Shown here: positions 1 to 63,143 of the stretch, in pieces | Numbering within the stretch: position 1 is the first letter of the stretch | How the letters are laid out: each line of letters begins with the position of its first letter | Origin: an uncultured Bacteroidales bacterium | GTDB lineage: Bacteria; Bacteroidota; Bacteroidia; Bacteroidales; JAIOZK01 | Assembly (NCBI GenBank): GCA_964550205.1 | Contig: CAZJYD010000009.1 | Span: forward strand, 1 to 63,143 | Direction: 5' to 3' | DNA length: 63,143 bases | Notes under the pieces: model-generated | What the model was told of the DNA's origin: nothing | The model's database searches: none | The model's input: the letters and a program-made list of their open reading frames with translations, nothing else | Program-made: the position numbers and the translations under genes

Positions 1-402
1 TGGCTCGTGGGGCTTTGGCAATGTGTGCAATGTGGGTGGGGTTTCCTTCTTTTTTTTGCGGGGGGGAAGAAAAGAACAAAATAAATTTCCATCAAATTTG
101 CACTGTCCTGTCAAAAAGCTAAATCCTTTCTATTTTCAATTTATCACTAACGTATCTGTCTGCTCGTCTGTCTTTTTACACTTGTTGCCAACATAAGAGC
201 ATAAACCATTGTTTTTATTTCGCATATACCCGGAGTAAAAGGTGTTCTTTACATGCTAATATGGAATGTATAACACACCTTTTAATAAGGCTTGTCAATG
301 ATCTAATTCATTGCATTCAAATATCAAAAATATAAATAATAGCCTAAAAATGAAAAAATTTTTAGGTGGTTGATGGAAGGAAGTATAAAATTAAGCTGAA
401 AG

Positions 403-446
403 ATCGGTGATCGGTAATCAGTTATCGGTGATAGGTGTGATCGGTT
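403..446. repeat. Degenerate heptamer tandem repeat (ATCGGTG-like, 6 units)
   Basis: Units atcggtg/atcggta/atcagtt/atcggtg/ataggtg/(tg)atcggtt read directly. Confidence 0.7.
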
Positions 447-616
447 GACAATTTCAACTGAATGACGATTGAATTATGACTGAATTTCCATGAATGAATA
501 TTTCTTTTTGTATTTACAGCTAAACCAACAAACCATTGCCGGTGCTCGTTTTCAACAAGTGCCGGATAGTATTGCGTTTTAAACGCGAATTTATCAGACA
601 CGCGCCAGCAAAAGGA

Positions 617-1981
617 TTATGTATTCAATATCTTGATTAATTCATCAGAGTCTAATTGTTTCTGCTTGCCGGTTTTCATGTCTTTTAGATTCATCTTGCC
701 CGATTTGATTTCTTTTGTGCCAACGAGAATAACAAATGGAATATTCTTTTTATCGGCATAAGCCATTTGTTTTTTCATTTTAACCGGGTCGGGATATATT
801 TCTGCATTGATGCCTTTATTGCGTAATTTTGAAAGATATGGAAGGCAAAACCTGGCCTCTTCTTCACCGAAATTAACAAACATTACCTGTGTGGATGATT
901 CAAGCTGCTCAGGAAAAAGTTTCATTTCTTTCATTACATCATAAATTCTGTCGGCACCAAAAGAAATACCAACCCCCGAAACATCAGGTAAGCCGAATAT
1001 GCCTGTAAGGTTGTCGTATCTTCCTCCACCACAAATACTTCCTATGGGTATTTCTTTTGAAACAACTTCAATTATTGCCCCGGTATAGTAATCCAGGCCG
1101 CGTGCAAGGCTGAGGTCAAAACTGAATTTTGATTTTATATCAAGGTCTTTTAAATATCTCATCAAGGTCATGCATTCATTAACACCTTCGGTTCCTGTCT
1201 TTGACTCCTTTAGAATTTCGGTTAATTGTGGAAATACTTCTTTAAGTTTGCCCTTCAGCATCAAAATAGATCTGAGCTTATCTGTTGCATTGACTGAAAC
1301 ACCTTTATTTTTGATTTCGGCAATTACTTCATCCAATCCTATTTTTTCCAGTTTGTCAATGGCAGTGGTTATTTCGGTAAACTTATCCGATTCACCGATT
1401 ATTTCGGTAATCCCATTAAGTATTTTCCGGTTGTTTATTTTAATTATTGATTCAATTTTCAGTTTTTCAAAAACCTCATCAATGATCTGTATAAGCTCCA
1501 CTTCATTTAACAAGGAATTACTTCCGATCACATCCACATCGCACTGATAAAATTCGCGGTACCTTCCTTTCTGGGGCTTATCTGCACGCCATACAGGTTG
1601 TATCTGATATCTCTTGAAAGGAAATGTTATGTCATGACGGTTCTGTACCACATATCTTGCAAATGGCACAGTTAGATCAAAACGTAATCCTTTTTCTGCA
1701 ATTAAAGGTGTGAGCTTGTGAATATTTTGCCTTGATACTTCTTCAGGATTAACATTTTTTAAATAATCGCCTGAGTTAAGAACTTTGAAAAGCATTTTAT
1801 CTCCTTCTTCTCCATATTTTCCGAGAAGTGTTGAAAGGCTTTCCATTGCAGGTGTTTCAATCGGAAGGTAACAATAATGTTGAAATATACTGCGGATGAT
1901 GTCAAATATATAATTTCTCCTGACTGTTTCGACCGGAGAAAAATCTCTCATTCCTTTAGGTGCGGAGGGTTTTTGTGTCAT
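617..1981 (-). CDS. hisS: Histidine--tRNA ligase
   Basis: PKGMRDF start, LRFDLTVPFAR, RYREFYQCDVD, LARGLDYYTG, GGGRYDNL motifs. Confidence 0.97.
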   Translation of the reverse strand: MTQKPSAPKGMRDFSPVETVRRNYIFDIIRSIFQHYCYLPIETPAMESLSTLLGKYGEEGDKMLFKVLNSGDYLKNVNPEEVSRQNIHKLTPLIAEKGLRFDLTVPFARYVVQNRHDITFPFKRYQIQPVWRADKPQKGRYREFYQCDVDVIGSNSLLNEVELIQIIDEVFEKLKIESIIKINNRKILNGITEIIGESDKFTEITTAIDKLEKIGLDEVIAEIKNKGVSVNATDKLRSILMLKGKLKEVFPQLTEILKESKTGTEGVNECMTLMRYLKDLDIKSKFSFDLSLARGLDYYTGAIIEVVSKEIPIGSICGGGRYDNLTGIFGLPDVSGVGISFGADRIYDVMKEMKLFPEQLESSTQVMFVNFGEEEARFCLPYLSKLRNKGINAEIYPDPVKMKKQMAYADKKNIPFVILVGTKEIKSGKMNLKDMKTGKQKQLDSDELIKILNT

Positions 1982-2016
1982 ATTTTATTTTTGAATTAAG
2001 TCTTTGATATTTGGTG

Positions 2017-2024
2017 CAAAGGTA
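2017..2024 (-). promoter_or_regulatory. Bacteroidota sigma-A -7 element (TACCTTTG) upstream of hisS
   Basis: Matches TAnnTTTG consensus 35 nt upstream of the start. Confidence 0.6.
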
Positions 2025-2038
2025 GCAGAAATAAATAT

Positions 2039-2512
2039 TTAATCAATATTGAGCTTGTTAAGAACAGTCCTGTTAAATTCAACAGCATATATGCTTCCCT
2101 CGTCAGGAGCCCATGTTGCAAATTCTTTATCAGCATCAGGATCATAAGGTCCGTCTTTTACTTCGTAATAAACCGTACCGGGTTCAAGGCATATGATAGA
2201 ATGCCATTTTCCAGGTTGAACTTCTGCACCATAGTTTCCTTTTGATCGATCTACCAATATATGGTCTGTTATGTTACCTTCATTATCATATTCCACAATA
2301 ACCATTTTACCTTTAATAATTATGAATGCTTCCCTTTTATCAGGATTTTCATGTTTGTGAGGTTGAATATATGTTTCCGGCTCCAAAGCATTTAACATTC
2401 TCTGAAGCTTATCCCCGGGTTCTTTATGGAAATTATAATTCTTTCGCTTTCTGGCAGATTGTTTTGCTGCAAAAGAAATTTTTTTAATGAGCTTATCATT
2501 AATATGTATCAT
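2039..2512 (-). CDS. WbuC-family cupin-fold metalloprotein
   Basis: RKRKNYNFH, LQRMLNALEPETYIQPHKH, WHS, YEVKDGPY motifs. Confidence 0.85.
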   Translation of the reverse strand: MIHINDKLIKKISFAAKQSARKRKNYNFHKEPGDKLQRMLNALEPETYIQPHKHENPDKREAFIIIKGKMVIVEYDNEGNITDHILVDRSKGNYGAEVQPGKWHSIICLEPGTVYYEVKDGPYDPDADKEFATWAPDEGSIYAVEFNRTVLNKLNID

Positions 2513-2577
2513 AGATAGTTTGTAAAGATTTTTAATATATTTAAGATGTATTAAGATTAAAATTAAAAAAATTCTTA

Positions 2578-3744
2578 TCAGGTATGGTGCATTAGCCTTT
2601 CGAGCCTGGCAGTTGCGCTTTCCCAGTTATATTTTTTCATAACAAACTTATAACCGTTTTCAGCGATTTTATAGGCAAATTCCCGATCGTCCAATAGTTT
2701 TAAAATACTATCTGCATATTCTTCAGCAGTTTCACATACAAGTATTTCCTTATTGTTTCTGGCATTTAATGCATTATTGGCCAAATGAGATGTTATGCAA
2801 GGTATTTTCATTGCCATAGCTTCAAGCAGCTTATTTTGCAGGCCGGTCCCGATTTGCATTGGTGCAATAAATATTTTAGCGCTGGCATAGCTTTCCCTGA
2901 TATCATCTACCCAGCCTGTTATATCAATGTTTTTCGAAGATACTGCTTTTACCCGCTTGTCAGGATTAGCACCTGAAATAAGCACTTTAATATTGGGTTT
3001 ATCCTTTTTAACAATAGGAATTATTTTTTTAGCAATAAATTCAACGCTGTTCACATTTGGTGGATAAGCCATGTTGCCGGTGAAAACAATGTCATGTTTT
3101 TTATCACTCTCCATTGGTTTGTAAAAGTCAGTATCGACACCATTAATGATTATTTCAATTTGATTTTTCCTTGGATGAGGTATTAAATCCCTGTCGGGTT
3201 CTGATATTATAGTACAGTTGTTGAAATAGTCGAAAATATGGTTTTCATATTGGAGGAGCCTTTTATACTCAAGTTTAAGAAAAGGTTTGAAGTACCAGGG
3301 TGATACTTTGATTCTTCTTTGTGCTCCCTTGGAAAAAACATCCTGATAATCCAGGGTCTTCGGGATTCTTTGATGCTTAATATACTCTGCTGTCCGAACT
3401 AATTGACAATAGAGATGATCAGGTTGGTTTTCCTTTATAAGAAGCTTAATTTTTTTTTGAGCTTTTCTACTGTAAAAATAACCTATTTGTAAAGGTTTTC
3501 CAGACAGATAAGCTTTAATTGTATTAACTATCCTGCAAAACCAGCTAAGATCAATAAATGTTACAGAATTGATATATGGTTGAACAGCCTGAAATGCACC
3601 CTGTTTATTGACTTTTGTGTCATTCAGGGCGCATAAAATAATTTCATTATTCTTTGAAAGATATTTTATATGATTAAAGGCTCTGAGTTTATCTCCTTTT
3701 TCCAGCGGATAAGGGATTCTTGGTAATAATATGAAAATCTTCAT
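2578..3744 (-). CDS. Glycosyltransferase family 4
   Basis: PYPLEKGDKLR N-terminus; GTGLQNKLLEAMAM GT-B motif. Confidence 0.9.
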   Translation of the reverse strand: MKIFILLPRIPYPLEKGDKLRAFNHIKYLSKNNEIILCALNDTKVNKQGAFQAVQPYINSVTFIDLSWFCRIVNTIKAYLSGKPLQIGYFYSRKAQKKIKLLIKENQPDHLYCQLVRTAEYIKHQRIPKTLDYQDVFSKGAQRRIKVSPWYFKPFLKLEYKRLLQYENHIFDYFNNCTIISEPDRDLIPHPRKNQIEIIINGVDTDFYKPMESDKKHDIVFTGNMAYPPNVNSVEFIAKKIIPIVKKDKPNIKVLISGANPDKRVKAVSSKNIDITGWVDDIRESYASAKIFIAPMQIGTGLQNKLLEAMAMKIPCITSHLANNALNARNNKEILVCETAEEYADSILKLLDDREFAYKIAENGYKFVMKKYNWESATARLERLMHHT

Positions 3745-3776
3745 TATTTGATATTCTGCTTATCTTTTTTCAAAAC

Positions 3777-4970
3777 TCATAAAATTTCCTGATAAAAATC
3801 AATTAATCGTTTTATAATTTTTTTATTGTTATGCTCTTCGTATATCAAATCATGTGCATTATTGCCTACTGATATAACGAAATCAGAGCTTTCAACACAT
3901 TTGCTGATCTCCTGTAAATATTCTTCTGCAGTTTCAGCAATTAAAATATTTTTATTATGTGTATAATTAATTCCTTCTGCTCCAATGCTCGTCGAAATAA
4001 CTGCTTTGCCAAGAGCCATTCCTTCGATGATTTTTATTCTTATTCCGCTTCCCGAAAATAAAGGAACGATCATAATTGCCTTAGAATTGATAAACTCATA
4101 TGCGTCATCCACTTCCCCCACAACTTGTAAATTGGGAATTTTTGAGTTTGTGAGCCAATCTGGCATTTCTCTTCCTGCAAGGTAGAATGAAAGAACAGGA
4201 TACTTTTTATGAACTTCCGGCCAAACATTATGTAAAAACCATCTGATACCTTCAATATTGGGGATCCAGTTCATAGCTCCTATGTGGAAAAGGGATGGGA
4301 ATTCATAGTCTTTTAATGGTTTAGGGAACTTATTGGTATCAATACCAAATGATATATCTTTTATTGGAGTTGAGGTATATTTTTGTAAAATCTCACCATC
4401 TCTTTTAGTAATAGTTGCTATGCCGTCAAATCTTTCAAGTGAAGATATTTCGAATTTCTTGAGTGTTTTTTGTAAATGGTTCAGATATAGTTTTTTTAGT
4501 GGATTTTTAGTTATCCGGGTTATTCTTTGCCATATTAAATGCTCTATATTATGCGCCCGCAGGATGATTTTGGCATCAGAGTGTTTTCTAATAACATCAA
4601 TATACGGAGTAATAAATAAAGTTTCAAACTGGATTATATCGAATTGGTTTTCCCTGAGAATCTTGACAAGTCGTTTTTTTAATGTTTTTGAAATAAAACG
4701 TTGTACATGATAAGATTTACCCGTAAATATATTCAAAAAAGCATCAATGGGTTTTATCGAGAGATCAATATATTCAAGCTCAATGTTGGTCTTTTTACGA
4801 TAGTTTTCAGGTATTTGATCAAAAGAAATGTAATACTTATTTGTATTAATGGCAAGAACCTTGAGTTTGCAATTTGTTTGCAATAGCCCTTCTATAATTG
4901 CATTCATGGCAATCGGACCTCCCTCTTTGGGAGGATAAGGTGATTTATTGCAAATCAGAAGAATGTTCAT
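3777..4970 (-). CDS. Glycosyltransferase family 4
   Basis: PYPPKEGG, HNIEH, SGSGIRIKIIEGMALG motifs; 4-bp overlap with upstream gene. Confidence 0.9.
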   Translation of the reverse strand: MNILLICNKSPYPPKEGGPIAMNAIIEGLLQTNCKLKVLAINTNKYYISFDQIPENYRKKTNIELEYIDLSIKPIDAFLNIFTGKSYHVQRFISKTLKKRLVKILRENQFDIIQFETLFITPYIDVIRKHSDAKIILRAHNIEHLIWQRITRITKNPLKKLYLNHLQKTLKKFEISSLERFDGIATITKRDGEILQKYTSTPIKDISFGIDTNKFPKPLKDYEFPSLFHIGAMNWIPNIEGIRWFLHNVWPEVHKKYPVLSFYLAGREMPDWLTNSKIPNLQVVGEVDDAYEFINSKAIMIVPLFSGSGIRIKIIEGMALGKAVISTSIGAEGINYTHNKNILIAETAEEYLQEISKCVESSDFVISVGNNAHDLIYEEHNNKKIIKRLIDFYQEIL

Positions 4971-6397
4971 TGTTTATTTGGCTTTTTAAGAATTTTATTT
5001 AAAAACTTAATCCATGAATCTGTATCCATCAGTGGTGAATCGGTTGTAGCTTTATAAGTTAAAAATATGCCAAGAGGTAATAATACCGCCGAAGAGATCC
5101 ACATACCGATATAAGGTTGTACTACATCTTCTTTTACATATTTTTCACCGGTTATTGATAATACATGAAATAATATAAAAAATATCGCTGACATTACTAC
5201 CGGTAGCCCTAATCCTCCTTTTCTGATAATTGCACCCAGAGGAGCTCCTATGAAAAACAAAACGAAACATGCAAACGACAGTGTAAATTTTTTGTGCCAT
5301 ACCACCTCATGTTTAAGAATAAGTTTCTTATCTGATTGCAAAGCGTCTTTATTATAGGTAATTGATTTTTTCAGGCTTTTAGCTGCATTAATAGCAAAAT
5401 CTAATATTCGTTTCTGATCGAAGGTTTTGAAGTTTTTAAGGAATTCACCCTTCATATCATTTATAGTGTCTTTTTTATTTGTTTTTATGGTATCCGATTG
5501 GGAATAGAACCTGTAATTGTTTTTGAATTTATCCCTGAACTTTTTTTGTTTATCTTCCAGTTTAGATCTAAGAGAATCTATTGATTTATTAAGCTGTTGT
5601 ACGTTAAGCATAGCATAATGATCTTTAAATAGCTCCTCATTTGTTCTGCTCAGTTCAAATGACTTAAGATCGAAACGGCGGATTTCTTCCCTGAAATATG
5701 TTCTCTCAAAAGGTTTTGTTTCCCTGTAGCCTCTTTGATCCACTTTGTCCTTATAATTATATCCATTATACAATGTAAAGATTATATATCTCCCATCTGC
5801 TGAGGATTCCATTTTACCTGATTCTGCTGATGTTACATCGATATTCCCCATTGACTCCTTATGGTTGTATATTAATACATCCTTAATATGTATTCCGTCT
5901 TTTTCTTTTTTACCGATACGTATAGTATAATCTTCAAGACCATGGTAAAAAATGCCTTCCTTAATATTGAAAGCAAGCTTTTTCCGTTTTATATCGTATA
6001 GCAATGATCTGAATTTCAAATTAGATACTGGAAGCACATTATTGGAAAAGTAAAATGCAAACATGCTTATGAGTATTGTTAAGATTATAAGCGGTCTCAT
6101 TATTTTCCAAAGTGATACTCCTGCAGCTTTCATTGCAACTAATTCATAGTGCTCTCCTAGGTTACCAATAGTCATTAGTGAAGACAGCAAAATTGCAAGT
6201 GGCAATGCCAGAGGAACGAAAGTTGCCGAGGCATAAAAAAGTAATTCTGCTATAAGGTACCATTGTAAGCCTTTGCCAACCAAGTCATCAACATATTTCC
6301 ACAGAAATTGCATATCAAGTATGAAAAGGGCGATAAAGAATGTCATCACCAAAGGCCCAAGATAAGATTGAAGTACCAGGATATATATTTTTTTCAC
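4967..6397 (-). CDS. LptF/LptG family LPS export permease
   Basis: MQFLWKYVDDLVGKG, GEHYELVAMKAAGVS, GAPLGAIIRKGG; GTG start at 6397 preferred because a TATATTTG promoter element (6416-6423) covers the track's TTG start. Confidence 0.9.
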   Translation of the reverse strand: MKKIYILVLQSYLGPLVMTFFIALFILDMQFLWKYVDDLVGKGLQWYLIAELLFYASATFVPLALPLAILLSSLMTIGNLGEHYELVAMKAAGVSLWKIMRPLIILTILISMFAFYFSNNVLPVSNLKFRSLLYDIKRKKLAFNIKEGIFYHGLEDYTIRIGKKEKDGIHIKDVLIYNHKESMGNIDVTSAESGKMESSADGRYIIFTLYNGYNYKDKVDQRGYRETKPFERTYFREEIRRFDLKSFELSRTNEELFKDHYAMLNVQQLNKSIDSLRSKLEDKQKKFRDKFKNNYRFYSQSDTIKTNKKDTINDMKGEFLKNFKTFDQKRILDFAINAAKSLKKSITYNKDALQSDKKLILKHEVVWHKKFTLSFACFVLFFIGAPLGAIIRKGGLGLPVVMSAIFFILFHVLSITGEKYVKEDVVQPYIGMWISSAVLLPLGIFLTYKATTDSPLMDTDSWIKFLNKILKKPNKQ

Positions 6398-6532
6398 TAC
6401 TATATTTATTTGATGCAAATATACTTACTATAACGAAATATGTTGAGTGTTCTGATGAAACCTAAATTTTTTCTTGAACTATCACAGAATAAAAATAATC
6501 ATACATTTGCAGGATATTAAAATATTAAACCT

Positions 6533-7702
6533 ATGCACATTGAAGAAGTACTTGATAAAAAAACCAGGAAGAAGTTTTTAGATGTACCGCGAATCCTTTA
6601 TAAAAATAATCCATACTGGGTTTGCCCACTCGATTCTGCGATTGAAAAAGTTTTTGACCCAAAGAGGAATGTGTTTTTTGAACATGGTAATGCAACACGT
6701 TGGATATTGATTGATGATAACAAAAAATTGATTGGCAGGGTTGCAGCCTTTATTAATGAAAAAAAAGCGTATAATTATAAACAACCTACCGGAGGAATGG
6801 GATTTTTTGAATGCATAAATGACAAAAAAGCTGCATTTATGCTTTTTGATAAGTGCAAGGAGTGGCTTCAGGAAAGAGGTATGGAAGCAATGGATGGACC
6901 AATTAATTTTGGCGAGAATGATAATTTCTGGGGCATGCTGGTAGAAGGATTTGATATGCCTCCAATGCATGGCATGAATTATAATTTCAAGTATTACAAA
7001 GATTTATTTGAAGCATACGGATTTAAACCATACTTTGCACAAAATACCAATCATCTGGATTTAACAGTTCCTTTTCCTGAAAGATTCTGGAGAATTGCTG
7101 AGAGAATAGGAGAACAACCTGGTTATTCTTTCAGGCATTTTGAATATTCACAAGCGGAAAAATTTGTAAATGATCTAAAACAAGTTTATGATGAAGCCTG
7201 GATTCATCATGAAAATTTTACACCTATTAATAAAAAGGATATTTGGGTTTCTTTGAAACAGGCGAAACCTATTCTGATAGAGGAGTTTATTTGGTTTGCT
7301 TATCATTATGAAAGACCTATAGCATTTTTAGTTATGTTTCCTGATGTCAATGAACTAATCAAGCATTTTAATGGCAAAATGAATCTTATAAATAAAATTC
7401 ATTTTCTGATTTTGAAAAAACGAAAAGTACACACCCAAACCCGAATTACAATAATGGGCGTGACACCCGATTTCCAGAAAAAGGGTGTGGAATCAGGTAT
7501 ATTCTGGTATATGGATAAGGTAATGCGCAAGTGGCCTAAAATTAAGACTGTTGAAATGTCCTGGGTAGGAGATTTTAACCCGAAAATGCAGGCTATACAT
7601 AAAGCTGTTGGGGGAAAGCTTGTAAAGAAACACGTTACTTTCAGAAAACAATTTACTAAGGAAGACACTCAGACATACTATCGTAAAATACCAATTGGAT
7701 AG
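6533..7702 (+). CDS. GNAT-family (YghO-like) N-acetyltransferase
   Basis: GRVAAF, GGMGFFECIND, MGVTPDFQKKGV acetyl-CoA motif A; TACATTTG promoter element at 6502-6509. Confidence 0.75.
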   Translation: MHIEEVLDKKTRKKFLDVPRILYKNNPYWVCPLDSAIEKVFDPKRNVFFEHGNATRWILIDDNKKLIGRVAAFINEKKAYNYKQPTGGMGFFECINDKKAAFMLFDKCKEWLQERGMEAMDGPINFGENDNFWGMLVEGFDMPPMHGMNYNFKYYKDLFEAYGFKPYFAQNTNHLDLTVPFPERFWRIAERIGEQPGYSFRHFEYSQAEKFVNDLKQVYDEAWIHHENFTPINKKDIWVSLKQAKPILIEEFIWFAYHYERPIAFLVMFPDVNELIKHFNGKMNLINKIHFLILKKRKVHTQTRITIMGVTPDFQKKGVESGIFWYMDKVMRKWPKIKTVEMSWVGDFNPKMQAIHKAVGGKLVKKHVTFRKQFTKEDTQTYYRKIPIG

Positions 7703-7847
7703 AGATTTTTTAGTTTCATACAGATGGTAGTGACAAAGAATTTGTTTATCTGCAAAATACAATGTATTTTTGATAAATATTAAGATTTTTTTAAATTTGT
7801 AGTAATATTATATTTGAGAACATTAATCTAAACTAAAAACATTTATT

Positions 7848-9689
7848 ATGAAAAAATTTACATTTTTAATTGTAAGTATGTTTTTTGTAATTGGCATACT
7901 TGCTCAGGACAATACACAAAGAAAAGAATTGCTTTGTGTACCTTCAGCAGGGGCTATTGATGATGCACCTGCTGTTCAAAAAGAGTTTCCGGATTTTACA
8001 AGAACCAAGACAATTTTTGACGAAGACATTGTAATTGGGGAAACAAGGTATGATTTACAAACAAATTCTGCTATTCAGAACAGGATTTGGGCTTATGATG
8101 ATGGCACAATGGCTGCTGTCTGGACTATGGGATTTTCAGACCCGACTTTCCCCGGAAGAGGAACAGGTTATAATTATTATGATGGTTCTGATTGGGGTCC
8201 AATACCCGATGAAAGAATTCAGTCGGTAAGATGCGGGTGGCCTGCTTATGCACCATTTGGTGAAAATGGGGAGATAACTGTATCCCACAGTGCTGATAAT
8301 ACACTGATTTTTAACTGGCGTGAAAACAAAGGTGAAGGTGCATGGAATGAGTTTGAATTTGAAGGTCCTGAAGGATCTGCTGGTCTGTTATGGCCCAGAA
8401 TGGTAACTTCAGGTCCAAATCATGACACCATACATCTTATAGCTATAACAGTACCTACAGGCAATGGCGGTACAATTTATGAAGGAATGGACGGAGCGCT
8501 GCTTTATTCGCGTTCGGTAGATGGTGGAACTACATGGGATCCTGAGAACCAACTTATCCCTGAAATTAACAGCGATTATTTTGATGCAATTGGGGCTGAT
8601 GCCTATTCATGGGCACATCCTAATGCCGGTAAACTGGCTTTTGTTGTTAATGGTTCAGTGAGAGATGGTGTTGTTGTTTATTCCGAAGATGGAGGGGATA
8701 ACTGGGACAGAATGGAATTTTATGAATTTCCCTGGGGCGGTACTCCACCGGATGAAACAATGAGGTTTGGTGCTACCGATGGTGCCCTGGCAGTGGGAAT
8801 AGATAATAATGGCAAGATACATGTTGTCGCAGGAAGAATGTGCTGGAGGCTTGAAGGAGGCGGTCGTTATTATTACCCATATAGTAATGGTTTGCTCTAT
8901 TGGAATGAAGATATGGATCCAATGGATACAGTATTGGTTGAAGGATCAAGTGTATATCTTGTACCACAGCAATTGGAAGATGAAGGTTATCTGATCGATA
9001 AGGTTTCAGACCCAATTGATTCACTGGCTGCAGATGTTACAAGAGCTTATGAAACAAGCATTACATCGGAACCAAGGATAGTATTTGATGAATTTAATAA
9101 TATCATTGTAACCTATCAAAAGCTTGCACCTGGCTTTGTTAGTGGTGATTTCAATTACAGGCATATATGGAAGGCATGGTCATTCGATAATGGTGCAACA
9201 TGGGAATATAAAGAAGATTTAACGGATGATATTTATCATATGTTTTCAGAATGTTCTTTCCCATCAACTGCACCCTTAATACAAAATGATCTTATACATT
9301 GTGTCTATCAAACCAGTACTTCACCCGGGTTAGCAATTGGCGCAAATGCAGACCATGAGTATATCGATAATAATATGGTGTATTTGCCCATCGGCATTAA
9401 TGTTGGCATGGAAGAAAATACTGTAAATGATATTAAGTATGTTTCACAAAATTACCCGAATCCGTTTACAAACCAATCAATGGTGCAGGTAAACACTTCA
9501 TCAAAAGCAAATCTAAAGATGGTCATAAATAATATTATTGGTAAGCAGATTGCAGTAATTGATAAAGGTAAAGTTGATGCTGGTACTCATTATTTTACTA
9601 TTGATGGAAATAATTTGCCTGGCGGAGTGTATTTCTATACCATATTATCAGGCAATAATTCAGTAACGAAAAAAATGATTGTTGAATAA
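7848..9689 (+). CDS. Secreted Asp-box (BNR) repeat protein with T9SS type A C-terminal sorting domain, paralog 1
   Basis: Signal peptide; SVDGGTTW, SEDGGDNW, SFDNGATW Asp-boxes; QNYPNPF...GVYFY...KKMIVE CTD. Confidence 0.85.
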   Translation: MKKFTFLIVSMFFVIGILAQDNTQRKELLCVPSAGAIDDAPAVQKEFPDFTRTKTIFDEDIVIGETRYDLQTNSAIQNRIWAYDDGTMAAVWTMGFSDPTFPGRGTGYNYYDGSDWGPIPDERIQSVRCGWPAYAPFGENGEITVSHSADNTLIFNWRENKGEGAWNEFEFEGPEGSAGLLWPRMVTSGPNHDTIHLIAITVPTGNGGTIYEGMDGALLYSRSVDGGTTWDPENQLIPEINSDYFDAIGADAYSWAHPNAGKLAFVVNGSVRDGVVVYSEDGGDNWDRMEFYEFPWGGTPPDETMRFGATDGALAVGIDNNGKIHVVAGRMCWRLEGGGRYYYPYSNGLLYWNEDMDPMDTVLVEGSSVYLVPQQLEDEGYLIDKVSDPIDSLAADVTRAYETSITSEPRIVFDEFNNIIVTYQKLAPGFVSGDFNYRHIWKAWSFDNGATWEYKEDLTDDIYHMFSECSFPSTAPLIQNDLIHCVYQTSTSPGLAIGANADHEYIDNNMVYLPIGINVGMEENTVNDIKYVSQNYPNPFTNQSMVQVNTSSKANLKMVINNIIGKQIAVIDKGKVDAGTHYFTIDGNNLPGGVYFYTILSGNNSVTKKMIVE

Positions 9690-9720
9690 TAAAAAAAAGA
9701 TTAAGAATTAGAAAGACTTC

Positions 9721-9895
9721 AGAGGTTGTGCAATCAAGCATAATATTGAATCCAAGAACTGCAGCAATTGTTGGAAGTAAATAGTTTGAAAAACTTTATG
9801 TATTTTTGCTGCAGTAGAAAGATTATAAGTGCGGAGATTTAGAAAATTAATCGGATATGAATTATGGATTGAATAGGTTTGATTGCACAATCTTT
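9721..9895 (+). other. Nested inverted-repeat element (candidate structured RNA or invertible promoter)
   Basis: Arms 9721-9754 and 9865-9895 with perfect core TTGTGCAATCAA/TTGATTGCACAA; inner ACTGCAGCAA/TTGCTGCAGT pair. Confidence 0.55.
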
Positions 9896-9942
9896 TTATT
9901 TAAAATGAAAAATAATTAAAGTTTAACTAAAAAAAAAGAATT

Positions 9943-11790
9943 ATGAAAAAATTATTACTGTTTAGCTTAGTATTATGTTTTGGATTAGCATCCTTTGCTC
10001 AGAATGGCAAAAAGAAAGATGTTTATCTTGCATTGCCAAAGATTGACAAAGCTGTTGCTAATGAGTTTAATTTTACAAAAGAGTTGAATCCTGTTGTAAC
10101 AGCAAAAACTGTTATGGATGAGGATATTGTTATCGGAGAAACCCGTTATGACTTACAGACAAATACTTCAGTTCAGAACAGGGCTTATGTTTACGATGAC
10201 GGAACAATAGGAGCCACATGGACAATGGGATTTGATGAGCCACAATTCCCCGGAAGAGGGACAGGTTATAATTATTATGATGGTTCGGAATGGGGTCCCA
10301 AACCCACTGAAAGGATTCAATCTGCAAGATGTGGTTGGCCTTCCTATGCACCGTTTGGTGAAAATGGTGAGATTACCGTTGCCCATAGCTCTGATTATAC
10401 ACTGATTTTTAACTGGCGTGAAAACAAAGGTGAAGGCGCATGGAATGAATTTGAATTTGAAGGCCCTGAAGGAAGCCCGGGATTATTATGGCCACGAATG
10501 ATAACATCCGGTGAAAATCATGATACAATTCATTTGATTGCTTTGACAACACCTATTGCCAATGGTGGTTCAATGTGGGAAGGTCAGGATGGAGCATTAT
10601 TATATTCCAGATCTGCTGATGGCGGAACAACCTGGGATCCGGAGAATATTATCCTGGAAGGTATGGGAGCTGATTACTATCCTGCTCTTAGTGGTGATGA
10701 CTACGGTTGGGCAGAACCAAAAAATGGCACTATTGCTTTCTTCTATTTTGACGGAGTTACAGATGGTGTTGTGATGAAATCTGATGATGGAGGTGATTCA
10801 TGGGAAAGAATTGAATTCTTCGATTTTCCATGGAATGGTGGTCCATTGCCTGATGATACCGAAAGATTTGGTAGTGGTGATGGAAACAATGCCATAGCTC
10901 TTGATAACGAGGGTAATGCTTATGTGGTATTTGGAAGACAATGTCACAGACAGGAAGGTGGAGCTGGTTATTATTACTTCTGGACGAATGGTCTGGTATA
11001 TTGGGACGAAACTCTTGATCCATTAGATACCGTGACTGTCGGTGCTACTACTATTTGGGAAGTGCCCGAAAGCCTTGAAGAGGGAGGATACCTTGCTGCA
11101 AAACTGGATGTTCCCTTCGACTCAATGGCTTATGAAGAATATGCCACATACCAGAACGGCGTTACAAGTATGCCACAGATTACTATAAATGAATTTGATG
11201 ATATTTTTATTTCCTATTCTGGTCTGGCACCGGGTTTTGTTAGCAACGATATGAATTACAGACATGTATATGGTGTTTGGTCATTCGACGGAGGAGAAAC
11301 ATTTGAAGAACCGGTTGACTATACAGGAGATATCTACCATATGTTCTCAGAATGTGTTTTTCCTTCACTTGCTCCATATCCTTATGATGGCCAGTATCAT
11401 ATAATATATCAGACCAGCACATCACCAGGTATTGCACTTCGCTATGAAATACATGAAGTTATTGATAATAACATTGTTGATCTGCCGGTAGGTATTAATG
11501 TTGGTGATGATGATAATCAAGCTGTAAGTGATATTTCATATGTATCACAAAATTATCCTAATCCATTTAAAAATCAATCAATGGTACAGGTTAATACAAC
11601 AAAAGCATGCAACCTGAAAATGGTGATTACCAATATAGTAGGTAAACAAATAGCAGTTATTGATAAAGGTAGAGTTAATGCAGGAATGCATTATTTTACA
11701 ATCGATGCAAATAATTTAACTAATGGTGTTTATTTCTATACCATATTTTCAGGAGACAATGCACAAACAAGAAAAATGATTGTTGAATAA
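9943..11790 (+). CDS. Secreted Asp-box (BNR) repeat protein with T9SS type A CTD, paralog 2
   Basis: Colinear paralog of 7848..9689; same Asp-boxes and YPNP...KMIVE CTD. Confidence 0.85.
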   Translation: MKKLLLFSLVLCFGLASFAQNGKKKDVYLALPKIDKAVANEFNFTKELNPVVTAKTVMDEDIVIGETRYDLQTNTSVQNRAYVYDDGTIGATWTMGFDEPQFPGRGTGYNYYDGSEWGPKPTERIQSARCGWPSYAPFGENGEITVAHSSDYTLIFNWRENKGEGAWNEFEFEGPEGSPGLLWPRMITSGENHDTIHLIALTTPIANGGSMWEGQDGALLYSRSADGGTTWDPENIILEGMGADYYPALSGDDYGWAEPKNGTIAFFYFDGVTDGVVMKSDDGGDSWERIEFFDFPWNGGPLPDDTERFGSGDGNNAIALDNEGNAYVVFGRQCHRQEGGAGYYYFWTNGLVYWDETLDPLDTVTVGATTIWEVPESLEEGGYLAAKLDVPFDSMAYEEYATYQNGVTSMPQITINEFDDIFISYSGLAPGFVSNDMNYRHVYGVWSFDGGETFEEPVDYTGDIYHMFSECVFPSLAPYPYDGQYHIIYQTSTSPGIALRYEIHEVIDNNIVDLPVGINVGDDDNQAVSDISYVSQNYPNPFKNQSMVQVNTTKACNLKMVITNIVGKQIAVIDKGRVNAGMHYFTIDANNLTNGVYFYTIFSGDNAQTRKMIVE

Positions 11791-11811
11791 TTTTAAATAA
11801 TTAAATTATTT

Positions 11812-11847
11812 AAGCCACCTTATTAGTAATAGGGTGGCTTTTTTTTT
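11812..11847 (+). terminator. Intrinsic terminator
   Basis: AAGCCACCTTATT / AATAGGGTGGCTT stem followed by a T run. Confidence 0.9.
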
Positions 11848-11952
11848 ACCCTTAATTTAATATCTGACCTTTTCTTTGAAGAAACATTAAGGTTTAGCTT
11901 GTAATTTTTTGATAATTTCGCGTTTTACTTGAAATTAAATAATTGAATCAGG

Positions 11953-13746
11953 ATGAAAAAGTTGTTATACATTTTAATAATACATTTATTATTAATAGAT
12001 ATTACTTCTTATACTCAGACCATAGATGATAGGGAAATAACCGTGGAAGAATTGAAAGAACATTTGTTTATTCTTGCTTCCGATTCATTGAAAGGAAGAA
12101 AAACGGGAACAGCAGAAGGTAAGATAGCCGCGAATTATATAAAAGAGCAATTTAAAAATGCCGGGCTCAGGATGATGGCTGATGATGGTTTTCAGTATTT
12201 CGAACTTGTAACTGATATTGAACCGGGTTCGGAAAATAGCCTTAATATAGATGGATTGGAATATGATTATCAAACTGACTATTCGGTTTATGCATTTAGC
12301 GAGAGCAATAAAGTAATAGCAGAGATTGCTTTTGTTGGATACGGTCTTGATATTAATGAGAATTCTTTAAAATGGGATGATTATGAGGGGGTTGCTGTAA
12401 ATAATAAATGGGTTATTATCCTGAAAGGTGATCCGGGCCCGGATAATAATAGTAATAAATTTATTGATTATAGCAGTGATCGCGAAAAAGTATTAACGGC
12501 CCGTGACAAAGGTGCGGCCGGGGTTATCTTTGTATCAGGTCCCAAATTTGATAAATTTGATCAACTCGTATCCCTCTATTTTGACAGAACAAAATCAGAT
12601 GCAGGATTACCTGTAATAAATATTAAGCGTTATGTGGCTGACAGCTTACTCATTTCTTCCGGTTACCCAAATATTGAAAATATTGAGAAAAAGATCAGTG
12701 AAACAAAAAAAACTTATTCATTTAATATAGATGCCAAAGTAATTGCCAAAACAGATTTGGTTAAGAAGACCGTTACAGATCAGAATGTTATAGGAGCTAT
12801 AGATGGAAGTAACCCGGAGCTGCAAAATAAATATATTGTTGTTGGAGCACATTATGATCATCTTGGAATGGGTGGTGCAGGATCAAACTCAAGAATGCCC
12901 GATACTATAGCTGTCCATAACGGGGCTGATGATAATGCATCAGGGGTGACATGCCTTATAGAAATTGCTGAAAAGATTGCGGCAGGTCCTGATCTTCCCC
13001 GCAGAAGTATTGTTTTTATTGCTTTTGGAGCTGAGGAAATGGGCCTGATAGGATCATCATATTTTGTAAAGAATCCTACCGTTGATATTGATAAGATTTT
13101 TGCAATGATAAATCTTGATATGGTTGGCAGATTGGATAATGATAAAAGGTCTGTATTGATTTCAGGCACAGGAACTGCTTTGGAGAGTGAGCAGATACTG
13201 AAAAGCTTGTCGGCGAACTATGATCTCACATTTAATTATTCACCCGAAGGTTACGGGCCTTCGGATCATGCAGTATTCTATGCATCGGATATACCTGTGT
13301 TTTTTATTACTACCGGAGCACACCAGGATTATCATACACCTTTTGATGATGTTGAATTTATCAACTTCAACGGACAAAGAACTATTGCAGAATTTACCTG
13401 TGATTTAATTATGGATTTAGCTGAAAGACAAGAGCATATGACATTTCAAAAAGCTGGCAGGAAGAAAGGTACCCGTTACAGAAGTAAACTCAAAGTTACT
13501 CTTGGAATAATGCCGGATTTCACTTCAGCTAGTGATGAAGGACTTGGCGTTGGGGGCGTAACTGAAGGGAAACCAGCAGATAAAGCAGGAATGAAAAAAG
13601 GTGATTTGATAATTGCACTTAACGGTAAACCGGTTAAAAATATTTATGATTATATGAACAGGATGAAGAAATTTGAACCCGGCCAGATAATTACGGTTGA
13701 TGTGATTCGTGATGGTGAAAAAAAAGTATTATTGGTGAATTTATAA
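11953..13746 (+). CDS. M28 family peptidase with PA and PDZ domains
   Basis: GAHYDHLG, NGADDNASG, AEEMGLIGS, NLDMVGR, SDH, DYHTP; C-terminal LGIMPDF PDZ domain. Confidence 0.92.
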   Translation: MKKLLYILIIHLLLIDITSYTQTIDDREITVEELKEHLFILASDSLKGRKTGTAEGKIAANYIKEQFKNAGLRMMADDGFQYFELVTDIEPGSENSLNIDGLEYDYQTDYSVYAFSESNKVIAEIAFVGYGLDINENSLKWDDYEGVAVNNKWVIILKGDPGPDNNSNKFIDYSSDREKVLTARDKGAAGVIFVSGPKFDKFDQLVSLYFDRTKSDAGLPVINIKRYVADSLLISSGYPNIENIEKKISETKKTYSFNIDAKVIAKTDLVKKTVTDQNVIGAIDGSNPELQNKYIVVGAHYDHLGMGGAGSNSRMPDTIAVHNGADDNASGVTCLIEIAEKIAAGPDLPRRSIVFIAFGAEEMGLIGSSYFVKNPTVDIDKIFAMINLDMVGRLDNDKRSVLISGTGTALESEQILKSLSANYDLTFNYSPEGYGPSDHAVFYASDIPVFFITTGAHQDYHTPFDDVEFINFNGQRTIAEFTCDLIMDLAERQEHMTFQKAGRKKGTRYRSKLKVTLGIMPDFTSASDEGLGVGGVTEGKPADKAGMKKGDLIIALNGKPVKNIYDYMNRMKKFEPGQIITVDVIRDGEKKVLLVNL

Positions 13747-13772
13747 TAATTAACTTTTTGAAATAATTATAC

Positions 13773-14168
13773 ATGTCAGATATATTGACAGAAGCTTTTC
13801 TTTATAAATTTCTGAAATTTGTATTGGTTGGTTTTTCAGGTTTGTTTGTCGACTATGGCTTCACCTTTTTATGTAAGGAAATCCTTAAAATACAGAAATT
13901 TATTTCAAATTCCATAGGGTTTACTATTGCTGCCTCTACAAACTATATTTTAAACAGGATATGGACTTTTCATAGTACCGATCCCAATATCGGTGCAGAG
14001 TATACGGAATTCCTGATTATTTCAATAATAGGTTTGGGAATAAATAATTTTATTCTCTGGATAATACTCAAGAAATTCAAATGGAATTTTTATGTATGCA
14101 AACTCTTTGCTATTGGTGTGGTTACAATATGGAATTTTTTGGCAAATGCGTTTATAACATTTAAATAA
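13773..14168 (+). CDS. GtrA family membrane protein
   Basis: FLKFVLVG, NYILNRIWTF, WNFLAN; four TM segments. Confidence 0.88.
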   Translation: MSDILTEAFLYKFLKFVLVGFSGLFVDYGFTFLCKEILKIQKFISNSIGFTIAASTNYILNRIWTFHSTDPNIGAEYTEFLIISIIGLGINNFILWIILKKFKWNFYVCKLFAIGVVTIWNFLANAFITFK

Positions 14169-14394
14169 TATTTCGGATTGTAATGGATACCTGATAAATT
14201 TTTCGTTCTTGTCTATACTTTTGAATAAGGCTACTAACATTAGATAAATAGTTATTCAATTCAGTTTTCCATTGATTTGTTCCAAATGATTTTATTATTT
14301 CATAAATTTAGCGATAGGGAGAGGAGTTAAAACTTGTCCTATATTTTTTCTGTTTTCTCCATTTAAGGAAGAAAGAAAATCAGAATTACTTTTT

Positions 14395-14685
14395 TCAATA
14401 AAGGGTATAACAGGATTTATTTTGACTGTCTTTCATCATTAAGGGTATCTGTTTGTATCCCTTCAAATCAGGATTATATTTGACGGGTAAAGGGGCAATG
14501 TATTGCTTTGCTATATCAAAAAGGCTGTCAAGTGCATCAAAGCCTTTTTTATGAACTATGGCTGCGTATCTGCGGGGTATGTTTGTTGCAATGAAGGGTA
14601 GGTTCTTTTCTTTCGCGAATTCAACCAAAGGGCGGTAATCTGTATTATAATTTGGCCATGATCTTATTTCTTTTTCAAAATTATT
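14395..14685 (-). pseudogene. Internal fragment of a ChaN-family (Tiki/EreA-like) lipoprotein
   Basis: Open frame NNFEKEIRSWPNYNTDYRPLVEFAKEKNLPFIATNIPRRYA, no real start, truncated at both ends. Confidence 0.65.
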
Positions 14686-14692
14686 TTATATT

Positions 14693-16348
14693 TTAATTTT
14701 CTTTCTTTCTGCCAAATAAAAGAAAAGAATTAAAAAAAGCAAAAAATGTAACGCCTGCCTGCGATTCAATAGTGTCTTCGGTTAACATGGACAATAAAAT
14801 TGTTATAAAAAATACAAAGTAGAAATAATCGAATAACTTGCCTTCTTTAATGGGAGGGTAAAACAATGTAAATAGAAACCACAGAAAACCGAATATACCC
14901 AACCCTACAAAAATTGACAGGTATTGATTATGTGATCTCCATCTGTTCTTCTCATCAAGCGGTGAGTTTGTTTTATCGTAATATTTGTCGAAAGCAATAT
15001 TCAGATCACCTGTACCTACACCAACTAAAAGATTGTTTTTTATTAGTTTGATCGAAGCTTTCCAGTATTCTATCCTTTGCAGGACCGAACTGCCATTGGG
15101 ATCATGTGCATATTTAAAGTTATGATATCCGATCATGATCTTTGATATCTTGGTTTTAATACTTGGATTTTTCAGATAATTAATATTAGCAATTCCGTTT
15201 TCAATAGCTTTCACTTCCTCACCGGTGAGCTTATTAACTCCTTCTGCATCTTTTCTGTATCCTTTTGATGTTAAAAACCTTATTATTGTATATTTGATTT
15301 GTTGATTGTTTTTATCCTGACCATCAAAATCATAATCACTTCTTTTGTTCCATGCTTTTCTCAATTCATCCATGCACAGGTAAAGGCCCACATATTTACC
15401 ATCTTCCACACCAAGATAAACCGTATCATGCACATATGGATTACCTTGGTCTGAGCATGATTCAAGTTTATTGAAATCTACCTTTTCTACTTCGTGAAAT
15501 TCCTTTATGATATTATGAAAATAAAAGTAAAGAAATACAGGCAAAGCAATAATTAATACAATAAGACTTGTTTTAACAATTGTATTTCTGATCTTGAAAA
15601 TGAAATAGAGGATAATACAAAAAGAGATAGCTAATAAAATGATCAATCCTATACCTGATTCAAGAACAAATAAAAACGATATTAACCAAACACATCCTGT
15701 TGTAAAAATAACCCTGGCTAATATACTTTTATAATCTTTGCTGTAAACAAAATACAACAGTGTAAATATTGCTATGCATATATTCAGGCTGAATCTAATA
15801 TGAGAGATAAAGACTGATATTTTTCTTATATCTGTGAACTCACCTTTAAGAAGAACATATGTAGAAAATAATGTTCCTATTATAACAGCCACAGCATGCA
15901 AGATCATTACAGTGTTGAACCGCTTTTTGCTTAAAGGTTCCATGGTAGAAATAATTATAGGCAGCGCAAGCAATGGTAGTTTAATACGAAGGTCCTTAAA
16001 TGCATATCCAAAGTCGGATGTATGTATCAGTCCGATCAGATGTATTAAAAATAAAGAAACCAACACCATGGCAGCTTTGTTTCTGAAAAATATCCTGAAT
16101 TTATCAATGATATTTTTATAACCAAGATTAACAACGTAAGCTATAAACTTCACAATACCTGCCGGCATTGAATTGTTTTTAAATATGTTAAAGGCTTTTT
16201 CAAATGAAAAACCCGACCAGAGCCACAGACCAATAAGGGTAAACTGCATAACACTCATGGCATATTTAGAAAGTGGAAGGCTTATTGCCATGAGTATCAA
16301 TGCAATGAAATAAGCGTCCGAATGAAATTGCTTTTTGAATAGATACAT
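14693..16348 (-). CDS. O-antigen ligase (WaaL/Wzy_C) family membrane protein
   Basis: Many TMs; RIEYWK, GVGTGD, SHNQYL motifs. Confidence 0.85.
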   Translation of the reverse strand: MYLFKKQFHSDAYFIALILMAISLPLSKYAMSVMQFTLIGLWLWSGFSFEKAFNIFKNNSMPAGIVKFIAYVVNLGYKNIIDKFRIFFRNKAAMVLVSLFLIHLIGLIHTSDFGYAFKDLRIKLPLLALPIIISTMEPLSKKRFNTVMILHAVAVIIGTLFSTYVLLKGEFTDIRKISVFISHIRFSLNICIAIFTLLYFVYSKDYKSILARVIFTTGCVWLISFLFVLESGIGLIILLAISFCIILYFIFKIRNTIVKTSLIVLIIALPVFLYFYFHNIIKEFHEVEKVDFNKLESCSDQGNPYVHDTVYLGVEDGKYVGLYLCMDELRKAWNKRSDYDFDGQDKNNQQIKYTIIRFLTSKGYRKDAEGVNKLTGEEVKAIENGIANINYLKNPSIKTKISKIMIGYHNFKYAHDPNGSSVLQRIEYWKASIKLIKNNLLVGVGTGDLNIAFDKYYDKTNSPLDEKNRWRSHNQYLSIFVGLGIFGFLWFLFTLFYPPIKEGKLFDYFYFVFFITILLSMLTEDTIESQAGVTFFAFFNSFLLFGRKKEN

Positions 16349-16419
16349 TATACTGCTATTACCTTATAAAATGTAAATATAAATCAATTTTGGTTTTAGG
16401 CTTGTTATTAGTATTTATT

Positions 16420-18072
16420 TCAAGATTTATCAGGTTGCAGTATTTTTTCGTATTGCTGTGTATTATTGATAATTTCTATTGCCTTGTCAACCCCACGGTC
16501 GTCTTTAATAGAAGCTTTGATTTTTCCTTTTTGGTAATAATATCTTGATACGATTTCTATTTCAAGGATTTTACTGATTTCATCTTTAAACTCGAAGAGG
16601 TCATTTTCTTTATCTTGCATCATCTTGCTTTTGAGATCTTCATATTCTTCTTCTATAGCATCAAAATATTTTTCGTCTTTTGCCTTTTTAACTAGTTTCT
16701 CAAGTGCTTTCTCACTGCTTGTTGTATATTTATAATCCTTATCAGATATAAAATCCAGAAAATCGTTATAAATTAAATCAGTAATAGTAAATTCCTCTAC
16801 GGGAGGGATAGTATCGTGTTCTCTCTCAAATTTATTTGCATAATCGAATATCAGAAATTTTGTAAAAAGAGTTTTTGTAATATTACTAAGATCATCAGGT
16901 TCTATTTCAATATCCGGTCTAATACCACCTCCATCGTACACAATACGTCCGTTTTTTGTTTCGAACTTGCTTATAAGAGAGTCTGGAACCTTATGGGAAT
17001 TTCCATTGTCGTCTTTGTGAGAATAATCAATTGATTGTATACATCTGCCGCTGGGAATATAGTATTTGGCAACCGTAATTTTTGCTTTTGAATTATAACT
17101 TAATGGAAGGACATTTTGGACCAATCCCTTTCCGTAGGTTCTTTGACCGGTAATTACTCCTCTGTCCAGATCCTGTATTGCACCGGCAAGTATTTCGGAT
17201 GCGGAAGCGCTTGTATTATTTACAAGTATTGTAACAGGTATATCACTGTCGATTGGAACATTGCGGGTTTTATATACTTTATTTTTATCAACTAATCTTC
17301 CTTTTGTGCTGACAATTTTCTCACCTTTTTTGATAAAAATATTTGCTATTTGAACAGCCTCATTTAAAAGCCCCCCGCTGTTACCACGAACATCAATAAT
17401 AACTCCTTTTAATTTATTTTTTTCTTTTAAATCCTTGAAAGCATTCCTTACATTTTTCCATGCATTCTGTGTAAAACCGGTTAACTTTATGTAACCAATG
17501 TTGTCGGCAACAATACCGTAATATGGAACATTATCAATTTTTATGGTTTCTCTTTCAATTTCCTTTTGAATGGGCTCATCAAAACCAGGGCGTTCAAGAA
17601 GAATAGTAAGGGTGGTACCTGGTTGTCCTTTTAGAATCTGGCTGACATCACTTGGTGATTTGTCTTTTGCTGATTCACCATTTATCTTAAGTATCTTGTC
17701 ACCAGGTTTTAATCCGTTCTTTTCTGCGGGAAAACCTTCGTATAATTCTGAAATAATTACATAATCATCCTGTTTATGTATCAGGGCTCCAATACCACCG
17801 TATTGCCCGGTAGTCATAAATTTATAATCCTCTATTTCGGATTCGGGAATATAGGTTGTGTAGGGGTCCAGAGAATTAAGCATTGCATCTATTGCCTCAT
17901 TCATAAGGTCACCCGATTGGATCTCATCAACATAATTTTTGTGTAATTCGCGGTATAAGGTCGTGAAAACATCAAGGTTTTTGGATATCTCAAAATTATC
18001 ATTGTTTTGTCCTGTCAACCAAATTGGCAACAAAGTAATAATAAAAATAAGTGTTAGTATTTTTTTCTTCAT
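16420..18072 (-). CDS. S41 family carboxy-terminal processing protease
   Basis: LDPYT, PDZ domain, DVRGNSGG, SASASEI, TYGKGLVQ. Confidence 0.95.
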   Translation of the reverse strand: MKKKILTLIFIITLLPIWLTGQNNDNFEISKNLDVFTTLYRELHKNYVDEIQSGDLMNEAIDAMLNSLDPYTTYIPESEIEDYKFMTTGQYGGIGALIHKQDDYVIISELYEGFPAEKNGLKPGDKILKINGESAKDKSPSDVSQILKGQPGTTLTILLERPGFDEPIQKEIERETIKIDNVPYYGIVADNIGYIKLTGFTQNAWKNVRNAFKDLKEKNKLKGVIIDVRGNSGGLLNEAVQIANIFIKKGEKIVSTKGRLVDKNKVYKTRNVPIDSDIPVTILVNNTSASASEILAGAIQDLDRGVITGQRTYGKGLVQNVLPLSYNSKAKITVAKYYIPSGRCIQSIDYSHKDDNGNSHKVPDSLISKFETKNGRIVYDGGGIRPDIEIEPDDLSNITKTLFTKFLIFDYANKFEREHDTIPPVEEFTITDLIYNDFLDFISDKDYKYTTSSEKALEKLVKKAKDEKYFDAIEEEYEDLKSKMMQDKENDLFEFKDEISKILEIEIVSRYYYQKGKIKASIKDDRGVDKAIEIINNTQQYEKILQPDKS

Positions 18073-18084
18073 AATAATGATTAT

Positions 18085-18336
18085 TTATGGTACCGGGTCA
18101 TAGCCATTTCCACCCCATGGATTGCATGATATAAATCTTTTTAATGCAAGCCAGCCGCCTTTAAAAGGGCCATATTTTTTAATGGCCTCAACTCCATATG
18201 CAGAGCATGTTGGAGTGTATCTGCATGACGGCAGAAAATATGGGCTTAAAGTTGTCTGATAGACCCTTATAATAAAAATAAGAATCTTAGCTATAATTTT
18301 CCTGATTTGTTTCAGAATATTTCTGAGTATGTTCAT
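18085..18336 (-). CDS. yidD: Membrane protein insertion efficiency factor YidD
   Basis: [10 protein letters not shown]...[13 protein letters not shown]. Confidence 0.95.
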
Positions 18337-18372
18337 TTAAACAATTTTATCATACAAACCATGGTACCCCAA

Positions 18373-18771
18373 TTAATATCCTGGTTTTTGCTTATTTTCA
18401 AGTTCTTCAATTAAACGCTTTAATATACTAATTATTTTTTTTTCGATCTTATTGTAAGTGCATAATTCATTACTAACATATAAAATTGCCAAATAACATT
18501 TAATATCATAATTATTTAGGTATTCATAAAAAAAAGCTTTATTTTTTCTAAAGGCTTCTTTAATTCTTCTTTTCATTTTGTTCCTGTCAACAGCCTTGTT
18601 TATTTTCTTCTTTGAAACACTAACAAATAATTTGGACGGGTAATTACTGTCAAAATCATTTGTTAACCAAATTACTTTCAATGGGTGATTAAATAATGTT
18701 TTACCTTTTTTGAATAGTAAATCAATACATTTCTTACTATATAATCGCTCTGATTTTTTAAAGGTTTGCAT
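18373..18771 (-). CDS. rnpA: Ribonuclease P protein component
   Basis: FKKSERL, SVSKK, AVDRNKMKRRIKEAFR (RNR motif). Confidence 0.93.
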   Translation of the reverse strand: MQTFKKSERLYSKKCIDLLFKKGKTLFNHPLKVIWLTNDFDSNYPSKLFVSVSKKKINKAVDRNKMKRRIKEAFRKNKAFFYEYLNNYDIKCYLAILYVSNELCTYNKIEKKIISILKRLIEELENKQKPGY

Positions 18772-18823
18772 TTACAATATTGAAAAAGGATTTAGCCTTT
18801 AAAGAAAGATCTGTTTTATTTAA

Positions 18824-19597
18824 TTATTTTTTTCTGGATTCTTTCTGAATATACTCATCAATAGCCATTGTCATTGATGGTGATGCTTTTGTTGGTGCCT
18901 TTATGTTAAGTTTTAATCCTGATTCGTTGACGGCTTTGGAAGTTGTTGGCCCAAATGCTGCAATAAGTGTGCTGTTTTGCCTGTAGTCAGGAAAGGTTTT
19001 AAACAACGACTTAACACCTGATGGACTGAAGAAGATAAGCATATCATATTTTTTGATATTAATTTTGGATAAATCGCTGGCAATAGTTCTGTACATTATT
19101 GCTTTGGTGTAATTAATACCATTATCATCCAATAATTTGGTAAGGCTGGCTTTGTGAATATCCGAACAGGGCAGGAGATATTTTTCATCTTTATGCTTAT
19201 TTATGATTTCCATAAGCTGAATGAATGTTTGCTTACCATAAAATATCTTTCTCTTTCTATATTGTACATATTTCTGCAGGTAGAAAGCAGTGGCCTCACT
19301 AATACAAAAATATTTCATTGAATCAGGGACTTCAATTCTAAGTTCCTTACATATTCTAAAGAAATGATCCACAGCATTACGACTTGTGAAAATTACTGCC
19401 GTATGACCAAGTGTATTGATCCTGTACTTTCTATATTCCTTTGAAGTAATTCCTTCAACCTTGATAAATTTATGAAAATCAATATTGACATTATATTTTT
19501 TTGAAAGAATACAATATGGTGATTTTTCAAAATTTGCTGGCTGAGGTTGGGATACTAATATGTTCTTTATATTTAGTTTTTTTGCCTTTCTTTCCAC
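18824..19597 (-). CDS. hemD: Uroporphyrinogen-III synthase family protein
   Basis: ILVSQPQP, FTSRNAVDHFF, YLQKYVQYRKRKIF, FFSPSG; usual Bacteroidota position next to rnpA. Confidence 0.88.
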   Translation of the reverse strand: MERKAKKLNIKNILVSQPQPANFEKSPYCILSKKYNVNIDFHKFIKVEGITSKEYRKYRINTLGHTAVIFTSRNAVDHFFRICKELRIEVPDSMKYFCISEATAFYLQKYVQYRKRKIFYGKQTFIQLMEIINKHKDEKYLLPCSDIHKASLTKLLDDNGINYTKAIMYRTIASDLSKINIKKYDMLIFFSPSGVKSLFKTFPDYRQNSTLIAAFGPTTSKAVNESGLKLNIKAPTKASPSMTMAIDEYIQKESRKK

Positions 19598-19612
19598 GAT
19601 GATCGTTTTTTA

Positions 19613-20494
19613 TTAGAAAAAATAATCTCTGTCAATAATTGCTTTTAACAATATAAGAACCGGTATAAATTCAAAGGTGCAAAGATACAAAAATAAATGG
19701 AATTTGGAAAAGTTCTTTTCATTCAGTCCGATACTAACCCCCCGAATAATCCATGCTAAGAAGATTATTGTAGAAATTACCAAACCAATAAAAAGAAATA
19801 TTTTTAAGAAACAATAAGTAGTCAGCAATAGGATAGGAAGAACTATTAATCCGCATGCAATGAAAAAGATATGCATATTTAATAGGTATTCATATGAGTG
19901 TTTCTGGGTCAGAAAAATGAATGCAGTTATTCTGATTAAAATTATTTTTAATATCCATATTGATAAAATAGCAGTAAAGATGATAATAAAAAGCCCGAAA
20001 TCAGAGACACTTTGGATAATATCAGAATAAAAATATTTTATTGTTTGATAGTAAAAAATACTAAGGGAAATAAATGAAATAGCCATTAACGGAATGAAGA
20101 TTTTTTCCTTAAAAAGATTTCCTTCTCTTACAAATTGATTTGCATAATTTCTGCGCGCAAATGCCCTGAAAATTTGTCTGAGTCTGTTTCTATATTTAAA
20201 GCATACATATACGAATAAAACAAAACCAAGAATTAATAATATAGTTATCCATGAATTACTTTTATAGTTATGCCTTTCAGGCTGCAAACTATGGTTTTGC
20301 GATTGGGTGGTAAAAAATGATTGCCTTGTAGCTGTTTTTACCGAATCGAATTTTTCTTGATAAATCTTTTCTGGTATATTAGTATCCTGTTGATTAATAA
20401 AAAGAACAGACTTATTATATGGTTGAATATTTATTTCAATACCTGATTTTGAATAGTTATGTTTTAAGCTAATATTATTAAGGTAATTGATCAT
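19613..20494 (-). CDS. DUF4271 family membrane protein
   Basis: TM-rich; C-terminal LFLYLCTFEFIP; directly upstream of hemD. Confidence 0.8.
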   Translation of the reverse strand: MINYLNNISLKHNYSKSGIEINIQPYNKSVLFINQQDTNIPEKIYQEKFDSVKTATRQSFFTTQSQNHSLQPERHNYKSNSWITILLILGFVLFVYVCFKYRNRLRQIFRAFARRNYANQFVREGNLFKEKIFIPLMAISFISLSIFYYQTIKYFYSDIIQSVSDFGLFIIIFTAILSIWILKIILIRITAFIFLTQKHSYEYLLNMHIFFIACGLIVLPILLLTTYCFLKIFLFIGLVISTIIFLAWIIRGVSIGLNEKNFSKFHLFLYLCTFEFIPVLILLKAIIDRDYFF

Positions 20495-20611
20495 CCGTTG
20501 GTTATGTTATATATTGAATCACTTTTCAAAATTAATCATTATTTCAGGTACTATCCTTTATATATTTATATTTGTAATCAAAATCAATTTACATTATAAA
20601 AAAGATAGCAC

Positions 20612-21190
20612 ATGTTCAACTTAATTATTTTTGGTCCTCCCGGATCCGGTAAGGGGACACAATCTGTTAAAATTTCTGAGAAGTATAATTTCAAGCATGT
20701 TTCAACCGGGGATATCCTGCGTAATGAAGTAAAGAATCAAACAACACTTGGAAACACAGCACAAAGTATCATGGAGAAGGGAGAACTTGTTCCTGATGAT
20801 CTTTTAATACGTATTCTCAATTCCGTTATTGAAAAGAATAGTGATGTCGGTGGTTTTATCTTTGATGGGTTTCCAAGAACCAGTGTTCAGGCAGAAGAGC
20901 TTGATAAGTTAATGGATAAGAATAATGATAATATTAATTTGGTGATATCACTTGAAGTTCCTGATAATGAGGTTATCGATCGCCTATTGAAAAGAGCTAA
21001 AATTGAAGGCAGAAAAGATGACAATGAAGAGACGATATCAAACCGATTAAATGTTTATAAAAATCAAACTGCTGCTTTGCTGGAATACTATGATAAGCAG
21101 AAGAAATTAGAAAAGGTTAATGGTATTGGCACTATTGATGAGATCTTTGAAAATATATGCAAGGTTATTAATAAATATTTAATGTTTTAG
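20612..21190 (+). CDS. adk: Adenylate kinase (short LID type)
   Basis: GPPGSGKGTQ, STGDILR, FDGFPR, GRKDD; TATATTTG element at 20567-20574. Confidence 0.97.
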   Translation: MFNLIIFGPPGSGKGTQSVKISEKYNFKHVSTGDILRNEVKNQTTLGNTAQSIMEKGELVPDDLLIRILNSVIEKNSDVGGFIFDGFPRTSVQAEELDKLMDKNNDNINLVISLEVPDNEVIDRLLKRAKIEGRKDDNEETISNRLNVYKNQTAALLEYYDKQKKLEKVNGIGTIDEIFENICKVINKYLMF

Positions 21191-21225
21191 TAAGATTTAT
21201 ATAATTGATTTAGTATTTTCTTCCC

Positions 21226-21447
21226 TCATGATTTAAGTCCGTTTGATGCACTTGGTAATTGGTTTTCAATGCATATACCAATAAAACTTGATGTTCTCAT
21301 AGATAGTTTTCCCTTATCTTGAAATAAAAGCTCAAGTGTCTTTTCAATGTGGCTTTGTTTCAACAAAATTATTTGTGCAGCTATATCAGCAGTTTTGCGT
21401 GAACTGTCCGGTAAAAGCTTTTCCAGGTTGCTGGTAAATTTATCCAT
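21226..21447 (-). pseudogene. Probable truncated N-terminal remnant of a Bacteroidota hypothetical helical protein
   Basis: 73-aa ORF with protein-like N-terminus (DSSRKTADIAA...LSMRTS) that ends abruptly. Confidence 0.35.
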
Positions 21448-21497
21448 TTGAAGTAGGCAAAATCTAAAAATACATTTGAATTAAAAGAATAACATCG

Positions 21498-24209
21498 CTA
21501 ATCTGAGTTCTTTTCTTTATCAGTTTCTTCTAAATTTTTCCAGATATCAACGATTCCATCAGGATTAAAACGAACTTTAAATCCTAGCTTCTTGAAAATA
21601 TTAATCATTGGTTTGTTGTCATTTGTTGTTTGGGCTACAATTTGTTTCAGATTCCAGTTATGTGCAATTTTTATACAATATTCTGTAAGCAGTGTTCCCA
21701 ATTCTTTTTTCTGCCACTCATCGGTGATAAGAATGGCATATTCTACTGTTTCATGGTCGGGATCTGCGATTAGCCGCCCCACGCCAATTAGCTTCTTTTT
21801 GCCATTTTTATTGATTTCTGCCACAATTGCTATTTCTCTTGCATAATCAATAAAACAGAATTGAGTGGCTACTTCATGAGAATCATAATGAAAATTATAA
21901 CGGAAACGACTGTATATGGATTCTTTTGAACAACTGCCTAGTAGTTCGAGCCACATCGGTTCATCTTCAGGCTTTATCGGACGAAGGGTAACGTCTGTAC
22001 CATCTCCCAGCTTTGTTTTCTTAACATATTTTTCAGGGTAGGGATGAAGTAGAAGATGTGAAAACTCAGGTAAATCCTGCTCTAGAAGTTCCTGGTCTAT
22101 TACAATCCTGGCATCCAATGCTATAGCATCTTTTGGGGTTACAATTATTGGATTAATATCCAATTCTTCAATTTCAGGATAGTCGGCAGCCAGGTATGAC
22201 ATTCTTATCATTATTTCAACAATTTTATCAATGTTTTTCGGGGAACTCCCGCGATATCCTTTTAAAAGTGGATAGATTGTAAGCGACTCAAGCATTCGTC
22301 TTGCCAGTCTTTCATTAAGGGGAGGAAATCCCAGTGTTGTGTCTTTAAAGAGTTCTGCTTCGGTGCCTCCCATACCAACCAACAGTGTTGTACCGAAAAC
22401 AGGATCTTTCTTAATACCAAATATTAGTTCTACAGAATCCTTGCTTTCTATCATGGTTTGTATTGTTACTCCTTCAAGCTTGGCATCAGGGACCTTTTTA
22501 GATATGGATGAAAGCATAGTACGGTAAGTAGCTCTCACCATGTCTTCGGTTCCAAGGTTAAGTGCAACACCTCCAACATCAGATTTATGACTAATATTTG
22601 GAGATTGGATTTTCATAACAACCGGGTAACCTATTTTTTTTGCCGCTTTGGATGCATCGTCTTCAGATTTGGCAAATACGGGTTGTGTTGTCTCAATACC
22701 ATAGCCGTTTAGAAGGGCCTTGGAATTATCTTCGGATAATGTTTCTTCTTTTGTGAAAATATCATTAACGAATTTTTCCCTGAGTTTTTTTCTGTCATAT
22801 GAAAATGATAAGGGAATATCTTCAGGGGTTTCGAACAATGCTTCAAGATTTCTTGAATATCTTACCAATGTCATAAAAGCTCTTATAGCCTGTTCGGGTG
22901 TTTCATAAACAGCAATGCCTGAATTATTAAAAACATTAATTCCATCACGCATACTTTTACCTCCAAGCCAAGCTGCCATAATCGGTTTAGTAGTATGTTC
23001 CGAAATTTTTGCTACCTCCGTGGCTGTCTTGGTAGGATCAGTCATTGCCTGGGGAGTTAGAATTACCAAAACAGCATCCACACCTTTATCTTCTAATACA
23101 ATTTCGGTTGTTTTGGAAAACCTTTCAGGTGTTGCATCTCCTAATACGTCAATAGGGTTGCCATGTGACCAGAAAGGAGGGAGAAAATCATTAAGTCTCT
23201 TAATTGTATCGTCTGATAATTTACAAAGTTTTCCGTTATTACCAATCAAGGTATCTGTCGCCATTACACCTGGTCCTCCGGCGTTAGTGACGATTGCCAG
23301 ATTAGGACCTTTTGGTATTCGTTTCCTGCTGATAAGGTCGGTAAAATCGAAAATATCTCCAATATCGTAAACCCTTGCAATACCGGCTCTTCTGAATACC
23401 GCATCATAGATAGTATCCTCAGATGCCATTGCACCTGTATGTGAAGCCGCAGCCTTTGCTGATTCGGGAAATCGTCCTGCTTTATAAACTATTATAGGTT
23501 TTTTGCGGGCAAAGGCACGGGCCGCTGTCATGAATGATCTGGCCTGAGTGATAGATTCAACATATAAGATGATGGATTTTGTATTTGGATCCTGACCGAA
23601 ATAATCCATAAGATCACCAAAATTCACGTCCATACTATTACCGATGGAAACGAAATAGCTGAATCCAATGTTTTCTTCCAAAGCCCAATCAAGTACGGAA
23701 GTACAAAGAGCTCCTGATTGTGAAATAAAAGCAACATGACCGGCCTTGGGCATGTTTGCTGCAAAGCTCACATTCATATGAATCCCCGGTACAATTACTC
23801 CTAAACAATTGGGTCCTATAATCCTCATGTCAGGATATTTTGATTTTTCTTCCTTTACCTGTTCTTCGAGATTTTTACCTTCAGGACCTGCTTCTTTAAA
23901 ACCTGCAGACATGATTATTACTCCGTTTATGCCTGCTTCACCACATTCTCTTATTAGTTGAGGGACAATATTAGCGCTAGTGGTAATTACTGCAAGATCG
24001 GGGGTTTTTGGAAGACTGCCTACATCGGGATAGCAGGGTATGCCCAAAACAGCTTCGCGCTTTGGATTGACTGGATAAACTACTCCTTTAAATCCACCAC
24101 CTACTAAATTACTTAGTGTTATTCCTCCTACGCTCTTTGGATCGTTTTTCACTCCTATCAATGCAATTCGTTGGGGCCTGAATATGCTGCCTAATTTACG
24201 TATGCCCAT
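21498..24209 (-). CDS. Bifunctional NDP-forming acyl-CoA ligase-like / C-terminal GNAT protein (Pat/PatZ-type lysine acetyltransferase)
   Basis: IIGPNCLG, SQSGAL, ASHTGA, TNAGGPG, HKSDVGGV, ELDINP; C-terminal LRPIKPEDE GNAT; TAACTTTG element at 24253-24260. Confidence 0.9.
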   Translation of the reverse strand: MGIRKLGSIFRPQRIALIGVKNDPKSVGGITLSNLVGGGFKGVVYPVNPKREAVLGIPCYPDVGSLPKTPDLAVITTSANIVPQLIRECGEAGINGVIIMSAGFKEAGPEGKNLEEQVKEEKSKYPDMRIIGPNCLGVIVPGIHMNVSFAANMPKAGHVAFISQSGALCTSVLDWALEENIGFSYFVSIGNSMDVNFGDLMDYFGQDPNTKSIILYVESITQARSFMTAARAFARKKPIIVYKAGRFPESAKAAASHTGAMASEDTIYDAVFRRAGIARVYDIGDIFDFTDLISRKRIPKGPNLAIVTNAGGPGVMATDTLIGNNGKLCKLSDDTIKRLNDFLPPFWSHGNPIDVLGDATPERFSKTTEIVLEDKGVDAVLVILTPQAMTDPTKTATEVAKISEHTTKPIMAAWLGGKSMRDGINVFNNSGIAVYETPEQAIRAFMTLVRYSRNLEALFETPEDIPLSFSYDRKKLREKFVNDIFTKEETLSEDNSKALLNGYGIETTQPVFAKSEDDASKAAKKIGYPVVMKIQSPNISHKSDVGGVALNLGTEDMVRATYRTMLSSISKKVPDAKLEGVTIQTMIESKDSVELIFGIKKDPVFGTTLLVGMGGTEAELFKDTTLGFPPLNERLARRMLESLTIYPLLKGYRGSSPKNIDKIVEIMIRMSYLAADYPEIEELDINPIIVTPKDAIALDARIVIDQELLEQDLPEFSHLLLHPYPEKYVKKTKLGDGTDVTLRPIKPEDEPMWLELLGSCSKESIYSRFRYNFHYDSHEVATQFCFIDYAREIAIVAEINKNGKKKLIGVGRLIADPDHETVEYAILITDEWQKKELGTLLTEYCIKIAHNWNLKQIVAQTTNDNKPMINIFKKLGFKVRFNPDGIVDIWKNLEETDKEKNSD

Positions 24210-24371
24210 GTTTTATTTATTTAACAATATAAACAATTTGTGAATTATTTAACAAAGTTACAAATCAATTCAATATAATCTATTTCTTCAAAGTAAAATT
24301 CATACAGTTAAAAATTTTGTATGTTTACAATTTTAACGGAATAATATTAATTATTAAGTAAATAAACTGAT

Positions 24372-26087
24372 ATGAATAAAAGACCTTCCGATTTATTATA
24401 TTGGGTAGAAGATAAACCACCTTTTCTGATCAACATTTTTATGGGATTACAGCATTTCATGATTTTTACTATATCGCTGGTTATACCGGTTGTTCTTGTA
24501 CGGGAGGTAGGAGGTGCTCTTGATCAAATTATTGCTGTAGTTTGTATGTCAATGTTTGCAGGAGGAATAGGATCTATTTTACAAAGCATGAAAGGAAAAT
24601 ATTTTGGCTCGGGCTACTTATGTCCCTCAGTATGTGGACCTTCTTATCTGTCGGCATCTATGCTTGCATTGAAAACAGGAGGCTTGTCGCTTTTATTTGG
24701 CATGCTGATGGTAGCTGGTTTTGTTGAATTTATCTTTTCAAGGATAGTACATAAATTGAGGGTTTTATTTCCACCGGAGGTGACAGGATTAATTGTTGCA
24801 ATGGTAGGGCTTACTTTGGTGAAAATGGCCGTAAGGAATCTTATGGGTATCGGTGGAGATGATAATGTTACTGAGAACAAAGAAATAATAACAGGCGTTA
24901 TAACATTGGCTTTAATAATCGGATTAAATATATGGAGTAAGGGTAAGATAAAATTGTTTTGTGTTATTATAGGCATGGTATTCGGATATGTTCTTGCATA
25001 TTCACTTGGAATTATGAAGCATATTGATCATTCGCATTTATCTGAAACACACATTATAGGATTTGAAATTCTAAATCATCCGGGGTGGTCATTTAGCTGG
25101 TATTTAGTAATACCATTTATTGTTGCTATGCTATCATCTTCCTTAAAAAGTATTGGTGATCTGACAACCTGCCAGAAGATCAATGATAAAAACTGGAAAC
25201 GGACAGATATGAAGAATGTAAAAAAAGGCATTCTTGCTGATGCATTGAGTTGTGTTACTTCAGGATTGGTTGGTGGTATGGGCCAATCAACCTCATCAAC
25301 AAATATTGGACTTTCAATTGCTACATCCACAACCAGCAGGTGGGTTGGATATTCACTGGGTGCAATACTTATTATACTTTCGTTTTTTCCACCCATAGGT
25401 TTATTTTTTGCAATTATGCCTAAACCAGTGCTGGGAGCCACATTAATATTTGCTGTTAGTTTTATGGTAGTTGCCGGTATTCAGATAATAACTTCAAGGA
25501 TGTTAGATGCAAGAAAAACTTTTGTTATTGGAATAGCTCTGTCATTAGGTTTAGCAGTTGATATGTTGCCTCACATATTTCAGGATGTGCCTCCTTTAAT
25601 TCAACCGGTTTTTGCATCATCCCTTGCAACTACAACAGTCGCTGCAATTGTACTTAACCTCATATTCAGAATTGGTATAGCCAAAAAGGAGATAATCCAT
25701 TTTGCATTAGACAATAGTACAAATGATAAAATTGATAAGTTTCTGGATAAAAAAGGTGCCGCGTGGGGAGCCAGGAAAGAAATAATTAATAAAGTCAAAC
25801 AAACGTTGTTTGAGCTCATGGAATTATTGGATACACATAATTATGCTGACAAGAAAAACGAGGTTGCAATTCAGGCTGTCTTCAATGAATTAAATATTAA
25901 TGTTATAGTTTCATATACTGGCAGGAAAATTAAAATAGGAAAGGAACTTCCTGAAGCAGAAGAAATTCTTGAAGACCAGGAAGGCATTAAAAAGATGTCA
26001 TCTTACTTGATTAGTCAATATCCTGACAGGATAAAAACAACAGAATCAAATGGAATGCAACGCATTTTTATGAATTTCAAACATTAA
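24372..26087 (+). CDS. NCS2/NAT (UraA/XanQ-like) permease with non-canonical binding residues and a ~135-aa C-terminal soluble extension
   Basis: GLQH, FPPEVTG, GILADA, NIG, MPKPVLGA motifs. Confidence 0.85.
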   Translation: MNKRPSDLLYWVEDKPPFLINIFMGLQHFMIFTISLVIPVVLVREVGGALDQIIAVVCMSMFAGGIGSILQSMKGKYFGSGYLCPSVCGPSYLSASMLALKTGGLSLLFGMLMVAGFVEFIFSRIVHKLRVLFPPEVTGLIVAMVGLTLVKMAVRNLMGIGGDDNVTENKEIITGVITLALIIGLNIWSKGKIKLFCVIIGMVFGYVLAYSLGIMKHIDHSHLSETHIIGFEILNHPGWSFSWYLVIPFIVAMLSSSLKSIGDLTTCQKINDKNWKRTDMKNVKKGILADALSCVTSGLVGGMGQSTSSTNIGLSIATSTTSRWVGYSLGAILIILSFFPPIGLFFAIMPKPVLGATLIFAVSFMVVAGIQIITSRMLDARKTFVIGIALSLGLAVDMLPHIFQDVPPLIQPVFASSLATTTVAAIVLNLIFRIGIAKKEIIHFALDNSTNDKIDKFLDKKGAAWGARKEIINKVKQTLFELMELLDTHNYADKKNEVAIQAVFNELNINVIVSYTGRKIKIGKELPEAEEILEDQEGIKKMSSYLISQYPDRIKTTESNGMQRIFMNFKH

Positions 26088-26217
26088 TTCAGTATAATGC
26101 TTAATAGTAAGTTCAGTATTTATTACAGAGGAATACTGAATAAAAAAAAGTACTTTTCTGAGATGATTTTACCGGAAGCTCAAAAATCTACCGATAACAA
26201 TTAGCACTAAAGAATTA

Positions 26218-27747
26218 TTATTTTGTCGCTGGTTTGACCACGGCTGTTAGCAAGGTACCAACCAATACAGCAATACCTGTAATTGTAAATGCAAGGGCAA
26301 AATTACCGAGATCACCCAGGAATCCACCCAGAATTGGTCCAACTATTCCACCAACTCCATAGGCAAGGAATACGAAAGGATAATTTTGTCCGACATTTTT
26401 AGCTCCAAAGGTATCTGCTGTTATAGTTGGGAAGAGTGCAAAGTTACCTCCGAAATTAAAACCAATTAATGTAGCTCCAATGTACAACCATATTGGATTA
26501 CCGGCCATAAATGTAAAAAGAATTACAAGAATTCCCTGTGTAGCGGTCATTAATAGTATTGATGCCTTTCTTCCTAATTTATCGCTTATTAATCCCCATA
26601 ATATACGGCCTAATCCATTAGCCAGGCTGAAGAATACAGCCATTGCCGTACCTGCTATTGCACTTGCTTGTATGGCTGTAAAGCCTTTATCCTGAAGGGC
26701 TTCTATTGGATAGAGTTTCATAAGACCGATTGACATTAATCCGGCGCCTGCACTGAAAACGAATGTTAAGAAAATCAAATAAAACTGTACTTTACTTAAC
26801 ATTTCATTTGGTGTAAAATCTATTATGCCTTTAACGGCAGAGGATTTCTCCTGATTATTTTTAACCTCTGGTTGAACATATCCTTTGGGTTTCCAGCCTT
26901 CGGGGGGGAATATCATCCAAAAGCCTCCAATTATAACCATTATTGCAAAGGCAATACCATAAATCATAAAGGTTGTTGAAAGTCCAAGATTAGCAATCAG
27001 GTGACCCCATGATCCGGCAATTTTTATCCAGGCTAAAGCACCAAAACCAAATCCTGCAACAGCCAGTCCTGTTATCATACCTTTTTTGTCAGGAAACCAG
27101 CGCATCCCAACTGCTATTGGTACAACATATGCAAAACCAATACCTGCGCCTCCTATAATTCCTATAAAGACAGCATAAACCCAAAAATTAGTTCCTCCGA
27201 TTATTCCGGCTAAAAAGTATCCCAATCCCAGAACTATTCCGCCAATCATTGCAAGTTTTTTAGGTCCCCAGCTTTTAAGCTTCTTGCCGGCAAATACCAT
27301 TACAATAGCAAAAAATGCAAGCCCGAGGGCAAAAATTATCTGGGATTGTGTTTTGCTAAATCCAAAGCTTAGCTTGTTAATGGTATCTTCAGGAACGTAG
27401 TTTTTAATAATTGTATTTATTTTAGCTAAAATATTTTCTTTGTCAGTTGTCAACTGGTCTATTTCAACCTGTTTTTCAGTTGCCTTGATTTTTGCTTCAA
27501 CTTTTGTAAGATCACTTCTCAGGTCTTTTAACTCATAATTCATTTTTTGAAATTCAGCCTCATCAAGTTTTAATTCAGGTGCTGATTTCATCGTGGTAGC
27601 TCCATACACATCTACAACCTGTTTTGGTGATTTTGCAGTAAGACCAGGTGTAAACACCGACCATGCATAAATAGCTCCTAATGCTAATTGAATCAGGATA
27701 GCTCCCAAAACTACGAAGCCTCTTTTCATAACTTTTTGATTTTCCAT
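26218..27747 (-). CDS. OFA (oxalate/formate antiporter-like) MFS transporter with large loop insertion
   Basis: LGAIYAWSVF, RWFPDKKGMITGLAVAGFGFG, NGLGRILWGLISDKLGRK, FGAKNVGQNY. Confidence 0.9.
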   Translation of the reverse strand: MENQKVMKRGFVVLGAILIQLALGAIYAWSVFTPGLTAKSPKQVVDVYGATTMKSAPELKLDEAEFQKMNYELKDLRSDLTKVEAKIKATEKQVEIDQLTTDKENILAKINTIIKNYVPEDTINKLSFGFSKTQSQIIFALGLAFFAIVMVFAGKKLKSWGPKKLAMIGGIVLGLGYFLAGIIGGTNFWVYAVFIGIIGGAGIGFAYVVPIAVGMRWFPDKKGMITGLAVAGFGFGALAWIKIAGSWGHLIANLGLSTTFMIYGIAFAIMVIIGGFWMIFPPEGWKPKGYVQPEVKNNQEKSSAVKGIIDFTPNEMLSKVQFYLIFLTFVFSAGAGLMSIGLMKLYPIEALQDKGFTAIQASAIAGTAMAVFFSLANGLGRILWGLISDKLGRKASILLMTATQGILVILFTFMAGNPIWLYIGATLIGFNFGGNFALFPTITADTFGAKNVGQNYPFVFLAYGVGGIVGPILGGFLGDLGNFALAFTITGIAVLVGTLLTAVVKPATK

Positions 27748-27797
27748 TATAATTTGGTTTTGATTAATGATACAATTAAAATTTGGTACTCTTATTT

Positions 27798-27840
27798 AAA
27801 AAACCAAGGCACCCCAGACACATTGGTCTGAAATGCCTTG
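27798..27840 (-). terminator. Intrinsic terminator/attenuator between acs and the MFS gene
   Basis: Minus strand CAAGGCAUUUCAGAC / GUCUGGGGUGCCUUG stem (G-U pairs only on this strand) followed by GUUUUUU. Confidence 0.75.
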
Positions 27841-27860
27841 TTCAAATTTAAGCAATTTGT

Positions 27861-29774
27861 TTATCTTTTAACTTCAACCTTGGCTCCACTGATGATCTCG
27901 TCAACAACACCCGGATCAAGGAGTGTTGATGTATCACCTAGGGTTGTTGCATCACCTTCACCAATTTTACGAAGTATTCTTCTCATGATCTTACCTGATC
28001 TGGTTTTTGGAAGACCGCTCACTATCTGGATCAGGTCAGGTTTGGCAATTGGGCCAATCACCTTTGTAACAGTATCCCGTATATCTTTTTCAATATTATT
28101 TAGTTCATTATCTGAGAGTTCTTCACAGGTTATGTATGCATAAATTCCCTGACCTTTAATATCGTGAGGATATCCTACTACTGCACTTTCATTCACTTTA
28201 GGATGTTGGTTAATTGCGTCCTCAACTTCCGCTGTTCCAATACGGTGACCTGAAACATTGATAACATCGTCAACACGACCCATAATTCTGTAATATCCTT
28301 CTTCATCCCTTTTGGCTCCATCACCTGTAAAGTACATGTCTTTATATGTCGCGAAATAGGTTTGACGACATCTTTTATGGTCTCCATAAGTTGTCCTTAT
28401 CATACCTGGCCATGGAAATTTAATGCAAAGATTACCCTGTACATTTTTACTTTCAAGAATATTACCTTCATTATCAACTATTACAGGTTGTACTCCGGGT
28501 AATGGTAGAGTTGCAAAGGAAGGTTTTGTAGGTGTTATGCCAGCCAGTGGTGTAATGAGTATACCACCGGTTTCTGTCTGCCACCATGTATCAACTATAG
28601 GACATTTACCTTTTCCAACTATATCATGATACCATCTCCAGGCTTCTTCGTTGATAGGTTCACCAACAGTACCAAGCACTGTGAGAGAGCTGAGATCACG
28701 ACTGGTTACAAATTCATTGCCCTGTGCAATTAATGCACGAATTGCTGTAGGAGCTGTGTAAAACTGGTTGACTTTGTACTTGTCAACAACATCCCAGAAT
28801 CTTCCGGCATCAGGCCATGTAGGAACACCTTCAAACATTACTGAAGTTGCACCTGCCAATAATGGTCCATAAACAATATATGTATGACCGGTTACCCAGC
28901 CAATGTCAGCAGTACACCAGAAAATATCCTCTTCATTATATTGAAATACATTCTTAAATGTGTATTCGGCAAATACCATATATCCTGCAATTGTGTGCAG
29001 CACACCTTTTGGTTTTCCGGTAGATCCTGAAGTATATAAAATAAATAAGGTGTCTTCCGAGTCCATTACCTCTGCTTCATTTTTTGTGTCAGCATCTTTT
29101 ATAACATCCTCCCACCAAATATCTCTTCCTTCTTCAAAATTGATGTTTTCACCAGTTCTTTTATATACAATAACATTTTTTACTGATGTACAGCTTTCCA
29201 ATGCTTCGTCAACTATTGATTTTAATGATATGCTTTTAGTGCCTCGGTAAGCACCATCAGATGTAATAACAAGATTGGCCTGTGCGTCATTGATTCTGTC
29301 TGAAAGTGAATTAGCTGAAAAACCTGCAAAGACAATTGAATGGATTGCACCTATTCGTGCACATGCAAGCATGGCAATTGTTAATTCAGGAATCATGGGG
29401 AGATATATTGCAACCCTGTCACCTTTTTTAATACCCAGCTTCTTTAGTCCATTAGAATATTTTTTAACTTCTTCAAAAAGTTCCCCATAAGTATATTCTC
29501 GATTATCTTCTTTTGGATCATTGGGTTCCCAGATTAGTGCTGTTTTGTCTTTTCTGGTTTCAAGGTTTCTTTCGAATATGTTTTCTGTGATGTTTAGTTT
29601 TCCGTTAACAAACCAATTTATATCCGGTTCCTTGAAATTCCAGTCAAGGACTTTATCCCATTTTTTATGCCAGTGAAAATCATTGGCTATATTGCCCCAA
29701 AATCCTTCAGGATTTTCAATACTTTCTTGATAGTCTTTGAAATATTCGACCAAACTCGAAATTTTTTTTGTCAT
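27861..29774 (-). CDS. acs: Acetyl-CoA synthetase (AMP-forming)
   Basis: YTSGSTGKPKG, WCTADIGWVTGH, DTWWQTETGG, PKTRSGKIMRR; TATCTTTG element at 29821-29828. Confidence 0.97.
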   Translation of the reverse strand: MTKKISSLVEYFKDYQESIENPEGFWGNIANDFHWHKKWDKVLDWNFKEPDINWFVNGKLNITENIFERNLETRKDKTALIWEPNDPKEDNREYTYGELFEEVKKYSNGLKKLGIKKGDRVAIYLPMIPELTIAMLACARIGAIHSIVFAGFSANSLSDRINDAQANLVITSDGAYRGTKSISLKSIVDEALESCTSVKNVIVYKRTGENINFEEGRDIWWEDVIKDADTKNEAEVMDSEDTLFILYTSGSTGKPKGVLHTIAGYMVFAEYTFKNVFQYNEEDIFWCTADIGWVTGHTYIVYGPLLAGATSVMFEGVPTWPDAGRFWDVVDKYKVNQFYTAPTAIRALIAQGNEFVTSRDLSSLTVLGTVGEPINEEAWRWYHDIVGKGKCPIVDTWWQTETGGILITPLAGITPTKPSFATLPLPGVQPVIVDNEGNILESKNVQGNLCIKFPWPGMIRTTYGDHKRCRQTYFATYKDMYFTGDGAKRDEEGYYRIMGRVDDVINVSGHRIGTAEVEDAINQHPKVNESAVVGYPHDIKGQGIYAYITCEELSDNELNNIEKDIRDTVTKVIGPIAKPDLIQIVSGLPKTRSGKIMRRILRKIGEGDATTLGDTSTLLDPGVVDEIISGAKVEVKR

Positions 29775-29998
29775 AATTATTTGATTTTATTTATTTTGAT
29801 TAGTAAATTTTTAGAAGTCACAAAGATAAAAATTTTTTTTAATTGGGTATTTCAGGTACAGAATTTAGAACAATTACAAATATCCTAAAAGAAACATATA
29901 CAGATGTTAAAAAGCATTTAACTGGTAAGTTCATTTTACTTTTTATTAAGTGAATGAAGGTTTTGGAAGAAATAGTAAAAGTCGTGATTTTGATCCTG

Positions 29999-30451
29999 TT
30001 AACTCAATAAATTTTTTACAATATCTGCTATTAATTTATTATCTGCTTTACCGGCAAGTTGTTTTGAAGCTATTCCCATTACTTTGCCCATATCTTTCAT
30101 GCTTTCGGCACCGGTATCGGAAATGATTTTTTTAACTTCAGTTTTTATTTCATCTTCCGACATTTGCTCGGGAAGGTATTTTTCTATAACAGATGCCTGA
30201 AAGAGCTCTTCTTCGGCAAGATCGTTTCTGTTTTTTTCTTTATAGATAGCGGCTGATTCTTTTCTCTGTTTTATAAGTTTTTTCAGAATATTCATTTCAA
30301 CTGACTCGGGAATTTCTCCACCTGCTGTTTTCTTTTCCGTTTTAGCTATTAATAATTCAGATTTAATTGCCCTTAAGGCATTGAGCTTTTTTGCTTCTTT
30401 AGCCAGCATTGCCTTTTTCAGATCGCCGTTAATTTTTTCCATTAATGCCAT
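29999..30451 (-). CDS. GatB/YqeY domain protein
   Basis: LRAIKS, KQRKESA, YLPEQMSE, DMGKVMG; follows ftsZ. Confidence 0.92.
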   Translation of the reverse strand: MALMEKINGDLKKAMLAKEAKKLNALRAIKSELLIAKTEKKTAGGEIPESVEMNILKKLIKQRKESAAIYKEKNRNDLAEEELFQASVIEKYLPEQMSEDEIKTEVKKIISDTGAESMKDMGKVMGIASKQLAGKADNKLIADIVKNLLS

Positions 30452-30480
30452 AACAGACTAAATTTAATTTTTAATAGTAA

Positions 30481-32091
30481 TTAATCGGGTTTGTCGTGAA
30501 TATATGAATTATTTGATTTGATCTTGGTTTTTTTATCTTTATCCTCGCTCAGTGAGTATTTTGAAACCTGTGAATCTGAAGAGGAGGGGGTATTTTCAAG
30601 TTTTACTTTCTTTCTGATATAAGCCGGTTCATTCTCCAATTCTGCAAGACCTCCAGGTGATCTTAATTTTATACTTAAATCCTTAAGCCTGTTAATTCTT
30701 TCCTGTGCTTTCTTTTCTAATTCATTGCTGTCTTCTCGTTCAACATTTTCTTTTTTATCGTGCTCAATATAGGTGTTATTATCACTATCTTGTTGTTTAT
30801 TTTTTACAGGTTGTTCTGATACTTCGGGAGTCATATTATCGCGATACTTTTTTTCACCCGAGGTGAGATCGAATACAACAGTCTGTTTATTCTCAGATTT
30901 ACCAGTAGTGGTATTTTTGTTCTGATGTTCTGATTCTTTTGTTTTTTCTTCTTGATTAACTTTTTCTTTATCTTCTTCTTTTATTTTCTTTTTTTCTGTT
31001 TCTTCTTTTTTTCTAATTAGTTCGATCTCTTCAGTTTTGTTGTTTTCCCCATCATCAGGTTTTGTCTTTTTATTCTTAAGGTTTTCCGAAAGATGGTATA
31101 TTGTTTTATTCTTATCTCTTTCGGATTTTGAGTCTGAACTAAAACCCGTAGCAACCAAGGTTATACTGATCTTGTTTCCGAGAGATTCATCAAAGCCATT
31201 ACCCCAAATAATTTCCGCATTGGAGCCTGCTTTTTCTTGAATAAAGTCAGTTATATCGCTCACCTCATCCATTGATACTTCTTCTTCACCTGAAGTGATA
31301 TAAAGCAGAATATTACTGGCGCCAAAAATGTCATTATCATTAAGCAGGGGAGAATTAATAGCTGATTCAACACATTCAGCGGCACGGTTTTCTCCCTCGG
31401 CAGTTGCTGATCCCATAATTGCCCTTCCACTTTCTTTCATAACAGTTCTGATATCTTCGAGATCGACATTCATATATCCGGTAACTGTTACAATTTCGGC
31501 GATACCGCGTGCGGCAGTGGTAAGCACATCATCAGCCCGATGAAATGCATCCGATAATTTCAAATCACCGTGAAGAAGGCGCAATTTATCGTTTATAATA
31601 ATCAGCAAAGTATCCACGTGTTCTTTTAATTCTTTAATTCCTTCTTCAGCCTGTAGTTTTCTTTTTCTGCCTTCAAAGGAAAAAGGCATGGTAACAATAC
31701 CTACAGTAAGTATGCCTAGTTCACGGGCAATAGAAGCAATGATTGGAGTTGCACCTGTGCCGGTACCACCCCCCATACCTGCTGTGAGAAATAGCATTTG
31801 AGTATTTTTTTCGAGTAACTCCATAATTTCTTCCCTCTTCTCATTAGCTGATTCACGGCCAACGGAAGGTATTGATCCAGCACCCAGGCCTTTATTTCCT
31901 AACTGGATTTTTGTAGGCACAGGACTGGCCTCCAAAGCCTGAGCATCTGTATTGCACAGAATAAAATCAACACCTTTAATACCTTGATTGAACATGTGTG
32001 TTACGGCATTGTTGCCACCACCGCCTACTCCCATTACCTTTATAATTGAAGACTCATTTTTTGGCAGGTCGAATTTTATCATGTCGTTCAT
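30481..32091 (-). CDS. ftsZ: Cell division protein FtsZ
   Basis: GVGGGGNNA, NTDAQAL, GMGGGTGTG. Confidence 0.98.
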   Translation of the reverse strand: MNDMIKFDLPKNESSIIKVMGVGGGGNNAVTHMFNQGIKGVDFILCNTDAQALEASPVPTKIQLGNKGLGAGSIPSVGRESANEKREEIMELLEKNTQMLFLTAGMGGGTGTGATPIIASIARELGILTVGIVTMPFSFEGRKRKLQAEEGIKELKEHVDTLLIIINDKLRLLHGDLKLSDAFHRADDVLTTAARGIAEIVTVTGYMNVDLEDIRTVMKESGRAIMGSATAEGENRAAECVESAINSPLLNDNDIFGASNILLYITSGEEEVSMDEVSDITDFIQEKAGSNAEIIWGNGFDESLGNKISITLVATGFSSDSKSERDKNKTIYHLSENLKNKKTKPDDGENNKTEEIELIRKKEETEKKKIKEEDKEKVNQEEKTKESEHQNKNTTTGKSENKQTVVFDLTSGEKKYRDNMTPEVSEQPVKNKQQDSDNNTYIEHDKKENVEREDSNELEKKAQERINRLKDLSIKLRSPGGLAELENEPAYIRKKVKLENTPSSSDSQVSKYSLSEDKDKKTKIKSNNSYIHDKPD

Positions 32092-32178
32092 ATTTTTTGT
32101 ATTTTAAATATATTTCAATTTATTACTGATTTTAATTAAACATTATTAACTTATCAACAGTTAGCCTGTTAATTGAAG

Positions 32179-33474
32179 TTATTCTATCTCATCTTTTTCA
32201 AACCAGTTTTGTATTCTCTCAAGAAAGCTGATCGGTCTTTCATCTTTTTTATCTTTTTTAAATAAAAAGGTAAGTTTTCGCTTATCACTTAATTCGGACA
32301 TTTCTTTATCTTTTTCTTTTTCAAATCTTTTAATTCCTTCTATAACCAAACCAACACAGGTAGAATACATAGGGCTGGCCAATTCATCTGGCACTTTATT
32401 TCCAAGGTGTTCATTCGGATATCCTATCCTTGTGTCCATGCCTGTCATGAATTCAGTTAGCTGGGCTATATGTCGCAATTGTGCACCGCCCCCGGTAAGT
32501 ACAATTCCGGCGATTAGTTTCTTTTCAAAACCCGAATTTTTGATTTCATAGTAAACATGTTCTATAATTTCTTCCATTCTGGCCTGGATTATATTTGCCA
32601 GGTTTTTAAGACTGATCTCTTTAGGAGGCCTGCCTCTTAGACCTGGTATAGCTACAATTTCTTCCTCACGGTTTTCATTAGCCAGAGCCGAGCCGAATTT
32701 GACTTTCAATTCCTCTGCATGCTTTTTAATAATAGTGCAACCTTCTTTTACATCTTCAGTAATGATGTCCCCACCAAAAGGAATTACTGCCGTATGCCGT
32801 ATGATACCATCCTGGAATATTGCTAAGTCAGTTGTTCCACCACCAATGTCTACCAATACAACACCTGCCTCTTTTTCTTCTTCGCCAAGAACAGCTTGTG
32901 CCGAGGCAATTGGTTCAAGGATCAGATCTACCACCTCAAGACCTGCTTTTTTTACGCATTTGTAAATATTTTTTGCGGCAGCAGTTTGTCCAATGATAAT
33001 ATGAAAATTTGCCTCAAGTGAATTCCCCAGCATACCTATAGGTTGTTTGATTCCTTCTTCACCGTCTATGATATATTCCTGGGGAATAACATCAATGATT
33101 TCTTCACCGGGATTCATATTAAGATTGAACATGTTATTATTCAAAGTTTCAATATCTACTTCACCGATTTCCTCATCATTGTTTTCCCTGATAATGTTAC
33201 CTCTGTGTTGAAGGCTTTTGATATGCTGACCCGCAATGCCTACGTTAACATATTTAATGTCAACATCCGATCTTTCAGCGGCTTGCGATACAGCCATTTT
33301 GATTGAATTTACAGTATTTTCAATGTTAGAAACAACACCCCTTTTTACACCGTAGGAATCAGTGCGCCCATGTCCGAGGATCTCAAGTTTACCATGATCG
33401 TTTTTTCTGCCAACAACAGTTGCGATCTTTGTTGTTCCTATATCCAGACTTACTATTATTTCTGAAGTTTTCAT
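32179..33474 (-). CDS. ftsA: Cell division protein FtsA
   Basis: LDIGTTKI, DIGGGTTD, VLTGGGA. Confidence 0.97.
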   Translation of the reverse strand: MKTSEIIVSLDIGTTKIATVVGRKNDHGKLEILGHGRTDSYGVKRGVVSNIENTVNSIKMAVSQAAERSDVDIKYVNVGIAGQHIKSLQHRGNIIRENNDEEIGEVDIETLNNNMFNLNMNPGEEIIDVIPQEYIIDGEEGIKQPIGMLGNSLEANFHIIIGQTAAAKNIYKCVKKAGLEVVDLILEPIASAQAVLGEEEKEAGVVLVDIGGGTTDLAIFQDGIIRHTAVIPFGGDIITEDVKEGCTIIKKHAEELKVKFGSALANENREEEIVAIPGLRGRPPKEISLKNLANIIQARMEEIIEHVYYEIKNSGFEKKLIAGIVLTGGGAQLRHIAQLTEFMTGMDTRIGYPNEHLGNKVPDELASPMYSTCVGLVIEGIKRFEKEKDKEMSELSDKRKLTFLFKKDKKDERPISFLERIQNWFEKDEIE

Positions 33475-33478
33475 AGCT

Positions 33479-34252
33479 TTATTTTTTTGTGCAAACTACC
33501 TGATTATTAAATTTTAAATTTATTTTTTTGTATTTGTTCCAGTTTTTGTTTCCCAATCCCTTTTTATAAAATATGACTAGCTTTTCAACTTTTTCTTCAA
33601 GATTATTAGCTTTTCCAAGTTCAATATAATGTTTACCTATTTTAGGGTATAATTCAAATTCATGGTTTTCTGTTATGTAAATCTGATCTATTTGTGATCT
33701 TAAAAGCTCATTATTATTAATATATTTTGCAATTCTGTAGATATCTGTTATTGCAGGATTTTGCAATGAATCAATTACTATAACATTATTGATGGATTCG
33801 ATTTTGCCAATATAACCGTTTGCTATGGGTACTTTCGCTGCCATGTAATTACTTGTTTTAAACAGGCATTTTTTATTATCGATATAAAATGAATTACCAT
33901 CATTATCAAATATCCTTACCAGAGGAATTCGCTGAAATATTTTAAGTATAACTTTACCATTAATTGTTGTATAAACATTAGCATTTTCAATAAAGCAACT
34001 TTCTTCTAATTGTTTCTCAAGTTTATTAAGATCAATTTCAGTTATAGTTTTATTTTCAATTGAATCGATAATATAATCTGTGTGTTGTTTGATGTAATCC
34101 TTGTCAATTAACTTATGCTCATCAGGGCAATATATTTGGATGGTAACTGATGAAATTTTTACCTCCTTGTGCTTGCTGTTCATAAAACCGAGCAGAATAA
34201 CAGTACAGATGATCAGTCCTGAATATAATATGATGTTTATAAATTTTTTCAT
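33479..34252 (-). CDS. ftsQ: Cell division protein FtsQ/DivIB
   Basis: N-terminal TM, QRIPLVR, INLKFNNQVVCTK; between murC and ftsA. Confidence 0.88.
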   Translation of the reverse strand: MKKFINIILYSGLIICTVILLGFMNSKHKEVKISSVTIQIYCPDEHKLIDKDYIKQHTDYIIDSIENKTITEIDLNKLEKQLEESCFIENANVYTTINGKVILKIFQRIPLVRIFDNDGNSFYIDNKKCLFKTSNYMAAKVPIANGYIGKIESINNVIVIDSLQNPAITDIYRIAKYINNNELLRSQIDQIYITENHEFELYPKIGKHYIELGKANNLEEKVEKLVIFYKKGLGNKNWNKYKKINLKFNNQVVCTKK

Positions 34253-35607
34253 GATTCAATTAATATGTTTTTAATTGGTTCAACGATCTGGTCAATATCT
34301 CCGGCGCCCAATGTAACTAATACCTCCGGTTTATTGTGTTTTATGTAATCTATAGTTTCATCTTTGCTTAAAAGCTTTTTATTAATTATTTGGATTTTGT
34401 CCAACAACATCTCAGAATTAATTCCTTCTATTGGCTTTTCCCTTGCAGGATAGATATTGAGCAGGATTAATTCATCCAACAATTCAAGACTTCTCGCAAA
34501 ATCATCAATAAAATCACGTGTACGGCTATAAAGATGTGGTTGAAAAATACCCGTAATTTTTTTGTCAGGATATAATTTTCTTACTGTTGAAATGCAAGAC
34601 TTCAATTCTTCAGGATGATGGGCATAATCATCGATAAAAATATGGTCACCGGATTTAACTACATATTCAAAACGTCTTTCAACTCCTGTATAAGAAGCAA
34701 AAGCTGCTTTGATCCGGTTGCCATTAAGTCCGCAATCATCGGCAAAAGCTATAGCAGCTAAAGCATTTTCTATATTATGGTTACCAGGTGTTTGTATTTT
34801 GATATTCTCTATAGTACTATCCTGGAAGGAGATATTTAGATAATAATCCCTATTTATTATTTTATAAGAAATTAAATAATAGTCGCTTTTTTGTTTTATT
34901 GAATACGTTATTATTTTGCCCTTGTAATCTTTAGCTATTTCTCTAAGATTTTTATTTATAATTAAATATCCCCCTTTTTTGATCTGTGCAATGAACTTTT
35001 TAAAACCGGAACTAAGATTGTTTTTATTCTTGTAAATATCGAGATGATCAGCATCAATAGATGTAATTATTGCAACATCGGGTTTTAGCTGCAGGAAAGA
35101 ACGATCAAATTCATCTGCTTCTAAGATCAGAATTTCAGAATTATTATCATGAATAAGATTTGTATTATAGTTGCGGGAAATACCACCGATTAAAGCTGTG
35201 ATTTTATAATTATTTGATTTTAACAGGTGAGCTATCATTGAGCAAACGGTTGTTTTACCGTGAGTTCCTGCAATAGCCAATGTGTATTGATCTTCGGAAA
35301 GTGATCCCAACATCTCCGATCTTTTTTTCAATGGGAGATTTTTCTCTATTAAATATTCAAATTCTTTATTATCAGATGGAATAGCAGGGGTATAAATAAC
35401 AAGATCAATATTGTCGGGTATTAACTCCGGGTTTTCTGTGTAATGGATTTGCATTCCTTCTTTTTCCAATGCTTTAGTGAGAGGTGTGGCGGTGCGATCA
35501 TAACCTGAAATATTAACACCTTTGGAATGAAAATACCTGGCCAGGCTGCTCATACCAATCCCACCTATGCCCAAAAAATATATATGCCTGATATGTTCTT
35601 TATTCAT
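34249..35607 (-). CDS. murC: UDP-N-acetylmuramate--L-alanine ligase
   Basis: GIGGIGMS, GTHGKTT, EADEFDRSF, DDYAHHP, FQPHLYSRT. Confidence 0.97.
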   Translation of the reverse strand: MNKEHIRHIYFLGIGGIGMSSLARYFHSKGVNISGYDRTATPLTKALEKEGMQIHYTENPELIPDNIDLVIYTPAIPSDNKEFEYLIEKNLPLKKRSEMLGSLSEDQYTLAIAGTHGKTTVCSMIAHLLKSNNYKITALIGGISRNYNTNLIHDNNSEILILEADEFDRSFLQLKPDVAIITSIDADHLDIYKNKNNLSSGFKKFIAQIKKGGYLIINKNLREIAKDYKGKIITYSIKQKSDYYLISYKIINRDYYLNISFQDSTIENIKIQTPGNHNIENALAAIAFADDCGLNGNRIKAAFASYTGVERRFEYVVKSGDHIFIDDYAHHPEELKSCISTVRKLYPDKKITGIFQPHLYSRTRDFIDDFARSLELLDELILLNIYPAREKPIEGINSEMLLDKIQIINKKLLSKDETIDYIKHNKPEVLVTLGAGDIDQIVEPIKNILIES

Positions 35608-35615
35608 TCCGTTAT

Positions 35616-36731
35616 TTAGTTTTCTTTTTTTAATAATTTTATAACCTCATCAGCTATTCTGTCGCTTGCATCGGTCACAGAAAACTGTTTTATGTTTTCC
35701 GACAATTCCTTTTGTTTTTCTTGGTTGTTAATTATTTCAATGATCATATCAGCAAGCTGCTTATGTACATTCTTATTTTGGATTAATACTGCTGCATTCT
35801 TATTCACCAGTTTCATGGCATTTTTTGTTTGATGGTCTTCTGCAGCAGTAGGAAGAGGAACAAATATGGTTGGTTTCTGAACAACACAGATCTCGGAAAT
35901 TGCAATTGCTCCGGCCCTTGACACGATAACACCTGCTGCACTATAAGCCAGATCCATTCTGCTTATGAATTCGTGTACAAAAACATTATTGAGTTTTCGG
36001 GCGGCAATGGTATTCCTGGCCTGATCGTAATAATACTTTCCTGTTTGCCAGATTATCTGAATGTTATTTTTTTGCAGAGTTTCAAGATTACTATCTATGG
36101 CTTCATTGATGGCTTTTGCCCCCTGGCTGCCGCCAATTACAAGAACCACAGCTTTTTTATTGTTAAGTTTGAAAAAATCAATAGCCTCCTGGGTTTTATT
36201 TTTCAGCTCAATGATATCTTTTCGAACTGGATTACCGGTCAGAACAATCTTTGATGTAGGAAAATACTTTTCCATACCTTCGTAGGCAACGCATATTGTA
36301 TCAGCATGCTTTGCAAGATTTTTGTTTGTGATGCCGGGATATGAATTTTGCTCCTGAATAAGAGTAGGTATTTTAACTGAATAAGCTGCTTTAACTGTCG
36401 GATAGCTTGCATATCCACCTGTACCAACAATCACATCAGGGGAGTAACTTTTTATGATTTTACGGGCTTTGTAAAAACTTAAGATTACTTTGAGAGGGAA
36501 TAATAGATTTTGCAGAGTAAACCTTCTTTGAAGCCCGCTTATCCAAAGTCCGATTATTTTGTAACCAGCATCAGGTATTTTCTTCATTTCCATTTTATTT
36601 TTGGCTCCGACAAAGAGAAAATCGACTTCAGTTAATTTATACTTCAGTGATTCAGCAATAGCAATGGCAGGGAAGATATGTCCTCCAGTACCTCCGCCGG
36701 TTATTAATATTTTTGACTTATGCTGTAACAT
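35616..36731 (-). CDS. murG: Undecaprenyldiphospho-muramoylpentapeptide beta-N-acetylglucosaminyltransferase
   Basis: GGGTGGHIFP, EQNS, GNPVR, GGSQGA, SRAGA, HQTKNA; start could be 36746. Confidence 0.97.
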   Translation of the reverse strand: MLQHKSKILITGGGTGGHIFPAIAIAESLKYKLTEVDFLFVGAKNKMEMKKIPDAGYKIIGLWISGLQRRFTLQNLLFPLKVILSFYKARKIIKSYSPDVIVGTGGYASYPTVKAAYSVKIPTLIQEQNSYPGITNKNLAKHADTICVAYEGMEKYFPTSKIVLTGNPVRKDIIELKNKTQEAIDFFKLNNKKAVVLVIGGSQGAKAINEAIDSNLETLQKNNIQIIWQTGKYYYDQARNTIAARKLNNVFVHEFISRMDLAYSAAGVIVSRAGAIAISEICVVQKPTIFVPLPTAAEDHQTKNAMKLVNKNAAVLIQNKNVHKQLADMIIEIINNQEKQKELSENIKQFSVTDASDRIADEVIKLLKKEN

Positions 36732-37875
36732 TCTGAGTTTGCTCAAGTTTTTGTTCTTTATCTATTTCTTTGCTCACGCTTAAAATAATCCCAATCGAAA
36801 TACTTGTAAACCATATGGATGTACCACCCATACTGATCAAGGGTAGGGCTTGACCTGTTACAGGCAGCAGGTTAACTGCCACTGCCATATTTACTATAGC
36901 TTGAAAAACAAGGCTGAAACTTACTCCGAAAGTTAGTATGGCCCCAAATTTCCTGGGAATTTTTGTTATAATTTTTACTGCCCTGAAAAATAATATCATA
37001 TAAAGTAAGATTATAAATGTAGCACCAACCAGTCCGTATTCTTCAACAATAATTGCAAAAATAAAATCAGAATAGGGATGCGGTAAAAAATTCTTTTGGG
37101 TACTGTTGCCAGGCATTTTACCAAACAAACCACCTGAGGCTATCGCTATTTTTGATTGTTTTATTTGGTACTCATCACCTTCACTTTTTACGAAAAAACT
37201 TTCCAATCTTTTTTCCCATGTTGGTAGTCTTACTTCTTTTTCATCAGGTAAGCTATAAAGTATCAGGATAAATATTGAAAGACATACTATGCCTATTCCT
37301 ACAAAATACAAAATATATTTAACCTTAACTTGTCCAATATACATTAAAACAATGCTGGTTAAAAATAACAATGCAGCAGTTGAAAAATTATATGGAAGAA
37401 TCAAACCACAAACAATTATAACAGGAAGCATAATAGGCAGGAAAACGGATTTGAAATCACTGAGCTGTTGTTGTTTTGTTAAAAGCCTTGCAAGGTACAT
37501 TATCAAAGTTAGTTTGGCGAAATCCGCTGTTTGAAAAGATAAATTAAACGGTAAAGGCAAAGCACGTCTGGCTTCATTAATGTTCATGCCAAGGATCAAA
37601 GTAAGGATTAATAATGGTACAGCGATATACAGAGCAATTTGAAAAATCCTTGAGTAGTAAGTATATTTAACAAGATGTGCTAAATACATTAACCCAAGTC
37701 CGAATAAAAGAATAAGAAAATGTTTGATCAAGTAATATCCAGTATTACCCGACTGATATTTATATGCTAAAGTGCCTGTAGAACTATATACTGCAAGCAG
37801 AGAGAAGATAGAAAGAATAATTACAACCATCCATATTACTTTATCTCCTTTAATATGACTTATTAGATATTTCAT
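36718..37875 (-). CDS. ftsW: Peptidoglycan glycosyltransferase FtsW (SEDS)
   Basis: LPHPYSDFIFAIIVEEYG, PVTGQALPLISMGGTS. Confidence 0.95.
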   Translation of the reverse strand: MKYLISHIKGDKVIWMVVIILSIFSLLAVYSSTGTLAYKYQSGNTGYYLIKHFLILLFGLGLMYLAHLVKYTYYSRIFQIALYIAVPLLILTLILGMNINEARRALPLPFNLSFQTADFAKLTLIMYLARLLTKQQQLSDFKSVFLPIMLPVIIVCGLILPYNFSTAALLFLTSIVLMYIGQVKVKYILYFVGIGIVCLSIFILILYSLPDEKEVRLPTWEKRLESFFVKSEGDEYQIKQSKIAIASGGLFGKMPGNSTQKNFLPHPYSDFIFAIIVEEYGLVGATFIILLYMILFFRAVKIITKIPRKFGAILTFGVSFSLVFQAIVNMAVAVNLLPVTGQALPLISMGGTSIWFTSISIGIILSVSKEIDKEQKLEQTQNVTA

Positions 37876-37903
37876 GTTACCCTGTTTCTTTTGTTTTTAA
37901 ATA

Positions 37904-39244
37904 TTACAAATCATTAACAGCCTGTTTAAACTGATTACCCCGGTCTTCATAATTATTAAAAAGATCAAAGCTGGCACATGCCGGAGATAATAATACCACA
38001 TCACCGTGTTCGGATAATTTAGAAGCTTCTGATACTGCCTTCTGGGCAGAGGTTGTGTTAACAATTGTACTTACTATATCTTTGAAGGCACGGTGTATAA
38101 GCTCATTTTCAACACCTAAACAGACAATGGCTTTTACCTTGAGCTTAACTTGTTCTTTTATCAGGCTGTAATCGTTGCCTTTATCAATACCTCCGGCTAT
38201 CCAAATAATCGGTTTATCCATGCATTCGAGTGCATACCATGTGGAGTTGATATTAGTGGCTTTAGAGTCATTAATATAATCCACTCCATGAATTGTAGCA
38301 ACATATTCTAACCTGTGCTCAATATTCTGAAAATCAGCCAGACTGTCTTTTACTTTGTTTTTTCTAATGTCCAGGACCCTGGCAGCAATACTTGCTGCCA
38401 TAGAGTTATAAACATTGTGTTTTCCTTGTAATGCTAATTCTTCAAGTGTCATAATATGTTTACCTGATTTAAGATTAATCACTATTTTATTTTTATTTAA
38501 TATACCCCCGTATTCAAGTTTTGTCATTTGAGAGAAGGGATATTCTTTTGCTTTTATCTTTCTCTGTTTTATTTCTTCCCTTATCACTTCATCATCGTAA
38601 TTATATATAAATGCATCCTTCTCTGTTTGATTATTGATAATCCTGAATTTGGAGTTTTTGTATTTTCCGAAATCATAATCATATCTGTCGAGATGATCTG
38701 GTGTAATATTCAGCAGTATTGCAATTTCAGCCTTAAAGTTGAACATTCCATCAAGCTGAAAACTGCTAACTTCCAACACATAATAGTCATAGTTTTCGTT
38801 GGCGACCTGCAAAGCAAAACTCTTACCTACATTACCCGCAAGGCCTGCATTTATTCCAGCTTTTTTAAGTATATGATGAGTTAGCAGCGCAGTTGTTGTT
38901 TTCCCGTTACTTCCGGTAATACATATCTTTTTTGCTCTGGTGAAACGGTCGGCAAACTCCAGTTCTGAAATGATATTGATTCCTTCTTTTTTAATACTCT
39001 CAATTATTGGAATATTATCCGGTATTCCTGGACTTTTAATCACTTCAGCAGCATCCATTATCAGACTATCAGAGTGTTTACCTTCCTCAAAACGGATTTC
39101 ATGATTTAAAAGAACGTTTTTATATTTATCCTTTATTTTTCCTATATCAGAAACAAAAACTTCCATTCCTTTTTTCTTGGCCAGTATAGCTGACCCAACA
39201 CCGCTTTCGCCAGCTCCAAGGATTGCTATTTTGTTTCTCTTCAT
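37904..39244 (-). CDS. murD: UDP-N-acetylmuramoyl-L-alanine--D-glutamate ligase
   Basis: KSPGIP, TGSNGKTTT, EVSSFQL, NDSKATN, LLSPACASFD. Confidence 0.97.
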   Translation of the reverse strand: MKRNKIAILGAGESGVGSAILAKKKGMEVFVSDIGKIKDKYKNVLLNHEIRFEEGKHSDSLIMDAAEVIKSPGIPDNIPIIESIKKEGINIISELEFADRFTRAKKICITGSNGKTTTALLTHHILKKAGINAGLAGNVGKSFALQVANENYDYYVLEVSSFQLDGMFNFKAEIAILLNITPDHLDRYDYDFGKYKNSKFRIINNQTEKDAFIYNYDDEVIREEIKQRKIKAKEYPFSQMTKLEYGGILNKNKIVINLKSGKHIMTLEELALQGKHNVYNSMAASIAARVLDIRKNKVKDSLADFQNIEHRLEYVATIHGVDYINDSKATNINSTWYALECMDKPIIWIAGGIDKGNDYSLIKEQVKLKVKAIVCLGVENELIHRAFKDIVSTIVNTTSAQKAVSEASKLSEHGDVVLLSPACASFDLFNNYEDRGNQFKQAVNDL

Positions 39245-39259
39245 TCAATTCTTTTCTGT

Positions 39260-40510
39260 TTATCTTAGTTTAAGTGTGATTATTGTAAAAACCGCCAGCA
39301 TAATACCAACAATAATGAACCTTTGAACTATCTTCGGCTCCTGATATCCTTTTTTCTGATAGTGATGGTGTAGGGGAGACATTAGAAATATCCTTTTCCC
39401 CGCACCGTATTTTCTTTTTGTATATTTGAAATAACTTACCTGAATAAGTACCGATAGGCTCTCAGCTACAAATATTCCGCATAAAATTGGTATCAGTAAT
39501 TCTTTCCTTATTATTATTGCGAATACCGCAATGATACCACCAATGGTCAGACTTCCCGTGTCTCCCATAAATACCTGGGCCGGGTAGGAATTATACCACA
39601 AGAAACCAATACAACCACCAACAAAAGCACTGATGAAAATGGTTAGTTCACCCGAATTAGGTATATACATAATATTCAGGTAATTAGCAAATACTATATT
39701 ACCCGAAACCCATGCAAGTATACCAAGTGTGGAGCCTATTATTGCCGAAGTACCTGTTGCCAAGCCGTCTATACCATCTGTAAGGTTGGAACCATTTGAA
39801 ACGGCTGTAATAATGAGTATTACAATAGGAATAAAGATCAACCATGCGTATTTTCTGTAATTATCTCCCAACCATGAAATCAATATCGAATAATCAAATT
39901 CGTTATTTTTAACAAATGGTATTGTTGTTTTTGTTGATCTTACAGGCTCACCTGAGAATGCTTCGGAAGGAGTCCGCACACGTTCAATAATACCGGTATC
40001 AGTTTCAACAACTACCGGATCGGTAATTTTTTCTTTTATTACAATGGAATCGTTGAAATACATGACCATACCTACAACCAGTCCCAATATTATCTGTCCT
40101 ATGATTTTAAACTTTCCGGCAAGCCCTTTCTTTTCTTTTTTGAATACCTTAATGTAATCATCTGTAAAGCCAATAATACCCAGCCATACAATAGTAAAGA
40201 GCATTAAAATGATATAAATATTGTCGAGTTTGGCAAAGAGCAACACAGGTATTAATGTGGCACCAATAATGATGATACCTCCCATTGTGGGTATATTTTG
40301 TTTTTCTATCTGTCCCTTAAGTCCAAGGTCTCTAATTGGTTCTCCCACATTTTTCTTTCTGAGGATATTTATAATTCTCTTTCCGAAAATAAGTGATATG
40401 ATTAAGGAAGTGATCACAGCCATGGCAGCCCTGAAAGAAATATACTGAAAAACTCCCGCTCCCGGAAAGTCAAATGCCTGATCAAGATAATTAAATAAAT
40501 AATAAAACAT
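39260..40510 (-). CDS. mraY: Phospho-N-acetylmuramoyl-pentapeptide transferase
   Basis: [33 protein letters not shown]. Confidence 0.97.
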
Positions 40511-40511
40511 A

Positions 40512-41981
40512 TCAGCTTTGTTTTAATTGCTTTGAAATAAACCCCTTTAAAACTTTTTTATCATCAAATGAGATCTTTTCACCTTTGATTTCCTGATATT
40601 TCTCATGGCCTTTGCCGGTAACTATTATTATATCATTGTTTTCAGCAAGCATACATGCTGTTTTTATTGCTTCTTTCCTGTCAGTGATTTCCAGAATATT
40701 TTTCAATTCATCATTGGTAAGATCCTGTTTCATTTCTTCGATAATAGCTGAAGGGTCTTCTGATCTAGGATTATCGGAGGTAAATATTACTTTGTCACTC
40801 AGTGCAGCAGCAATTTTGCCCATTAATGGACGTTTTTTCTTGTCACGATCACCACCGGCACCTGCAACCGAGATCAATTTCTCGTCTTTTGTTTTTATTG
40901 TTATTATGGTTTCCAGAACGTTTTTCAGAGCATCCGGTGTATGAGCATAGTCAACTATTCCTGTAATAGTACCGGGTTCTGTAATTATCTCAAATCTTCC
41001 TTCAACTCCATTTTGTTCGCTCAGATGAGTGAGTATATTTTCTTTTTCCAATCCAAGCAGCCTCGCAGCAGAGTATGCAGCAAGTATATTATAAGCATTG
41101 AATTTGCCAATTAACTTAAACCATACTTCAGTACCGTCAATATCTAATAATAAACCATTTATTTGATTTTCAATTATCTTTCCCTTGAAGTTGCTTTTAT
41201 GATAAAGGCTGTATGATTTCTTGTTCGCCTTTGTGTTTTGTAAAATAAATTCCCCGTTTTTATCATCATAATTAGAGAGGGCAAAAGCATCTTTAGGGAG
41301 AAGATCAAAGAACATTTTCTTTGATCCAATATAATCCTTAAAAGTCAGGTGGTAATCCAAATGATCATGAGTGATGTTTGTAAATATGCCCCCTGTGAAT
41401 TTTAGTCCTGCAATACGGTTTTGATCAATGGCATGAGAGCTGACTTCAATAAAACAATGGGTGCATTTTGCTTTTCCCATTTTGCTGAGTAATTTATTTA
41501 TATACAAGGTATCGGAAGTGGTATGTGTGGGAGCTATTGTTTTTGTATCTATTTTGTTTTCGATTGTGCTCATTAAGCCTGTTTTATAGCCTAATGACTT
41601 AAATAAGTTGTATAGTATTATTACAACCGATGATTTTCCGTTTGTACCGGTTACGCCTATTAATTTTATGTTTTCGGAGGGATTGTTATAAAATGCGCTG
41701 GCAATAAAACCAAGAGCTTTACTGCTTTCGGTTGTTTTTATATATGTAATATCCGGAAGCGATTTTTCAGGAATTCGTTCCGCAACAATAACCTTAGCTC
41801 CTTTTTCAACAGCATGATTTATATATTGATGACCATCCACCTGAGTGCCCTTAATGGCAACAAATAATGATTGCTTTTCCACTTGACGGGAATCAAAATG
41901 AATTGATCTTACAGAAATATCCTTCCGGCCTGTTATTTCTTTAATATCAATGTTTGCTATTATGTCTTTGAGCTTTTTCAA
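40512..41981 (-). CDS. murE: UDP-N-acetylmuramoyl-L-alanyl-D-glutamate--2,6-diaminopimelate ligase
   Basis: [26 protein letters not shown] (mDAP specificity), GKGHE. Confidence 0.96.
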
Positions 41982-41992
41982 ATAAATTATTT

Positions 41993-44110
41993 TTAAGAAG
42001 TTTCCAATGTTAATATTATAGATTCTCCACCCTTTATTATTTGTCCTTGTTTTATCGATTGTTTTATTACTGTTCCTTTGCCTTGTATCTGTGTTCTTAA
42101 TCCCAGGTTTTCCAAAATAAATATTGCATCCTTAGCACTCATTCCTGTTACATTTGGTACAACATCTTGTTTAATAAACCTCGAAGCAAGTTTGATACTA
42201 TCGTTGTCGGGAAGTAACACAGACCACTTCGAATCGACATTAAAAGTGTCGGCAGGTAATCTGCATTCTTTAATAATTGATTTGATTTCTTTTGTGCTGC
42301 CGGCTAAATAATAGGGATAACTGCTTAAATATTCCCTGTTATCATCTTTCATAGGAATATCAAGTTGTTTAGCATATACCTTATCGGCAATATCTTTAAA
42401 AACAGGTGCTGCAACAGTCGAACCATAATAAAAGCCTTTGGATGGTTGATTTACTACGACTATACATGAATACTTGGGATCGTCTGCAGGAAAATACCCA
42501 ACAAACAAAGCATTATAATTGTCTTTATCATATCCACTGTTTTTATTTGCTATTTGTGCTGTACCCGTTTTGCCTGCAATTTTGTAAATGCTGTTATTTA
42601 ATCTTCTTGCTGTTCCTCTTTCAACAACACCCTCAAGCAAGCTTTTTAAAGTGTCAATGGTTTTTTCTGAACAAATTGAGTTATTAATAACCACCTTCTT
42701 GAATTGTTGGATTGTTTTACCAGCATCCTTTATCTGTTTTACAAACATTGGTTTAACCATACTGCCATTGTTGGCTATTGCATTATAAAAGGTAAGTATG
42801 TGAATCGGGGTTAATTTACTCTCATAACCAATCGACATCCATGGTAATGTGGTGCCGTACCATGTTTTTAGGTCTTTAGGATGTTTTATGAGAGGCTTGC
42901 CTTCACCTGGTATTTCAATATTAAGCGGTTCATTTAAACCAATTTTATTAAAATGGTTAGTAAATGTTTCCGGATCATCCTTATAGGCTTCATATATGGT
43001 TTTTGAAATTCCTACATTGGATGATTTTTCGAATGCCTCCCTTACTGTGATCTTACCATCCCTTATTTGATGTACATCTCTTAATACCCGATCATAATAT
43101 ACAACTTGTCCTTTTCCAATATCAATAGTATCATTAAGATTTACTTTGTTATCTTCCATCAGGCAGAGCATTGAAGCCAGTTTGAATGTGGAACCGGGTT
43201 CTATACTTTCTGCAATAGCATAATTGTATACTTCTTCGTATCTATCATTTACCGAATCGTACCTTAGATTTGCTATAGCTTTGATCTGACCTGTTTTTAC
43301 TTCCATCAGAACTGCACATCCCTGGTAGGCTTCATGTTCTTTAAGATGTTCAAGCAGCGAATACTCTGCAACATCCTGAATGTCAGTATTTATAGTTGTT
43401 ATTATATCTTTTCCGTTCTCCGGTTCAATTTCGTTTTTGTCATTTACGGGTATCCAATTACCACTATTGACTTTTCTCATTAGCCGTTTACCATCCGTTC
43501 CGGATAAAACATTGGAATAGGCTCCCTCCAGACCTACGAAAATATTTTCACTCTTGTTTTCATAACCAATGGTTCTATTTGCTAATAATTTAAAAGGCGT
43601 AATACGTTTGGATTTTGCAATGATGATAAGACCACCACGGTATTTTCCTAATCTGAGAATTGGAAACTTCTTTACTTTTTTTAATTGATTATATGTGATA
43701 TTTCTTTTTAACAGATAGTACCTGTTTCCATTGTTTCTTGCATTTCTGATTTCTCTTTTATATTGATATGCTGACTTATTCCTAAATAATACGGAAAGAC
43801 AAAGGGTAAGAGAGTCGAGTTTTTCATTGAAAAATTCATCTGATATATGCTCAGAATCCACATCCATCCGTATATCAAAAATAGGAATGGAGGTAGCTAT
43901 TAAATTGCCATCTTCTGCATAGATATTACCTCGTATTGCCTTACTGGTGAAATATTTTAATTTTTTCTCCTGGGTTTCCTTTAATAATTCGCGGCCTTCG
44001 CCTAATTGAATGTAAATTATTTTGAATATAATTATTAGTGCAAATAATAATACCATTATATAAATAAAGCGTACCCGTTTTAATATGTAGCTTTTTCTCT
44101 TTTCCATCAT
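41993..44110 (-). CDS. ftsI: Class B penicillin-binding protein (FtsI/PBP3) with PASTA domain
   Basis: EPGSTFK (SxxK), SSN, KTGT; C-terminal VPNVTGM PASTA. Confidence 0.92.
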   Translation of the reverse strand: MMEKRKSYILKRVRFIYIMVLLFALIIIFKIIYIQLGEGRELLKETQEKKLKYFTSKAIRGNIYAEDGNLIATSIPIFDIRMDVDSEHISDEFFNEKLDSLTLCLSVLFRNKSAYQYKREIRNARNNGNRYYLLKRNITYNQLKKVKKFPILRLGKYRGGLIIIAKSKRITPFKLLANRTIGYENKSENIFVGLEGAYSNVLSGTDGKRLMRKVNSGNWIPVNDKNEIEPENGKDIITTINTDIQDVAEYSLLEHLKEHEAYQGCAVLMEVKTGQIKAIANLRYDSVNDRYEEVYNYAIAESIEPGSTFKLASMLCLMEDNKVNLNDTIDIGKGQVVYYDRVLRDVHQIRDGKITVREAFEKSSNVGISKTIYEAYKDDPETFTNHFNKIGLNEPLNIEIPGEGKPLIKHPKDLKTWYGTTLPWMSIGYESKLTPIHILTFYNAIANNGSMVKPMFVKQIKDAGKTIQQFKKVVINNSICSEKTIDTLKSLLEGVVERGTARRLNNSIYKIAGKTGTAQIANKNSGYDKDNYNALFVGYFPADDPKYSCIVVVNQPSKGFYYGSTVAAPVFKDIADKVYAKQLDIPMKDDNREYLSSYPYYLAGSTKEIKSIIKECRLPADTFNVDSKWSVLLPDNDSIKLASRFIKQDVVPNVTGMSAKDAIFILENLGLRTQIQGKGTVIKQSIKQGQIIKGGESIILTLETS

Positions 44111-44496
44111 TTATTGATTTCATTATCAGTAACCAATTTTCTCGGAGAAATCCTTGATTCTTTTAAATCTTTGATGTTTAGTTTTTTTACTAATTGCGAT
44201 TGGTTGCTTAAAAACATCAGTTCTGATTTTGTTGATATATATTCATATCGTAATTCTTTAAGTTCATGGCGGTAATGCTCGATTTTTCTTTTTTTCCGCT
44301 CTGCCATGTAGATATTTGAAATGTAAATTATAGCCAGAAAGGCAAGAAACAATATAAAGGGTACCCATTTCAGCTCCCTGTCTCTTTTCAGGAAAGTCCC
44401 TCCCAAAATATTATGAACAGATGCTTCTATTTTACCGTCGTGATCCTTCGCCTTCAGACGGTTTGATTTGTATTTTTTGCTATCATTATTCTTCAT
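44107..44496 (-). CDS. ftsL: FtsL-like cell division protein
   Basis: Single TM plus coiled coil between rsmH and ftsI. Confidence 0.8.
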   Translation of the reverse strand: MKNNDSKKYKSNRLKAKDHDGKIEASVHNILGGTFLKRDRELKWVPFILFLAFLAIIYISNIYMAERKKRKIEHYRHELKELRYEYISTKSELMFLSNQSQLVKKLNIKDLKESRISPRKLVTDNEINK

Positions 44497-44497
44497 A

Positions 44498-45412
44498 TTA
44501 AATTTTTTCTGCTATTCTTAATTTTGCGCTTCTTGCCCTGTTATTTTTTATTATTTCTTCCTCACCAGGAACTATTGGTTTTAAGCCTATGGGTTTTATT
44601 GATAGTTGAGGATTTCCAAAGAAGTCTTTTTCAAATTTTCCTTCAGTATTTCCGGTTTTAAAAAAGTTTTTTACTAATCTGTCTTCAAGGGAGTGATAAG
44701 AGATAACAACAATTCTTCCACCGGTTTTAAGTACATCCAATGATTTCTCCAACAGTATTTTTAGTGATTCCAATTCATTATTGACCTCAATCCTTATGGC
44801 TTGAAATACCTTTGCCAGGTATTTATTCAGATTGGATTTTCTGCAGCAGTTTTTTATTATCTCGATAAGAAGTCCGGTAGTAATTATCGGTGTAGTTTTT
44901 CTTGCCTGTATTATTTGCCTGGCAAGTTCCAGAGAGTTTTTAACCTCACCGTATTTTGAGAATATCCTGTTCAGATCATTTTCCGAATAATTGTTTAATA
45001 CTTGTTTACCTGTTAAGGGATTTCTTTTATCCATTCTCATATCTATAGTTGCATCATAGCGTGTTGAGAATCCTCTTTCCGGTACATCATATTGATGTGA
45101 TGAAACGCCAAGGTCAGCAAGTATTCCATCAACAGGTATTGCTTTATACAATTTCAGGAAGTTCTTGATGAATCTGTAGTTTGCATTCACAAAAATTAGC
45201 CTTTTATCATCAGGAATATTTTGTTTTGCATCCTGATCCTGATCAAACGCAATGAGAGTACCGTTTTTTAATTTTTTCAATATTTCCATAGAATGGCTTC
45301 CTCCACCAAAAGTTGCATCTACATAAATACCATCAGGATTGATGTCAAGTGCTTCAATGCTTTCTTTTAGCAAAACAGGTTTATGATATGTCTGTTTTCT
45401 GCTCATCTTCAT
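44498..45412 (-). CDS. rsmH: 16S rRNA m4C1402 methyltransferase
   Basis: HKPVLL, DATFGGGSHS, DLGVSSHQ, FQAIRIEVN, SYHSLEDR, RSAKLR. Confidence 0.97.
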   Translation of the reverse strand: MKMSRKQTYHKPVLLKESIEALDINPDGIYVDATFGGGSHSMEILKKLKNGTLIAFDQDQDAKQNIPDDKRLIFVNANYRFIKNFLKLYKAIPVDGILADLGVSSHQYDVPERGFSTRYDATIDMRMDKRNPLTGKQVLNNYSENDLNRIFSKYGEVKNSLELARQIIQARKTTPIITTGLLIEIIKNCCRKSNLNKYLAKVFQAIRIEVNNELESLKILLEKSLDVLKTGGRIVVISYHSLEDRLVKNFFKTGNTEGKFEKDFFGNPQLSIKPIGLKPIVPGEEEIIKNNRARSAKLRIAEKI

Positions 45413-45857
45413 CTTTTCCCATTACTTGTTGAGTTAACTTAGAAAAATCATCAGGTTGATATTCAACAGTTTTTTCATATTCTTCTTTATCCCAGATCTC
45501 AATTCTGTCAACCATTGATGCCAGGACTATATCTTTTTTAATTGATCCGAAGTTTATCAGCGCTTTTGGAATTTGTACCCTTCCGGTACCATCAAGCTCG
45601 ATTAATTTTGTTCCTTCCATGAATTTCCTGATAAATTCATTATTCTGCTTTACATACCGGTTAAGTTTATTTATCTTTGTACATTCAACATTCCAAACAG
45701 ACATGGGGTATAATTCGAGACATTTATCAAAAACGCCTCTTTTAATAACAAAGCCTTTTTTCAATTCGTCCTTAAGCTGGTTTTTGAAAGAAGATGGAAA
45801 CAAAAACCTGCCTTTGAAATCTACTTTGCATTCCTGTGTCCCGATTAGGTTAATCAT
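45381..45857 (-). CDS. mraZ: Transcriptional regulator MraZ
   Basis: Two DxxGR motifs (DFKGR, DGTGR), IEIWD; ATG at 45857 preferred. Confidence 0.95.
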   Translation of the reverse strand: MINLIGTQECKVDFKGRFLFPSSFKNQLKDELKKGFVIKRGVFDKCLELYPMSVWNVECTKINKLNRYVKQNNEFIRKFMEGTKLIELDGTGRVQIPKALINFGSIKKDIVLASMVDRIEIWDKEEYEKTVEYQPDDFSKLTQQVMGKDEDEQKTDIS

Positions 45858-45894
45858 GTTATTATGATTTATGGTGTAAATATAGTAATAAAAT

Positions 45895-45923
45895 TCCCAC
45901 TTCCTACCACTTTTTACCACTTT
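45895..45923 (-). promoter_or_regulatory. MraZ operator: three GTGG boxes at 10-bp period
   Basis: Minus strand AAAGTGGTAAAAAGTGGTAGGAAGTGGGA upstream of mraZ. Confidence 0.8.
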
Positions 45924-46113
45924 GTTGATAAATTGTTACAATTATTCTTTGTAAGAATGAAAATGATTTTTTTAATAGACTTGTTGTTAGGGTATTATAT
46001 CAGTACAAATCGGAATAATATTTTTCAACAATAATCTAATATTAAGTGAAATTTATGTGACTTTATAATAATTATTTATTTAATTCGCTTATAATAAAGA
46101 TAATTCTAAACTG

Positions 46114-47004
46114 ATGGAAAGGTTGGAAAGAAATAATGTTGAGATCACAGAAAACTTTATTGATATAGATGGGATATTCAAAAAGAAAAATCCAAAGTTT
46201 CATAAATTTATTCCCCGTTTCTTCATCAATTTTCTAAAGCGTTTGATACATGAAGATGAGATTAATCAGGCAATTTACAGAAACAGGAATAAATGGGGTT
46301 TGGATTTTGTTGAGGCTATACTTAATGAGTTTCAGGCTAATATAAGATATAAAAACATAAATAACCTGCCCGAAACCGACCGTTGCCTGATAGCATCCAA
46401 TCATCCGTTAGGAGGCCTGGACGGTATGGCACTGATGCATGTGGCAGGTGAAAGAAGGAAAGATATTATTTTTCCCGTTAATGATTTACTGATGAATCTT
46501 CCAAACCTGAAAGAGTTGTTCATTCCTATAAACAAACATGGAAGTAATGTTGAAAACATCAGGATTTTCAATGAAACATTTGAGTCTGATAAAACGATAT
46601 TGTATTTTCCGGCGGGACTGGTTTCGAGAAAACAAAAAAAAGGTGTTGTAAAAGATATTCCATGGAGAAAAACATTTCTTTCAAAAGCGAAAAGAACAGG
46701 CAGGCATATAATACCTGTTTTTATCAACGGAAGGAATTCCGGATTCTTTTACAATTTTGCAAGATGGAGAAAGCAGCTAGGTATAAAAGCCAATATTGAA
46801 ATGGTATTGTTGGTTGATGAGATGTATAAGCAAAAAAATAAAGACATAAATATAATTTTTGGAAAAAAGATACCAATTGATTATTTTGACAAGAGGAATA
46901 AAGACAGTGATTGGGCTTTATTGCTTCAGCAGTATGTTTATTATTTGGGTAAGACAAAGGGTGAGTGTGAGCCCTTTGAAATTTGGTATGATAAGGTTAA
47001 TTAA
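46114..47004 (+). CDS. glsA: PlsC-type O-acyltransferase (GlsA/OlsA-like, amino-acid lipid synthesis)
   Basis: NHPLGGLDG (HX4D), FPAGLVSR; paired with an N-acyltransferase divergent from mraZ, as in Bacteroides. Confidence 0.7.
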   Translation: MERLERNNVEITENFIDIDGIFKKKNPKFHKFIPRFFINFLKRLIHEDEINQAIYRNRNKWGLDFVEAILNEFQANIRYKNINNLPETDRCLIASNHPLGGLDGMALMHVAGERRKDIIFPVNDLLMNLPNLKELFIPINKHGSNVENIRIFNETFESDKTILYFPAGLVSRKQKKGVVKDIPWRKTFLSKAKRTGRHIIPVFINGRNSGFFYNFARWRKQLGIKANIEMVLLVDEMYKQKNKDINIIFGKKIPIDYFDKRNKDSDWALLLQQYVYYLGKTKGECEPFEIWYDKVN

Positions 47005-47010
47005 TTAAAA

Positions 47011-47946
47011 ATGTTTTTTATGGAAACCATAATTAATCCTGTAGATCGTGAATTATTAGAAAAGGAGTTAAATGAAGACTATTTCGTCAGGGATACTAAT
47101 AATGGCGGTAATAAGATTTATATTTTTAATGCAAACCAATGTCCCTATGCTATGAAAGAGGTAGGCAGACTCAGGGAAATAACTTTCCGTGATGCCGGAG
47201 GTGGAACAGGAAAAGCCTGTGATATTGATGATTTTGATACATCAGAAATACCTTTCATGCAGCTTATTGTATGGAGTCCTGATGATCATGAGATTACAGG
47301 TGGATATCGTTTTATTCACGGAAAGGATATACTGAAAAAAAATAAGGATAAAGTGAATTCCCCAACCGCCAAGCTTTTTGAATTTTCGGAAACTTTTATC
47401 AAAGATTATCTGCCAAATTCTATTGAACTGGGAAGATCATTTGTTCAACCTAATTATCAACCTACTTACAATATAAGAAAAGGTATGTATTCACTTGACA
47501 ATTTATGGGATGGCCTTGGAGCTATAGTTATTGATAATGAAGATGTTGAATATCTTTTTGGAAAGGTGACTATGTATGCACATTATGACAGACTGGCAAG
47601 AGACCTTATTCTTTATTTTATCAATAAACATTTTCCTGATGAAAAAGGATTGATGAAACCTCATAAACCACTTAAGATTGAAACTGATAGGAAAATTTTA
47701 CGCAATATATTTACAGGATATAATTATGAAGAGAATTATAAGATATTAAATAATCAGGTAAGAAGGCTTAATGAAGGAATACCGCCTTTGGTTAATGCTT
47801 ATATGAACCTATCATCAACAATGAGGACATTCGGCACTGCTCTGAATAAAAATTTCGGTAATGTTGAAGAAACAGGAATTATGATGACGATCAAGGATAT
47901 ATATGAATTTAAAAAGAACCGGCATATTTCTACCTATAAAAAGTAA
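47011..47946 (+). CDS. glsB: GNAT N-acyltransferase (GlsB/OlsB-like)
   Basis: EVGRLREITFR, GGYR, ELGRSFV, LDNLWDGLG, IPPLVNAYM; start may be 47020. Confidence 0.72.
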   Translation: MFFMETIINPVDRELLEKELNEDYFVRDTNNGGNKIYIFNANQCPYAMKEVGRLREITFRDAGGGTGKACDIDDFDTSEIPFMQLIVWSPDDHEITGGYRFIHGKDILKKNKDKVNSPTAKLFEFSETFIKDYLPNSIELGRSFVQPNYQPTYNIRKGMYSLDNLWDGLGAIVIDNEDVEYLFGKVTMYAHYDRLARDLILYFINKHFPDEKGLMKPHKPLKIETDRKILRNIFTGYNYEENYKILNNQVRRLNEGIPPLVNAYMNLSSTMRTFGTALNKNFGNVEETGIMMTIKDIYEFKKNRHISTYKK

Positions 47947-47948
47947 TC

Positions 47949-48563
47949 GTGAAAAACATAATTATTAAAAGTGTAAAATTTGCCGGTAGTTGTGTTAACC
48001 TTCAGGAATGTCCGAAACCAGTATTTCCGGAATATGCATTTGTCGGGCGATCGAACGTTGGAAAATCATCATTAATTAATATGATTACCAACAGAAAGAA
48101 AATTGCCAGGATTTCCAATTCACCCGGGAAAACAAGATGTATAAATCATTACCTAATTAATGAACAATGGTATATGGTTGATCTGCCAGGATATGGTTTT
48201 GCAAAGGTTTCAATGAAGGAGAGGGAATCATGGAGAAAAATAATTAACCAATATATTAGAGGAAGAAAAAATTTATTATGTACTTTTCTTCTGATCGATT
48301 CACGTCATACCTTACAAAAATCCGATGATGATTTCATTAAATGGTTGGGAACGGAACAAATTCCATTCATATTACTTTTCACCAAAGCGGATAAAATTAA
48401 GTATAAACATTTGCAAAAAAATATTGATACTTATAAATCAGCTCTGAGTGAGAGTTGGGATGAATTGCCGGAATATATTCTCACATCAGCAGTGACGAAA
48501 TTAGGCAGGAAAGAAATTTTGGAATTTATTGAAAAAACAAACCGGATATTTAATAAAAAATAA
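47949..48563 (+). CDS. yihA: Ribosome biogenesis GTPase YihA/YsxC
   Basis: GRSNVGKSS, PGKT, DLPGYG, TKADK. Confidence 0.96.
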   Translation: MKNIIIKSVKFAGSCVNLQECPKPVFPEYAFVGRSNVGKSSLINMITNRKKIARISNSPGKTRCINHYLINEQWYMVDLPGYGFAKVSMKERESWRKIINQYIRGRKNLLCTFLLIDSRHTLQKSDDDFIKWLGTEQIPFILLFTKADKIKYKHLQKNIDTYKSALSESWDELPEYILTSAVTKLGRKEILEFIEKTNRIFNKK

Positions 48564-48567
48564 AAAG

Positions 48568-48894
48568 CTACTCCAATTCTATCAATAGCTGATTTTTAGC
48601 TACAGTATCTCCTTTCTTTACATTTATTTTTGTTATTTTCCCATCAACGGGCGAAACAATATTATTTCTCATTTTCATAGCTTCGAGTACCAGGAGCACA
48701 TCACCTTCTTTAACTCTTGAGCCCTTTCTGATATGGATTTTTGTTATTGTACCGGGAATGAAAGCATAAACCTTATTTAATTCCAGTGGTTTATACTTTT
48801 TCCTGTTAATGAATTTTTTTGTCAGATAGGTTTTATATTGTGCAAAATCGACATTAAGTTTTTGCAATTCTTTATCCTCATATACTTCAGTCAT
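48568..48894 (-). CDS. Biotin carboxyl carrier protein
   Basis: EAMKM biotinylation motif. Confidence 0.92.
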   Translation of the reverse strand: MTEVYEDKELQKLNVDFAQYKTYLTKKFINRKKYKPLELNKVYAFIPGTITKIHIRKGSRVKEGDVLLVLEAMKMRNNIVSPVDGKITKINVKKGDTVAKNQLLIELE

Positions 48895-48906
48895 AATAAT
48901 CAATTT

Positions 48907-50454
48907 TTAAAATGGGGGTATACCGTGTTTTTTCTTTTGTATTATTTGAGATTTGTTTTTTGAAACTTCAAGGGCATGTATTATACGGTTGCGTGTTTCA
49001 CCAGGTTCTATAACGGCATCTATATAACCACAGGCAGCAGCAACATACGGATTGGCAAATTTTTTCTTGTATTCTGCAATTTTTTGTTTACGTGTTTTAT
49101 CAGGATCTTTTGCGTTTTGAATTTCTTTTCTGAAAATAATATTGGCTGCTCCTTCAGGACCCATGACAGCTATTTCGGCTGTAGGCCAGGCAAAGACAAA
49201 ATCAGCCCTAAGATGATGTGAACACATTGCAATATAACCTCCGCCGTAGGCTTTTCTGAGAATTACGGTGATTTTAGGTACGGTTGCTTCTGAATAGGCA
49301 TAAAGCAATTTTGCTCCGTGGCGTATCACTCCTGCGTGTTCCTGGTCAACTCCAGGAAGATATCCCGGGAGATCAACAAGGGTTACAATTGGTATGTTAA
49401 ACGAATCGCAATACCTGACAAATCTTGCTCCTTTATCAGATGAATCAACATCAAGAACCCCCGCCAATACTAATGGTTGATTGGCGACAAATCCTATGGT
49501 TTCGCCGTTGATTCTGCCAAATCCTATAATTATATTGGCAGCAAAACGTTCCTGAACTTCAAAAAATTCGGAATCATCACAAACAGCCTTTATAATATTT
49601 CTGATATCATATGGTTCTTTCAGATCTGCAGGAATTATTGTGTTTATGTTATATTTCCTTTTTTTGGGCGGTTTCTTTGGGAAGGGATCGGCTTTTTTGG
49701 TATTATTCCATGGTATATAAGTTATCAGTTGTTTAAGCTGGTCGAAACACTCCTGTTCGCTTTCCGAGTAAAATTGAGCATTACCTGTGATTTCCGAATG
49801 CACACGAGCTCCGCCAAGTTCTTCCATAGTGATCTTTTCTCCTAAAACCGTATTTATAACTTCCGGTCCGGTAATAAACATTTTTGAAATCTTGTTTACA
49901 ACAAATACAAAGTCCGTGAGAGCTGGAGAATAAACTGCTCCTCCGGCGCATGGTCCAAGAATTACGGATATCTGCGGTATTACTCCTGATGCCTGTGTAT
50001 TGCGAAAAAATATTTCTCCGTAGCCTGCAAGTGAATTAACCCCTTCCTGAATTCTGGCACCTCCTGAATCATTAATACCGATAATTGGTATTTTTAGCCT
50101 GAGGGCATGATCCATGATCTTGGTAATTTTTTTTGCATGCATCTGGCCAAGTGAACCTCCGGCAACTGTGAAGTCCTGTGCATAAATGCATACAGGATGT
50201 CCGCTGATCATTCCTGTTCCCGTAATTACACCATCGCCGGGAAGGTACTTTTTATCCATGCCGAAATCCTTGGCTGCATGCTCCACAAAGAGGTCATATT
50301 CGTGGAAGGTATTGGGATCAAGCAGGGCAATAATCCTTTCCCTGGCCGTGAGCTTACCTATAGCTTTTTGCTTATTGATAGCAAGAGTGCCTCCTCCCTG
50401 AAGAGCATCCCGCATCCTTTTTTTAAGATCGGTCGACCTTGTTTGTATAGACAT
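48907..50454 (-). CDS. Acyl-CoA carboxylase/decarboxylase carboxyltransferase subunit (PccB/MmdA-like)
   Basis: GKLTARERI, DSGGARIQEG, GPCAGGAVYSP, RKAYGG, KKHGIPP. Confidence 0.93.
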   Translation of the reverse strand: MSIQTRSTDLKKRMRDALQGGGTLAINKQKAIGKLTARERIIALLDPNTFHEYDLFVEHAAKDFGMDKKYLPGDGVITGTGMISGHPVCIYAQDFTVAGGSLGQMHAKKITKIMDHALRLKIPIIGINDSGGARIQEGVNSLAGYGEIFFRNTQASGVIPQISVILGPCAGGAVYSPALTDFVFVVNKISKMFITGPEVINTVLGEKITMEELGGARVHSEITGNAQFYSESEQECFDQLKQLITYIPWNNTKKADPFPKKPPKKRKYNINTIIPADLKEPYDIRNIIKAVCDDSEFFEVQERFAANIIIGFGRINGETIGFVANQPLVLAGVLDVDSSDKGARFVRYCDSFNIPIVTLVDLPGYLPGVDQEHAGVIRHGAKLLYAYSEATVPKITVILRKAYGGGYIAMCSHHLRADFVFAWPTAEIAVMGPEGAANIIFRKEIQNAKDPDKTRKQKIAEYKKKFANPYVAAACGYIDAVIEPGETRNRIIHALEVSKNKSQIIQKKKHGIPPF

Positions 50455-50608
50455 AATTTATTCTTTTTTCCGTATAAATGAAAATTTATTAACATGATGA
50501 AAACCGGTGATTATTAATATGTAAAATGCTGTTCGTCAGGCGATTGTTTTATCTTTCAATTTTTATCATGCTTTTGCAAAAATAAACAATTTTGAAACAA
50601 AGTAATTA

Positions 50609-53011
50609 TTAACTGAATTCTATTATTGTGATTCCCTGGCCTCCTTTGTCAGGATGGTCATCACGGTATCTTTTAACTTCTTCAATGGTTTTAAGATAAT
50701 CGCGTATTGATTCTCGCAATATCCCATCACCTTTACCATGGATCACTGATACTTCCGGGATGTTTAGAAAAATGGCATTGTCAATAAAATTCCTGACAAT
50801 AGAAAGGGCTTCTTCAGCACGTTTACCCCTTATATCAATAGTAGTTTTGAAATCTTCCATTTTTTTATTCAGGTCATACATAATGTTGCTGTATGAAGAT
50901 CTCTTTCGTTCTGTTTCCTGCCTTGATTTATCCTTATTTACTTTTTGAAGCTTGTTGATGGATGTCCTCATTTTAAATGTATCGAAGGATATCAACGCTT
51001 GATTATTCTTAATTTCAAGTATTTCACCAATCCTTTGCTGTCCACGAATTATAACTTTATCACCTTTTTGCAAAGGACCGGATATTTTTTTATAAGCTGA
51101 TTTTCTTTTTTTATCTCTCGATGAAATACTTTCTATTTTTTCTTTTTGTTTGTCAATCTTCTTTCTCAGTTTTTTAGTTTTCTCCTTCTGGGCTTGTGAT
51201 TCCCTTATTTCCCTGATCGTATTTTCGATCAGTTTATTAGTGTCTGACATAATATCCTGTGCCTTTGCTTTGGCTTCATTCATAATTTTGTTACGCGATT
51301 CCTCAAGCTCTTTTTTAAGTTTTTCATATTTATCGATCATTTCTGAGAGAAATTCATCTGCTACCTTGATTTCTGTTTTTTTCTTGTCGAGTTCTGTTTT
51401 TTCAACTTCCAGTTGCTGAAGCTGTTTTTCAAAATCGAGCTGGGTGCTGCTTGTTTTCTTTTCGGCATTTTTTAATATGCCGGTAGGGAATCCTATCTTC
51501 TCAGCTATCTGAAAAGCAAAAGAGCTTCCGGGTTTTCCGGTTTTAAGCTTGAACAAGGGCTGCAATTTGCGAGTATCAAAAAGCATGGCGCCATTGATGA
51601 TGCCCGGATTGTTATCGGCCATTAGTTTCAAATTAGCATAATGAGTTGTAATAATACCAAAGGCATTTTTCTTATTAAGCTTCTCAAGAACGGCTTCTGC
51701 TATGGCACCTCCTAACTGGGGTTCGGTACCCGATCCGAATTCATCAATAAGAAATAATGAGTGCTTATCAATATTTAATAGGAATTGTTTTATGTTGAGT
51801 AGATGTGAGCTATATGTACTTAAATCATTTTCAATTGATTGTTCATCACCCATGTCGATAAATATTTTTTTGAAGATACCCATTTCAGAATCCGGATTAA
51901 GCGGAACGAGTAATCCGCTCTGCAGCATGTATTGCAGTAAGCCAATTGTCATTAAACATACCGATTTACCACCTGCGTTGGGGCCGGATATAACCAGTAT
52001 TCTACGGGTTTGATTAAGCTCAAGATCAAGGGGGACAATCTGTTTTTGTTGTTCTTTATAAGAAAGGTATAATAAAGGATGTTTTGCATTAAATAATTGA
52101 AATAAATGATCGTCTGATACTTTTGGCTTGTCAGCTTCTATGGAGTTGGCAAACAGAGCCTTGGCACGGATAAGATCAATCTCTCCCAGGAATTGATATG
52201 ATCTGATAATATCATTGATTGATGGCCTGATGAATTGGGCAAAACCTAATAGTATTTTAGTGATTTCGCGTTTTTCGGCATTTTCAAGATCCCTTATTTC
52301 ATTATTAACATCGAATACTTCTGCCGGTTCAATAAAAACAGTTTGCCCTGATGATGATTCATCATGAATAAAACCTTTTATTTTTCTTTTATCGGAGGCT
52401 TTAACCGGAATGACCAGCCGTCCGCTTCTGATAGTCGGCTCTGCATCGCTTTGAGTCCAGCCTGCTTTTTGAGCTGCCCTTATTGAGCTGTTGATCTTGT
52501 GCTCAATCTGCGAACGCTTACTAATAAGATCCGATCTTATCTGTTTTAGTTTTTTGGAGGCATCATCCCTTATCCTTACTTTTTCATCAATAATGATATC
52601 AATCCTGTCAAATATCTCATTCGGAATAAAAATATCTGAAATGATTTCCTTCAACCTGGGGTATTTTTCATCATCAAGACCTTTTATGTATAATATAATT
52701 TCATGTATAGTGCGGAGTGATATCTTCAAATTATAGAGTTGTTCCGGATCGAAGAATGTTCCTTCAGTCCTGAGTCGTTTAAGATCAGGTATAAGATTCA
52801 TGTAATCCTGGGATGGAAAAACCCCTTCGATATTTATTATATTTTGGAATTCATGAACCTGCTCAAGTAACTTAGTTATGGTATAAAAATCAGTATAAAA
52901 TGTGATGTCTTCAACATTTTCTTCTCCCAATGAGCACAGGCAATGGGTTTTCAGAAGTTTTCTAATGGTTGTGAAACCTATCTTTTCTTCAAAATTTTCA
53001 GGATATATCAT
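50609..53011 (-). CDS. mutS2: Endonuclease/ribosome-collision factor MutS2
   Basis: MIYPENFEEKIGF start, SGPNAGGKS, LSTYSSHL, DEFGSGTEP, TTHY; Smr domain IHGKGDGILR. Confidence 0.95.
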   Translation of the reverse strand: MIYPENFEEKIGFTTIRKLLKTHCLCSLGEENVEDITFYTDFYTITKLLEQVHEFQNIINIEGVFPSQDYMNLIPDLKRLRTEGTFFDPEQLYNLKISLRTIHEIILYIKGLDDEKYPRLKEIISDIFIPNEIFDRIDIIIDEKVRIRDDASKKLKQIRSDLISKRSQIEHKINSSIRAAQKAGWTQSDAEPTIRSGRLVIPVKASDKRKIKGFIHDESSSGQTVFIEPAEVFDVNNEIRDLENAEKREITKILLGFAQFIRPSINDIIRSYQFLGEIDLIRAKALFANSIEADKPKVSDDHLFQLFNAKHPLLYLSYKEQQKQIVPLDLELNQTRRILVISGPNAGGKSVCLMTIGLLQYMLQSGLLVPLNPDSEMGIFKKIFIDMGDEQSIENDLSTYSSHLLNIKQFLLNIDKHSLFLIDEFGSGTEPQLGGAIAEAVLEKLNKKNAFGIITTHYANLKLMADNNPGIINGAMLFDTRKLQPLFKLKTGKPGSSFAFQIAEKIGFPTGILKNAEKKTSSTQLDFEKQLQQLEVEKTELDKKKTEIKVADEFLSEMIDKYEKLKKELEESRNKIMNEAKAKAQDIMSDTNKLIENTIREIRESQAQKEKTKKLRKKIDKQKEKIESISSRDKKRKSAYKKISGPLQKGDKVIIRGQQRIGEILEIKNNQALISFDTFKMRTSINKLQKVNKDKSRQETERKRSSYSNIMYDLNKKMEDFKTTIDIRGKRAEEALSIVRNFIDNAIFLNIPEVSVIHGKGDGILRESIRDYLKTIEEVKRYRDDHPDKGGQGITIIEFS

Positions 53012-53274
53012 TATTACAAAATTACAAAATCGCTTAAAATGTTTATATTTATCTTTATCTCTTCTACAATAATTTGATCCTGACGGGATCAATTAATCTC
53101 TGCGAAATACTTAAGAATAAATTTATATTATTATCAAAAAATTTTATATGCATATGACTTCGTGGAAGAAACATTACTGTAGAAAATTTTGACAAGATAA
53201 TAATACGACTTCCTATAAGTCGCATTATAAAAAGGTAAAACAAGTAAAGACATGCTATTATAATCAAAGAAAGA

Positions 53275-53415
53275 GTCTTTTTCAGTGATAATTATTTTGA
53301 TTTGTTACCAGGAAAAGAAAGAAAACTTATTTTTACTCCCGATTTTAAAAATGAAGATATAACGGAAAGGCTGAAGTTTATTTCGTTGAATGATATACTT
53401 CTTGAGAGGAATTAA
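53275..53415 (+). pseudogene. C-terminal remnant of a GH2 beta-mannosidase-like gene
   Basis: Start-less frame FFSDNYFDLLPGKERK...SLNDILLERN* immediately before the sugar MFS gene. Confidence 0.65.
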
Positions 53416-53439
53416 TTAGAAATAACAAAATGACCGTTT

Positions 53440-54612
53440 ATGAGTATTGAAAAGCAGGCATTCAGATACACTTCTGTTCCGGTGTTCTTTTCATTTTTAT
53501 GTATGGGCTTTGGTGATGCTGTTGGTCCTTTTGTTGGATTGGCAAAGGAAGAGTTCCAGCTTTCTAATTTTATGGCGGGATTGATTGCTTTCTTTGGATT
53601 TATCATGTTTGGATTGCTTTCCATACCCATGAGTATTTACCAGGATAAAAAAAGTAAAAAGTTCATTCTTTTTCTGGGACTGATCATAGCTTTTATTGGA
53701 TTAATAATACCGGTAATTGGAGGCCTGAATTCTTTAGGATTATTATTGATCACTGTTTTGCTTCTGGGCACCGGTGCTACTATATTGCAGGTAGCAGGTA
53801 ACCCCATCATGAGGGATGTTTCACCTGAAGGGAAGTATTCACAAAATCTTTCACTCGGACAGTTTGTTAAAGCTATCGGCTCTCTTTCCGGAGCAGTTAT
53901 ACCGCCCATTGCGGTAGCATATTTCGATAAAGATTGGAAGATATTGTTTCCTATATATTCTTCCATTATTCTCATTACGATTATTCTGTTATCACTGAGC
54001 AAAATCAAGGAGAAAAAATATGAAGATACAGTACCGGCATCCATGAAAAGTTGTTTTCAGCTTTTGTTTAAGAACAGGTATGTTTTAATGATGGTTAGCG
54101 GTATTTTTTTGTATGTAGGTGCGGAAGTTTCCGTAAGTCAGGGAGTGCCGTTATATTTCGAAGAACAATTCGGAATAAATATTTCCGAAAAAGGTTTGCT
54201 CGGGACAGGAATATTTTTTACCTTTCTGATGATAGGCAGATTCCTGGGAGGTGTTATTCTTAACTGGGTATCCCCAAAAAAATTTCTGATCGCTACTGCG
54301 ATAACAGGCATATTGGGAGTATTGGGATTGTTTTCAGGAATACAGGCAATTGCAATAACGGCTGTAGTTATAATGGGATTGGGTTTTGCAAATGTTTTTC
54401 CATTGATATTTTCAATCACAGTTGACAAGATACCACAAAGAACCAATGAGCTGTCCGGTTTAATGGTAACAGCTATTGTTGGCGGGGCCATTGTGCCCTT
54501 GCTTATGAATGGTATAGCAGATATTAGTTCAGTTCTGGTTGGGTTTGTTATTCCTTTATGCTGTTTAGTTTATGTTTTATATGTTGGATTAAAGAATTTA
54601 ATATCAGTTTAA
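53440..54612 (+). CDS. FucP/GluP-like sugar MFS transporter
   Basis: LQVAGNP, FLYVGAEV, GRFLG, AIVGGAIVP. Confidence 0.88.
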   Translation: MSIEKQAFRYTSVPVFFSFLCMGFGDAVGPFVGLAKEEFQLSNFMAGLIAFFGFIMFGLLSIPMSIYQDKKSKKFILFLGLIIAFIGLIIPVIGGLNSLGLLLITVLLLGTGATILQVAGNPIMRDVSPEGKYSQNLSLGQFVKAIGSLSGAVIPPIAVAYFDKDWKILFPIYSSIILITIILLSLSKIKEKKYEDTVPASMKSCFQLLFKNRYVLMMVSGIFLYVGAEVSVSQGVPLYFEEQFGINISEKGLLGTGIFFTFLMIGRFLGGVILNWVSPKKFLIATAITGILGVLGLFSGIQAIAITAVVIMGLGFANVFPLIFSITVDKIPQRTNELSGLMVTAIVGGAIVPLLMNGIADISSVLVGFVIPLCCLVYVLYVGLKNLISV

Positions 54613-54621
54613 TAATAAGAT

Positions 54622-55608
54622 ATGTTTAACAGAAGAGTATTTATAACAAAGTCGGTTTTGGCTGCTGCAGGGTTTTCTATAATAGCAAACAAGATAAGAG
54701 CAGGTATTTTAAATGGTAAGTTATTCGGATCAAATAATGGAAAGCCTTTGGTTATTTCAACCTGGAAGCATGGTTTGGATGCTAATGAAACCGCATGGAA
54801 AATAATATCTGAAGGTGGTACTGCGCTGGATGCCTCTGAAAAGGGAGTTATGGTAGTTGAAGAAGATCCGAACTCCAAAAGTGTAGGTTATGGTGGCTTG
54901 CCCGACAGGGATGGTTATGTTACCCTTGATGCAAGTATCATGGATTATAATGGAAATTGTGGATCAGTGTGTTTTATTAGAGATATAAAACACCCGGTTT
55001 CTGTTGCAAGGATGGTAATGGAAAAAACTCCTCATGTGATGCTTGCAGGAGATGGAGCCAGACAGTTTGCACTTAATAATGGATTTGAGTTGGAAAATCT
55101 GCTTACGAAAGCATCGAAGAAAGACTGGGAAAAATGGAAACAAAAAGCAAAGTACCAGCCCGAAGTAAACTTTGAAAATCATGATACTATTGGTTTGATA
55201 GCTCTTGATGAATATGGTCATATTGCAGGTGCATGCACAACAAGCGGCATGCCCTACAAAATGCATGGCAGGGTGGGGGATTCACCGATTATCGGTGCCG
55301 GCTTGTATGTTGATGGAAATGTTGGAGCAGCTGCAGCTACCGGTCATGGTGAATATGTGATGAAAACTTTGGGAAGTTTTTTAATTGTTGAATTGATGAG
55401 AAACGGTATGAGCCCCGAGAATGCTTGTAAGGAAGCCGTAAGGAGAATTGAAAGAATGGCCGGAGAAGAAAAAGGTATACAGGTTGGATTTCTGGCAGTT
55501 AAAATAAATGGGGAATACGGAACTTATGCTTTACGAAAAGGTTTTAAATATGCACTTTTCAATAATACCAAAAATAAACTATATAACTCCGGATTTTTAA
55601 CAGAATAA
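54622..55608 (+). CDS. N(4)-(beta-N-acetylglucosaminyl)-L-asparaginase (Ntn hydrolase)
   Basis: Tat-like NRRVFI leader, SVGYGGLPD, HD|TIG autoprocessing site, GRVGDSP. Confidence 0.92.
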   Translation: MFNRRVFITKSVLAAAGFSIIANKIRAGILNGKLFGSNNGKPLVISTWKHGLDANETAWKIISEGGTALDASEKGVMVVEEDPNSKSVGYGGLPDRDGYVTLDASIMDYNGNCGSVCFIRDIKHPVSVARMVMEKTPHVMLAGDGARQFALNNGFELENLLTKASKKDWEKWKQKAKYQPEVNFENHDTIGLIALDEYGHIAGACTTSGMPYKMHGRVGDSPIIGAGLYVDGNVGAAAATGHGEYVMKTLGSFLIVELMRNGMSPENACKEAVRRIERMAGEEKGIQVGFLAVKINGEYGTYALRKGFKYALFNNTKNKLYNSGFLTE

Positions 55609-55672
55609 AATTTTGTAATACTATTATTTTATTAAAAGACGTTTTTTTAACAAATCACTAAAATTACAAGTT

Positions 55673-57670
55673 ATGCGCAAAGTTACTTCTATGCTTATTG
55701 TATTTGTTTATGCAATTTCAAATATTAATGCACAAATAGATATTTCTGAAAAAGGCTCATATCAATGCTGGAAGGCTAAGGTAAGCAAGCCCCGTCATTA
55801 TCATCAATTAAAAAGCCCTAATACACCAAAACATAAATATGATGTGTTGAATTATGAATTGAACCTTGATTTATATGATAATTTCTTTAGTCCTTATCCA
55901 CAAGGCTACACTGCAAGTAATATTATTACATTCCGTGTAGATACTGCATTGAATGAAATCAAACTGGATGCTGTTAATTCATCCCTTCAGATTAATGGAG
56001 TTGGTTTATCAGGGCAGTTATTTATACATGACGATGATACATTAACGATTACACTCGACAGGGTTTATAATCCCGGAGAGGAGGTTGAGGTTAGTATTGA
56101 TTTTACTCACAAGGATGTTGAAGATGGTGCTTTTTTTGCAGGTGGTGGTTTTGTTTTTACTGATTGTGAACCCGAAGGTGCAAGGCACTGGTTTCCATGC
56201 TATGACAGACCAGCGGATAAAGCAACTCTGGATTTAACAGCCAAAGTGCCTTTTTCAGTATTGCTTGGTTCTAATGGCAGGTTGGCTGATTCCACAACAT
56301 CAGGCGATACAACATGGTTTAACTGGATAAGCCGTGATCCTATAGCAACATATATCATGGTAATTTCTGCTAAAGTCGACTGGAATCTTGACATAGTATA
56401 CTGGCAAAGACCTTCGGATAGAAACGACAGTATGCCTATAAGATTTTATTATAACGACGGGGAAGACCCCTCATATATTGAAGGCCAAATTCCGCTGATG
56501 GCAGATTATTTTTCTGAGCATTATGGGGAACATCCATTTGAAAAGGACGGTTTCGCAACACTTAATAATGAATTTCCCTGGGGAGGAATGGAAAACCAGA
56601 CCTTAACAAGTTTATGTCCCAATTGCTGGAATGAAATGCTTGTTGCCCACGAATTTGCCCATCAGTGGTTTGGCGATATGATAAGCCCGGGTACATGGGC
56701 AGACCTTTGGCTGAATGAAGGATTTGCTACATGGTCAGAAGCTTTATGGCTTGAAAACAGCGGTGGATACTCTGCCTATAAAAATGATATTCGGAATAAT
56801 GCTAATTATTATAAGTATGCCAATCCGGGATGGCCTGTATATAATCCCGAATGGGCAGAGACAACTCCTCCCAAAAATGTTTTATTTAATTATGCAATTA
56901 CATATTGTAAAAGCTCATGTGTTTTACACCTCTTGAGATATGTTCTGGGTGATGATGATTTTTTCCAGGCAATATACGATTACGCTACCGATACAACAGA
57001 CTTTAAATATAAGAATGCTGTTACTGAAGATTTTATTGATAAAATTGAAGAATCATCAGGTGAAGAACTTGACTGGTTTTTTGATGAGTGGGTATATGGA
57101 CCGAATCATCCAATATACGAAAATGAGTACAATTTTATTGACAATGGAAATGGTACCTGGGATGTGAATTTTTTTGTTAATCAGGTACAAACCAATGCTG
57201 ATTTCTTTAAAATGCCAGTTGAAATATACCTTTATTTCATAGATGCAAGCGATACAAATATAAGGATGATGAATGATGAAAATGAACAGTTGTTTACTTT
57301 TACTTTTAATAAGGAACCTGTTTACATATTTTTTGATTTTGATAACGAGATTGTTTTAAAGGAAGCCTCGCTTCATGTGGGAATTGATAATAACAACATT
57401 GCAAATAACAACTTCATGCTTTATCAGAATCATCCGAATCCTGCGCATGATCAAACAACCATATCTTACTCTTTACCTTATGATACGAAAGTTAAGCTGG
57501 CAGTTTTTGACCTGACAGGTAAAAAAGTAATGGATCTCATCGACGAAAATCAGACAAGAGGAACATATGTTTTAAAGCCGGACGTCACGAAACTTGATGC
57601 AGGTATTTATTATTACCGGATTGATGCAGGTAATTATAGTGATTCGAAGAGAATGGTTGTTGCAAAATAA
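55673..57670 (+). CDS. M1 family aminopeptidase with T9SS CTD
   Basis: GGMEN, HEFAH...LNEGFA, QNHPNP...GIYYY...KRMVV. Confidence 0.92.
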   Translation: MRKVTSMLIVFVYAISNINAQIDISEKGSYQCWKAKVSKPRHYHQLKSPNTPKHKYDVLNYELNLDLYDNFFSPYPQGYTASNIITFRVDTALNEIKLDAVNSSLQINGVGLSGQLFIHDDDTLTITLDRVYNPGEEVEVSIDFTHKDVEDGAFFAGGGFVFTDCEPEGARHWFPCYDRPADKATLDLTAKVPFSVLLGSNGRLADSTTSGDTTWFNWISRDPIATYIMVISAKVDWNLDIVYWQRPSDRNDSMPIRFYYNDGEDPSYIEGQIPLMADYFSEHYGEHPFEKDGFATLNNEFPWGGMENQTLTSLCPNCWNEMLVAHEFAHQWFGDMISPGTWADLWLNEGFATWSEALWLENSGGYSAYKNDIRNNANYYKYANPGWPVYNPEWAETTPPKNVLFNYAITYCKSSCVLHLLRYVLGDDDFFQAIYDYATDTTDFKYKNAVTEDFIDKIEESSGEELDWFFDEWVYGPNHPIYENEYNFIDNGNGTWDVNFFVNQVQTNADFFKMPVEIYLYFIDASDTNIRMMNDENEQLFTFTFNKEPVYIFFDFDNEIVLKEASLHVGIDNNNIANNNFMLYQNHPNPAHDQTTISYSLPYDTKVKLAVFDLTGKKVMDLIDENQTRGTYVLKPDVTKLDAGIYYYRIDAGNYSDSKRMVVAK

Positions 57671-57747
57671 CTTATTCAATTCATCCTTTATTGATTTACT
57701 TTTTCTGTTTAAAACCTTAATTTTGATTTTTTCAAAAATTAATTATC

Positions 57748-60705
57748 ATGAAAAAATTATTTATACTGTTATTTATAGGCGGCTTTATTGTTTTGTTAGG
57801 CTGTTCAAGAGAGAAAACCCCTTATGATTATGTTGACCCATTTATCGGTACTGGCGGACACGGCCACACTTTTCCGGGGGCCACCATGCCTTTCGGAATG
57901 GTTCAGTTAAGTCCTGATACAAGAAAAGACAGCTGGGACGGTTGCTCAGGATACCATTATTCTGATAATACAATTATGGGATTCAGTCATACCCATCTTA
58001 GCGGAACAGGAGTGGGGGATTATGGCGACATACGCTTCATGCCCACTACGGGTGTGTTGAAACTGGATCCGGGAACGGCAGAAGATCCTCAATCTGGCTA
58101 CAGATCAAGGTTTAGTCATCGCGATGAAGATGCTTCTCCGGGATATTATTCGGTTGAGCTGGAAGATTATGATATTGATGTTGAACTCACTGCTACAAAG
58201 CGTTGTAGCTTTCATAAATATATTTTTCCAAAAACCAACAGCGCTCATGTGATTATTGATCTTGTTGAGGGGATTACATCGGATAAGATTGAATTTCTTG
58301 AGATACAGGTTTTAGACGATCAAACCTTCACAGGCATCAGAAAAACAGATGGATGGGCTGATGATCAGCGGATTTATTTTCATGCAGTTTTTTCTAAACC
58401 ATTTTATGATTACGGTATAACGAAGGGTAATAATATTTTTAAAAGCCTTGAAAAAGTATATAGCGATAACATAAAAGCATTTTTCAATTTCAAAACCGAA
58501 AAAAATGAGGAGTTATTGATTAAGGTTGGAATTTCTGCTGTCAGTGTTGAGGGGGCAAGAAAAAACCTGATGGCGGAGATACCAGGATGGAATTTTAGTA
58601 AAATCAGAAAAAATGCGAGGAGAACATGGGAAGAACAACTCAATAAAATTGAAGTTGTAGGAAGCAGGAAAGACAGAACTATTTTTTATACTGCCTTGTA
58701 CCATTGTTTTATAGCACCAAATTTATTCACAGATGTTGACGGGCGGTATCGTGGTCATGATGGTGAACACCATAAGGCTGAAGGTTTTAATATGTATACC
58801 GTTTTTTCTCTTTGGGATACTTTCCGTGCCGAACATCCTTTGTTGACATTAATTGAAAGAGAGCGTACCAAAAATTTTATCAAATCAATGTATGATATTT
58901 ATGAGAAGGGCGGATTGCTTCCGGTGTGGGAACTGGCTGGTAATGAAACCAATTGTATGATAGGCTACCATTCGGTTCCGGTTATAACTGATGCTTATAT
59001 TAAAGGCATCAGGGATTTCGTAGTCAGGGAAACATATGATGCCATGCGCAGAAGTGCTATTGATAATCAGTTCGGACTGAAATGGTACAAAAAGTACGGA
59101 TATATTCCATCCGACAAAGAAGGTGAATCAGTATCAAAAACTCTTGAATATGCTTATGATGATTGGTGCATTGCACAAATGGCCAGGGAGCTTGGAAGAG
59201 AGAATGAATATGAGAAGTACATTGAACGGGCACAGTACTACAAAAATTTGTTTGATAAGGAAACCGGTTTTATACGTGGCAAACGCAACGGAATGTTCAC
59301 TGAACCTTTTGATCCTTCCGAAGTGAACTTTATGCTAACCGAAGCTAATACATGGCAATACAACTTTTTTGTCCCGCAGGATATAAATGGTTTTATTGGA
59401 TTATACGATGGACCTGAAAACTTTACAAAGAAGCTTGATGAAATGTTCAGTGCAAAAGAATATCTTAGCGGGCGTCATCAGGTTGATATAACAGGTCTTA
59501 TCGGGCAATACGCCCATGGTAATGAACCCAGTCACCATATGGCATATTTGTATGATTATGCAGGCGAGCCATGGAAAGCTCAGCATTATGTTCACCGCAT
59601 TATTGAAGAGCATTATTCCGATAAACCTGATGGCTTAAGTGGCAATGAAGACTGTGGTCAGATGTCGGCATGGTATGTATTGAGCTCTTTGGGATTTTAT
59701 CCTGTTACTCCTGGTGATACTATTTATGCCATTGGTACACCCGTTTTTCAGGAAGCCGTAATCAATCTGGAAAACGGAAATGAATTTATAATTAAGGCTA
59801 CGAATGTTTCACCAGGTAATTATTATATACAATCAGCCAGATTGAACGGAGAAGAATACAATAAGTGTTATATATCACATCAGGATATTATGAAGGGCGG
59901 GGAATTGGTTTTCGATATGGGCTCTCAACCCAATAAAAAATGGGGAACAGGCGCCGGCAATATGCCTGTTTCTTTGATTGATGAACATTTAATAACACCT
60001 GTTCCCTTTTTTGATGCTCCATCTCATGCTTTTACAAAACAGATGCAAATTGAGATAAAAGACATACTTGATGATGTAAAAATATACTATACTCTTGATG
60101 GGCAGGAACCCGACAGGAATTCACATCTTTATAAAAAGCCTTTCACTATTGATAAAACAACCGTTATTAAAGCATTTGCCAAAAAGAAGAACATGAAGAG
60201 AAGCAAAACAGTGGAAGCTGAGTTCATTAAGATACCTGGAAACAGGGAGGTTTATCTGAATACGGAATACAGTACGCAATATACCGGAGGTGGTAAAATT
60301 GCATTAATTGACGGTTTAAGGGGAGGAAAAAATTTCAGGGCTGCAGGCTGGCAGGGATATCAAGGATCCGACCTTGATGCAATCATTGATCTGGGAAAAG
60401 TACAAAAAGTGAATAAAATAGCGGTTGGTTTTTTACAGGATCAGCGCTCGTGGATATTTATGCCTCCGGCGCTTGATTTTTATATTTCGGAAGATGGAAA
60501 GAACTACAGGCATATAGGAAAGCTAGAAAACTCAATTTCCCCTGAATACAAAGGTGTAATTATTGATGATTATGTTCTTGATGATATTAACCGCAGGGCG
60601 CGATATGTCAAGGTAAAAGCCAAAAATATCGGCAAAAATCCCGAATGGCACAACAGCCCCGGCAAAAAATCATGGTTATTTGTTGATGAGGTTATTGTTG
60701 AATAA
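57748..60705 (+). CDS. GH92 alpha-mannosidase lipoprotein with C-terminal Fn3-like and F5/8-type domains
   Basis: Lipobox LLGC; HTFPGATMPFGMVQLSPDT, SKTLEYAYDD, HGNEPSHH, GNEDCGQMSAW. Confidence 0.95.
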   Translation: MKKLFILLFIGGFIVLLGCSREKTPYDYVDPFIGTGGHGHTFPGATMPFGMVQLSPDTRKDSWDGCSGYHYSDNTIMGFSHTHLSGTGVGDYGDIRFMPTTGVLKLDPGTAEDPQSGYRSRFSHRDEDASPGYYSVELEDYDIDVELTATKRCSFHKYIFPKTNSAHVIIDLVEGITSDKIEFLEIQVLDDQTFTGIRKTDGWADDQRIYFHAVFSKPFYDYGITKGNNIFKSLEKVYSDNIKAFFNFKTEKNEELLIKVGISAVSVEGARKNLMAEIPGWNFSKIRKNARRTWEEQLNKIEVVGSRKDRTIFYTALYHCFIAPNLFTDVDGRYRGHDGEHHKAEGFNMYTVFSLWDTFRAEHPLLTLIERERTKNFIKSMYDIYEKGGLLPVWELAGNETNCMIGYHSVPVITDAYIKGIRDFVVRETYDAMRRSAIDNQFGLKWYKKYGYIPSDKEGESVSKTLEYAYDDWCIAQMARELGRENEYEKYIERAQYYKNLFDKETGFIRGKRNGMFTEPFDPSEVNFMLTEANTWQYNFFVPQDINGFIGLYDGPENFTKKLDEMFSAKEYLSGRHQVDITGLIGQYAHGNEPSHHMAYLYDYAGEPWKAQHYVHRIIEEHYSDKPDGLSGNEDCGQMSAWYVLSSLGFYPVTPGDTIYAIGTPVFQEAVINLENGNEFIIKATNVSPGNYYIQSARLNGEEYNKCYISHQDIMKGGELVFDMGSQPNKKWGTGAGNMPVSLIDEHLITPVPFFDAPSHAFTKQMQIEIKDILDDVKIYYTLDGQEPDRNSHLYKKPFTIDKTTVIKAFAKKKNMKRSKTVEAEFIKIPGNREVYLNTEYSTQYTGGGKIALIDGLRGGKNFRAAGWQGYQGSDLDAIIDLGKVQKVNKIAVGFLQDQRSWIFMPPALDFYISEDGKNYRHIGKLENSISPEYKGVIIDDYVLDDINRRARYVKVKAKNIGKNPEWHNSPGKKSWLFVDEVIVE

Positions 60706-60723
60706 GATTTCATTGTTTACCAT

Positions 60724-60840
60724 GTGAAACGCTTCGAAGAAGCTGTTTCACTGTGGTTCCATTGTTATACCTTCCGGATCCGCCGGTAGGCGGAGAAGGC
60801 AGGTTCAATTGCTCCATTGTTCGATTGTTTAATTGTTAGA
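60724..60840. repeat. Hairpins and ATTGTT-based octamer repeats downstream of GH92
   Basis: GTGAAAC-GCTTC/GAAGC-T-GTTTCAC hairpin; TCCGCC/GGCGGA hairpin; ccattgtt/cgattgtt/taattgtt units. Confidence 0.55.
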
Positions 60841-61096
60841 CCAAACCCATGTTCATATCGCATTCAATTTACTTTGGGTGTTTTTCAATGACAGGTGATT
60901 TCCTTTTATATGGAGGAGTACCTTTTTTCAAATTGATAAATATGTTGTAAATTGCATGGATTGCTTCATTTCATTTTTGTATAAATTGCTCGTATACGTT
61001 TATAGAATCAAATTCTTTTCTTCGATTTTTTTATAAGGATGCTTTATGTTGTTTGTTCATTATGATTTATCCTTCTATTAAAACGTTTTTTTATTT

Positions 61097-61187
61097 TTAT
61101 AACGCCAGCATCACCGGCGGGAGACACTGCAGAGCGACGATAGGAGCGGCGCAGTGTCTCCCGTCCGCGTGCATGCACTCGTTAGCA
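61097..61187 (-). mobile_element. attC: attC integron cassette recombination site (91 bp)
   Basis: Minus strand R'' TGCTAAC ... R' GTTATAA; perfect 13-bp IR (61118-61130/61151-61163) extended with three unpaired bases on one arm; upstream ORF stop TAA lies inside R''. Confidence 0.92.
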
Positions 61188-62048
61188 TTTTCGTTCGTGT
61201 CCCTGAATCAGGTCGAAAGCCCAGTGGACTGCTTGCGGGTATTCACCGCAGTCAAGCACGAATTCCTGTCCTCGTGCCACTGCCCTAAGCTCTGAACGTG
61301 CCCCAACTTTACCCCATCGGCTAGGATCGGAATGGTACGTCAGCGGTGTTCGCTCCTCGCCGGGATGAAACCAGCCCGGGAGTTCCCAAGTGCTGGTGTT
61401 GTTTGAGTTTGGTGCAGTCAACTGCAAGTCACGCGCGAACTGTGGGAATACTCCCGCACCTGGCAGATTGCCTCCCGCCGCGTGGGCGGTTTCAAGGTAG
61501 CGCCGCGCCAAGTAGACCGTATTGTTGCGGTCATTTCCCCGATGGAAGTGCGGATGGTACTCCGCCCAAGGGTATCCAATGGGCGTTGCTGTGCCGAGCG
61601 ACACAATCTCGCCGACTTGGAACCACCCCCACATCACATGACATGGCTGGCTGTTGGCGGCCCACCGATAGATGCCCTTCCTTCTCTCCACGCAACGAAA
61701 GAGACCAAAGAAGAGAAAGAGGTCACCAACTCCTACGTCACTTTTCCGGAGGTGACCTTGTGCTTGGCCGGTCTGTCCGAAGATTGGTCGCCATCCTCGT
61801 TGGCGGGGAAGGCTGTCCCGGACGATGTCGGGATCGATATGGGCACGATACTTCGAGGGAATACGTCCACCGGTCAGTTCCTCTACAAGCGGGCCAATCG
61901 AGCTGCCCTCGTACTGTATCTCCCCGTATGTGACCAACGACTTCTTGTCTGGAATGGGCAAAGAAACCATCCGCCCATCTGGGAAGATCGGGCTTGGCAC
62001 CCCACCCGCTGATGAGTCGAATCCTTTCCTGCTAAGAATGAGCTTCAT
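61182..62048 (-). CDS. Nucleotide modification associated domain 3 (Nmad3) protein
   Basis: MKLILSRKGFDSSAGGVPSPIFPDG, AHIDPD, FGQ..AQGHL, FLFFGLF, HPH, RGQEFV; ATGA overlap favours start 62048. Confidence 0.82.
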   Translation of the reverse strand: MKLILSRKGFDSSAGGVPSPIFPDGRMVSLPIPDKKSLVTYGEIQYEGSSIGPLVEELTGGRIPSKYRAHIDPDIVRDSLPRQRGWRPIFGQTGQAQGHLRKSDVGVGDLFLFFGLFRCVERRKGIYRWAANSQPCHVMWGWFQVGEIVSLGTATPIGYPWAEYHPHFHRGNDRNNTVYLARRYLETAHAAGGNLPGAGVFPQFARDLQLTAPNSNNTSTWELPGWFHPGEERTPLTYHSDPSRWGKVGARSELRAVARGQEFVLDCGEYPQAVHWAFDLIQGHERKC

Positions 62049-62650
62049 GCCTTTTGTTTCCATGACATATCACTGTACGGCCATTTCGTTGGGGGTGCGC
62101 TGACTCCTTGAGGATATGATGAGATGAACTCCAAGAAGTCGCCAATGGTCTCTCGGGAGAACCGGTTCTTGTGCGCCCGGCCCACCTTCAGTTCTTCCAA
62201 GTCCGGCGGCAACTCCGGCCCTGAAGCCCCAAAATAGTAGAACTTCGTAGCTATGAGGACATTCACTCCTCCCAAGTCATGTGCCTTAGTCCCGGGATTC
62301 TCGTCCTCATCGTTCGAGTGCATGGACCGCAACTGCTGGAAATCCCCATTTGGTAGCGGTTTGTAGATATTGTCCCCTGCCTTCCAGACCACTTCTCCCC
62401 TGCCGTAATCCGGTATCTTGTTGGCAAAACGTGCGTCGCTGTAGTAACTGGCGTAGTCGAGAATCTCATCCACCTCCATGGCAAAGACTACGCGATTCCC
62501 ACTGGCTTTCGGGCTGAGCCCGACGATCCAGTCCCCAACCTCTGCCGTCCGTCGGATTGCCGGCTTGCAATCGGCAAGCGTACAACATCCCCAGAAAGGA
62601 TTGGGAGAGAACCCGGTGTCATGTGTCACGATGTAGGAATAGAGCTTCAT
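62045..62650 (-). CDS. Nucleotide modification associated domain 2 (Nmad2) protein
   Basis: MKLYSYIVTHDTGFSPNPFWGCCTLADCKPAIRR, GDNIY; GGAAGGA SD suitably spaced for ATG 62650 (alternative 62659). Confidence 0.85.
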   Translation of the reverse strand: MKLYSYIVTHDTGFSPNPFWGCCTLADCKPAIRRTAEVGDWIVGLSPKASGNRVVFAMEVDEILDYASYYSDARFANKIPDYGRGEVVWKAGDNIYKPLPNGDFQQLRSMHSNDEDENPGTKAHDLGGVNVLIATKFYYFGASGPELPPDLEELKVGRAHKNRFSRETIGDFLEFISSYPQGVSAPPTKWPYSDMSWKQKA

Positions 62651-62669
62651 GGGTGGCATGTCCTTCCGC

Positions 62670-62700
62670 TGCTAACATATTATTAAGCTGCCAATATACG
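62670..62700 (-). mobile_element. attI: attI site (core G|TTAGCA, crossover between 62676 and 62675)
   Basis: GTT core at the exact AT-rich/GC-rich junction, ~170 bp from the divergent intI start; upstream extent approximate. Confidence 0.8.
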
Positions 62701-62846
62701 TATAATAAACATAATATGCAAGTAAAAAAGTAATCCATATAATACGCTTATTTGTAACAAAAAACTGCAATTTGCGGTATAATATGCTATAATTGTATTA
62801 TTATACGTAAATTTCTAATTATGCGATTTAAATAATTATTGTTATT

Positions 62847-63143
62847 ATGGCAAAAAAATCAAAATTATTAGATCAGGTTCGCCGGGTCATTCGTACGAAG
62901 CATTTCAGATATAGTACAGAAAAGAGTTATGTTGACTGGATATACAGATACATTGTATTTCATGATAAAAAACATCCTGAAGAAATGGGAAAAAAGGAAG
63001 TTTCTGAATTCCTTACTTTTCTTGCTGTTGATAGAAAAGTATCAGCATCTACACAAAACCAGGCATTGAATGCTTTGGTTTTTTTGTATAAAAATGTCCT
63101 GGATAAACAATTAGGTAAATTATCATTTACTTATGCGAAAGTT
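62847..63143 (+). CDS. intI: Integron integrase, N-terminal 99 aa (truncated by window end; absent from ORF track)
   Basis: MAKKSKLLDQVRRVIRTKHFRYSTEKSYVDWIYRYIVFHDKKHPEEMGKKEVSEFLTFLAVDRKVSASTQNQALNALVFLYKNVL matches the IntI N-terminal domain; divergent from attI. Confidence 0.92.
   Translation, partial: MAKKSKLLDQVRRVIRTKHFRYSTEKSYVDWIYRYIVFHDKKHPEEMGKKEVSEFLTFLAVDRKVSASTQNQALNALVFLYKNVLDKQLGKLSFTYAKV

Follow-up and report, generated by a model that had tools for sequence, protein, structure and literature searches.

An integron cassette carrying Nmad2 and Nmad3, a candidate phage-defense or nucleotide-handling gene pair, in a Bacteroidales genome

INTRODUCTION

What is the function of two genes that move between bacteria as a single integron cassette? 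The question is raised by one end of a contig from an uncultured Bacteroidales bacterium (63,143 nt, the whole of which is called the window here), where the initial annotation had placed a cassette encoding proteins of the Nmad2 and Nmad3 families and had proposed an undescribed defense or nucleotide-modification system. Both families are widespread (2,090 Nmad2 clusters at 50% identity; 6,374 Nmad3 relatives at 90% clustering) and so far purely computational, such that either outcome, defensive or not, would provide the first function for them; our literature search found no paper using the names Nmad2 or Nmad3, or the accessions of these families. The cassette is also a natural minimal construct, holding two genes in 1.57 kb within boundaries defined by recombination. 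Here, we examine whether the cassette is genuine, whether the two genes form one unit, and which roles the unit might have. We find the pair to be a plausible candidate, as yet unproven, for a novel phage-defense or nucleotide-handling system.

RESULTS AND DISCUSSION

Nmad2 and Nmad3 overlap and are under purifying selection

The Nmad2 gene (minus strand, 62045 to 62659; 204 aa from the first ATG) matched PF18753 with an E value of 2e-60 (204.2 bits, Pfam cut-off 26.1; profile positions 3 to 198 of 200), and the Nmad3 gene (minus strand, 61182 to 62048; 288 aa) matched PF18754 with an E value of 8.4e-82 (274.9 bits, cut-off 27; profile positions 1 to 247 of 247). These Pfam HMMs, which the initial annotation had suggested as a check on its domain assignments, thus recovered both proteins well above the gathering score, and every motif that it had quoted for Nmad2 and Nmad3 is present in the ORF translations. 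Nmad2 likely starts at the second ATG (62650), since the resulting 201 aa then equal the length of its homologs (201 to 202 aa). The two genes share positions 62045 to 62048, where the plus strand reads TCAT, i.e., ATGA on the coding (minus) strand, and the translational coupling by a stop/start overlap that had been proposed can be read directly from these letters. Both genes are under purifying selection, with dN/dS values of 0.08 to 0.17 for Nmad2 (versus three close copies) and 0.13 to 0.30 for Nmad3.

The pair resides in a foreign cassette beside attI

The cassette spans 1,573 bp (minus strand, 61103 to 62675) and is delimited by crossovers (marked by a slash) of the G/TT type, G/TTAGC at 62676/62675 and G/TTAT at 61103/61102. 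Its attC site (minus strand, 61097 to 61187) has an R'' box, GCTAAC, that overlaps the Nmad3 stop, and an R' box, GTTAT, at 61103. Folded as DNA, this stretch forms an attC-like hairpin of -28.2 kcal/mol (z = -5.4), which none of 200 shuffled sequences equaled, and it was also picked up by our custom attC scan. The attI region (minus strand, 62676 to 62846) has a conserved core at 62676 to 62752 that ends at the crossover G (62676). The G/TTAGC crossover lies 171 nt from the start of the divergent integrase gene, intI, and the related integrases of L302, L310, and L312 have conserved attI blocks upstream, with a TAAC/ATAT crossover at a similar distance (~170 nt) from intI, which agrees with the earlier placement of the pair in the first cassette position beside attI. 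The attI core had no hairpin potential (z = +2.06), as expected for attI and unlike attC. G+C content is 0.53 to 0.60 in the cassette and 0.24 to 0.43 around it, versus 0.349 for the genome. An Rfam search found nothing across 60600 to 63143, and a sigma-70 promoter/terminator scan, whose model is ill-suited to this host type, performed no better than on shuffled sequences.

Copies of the cassette in other surroundings mark the same boundaries. A 1,719-nt contig from run X3, which belongs to another study, matches 61103 to 62676 only, attC site included, with 120 differences and unrelated flanks on both sides. Near-identical cassettes were found in three other genomes, each behind a different attC site. 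The 5' junction of the cassette, TTAGCAGCGGAAGGAC, follows differing sequences in L010, L011, L012, L183/L186, and L184 (L012 reads ATTAGC), and similarity to other cassette copies ends precisely at the attI side of the crossover at 62676. The crossovers, the attC hairpin, and the X3 contig together reproduce the boundaries first drawn, and the Nmad2-Nmad3 unit is a genuine, recently acquired, foreign integron cassette.

The integrase gene is represented by its 5' part (plus strand, 62847 to 63143; 99 codons), cut by the contig end; the remainder beyond residue 99 was not found anywhere in the genome. The fragment matched TIGR02249 (positions 1 to 86 of 315, 103 bits) and Phage_int_SAM_4 (E = 8e-32). 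Its best plasmid matches are annotated integron integrases (50 to 61% identity), and its closest relatives (62 to 73%) come from MAG records of Bacteroidota; 7 of the 10 examined have a full ORF (318 to 326 aa). Relatives of full length display an ALER(KYP)-like patch, HTFRH, and YTH, which we take to be the extra patch and catalytic motifs of IntI. Judged by these relatives, the host integron is of the Bacteroidota type, and the window would document the uptake, by such an integron, of a cassette originating in high-GC lineages. Searches with the IntI N terminus were negative both in the 10 kb around each of the first 18 Nmad2 loci and, at E <= 1e-15, in 40 host relatives.

The linkage of cassette, attI, and intI rests on the MAG assembly, because neither 61103 nor 62676 is flanked by at least 31 nt in both directions in any listed unitig and because contig C59 repeats 56 to 63 nt of the attI core. 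These features would be expected if a GC-rich cassette from another organism of the sample had been misjoined to the AT-rich contig, as would the second cassette variant (77 differences in 692 nt) that occurs in another context in the same runs. However, such an artifact would take two misjoins, and both junctions coincide exactly with canonical G/TT crossovers, of which one belongs to an attI with conserved counterparts beside related integrases. Furthermore, the longest identical run of the attI repeat is 56 nt in the sequences compared, and unitig depths in run X2 are alike for the flank (5.6), the cassette (4.9 to 6.8), and intI (6.6). We regard a misassembly as extremely unlikely.

The cassette is distributed patchily across phyla

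Among 42 metagenome loci, 31 were Nmad2-Nmad3 pairs, 26 of which could be evaluated for cassette boxes; 15 of these had a GTTRRR-type box within 80 nt upstream together with a CTAAC box at the Nmad3 stop (raw count). A strict attC finder was positive in 4 of 31 pair loci and at 7 of 186 random control positions, and was too crude, having missed sites that fold well by hand. Recognizable attC sites were absent beside most pair loci of isolate and MAG genomes. Of 401 genomes of the phylum, 9 contained Nmad3 and 10 contained Nmad2, and neither was found in 14 control genomes. The clade with the window's copy covers several phyla on short branches, and in at least four phyla the cassette has been under selection for function.

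Nmad2 and Nmad3 form a self-contained module

The stop and start codons of the two genes overlap in 25 of 29 pair loci, by a 4-nt ATGA-type overlap in 19 and by other overlaps in 6. Nmad3 lies immediately downstream in 10 of 18 Nmad2 loci, and 4 of the remaining 8 are cut by contig ends. Fusions of Nmad2 with Nmad3 account for 50 of the 63 longer relatives, and one natural fusion, P0185, models confidently as two domains (pLDDT 94.3; pTM 0.78). Protein distances of the two families correlate (r = 0.71; none of 2,000 permutations was as high), a relationship that shared history alone could explain. The predicted complex of the separate proteins had ipSAE values of 0.01 and 0.00 (alignments A1 and A2, no controls alongside), and hhalign found no relationship between Nmad2 and Nmad3 (1% probability). 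Thymidylate synthase, kinase, and aGPT-Pplase were absent from the 25 most common of 146 Pfam families, as identified in 135 neighbor proteins from 26 pair loci. Coupled with the frequent fusions, this upholds the initial view of a self-sufficient pair: the cassette carries a self-contained two-protein module that constitutes a single fused protein in many organisms.

Annotated neighbors of the pair included PDC-S01 (5), PIN (3), Gp49 (3), Cas2 (2), NsnC (2), and IS genes, a raw tally over the 135 proteins that has no baseline, and we therefore make no claim of defense-gene enrichment. TA-type genes (Gp49/HTH, PIN) are common as neighbors, and together with the small size of the two genes and their translational coupling within a cassette they could point to a toxin-antitoxin-like addiction pair that stabilizes the integron array. 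We consider this very improbable, given that the proteins are large for TA modules, are mostly fused in the longer relatives, and both have enzyme-like invariant sites, and that each occurs alone in healthy genomes (Nmad3 without Nmad2; Nmad2 alone or with TIR).

Both proteins have conserved polar sites

In Nmad2, residues Y9, D14, N20, C31, K32, R36, D96, N97, Y99, Q109, and D128 are conserved in 76 to 81 of 81 alignment rows. This site is kept in every context tested, a widespread TIR-linked operon included, with the exception of the distant fusion P0436, in which D14 and N97 are changed. In Nmad3, residues S6, R7, K8, D11, H70, D72, D74, D109, H165, and H167 are conserved in 46 to 49 of 49 diverse rows.

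The AlphaFold2 model of Nmad3 (pLDDT 93.6; pTM 0.92) is mostly beta. Foldseek returned no matches at E <= 0.001 (best E = 0.058; TMq, 0.17 to 0.24); 7 of the 10 best rows, all of them weak, were PH1033, MJECL36, the McrB N-domain with m5C DNA, and THYN1 with 5mC DNA, the first two of which are presumably EVE-like. When Nmad3 was compared with an alignment of 30 EVE sequences, hhalign gave a probability of 0.5 to 1.5%, with a helix-GD-strand-strand motif aligned. The modeled Nmad3 core may resemble a PUA-like/EVE barrel. Profiles A1, A2, and A5 had no significant match among PDB sequences, the only similarity being a weak local likeness of the Nmad3 C terminus to the GRK2 PH domain (E = 0.017); ESM Atlas held unnamed clusters only, below 0.9, and weak-match Pfam scans of the alignment members (81 and 44) revealed no second family.

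The best, though weak, structural neighbors of the Nmad3 model are therefore EVE/YTH/ASCH (PUA-like) readers, such as the Thermococcus gammatolerans McrB N-domain and human THYN1. Nmad3 is, however, twice the size of plain PUA-like readers and has an invariant His/Asp set, which readers lack, and unlike PUA-like reader systems it has no fused nuclease or GTPase.

Genomic context and the favored role

Genomic context gives the pair an indirect flavor of defense. Nmad2 is fused elsewhere to TIR and to NOV_C, and plasmid TIR-Nmad2 operons adjoin CBASS, SIR2, and additional TIR genes in defense-rich regions. In the sister Nmad2 clade, 52 of 77 loci have a TIR gene no more than 5 kb away, and 3 of 77 have Nmad3 at that distance. 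Distant Nmad3 genes adjoin Mrr_cat, GmrSD_N, ParB-methylase, or AbiEii-like ATPase genes, or sit at prophage ends.

The reading that we tentatively favor, with confidence a little short of even, is that of a conflict module, directed against phages or other mobile elements and centered on nucleotides or modified DNA. Nmad3 would be the enzymatic part, its core perhaps being akin to a barrel used elsewhere for flipping out and reading modified bases and its invariant His/Asp/Arg/Lys set lending itself to metal-dependent chemistry, with a base, a nucleotide, or DNA as the substrate. Nmad2, with its single invariant polar site, would be the constant partner; elsewhere this module is coupled to TIR, MazG-like, kinase, UDG, or NOV_C nuclease domains, and here it could contribute a second catalytic step or act as a gate for Nmad3. 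A bolder version, which we hold to be unlikely, is a new two-component immunity carried by integrons between phyla: an EVE-like-barrel Nmad3 would recognize hypermodified or noncanonical invader bases, or their precursors, and remove or convert them, with the Cys/Lys module Nmad2, which also occurs in a large family of TIR-linked operons, as second catalytic step or trigger. Such a defense would strike phage DNA modification itself rather than cutting DNA.

Solo Nmad3 and a possible role in sanitation or repair

In 36 Halomonadaceae-type genomes, Nmad3 occurs alone. These genes form one clade (86/86 support; 88% of bootstrap trees), a group that was defined after the tree was seen, and they retain 25 of 25 key residues. 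Their neighbors are a DinG-like helicase, DAHP synthase, LysR, or an AP-endonuclease-2-family (Pfam AP_endonuc_2) gene, and Nmad2 was detected in 0 of 5 such genomes tested. Because it forms one clade, has housekeeping neighbors and intact residues, and lacks Nmad2, the solo gene reads as vertically kept and nondefensive, and it appears to argue against a purely defensive role.

The solo clade, with its helicase and endonuclease neighbors, would also suit nucleotide-pool or DNA sanitation/repair, in which Nmad3 removes or converts a damaged or noncanonical base or nucleotide, Nmad2 is a dispensable accessory, and the unit is an ordinary adaptive "metabolic" cassette. The purifying selection on both genes is consistent with such a role, and the weak fold matches to base-flipping readers would equally fit a glycosylase-like enzyme. 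Yet the patchy distribution and the movement of the cassette between phyla speak against it, as do the Nmad2 partners (TIR, NOV_C, SIR2-rich islands, prophage ends) and the fact that, beyond one family, no consistent association with known repair operons is seen; on balance, we judge it to be somewhat unlikely. If Nmad3 were a sanitation enzyme, the Halomonadaceae gene would be a tractable knock-out target.

The pair and DNA modification in phages

The Pfam family names imply an association with nucleotide modification, and the pair might alter the DNA or nucleotide pool of its carrier, shielding incoming mobile DNA or marking self. The Burkholderia plasmid pMBR01 carries an ArdC-family gene and, two genes further downstream, an Nmad3-Nmad2 pair; a metallophosphoesterase and an HD protein are encoded in the vicinity. 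The conserved Cys-Lys site of Nmad2 could, to judge from residue conservation, act on a pyrimidine. Such self-modification or anti-restriction nevertheless seems distinctly improbable: methylase, glycosyltransferase, aGPT-Pplase, and kinase genes are not consistently beside the pair, no cognate restriction partner was seen, and the 50,697 phage records searched held no match for Nmad2 or Nmad3. Since phage records gave no matches, no link to phage base modification is visible. A scan of viral contigs found none with Nmad2 and, with the Nmad3 profile, 16 distant loci, 2 of which had an adjacent Nmad2-like gene.

Phage thymidine hypermodification clusters are reported to encode aGPT-Pplase and 5-hmdU kinase (PMC8989533), and Nmad5 is a phage protein family, distinct from Nmad2 and Nmad3 (PMC11846954). 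The cassette pair shares with them the "Nmad" label and a supposed link to base modification. In contrast to the hypermodification clusters, aGPT-Pplase, kinase, and thymidylate synthase are not among the most common neighbor families of the pair, and homologs are missing from the phage records.

Relation to known and predicted systems

Neither protein matched any family of PADLOC-DB 2.0.0 at E <= 1, so that the pair, within this database, matches no described system, as had been supposed; neither PHROGs nor NCBIfam had a match for the two proteins. Integron cassettes encoding anti-phage systems have reportedly been described by Kieffer et al. and Darracq et al. in Science in 2025. Like the Nmad2-Nmad3 cassette, these are compact, promoter-less, bounded by attI and attC, in first position, and of foreign composition; the Nmad2-Nmad3 cassette differs in its apparently Bacteroidota-type host integron. 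Were the pair defensive, it would be a new enzyme pair for bacterial immunity and would provide a handle on the far larger set of TIR-Nmad2 operons.

In the portion of the DefensePredictor report consulted, the predicted, unvalidated systems include one in which a "nucleotide modification associated domain" accompanies MazG, MazG-C, and UDG, and that text does not name the Nmad family (PMC13092281). The TIR-Nmad2-(MazG-like NTP pyrophosphohydrolase/nucleotide kinase)-UDG operons, which are predicted only, encode Nmad2 proteins of this very family, with its invariant residues intact. They differ from the cassette in that Nmad2 is accompanied by a small TIR protein and by nucleotide-processing enzymes instead of Nmad3. 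As in the cassette pair, Nmad2 directly follows its partner in annotated coordinates that abut or overlap, and the operons are, like the pair, patchy and mobile.

The Nmad2-Nmad3 cassette and its integron

The host genome comprises 127 contigs (3.18 Mb, 34.9% G+C), and the window is the whole of contig C9. Near its right end, two minus-strand ORFs occupy a 1,573-bp cassette (61103-62675): Nmad2 (62045-62659, 204 aa) and Nmad3 (61182-62048, 288 aa). Both match their Pfam families over the full profile (E = 2e-60 and 8.4e-82, respectively), confirming the domain identities given in the initial annotation. The motifs it named were all found in the translations, and the ATGA common to the Nmad2 stop and the Nmad3 start (62045-62048) was read in the sequence. 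Nmad2 probably begins at 62650, because its homologs are 201-202 aa long and a GGAAGGA box lies 10 nt upstream of its second ATG. Among four close copies compared, dN/dS was 0.08-0.30 for both genes.

Beside the cassette, the contig end cuts a tyrosine recombinase after its first 99 codons (62847-63143). This fragment matches positions 1-86 of the integron-integrase model TIGR02249 (103 bits); its best plasmid matches (50-61% identity) are annotated as integron integrases, and every one of its closest relatives (62-73%) belongs to a Bacteroidota MAG record. Full-length ORFs of these relatives measure 318-326 aa in seven of ten examined, and they contain an ALER(KYP)-like patch, HTFRH and YTH. 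The 171 nt between integrase gene and cassette contain blocks, the TAAC|ATAT crossover among them, that recur equally far upstream of three related integrases (L302, L310, and L312). With no hairpin potential (z = +2.06), this stretch behaves as attI, not attC. At the other end lies the attC, an imperfect hairpin (61097-61187; -28.2 kcal/mol, z = -5.4) whose GCTAAC box overlaps the Nmad3 stop and whose GTTAT is at 61103. The first-position placement and the boundaries originally proposed thus hold, given the conserved attI blocks and the folding of the attC. The G+C fraction is 0.53-0.60 inside 61103-62675 versus 0.24-0.43 outside. Scanning the whole window gave only four further attC-like candidates (31857, 49371, 56752, and 61365) and none in the flank adjoining the cassette; in this assembly, the integron thus has a single cassette.

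A GC-rich two-tier hairpin element (60757-60813) downstream of a 985-aa gene is repeated elsewhere in the genome (contig C59, 3086-3139 and 4158-4211; also C15 and C30). Lacking paired AAC/GTT boxes, it is probably no attC but a repeat of the REP-like or terminator kind. In X1 and X2, the sequencing runs holding most of the window, 60783-60837 is a stretch of rising read depth where several contigs branch.

Cassette boundaries and mobility

Independent proof of the boundaries comes from a contig of another study and from related copies. The former, 1,719 nt from run X3, matches window positions 61103-62676 with 120 differences, and both of its loose ends are unlike the window. When the window was aligned with copies from a Pirellulales MAG (L010), a Desulfonatronospira MAG (L011), and a Desulfohalobiaceae MAG (L012), identity was 60-100% per 30 columns from 62676 to about 61180 and ~50% or less outside. 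The upstream partners of the copies are differing hairpins of attC character (z = -7.4 in L011, -4.95 in L012), and a downstream site in L012 also folds well (z = -5.5). The cassette and its mobility are established.

Runs X1 and X2 also hold a second variant over 61782-62676, with 77 differences in 692 nt (~89% identity). The contig carrying it departs from the window exactly at 62676 and runs on into the sequence preceding the L010 cassette, where there is an attC, i.e., another array. The L011 Nmad3 (1740-2608) aligns in two frames (residues 1-139 and 136-288), which suggests a frameshift or sequencing error.

A misjoin linking the cassette to the contig is extremely unlikely. No listed unitig has 31 letters on both sides of either cassette junction, and 56-63 nt of the attI core (62673-62752) recur three times in C59 (locus L182; ~2885-2947, 3959-4028, and 4517-4596; 97%, 77%, and 81% identity), but such an artefact would need two exact joins at canonical crossovers, the longest identical run of the repeat is 56 nt in the sequences compared, and depths are similar in X2. 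Downstream of the C59 copies, which are conserved to ATATG|TT (GAT in one copy) and variable beyond, are an aminotransferase gene, an unknown ORF of 223 aa, and a DUF6036-like ORF of 146 aa. No integrase is found there; the copies may represent secondary attI-like sites or what remains of another platform.

Close Nmad2 relatives were located at 42 metagenome loci, and 31 of these are Nmad2-Nmad3 pairs. Two cassette marks, a GTTRRR-type box no more than 80 nt upstream and CTAAC at the Nmad3 stop, occur together in 15 of the 26 pairs with enough downstream sequence, a raw count from 12 distinct contexts. Most pair loci in isolate and MAG genomes have no recognisable attC; a strict attC finder flagged 4 of 31 versus 7 of 186 random positions, and no integrase N-terminus was found within 10 kb of the first 18 loci. 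The pair thus occurs both on and off integrons.

Nmad2 and Nmad3 as one unit

Nmad3 directly follows Nmad2 in 10 of the 18 genome loci found with Nmad2, the others being cut by contig ends (four) or without Nmad3 (four). Among the best 80 of 531 Nmad3 loci, 29 have Nmad2 ahead of Nmad3. Across 29 pair loci, stop and start overlap by 4 nt in 19 and to a different extent in 6, and stand ≤25 nt apart in 3 and 32 nt apart in 1. Both domains share one chain in 50 of 63 relatives longer than 504 aa, and Pfam confirmed two additional fusions. Pairwise distances of the two proteins are correlated (r = 0.71, reached by 0 of 2,000 permutations), as shared history would also yield. The unity of the pair is established; that it is a toxin-antitoxin pair is very unlikely.

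Neighbours were tallied by Pfam for 135 proteins at 26 pair loci. The 25 commonest of 146 families, led by AAA_22 (7), DUF4143/AAA_14 (5), HTH_3 (5), Lactamase_B (4), Gp49 (3), PIN (3), and Cas2 (2), include no nucleotide- or DNA-modifying enzyme. Together with the coupling and fusions, this lends good support to the proposed self-sufficiency of the pair. A role in self-modification or anti-restriction we consider improbable.

At six loci (L041, L042, L043, L045, L049, and L050; Nitrospirota, a deltaproteobacterial MAG, and a Thermoguttaceae MAG), a 393-399-aa ORF precedes the pair on the same strand, immediately or at close range, and may be either a third gene linked to it or a neighbour within an island. 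Five neighbour proteins in the tallies, their loci unspecified, are AAA_14 plus DUF4143 and PDC-S01; we infer their link to the 393-399-aa ORFs. On Burkholderia plasmid pMBR01 (L119), the order is reversed, Nmad3 preceding an Nmad2-like gene, with a metallophosphoesterase and an HD-domain protein flanking and an ArdC-family gene two genes away.

Conserved residues and predicted fold

The novelty check returned no relative of either protein in PADLOC, nor in PHROGs or NCBIfam; sequence searches found no PDB relatives, and the two proteins have no detectable relationship to one another. Nmad2 has a polar constellation (Y9, D14, N20, C31, K32, R36, D43, Y72, K81, D96, N97, Y99, Q109, D128, and Y142) present in 73-81 of 81 diverse rows and kept beside Nmad3, beside TIR, and in fusions to TIR, NOV_C, or Nmad3. 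Exceptions are D43E in a Burkholderia copy and a distant fusion (P0436) changed at D14, K81, and N97. The Nmad3 set (S6, R7, K8, G9, F10, D11, D24, Y41, H70, D72, D74, Q92, H99, D109, H137, Q144, H165, H167, N176, H239, Q261, and E262) is present in 43-49 of the 49 rows, which reach as low as 30% identity. Because polar sites are conserved in both proteins, the alignments argue for enzymes or specific small-molecule receptors and against variable sensors.

AlphaFold2 models were confident for the window's Nmad3, which is mostly beta (pLDDT 93.6, pTM 0.92), and for the natural fusion P0185 (pLDDT 94.3, pTM 0.78). Foldseek found nothing in the PDB at E ≤ 0.001. Seven of its ten best rows have a common theme (E = 0.058-0.47, TMq 0.16-0.24): two PH1033 entries, MJECL36, the T. 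gammatolerans McrB N-domain (once with m5C DNA and once without), human THYN1 with 5mC DNA, and the THYN1 DUF55 domain; ATP-sulfurylase and ASCH entries rank lower. The theme agrees with a helix-GD-strand-strand motif, present in both proteins, that hhalign placed on the EVE core at ~1% probability. The EVE-like reading of Nmad3 is a lead, not a result.

A possible conflict context for both families

The two families are thinly spread: among 401 genomes from the host's phylum, 9 have Nmad3 and 10 have Nmad2, and 14 control genomes have neither. An Nmad2 sister clade, 33-66% identical to the copy at locus L141, was surveyed at 77 loci within a 5-kb radius by tblastn with few references, so that counts are lower bounds: TIR genes at no fewer than 52 loci, kinase-like genes at least at 31, MazG-like genes at least at 29, UDG at least at 8, and Nmad3 at least at 3. 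Plasmid operons run TIR-Nmad2-NTP pyrophosphohydrolase-UDG or TIR-Nmad2-kinase-radical SAM and adjoin CBASS, SIR2, and further TIR genes; in an Agrobacterium plasmid, the TIR position is taken by an unannotated gene, and the pyrophosphohydrolase and UDG genes are more distant. Distant Nmad3 genes in viral contigs adjoin a ParB-methylase plus AbiEii-like ATPase, an Mrr-type nuclease, an endolysin, and a serine recombinase; an archaeal MAG has Nmad3 flanked by a GmrSD_N and a CoiA_N gene. These raw neighbour tallies lend both families a circumstantial conflict flavour.

We tentatively read the Nmad2-Nmad3 pair as a nucleotide- or modified-DNA-centred conflict module. The literature searched for Nmad2, Nmad3, PF18753, and PF18754 contained no use of them in this sense. 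In the available text of the DefensePredictor study (PMC13092281), one validated E. coli system includes an NMAD domain of unspecified family together with a thymidylate synthase, a dNMP kinase, and a 5-hmdU kinase, and one predicted system also includes NMAD; according to that text, none of the predicted systems was validated. Nmad5, a different family, is a phage gene in which a point mutation lets the phage escape Tmn (PMC11846954). The cassette is a well-delimited, testable candidate, not a discovery.

The TIR-Nmad2 operon type, found across many phyla (L225-L301, L118, L120, L123, L124, L141, and L142), looks like an undescribed or merely predicted defence system in its own right. In a deltaproteobacterial MAG (L018:10001-15607), two Nmad2 systems stand side by side, the Nmad2-Nmad3 pair being followed 1-4 kb downstream by a kinase-radical SAM-TIR-Nmad2-like module.

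Solo Nmad3 genes

A branch of the Nmad3 tree (86/86 support; 88% of 200 bootstrap trees) sets 36 solo genes apart, a group defined after the quick tree was viewed, where it lies beside the clade holding the window's cassette. Three of the genes carry the labels Ketobacter, Ectothiorhodospiraceae, and Halomonas sp. MAG; all others come from Halomonadaceae records. Their neighbours are housekeeping genes, encoding a DinG-like helicase, DAHP synthase, an ECF sigma factor, LysR, or an AP-endonuclease-2-family protein; all 25 key residues are kept with no fixed change, and none of five genomes with solo Nmad3 had an Nmad2 match. Nmad3 can therefore work alone and be retained like an ordinary chromosomal gene. 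This suits an enzyme of repair or sanitation no less than it suits immunity; as a reading of Nmad2-Nmad3, we judge such a role rather unlikely.

At four Halomonas loci (L048, L063, L069, and L072), solo Nmad3 follows a same-strand ORF of 713-714 aa at a distance of ≤~50 nt. In L048 this ORF is a DinG-like helicase (Helicase_C_2, DEAD); the two form a possible operon that hints at DNA repair.

Follow-up and report, generated by a model that had tools for sequence, protein, structure and literature searches.

The window, i.e., the whole stretch of 63,143 nucleotides that was analysed, corresponds to the entire contig C9 of a Bacteroidales genome assembly, the other contigs of which are labelled C59, C15 and so forth. 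The features that concern us lie towards its right-hand end and are given here by position and strand, with the basis of each assignment in brackets.

57748..60705, plus strand: GH92 glycoside hydrolase gene, a conserved chromosomal anchor (Pfam; orthologues of 62-69% in five of five congeners)
60706..61102, no strand assigned: AT-rich flank from the GH92 stop to the cassette (dispersed hairpin repeat at about 60709-60840)
61097..61187, minus strand: attC, 91 nt (R'' TGCTAAC at 61187..61181; R' GTTATAA at 61103..61097; folding)
61103..62675, minus strand: gene cassette, 1573 bp, GC about 0.57 (GC profile; homology limits at the crossovers)
61182..62048, minus strand: Nmad3 gene (PF18754, E 8.9e-82, 274.9 bits against a cut-off of 27)
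62045..62650, minus strand: Nmad2 gene (PF18753, E 2e-60, 204.2 bits against a cut-off of 26.1)
62667..62661, minus strand: Shine-Dalgarno-like GGAAGGA (sequence)
62677..62752, minus strand: repeated putative attI module, 76 bp (sequence matches on C59 and in the genomes G564 and G778)
62677..62846, no strand assigned: putative attI and divergent promoter region (AT-rich; crossover G at 62676)
62691..62721, minus strand: promoter-like motif of Bacteroidota type, facing the cassette (TTG at 62721..62719, a 20-nt spacer and TATATTGG at 62698..62691; sequence only)
62847..63143, plus strand: 5' part of intI (99-codon ORF that is still open where the contig stops; GC 0.316)

The partial gene at the contig edge contains the integron-type N-terminal SAM-like domain (Pfam PF13495, E 8e-32) and aligns to positions 1-86 of the TIGR02249 'integron integrase' model (E 1.7e-29), with no stop inside its 99 assembled codons. 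Its identity to P0007 is 81%; this 320-aa protein reaches 411.8 bits with TIGR02249, for which the cut-off is 265. Indeed, all nine full-length relatives tested pass this cut-off (388.6-432.9 bits), each in a single stretch over model positions 1-313 or more, with the IntI-specific region included; the alignments of this genome's Xer-type genes leave out model positions 181-241. A TIGR02249 search of all other contigs of the assembly did not find the remainder of intI beyond codon 99, and the recombinases on C41, C110, C4 and C20, considered as its possible continuation, were rejected as Xer-type or other enzymes, none of which continues C9. The catalytic R-H-R-Y residues fall in the C-terminal part, past the assembled codons. 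In Logan contigs, summed depth is high at 62996-63077 and loose ends of other contigs fall there, a pattern consistent with this conserved part of intI being common to many community members. Such sharing would explain the break in the contig without damage to the gene. The encoded integrase may be active.

The cassette stands apart from its surroundings in composition, and its edges fall exactly at the two crossovers, i.e., between G62676 and T62675 and between G61103 and T61102. GC content per 200-bp window is 0.525-0.595 throughout 61100-62699 as against 0.24-0.41 on both flanks, and the genome as a whole stands at 0.349. Genome-wide, a GC of at least 0.50 is reached by two of 6036 1.5-kb windows, the one over the cassette being the highest (0.539), and by none of 1301 long host ORFs. 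The two cassette genes have GC values of 0.54 and 0.567 and GC3 values of 0.65 and 0.60, compared with host means of 0.358 and 0.306, respectively, over those 1301 ORFs. Further, the GGAAGGA motif lies 1 nt ahead of the first ATG of the cassette and 10 nt ahead of the likelier start at 62650, while only 7% of the host's long ORFs have a Shine-Dalgarno-like motif before them. These observations support a cassette that is foreign and compositionally unameliorated.

At the far end of the cassette, the attC has a folding energy of -27.1 kcal/mol (z -5.06), a value that none of 200 shuffles matches, and ranks first of the 9566 TAAC...GTTA candidates folded genome-wide. In this structure TAAC pairs with GTTA, L'' and L' are paired, a 3-nt unpaired spacer lies on each side, and three bulged bases (61164, 61168 and 61172) are found on the R''-L'' arm. 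Its R'' (TGCTAAC) is the exact complement of the crossover G plus TTAGCA at the cassette start, and the site as a whole is of the classical GC-rich kind. A long hairpin on another contig (C96:1471-1596) was examined as an attC and ruled out by its context. A folding scan of the flank 60706..61102 found no second attC. The hairpins at approximately 60728-60831 in that flank, together with the repeats on C59, were also rejected as attCs, as they lack the AAC...GTT arrangement and their copies are dispersed over many contigs (C59, C15, C30, C22, C69, C26, C89 and C7).

On the other side of the cassette, 62677..62846 is a putative attI adjoining intI, at which insertion would occur at G/TT. Its core, ATATTGGCAG NNN AATAATATG/TTAG, is placed at 173-178 nt from the ATG of intI (spacings by eye) both here and in two metagenomic integrons, L062 and L064, which carry the same core beside intI and diverge in sequence after GTTA; L064 has a cassette and attC of its own. 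Additionally, 62749-62846 shows a 79% match to the region upstream of intI in G778. Within the putative attI, the motif facing the cassette matches five of the six specified -7 positions of the Bacteroidota promoter consensus, TTTG / TAnnTTTG (PMC7366714), and is a candidate for the promoter from which the cassette would be transcribed. A scan for sigma-70 promoters, the wrong promoter type for Bacteroidota, and for terminators gave counts near those of shuffles, and Rfam gave no match on 60500-63143 at E up to 0.1.

The locus thus holds the parts of an integron with defined edges and a cassette of foreign composition. Much of this had been read from the letters in the initial annotation, whose intI 5' end is borne out by the two domain models, its divergent attI by the core and spacing conserved in L062 and L064, and its attC by the fold and genome-wide rank. 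Likewise, the estimate of a cassette in the mid-50s percent GC against a host in the low 30s corresponds to approximately 57% against 34.9% for the genome, the sharp edges at two GTT crossovers are located to the nucleotide, and the view of GGAAGGA as foreign to the habit of the host agrees with the rarity of such motifs there.

Cassettes with the same edges and 82-92% DNA identity are found in Desulfobacterota and Pirellulales MAGs and on other metagenome contigs. In blastn, alignments over about 1500 nt to L015 (86.3%), L018 (85.7%) and L016 (82.3%) start at the G/TTAGC crossover and end at R''. The closest genome-level relatives are in MAGs titled Pirellulales, Desulfonatronospira and Desulfohalobiaceae, and in the Desulfonatronospira copy the entire 5' leader is identical to that of our cassette. 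On a contig from run X3, the match is limited to 61103-62676, and the sequence on either side of it is different. Further, a second variant in runs X1 and X2, about 89% identical, diverges exactly at 62676, beyond which it continues into sequence identical to the GC-rich L015 array. The cassette is therefore mobile as one unit. Among the contigs listed for runs X1, X2, X3 and X5, none shows an empty attI or a circular-cassette joint, a result that carries no weight for contigs as opposed to reads. In a 401-genome sample of the phylum of the window, identity to the best Nmad3 relative is no higher than 58%, and no genome giving a match is labelled as same class or same order; the earlier proposal of a distant, probably other-phylum donor is in keeping with these relationships. 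One integron cassette with identical ends is thus present in three phyla, i.e., Bacteroidota and the Desulfobacterota-titled and Planctomycetota-titled MAGs, which is direct evidence for a cassette pool common to very distant bacteria.

We consider it likely that a true integron lies in the chromosome of this AT-rich bacterium, that the locus shows one edge of it, and that it took in a cross-phylum cassette at attI. In such a model, intI would be transcribed away from the attI site, and a circular 1573-bp cassette, drawn from a pool common to Desulfobacterota and Planctomycetota, would have been inserted at the G/TT of attI by attI x attC recombination, leaving the attC of the cassette at the far end and retaining the donor-type composition and Shine-Dalgarno-like leader; the place and time of this capture we infer. 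The cassette would then be transcribed from the host-type promoter-like motif inside attI to give two translationally coupled proteins, Nmad2 and Nmad3.

It could be objected that the contig is an assembly chimera, in which the GC-rich cassette of another community member was spliced into a Bacteroidales contig. Either X1 or X2 may be the source run of the assembly, and in these runs the cassette occurs as two variants, of which one sits in a GC-rich array. At the left junction, none of the listed Logan records from these runs bridges the join: one ends at 61104, and another, an exact match that starts at 61100, has 56 of its 355 letters not aligned to the window. However, the flanks are host-like on both sides and join the cassette exactly at the two G/TT crossovers, where the 4-5 common letters GTTA(T) are too few for an assembler to join contigs. 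Moreover, zero-difference records from both X1 and X2 cross the right junction at 62676, albeit with only 26 letters on the attI side; the sequence of that side is conserved in L062 and L064, equally far from intI. The window cassette also differs by about 11% from the second variant, on account of which it can be regarded as a separate molecule in the samples. Hence, we regard a chimeric origin as very improbable.

A stronger alternative to capture in this lineage concerns the chromosomal setting. The GH92 gene and a DHO_dh-like gene are direct neighbours in four of five congeners, and in this genome the integron lies in an island, 7.9 kb or more in length, that separates the two; the integrase was not found in any of the five congeners, nor was the attI module. 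These observations do not support the 'long-resident' integrase of the initial annotation, and its overall inference is accordingly upheld for a real integron junction with a foreign, unameliorated cassette, but not for long residence, nor, with intI cut at codon 99, for a 'complete' integron. Of 401 genomes sampled from the order of the window, eight have an integrase that exceeds the TIGR02249 cut-off, as do 113 of 401 sampled across the phylum, with only one of the phylum-sample genomes with an integrase match labelled as the same class and none as the same order. The closest IntI sequences (78% and 73% identical) both belong to family f81, and all other genomes found with the attI module are likewise of that family; for the host-like AT content of intI, descent from a different Bacteroidales family is an equally good explanation. 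The capture could then have happened elsewhere, with the whole island (intI, attI and a cassette inserted beforehand) transferred from another Bacteroidales, and with an integrase that may be inactive or truncated in the present cell, much as the G778 orthologue of intI has an in-frame TAA. Against this, the cassette shows no amelioration toward AT, because of which its stay in any AT-rich host must have been short, the assembled intI codons are free of stops, and the depth and loose ends at 62996-63077 may account for the contig break without gene damage. On balance, we view transfer of the finished island as possible, though unlikely, and retain capture at this attI as the preferred reading.

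The 76-bp attI module recurs beyond the integron itself. Besides the copy on C9, nhmmer finds it in this genome only on C59, with three strong copies and one weak, and matches are also present in the related genomes G564 (seven) and G778 (four); copies without intI lie on C59 and in these two genomes. Across genomes, it occurs in both of those with the closest IntI and in none of eight others tested. The similarity of all six aligned copies stops at GTTA. Copies precede ordinary-looking genes, for instance that of an RRM RNA-binding protein in G564, where the hairpin after the gene has an R' of its own, and a folding scan found no canonical attC downstream of the C59 copies. Downstream of one G564 copy, L051, come a gene and then a 127-nt canonical attC, the R'' of which fits the cassette start in five of seven positions. 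At least some orphan copies may have captured attC cassettes, with L051 as the clear case and L057, a G778 copy with HicAB-like genes, as a weak one. We tentatively raise the possibility of a distributed multi-attI integron, in which the attI module, about 75-130 bp in length and portable, would have its own outward promoter of Bacteroidota type, number several copies in each genome, mostly at sites remote from any intI, and be served by one integrase in trans; if so, each docking site would give foreign cassettes host-type transcription.

Conversely, the repeat at 62677-62752 might be a mere common promoter module whose adjacency to the crossover is coincidental, which would leave the true attI undefined. 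Its promoter-like motif, the ordinary-looking genes behind some copies (including the RRM gene and its hairpin) and the C59 copies without a canonical attC are what one would expect of such a module. Nevertheless, the uniform end of similarity at GTTA, the same core beside intI in L062 and L064, the restriction of matches in this genome to the C9 attI and C59, the co-occurrence with the closest IntI and the arrangement at L051 all speak against it, and we judge it rather unlikely. With 62677..62846 retained as the putative attI, the promoter, of host type, appears to come from the docking site, and the ribosome-binding leader that the cassette has kept is of donor type. As promoter reading and translation start in Bacteroidota differ from those of the likely donors (PMC7366714), the locus offers a natural test of expression by integron capture alone.

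As to the cargo, the likely start of Nmad2 is codon 4 of the ORF 62045..62659, its homologues being mostly about 200-202 aa in length, and that of Nmad3 is codon 6 of the ORF 61182..62063, which produces an ATGA overlap with the Nmad2 stop; many Nmad3 homologues, including the four best, are 288 aa long. The two domains also occur in a fused form (P0183, 498 aa), and Nmad3 has 6372 relatives at E 0.001 or better. Sequence comparisons gave little further information: a profile search of the PDB returned no match for Nmad2 and only weak matches for Nmad3, to an unrelated kinase at E 0.08 or higher, and hhalign found no similarity between the two profiles (probability 0.3). When their structural models were compared with known structures by VIA, all 18 rows for Nmad2 (Z 5.0-7.2) and all 16 for Nmad3 (Z 5.1-7.1) were of the YTH/EVE/ASCH/McrB-N type, scores below 8 being middling, and the best Foldseek E-value was 2e-3. 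Hence, going by these models, both proteins look PUA-like (EVE/YTH/ASCH-like). Two runs of complex prediction for the pair scored 0.00, which speaks neither for nor against binding. Neither protein was matched by PADLOC or NCBIfam, and the literature searched did not yield a function for an Nmad2-Nmad3 pair. We infer that the cargo is most likely a small module for sensing or processing nucleotides or nucleic acids that are modified, perhaps as part of phage defence. The pair is widespread and unstudied, and since it moves in cassettes and Nmad2 belongs to a validated defence unit, a role as a small defence or nucleic-acid-modification module can reasonably be proposed.

That unit, DS-4 (working name NTTI), is described by DefensePredictor (Table S8, PMC13092281) as five genes, one encoding an Nmad2 (PF18753) protein of 220 aa; the others listed there are a thymidylate-synthase-like protein, a dNMP kinase, a 5-hmdU kinase-like protein and a TIR/NDT-like protein, with no Nmad3, whereas the cassette holds Nmad2 and Nmad3 only and lacks this five-gene make-up. 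Compact anti-phage systems encoded in integron cassettes have been reported by Darracq et al. (bioRxiv 10.1101/2024.07.02.601686), and the present cassette resembles these as a small multi-gene unit in a single cassette, but differs in that its pair has no known anti-phage activity and no PADLOC match. In taxonomic terms, the IntegronFinder 2.0 study (PMC9024848) reports that integrons occur among the Bacteroidetes/Chlorobi; those share with the present case an integron integrase and attC cassettes within the wider group, while the present case lies in the order of the window.

In its architecture, the locus follows the classical integrons, both the mobile class 1 and the sedentary chromosomal forms such as that of Vibrio cholerae, in having intI divergent from the cassette, an attI beside intI with a G/TT crossover, and a compact promoterless cassette whose terminal attC has bulged bases and the boxes R''/L''/L'/R', the stop codon lying inside R''. 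It departs from them in its AT-rich, Bacteroidales-type host, its single cassette, an outward promoter-like motif of the Bacteroidota -33/-7 type rather than sigma-70, and an integrase assembled to codon 99 only; to our knowledge, its attI is also unrelated in sequence to attI1. Overall, the locus is a clear and fairly ordinary example of an integron, of a kind that is already known.

The assembly comprises 3.18 Mb in 127 contigs, of which C9 in its entirety is the window, and the end of this contig is organized as follows.

Features of the integron locus (coordinates, strand, description)
stop codon at 60705: GH92 glycosidase gene (Pfam)
between the GH92 stop and the cassette: AT-rich flank, ~400 bp
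61187..61097, minus strand: attC, the last 91 nt, which fold as an attC
61103..62675, minus strand: cassette, 1573 bp, between two G|TT crossovers
62677-62846: attI/spacer, 170 bp, AT-rich
62847..63143, plus strand: intI ORF, 99 codons, open at the contig end

Read on the minus strand, the cassette opens with G|TTAGCAGCGGAAGGAC-ATG and closes with ...GCTGGCG|TTATAAAAAT, and its extent of 61103..62675 follows from the two crossovers at G62676|T62675 and G61103|T61102. The sharp edges that the initial annotation had placed at the GTT crossovers of a GC-rich cassette are borne out by these positions and by the GC profile, which lies at 0.525-0.595 in 200-bp windows from 61100 to 62699 and at 0.24-0.41 in the flanks. 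The attC, likewise described as intact, indeed folds with TAAC paired to GTTA, a 3-nt unpaired spacer on each side, a small apical loop and a long stem with three single-base bulges on the R''-L'' arm (61164, 61168 and 61172); its energy of -27.1 kcal/mol (z -5.06) was equalled by none of 200 shuffles. When every genomic stretch of 49-139 nt bounded by TAAC...GTTA was folded (9566 in total), it ranked best and was the sole site with that architecture, the other 11 hits being perfect hairpins or lying in unrelated contexts. A 126-nt long imperfect hairpin at 1471-1596 of contig C96 was ruled out as an attC by its context, between genes that we take, by eye only, to encode a Y-family polymerase-like and an error-prone DnaE-type polymerase-like protein. 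Further, the R'' box TGCTAAC exactly complements G+TTAGCA, of which TTAGCA now stands at the cassette start, 1.5 kb away, as expected when a circular cassette inserts at G|TT.

The two cassette ORFs have a GC content of 0.54 and 0.567 and GC3 of 0.65 and 0.60; the long ORFs of the host (n=1301) average 0.358 (sd 0.036, maximum 0.493) with GC3 of 0.306, and a GC content of at least 0.50 is reached by only 2 of the 6036 windows of 1.5 kb across the genome, that of the cassette being the highest. The cassette leader also carries GGAAGGA (minus strand, 62667..62661). According to PMC7366714, classical Shine-Dalgarno sequences are missing from Bacteroidetes mRNAs, and in the host genome GGAG, GAGG or AGGA precedes only 7% of the long ORFs. 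Since the Desulfonatronospira copy of the cassette shares GGAAGGA and the entire leader without change, both arrived with the cassette; the initial annotation had described GGAAGGA as a signal largely unused in Bacteroidota.

A chimeric assembly could in principle have joined a GC-rich cassette to a host contig. Among the matches listed from contigs of X1 and X2, public sequencing runs of which one is possibly where the assembly came from, the left junction is not bridged: one record ends at 61104 and another starts at 61100 with 56 of 355 letters off the window. Across the right junction, the match extends 26 letters into the attI side. However, both joins fall on recombination crossovers, both cassette flanks are host-like and independent integrons have a conserved attI side, making such a chimera unlikely.

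The cassette has close counterparts elsewhere. Scanning one genome per species recovered four loci encoding relatives of Nmad3, in MAGs titled Pirellulales (81% amino acid identity), Desulfohalobiaceae (74%), Desulfocapsaceae (59%) and Desulfonatronospira (95% in the best segment). Over ~1500 nt the cassette DNA is 86.3% identical to the Pirellulales copy (L015), 85.7% to that of Desulfonatronospira (L018) and 82.3% to that of Desulfohalobiaceae (L016), each alignment running from the G|TTAGC crossover to the R'' box. The cassette of L015 and of L018 follows the end of a further attC and so lies within an array. At ~2090-2290 of L018 an extra five bases, CATGT, split Nmad3 into two ORFs, reflecting either a frameshift or a sequencing error. 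In X3, a run labelled subsurface metagenome, a contig aligns to 61103-62676 with 120 differences and diverges on either side exactly at these ends. X1 and X2, labelled microbial mat metagenome, contain the window's variant without differences as well as a second one, ~89% identical (77 differences in 692, aligned to 61205-62676), which diverges exactly at 62676 into upstream sequence identical to the L015 array; two organisms of one community therefore carry versions of the cassette. Only six other genomes in a 401-genome sample of the phylum have an Nmad3 relative, the best 58% identical and none labelled as the same class or order, so that the foreign origin first proposed stands, closest homologues in Bacteroidota of similar GC not having been seen in that sample. 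Judged by these alignments, the cassette is a mobile unit common to different phyla.

Its first gene encodes Nmad2 (PF18753, E 2e-60), with a probable start at 62650 because most listed homologues have ~200-202 aa, and its second Nmad3 (PF18754, E 8.9e-82), with a probable start at 62048 because many homologues, including the four best, have 288 aa. The latter start produces an ATGA start/stop overlap with Nmad2, and the Nmad3 stop codon lies inside R''. Both domains occur in a single 498-aa protein (P0183), and a Syntrophales MAG has adjacent locus tags for an Nmad2-Nmad3 pair, as named by the source. For the AlphaFold models (pLDDT 76.8 for Nmad2, 88.3 for Nmad3), Foldseek against the PDB gave weak matches only (best E 2e-3 and 4e-2, respectively). 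VIA-align returned 18 rows at Z >=5 for Nmad2 (up to Z 7.2) and 16 for Nmad3 (up to Z 7.1), middling scores in that all are below 8, and every one of these rows is a YTH, EVE, ASCH, THYN1, McrB-N, VcaM4I or DrmA N-terminal type domain. A YTH/EVE/ASCH-type fold is hence probable for both modelled proteins. PADLOC has no model matching either; in Table S8 of DefensePredictor, the replicated anti-phage unit DS-4 comprises five proteins, Nmad2 among them.

The 99 residues of intI score E 8e-32 against Pfam PF13495 and E 1.7e-29 against TIGR02249, 'integron integrase', of which they cover the N-terminal 86 positions. Longer relatives abound (of 3065 candidates, 2921 proteins reach E <=0.001; the best is 81% identical and has 320 aa), and all nine that were scanned (319-328 aa) exceed the 265-bit cut-off of TIGR02249 with 388.6-432.9 bits in a single uninterrupted match, whereas the Xer-like recombinases of the same genome cover only positions 6-180 and 242-314, skipping the part with the IntI-specific insertion. 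By descent, then, the window's intI is predicted to be a classical integron integrase, whose IntI-specific patch and catalytic residues would lie beyond the assembled 99 codons. The remainder of the gene is absent from all other contigs of the assembly. Contig C110 begins within a tyrosine recombinase gene (1-1000) and, at 2150-2450, has clustered GGCGTAGCG...CGCTACGCC hairpin repeats that resemble those at 4376-4449 of contig C59.

Two metagenomic integrons, L062 and L064, whose integrases are 73% and 68% identical to the window's over 99 residues, carry ...GATATTGGCAG-NNN-AATAATATG|TTAGGC ~176-178 nt away from the start of intI; the window's counterpart, ...TATATTGGCAG-CTT-AATAATATG|TTAGCA, lies at a distance of 173 nt (distances counted by eye). 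In the alignment all three diverge after GTTA, and in L064 the attI is followed by a cassette ending in a 55-nt canonical attC. On the cassette-facing strand, the window's attI has TTG at 62721..62719, a 20-nt spacer and TATATTGG at 62698..62691, thus combining a -33 TTG with a match to the Bacteroidota -7 motif TAnnTTTG at five of its six specified positions (consensus as quoted in PMC7366714); we infer that this promoter-like motif is the counterpart of Pc.

The 76 bp beside the crossover (62677-62752) form a module that recurs on C59 at 2885-2947 (97%), 3959-4028, 4517-4596 and, weakly, 5236-5290, with no copy elsewhere in the genome at E <0.1 (nhmmer profile). The closest genome-borne integrases (78% and 73%) occur in another family of the order, in genomes G564 and G778, which have seven and four module matches; the module is absent from all five congeners and from three more genomes of the order whose integrases are more distant. 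At 62749-62846, the half of the spacer nearer to intI, the window shares 79% identity with the region upstream of intI in G778, whose contig ends exactly at the start of the module. Similarity among copies stops at GTTA. Copies without an adjacent integrase, each facing a gene, comprise the four on C59, L051, L053 and L055 in G564, and L054, L056 and L057 in G778. After L051 come a TPR gene and then a canonical attC of 127 nt, whose R'' GACTAAC fits the cassette start GTTAGGT in five of seven positions. After L057 come genes, which by eye we presume to be HicA/HicB-like, and a weak attC-like hairpin (-6.6 kcal/mol, z ~ -1). L055 precedes an RRM-protein gene and may be a promoter copy only, because the hairpin past that gene keeps its own R'. 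No canonical attC was found behind the C59 copies. From this small number of cases, the idea that orphan copies act as docking sites in addition to the intI-linked attI is a tentative and rather doubtful one; delta-attI-type cassettes (PMC12901181) and insertion outside att sites (10.1101/2022.09.11.507474) may bear on them. A ~325-bp block of hairpin repeat and attI module is duplicated around a membrane-protein gene of C59. Short GC-rich hairpin repeats of one family lie at ~60709-60840 of the window and 3019-3209 and 4091-4281 of C59, with more copies on C15, C30, C22, C69, C26, C89 and C7.

In four of the five congeners a DHO_dh-like gene lies directly past the GH92 orthologue, convergent and 140-504 nt away, and its orthologue in the window's genome is C59:5457..6536 (71-74%, tblastx). 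Owing to this adjacency, window 60706-63143, a gap and C59:1-5456 appear to form one island of at least 7.9 kb between the two genes, containing the cassette, attI, intI, an AbiEii fragment, an aminotransferase, a membrane protein and a DUF6036 nucleotidyltransferase. Neither the integrase nor the attI sequence was found in any of the five congeners, themselves distant (GH92 orthologues only 62-69% identical), and with the island set between genes that neighbour each other in four of them, the initial description of the integrase as long-resident is unsupported at the genus level. Integrases above the cut-off occur in 8 of 401 sampled genomes of the order and 113 of 401 of the phylum, one of the latter labelled as the same class and none as the same order. 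The IntegronFinder 2.0 report (PMC9024848) describes earlier finds of only In0 elements in Bacteroidetes and then one complete integron in Salinibacter ruber, and Ghaly et al. (PMC9668308) count Bacteroidota among the phyla with integrons; because of these reports the window's integron is of a known type, a further example of integrons in Bacteroidota.
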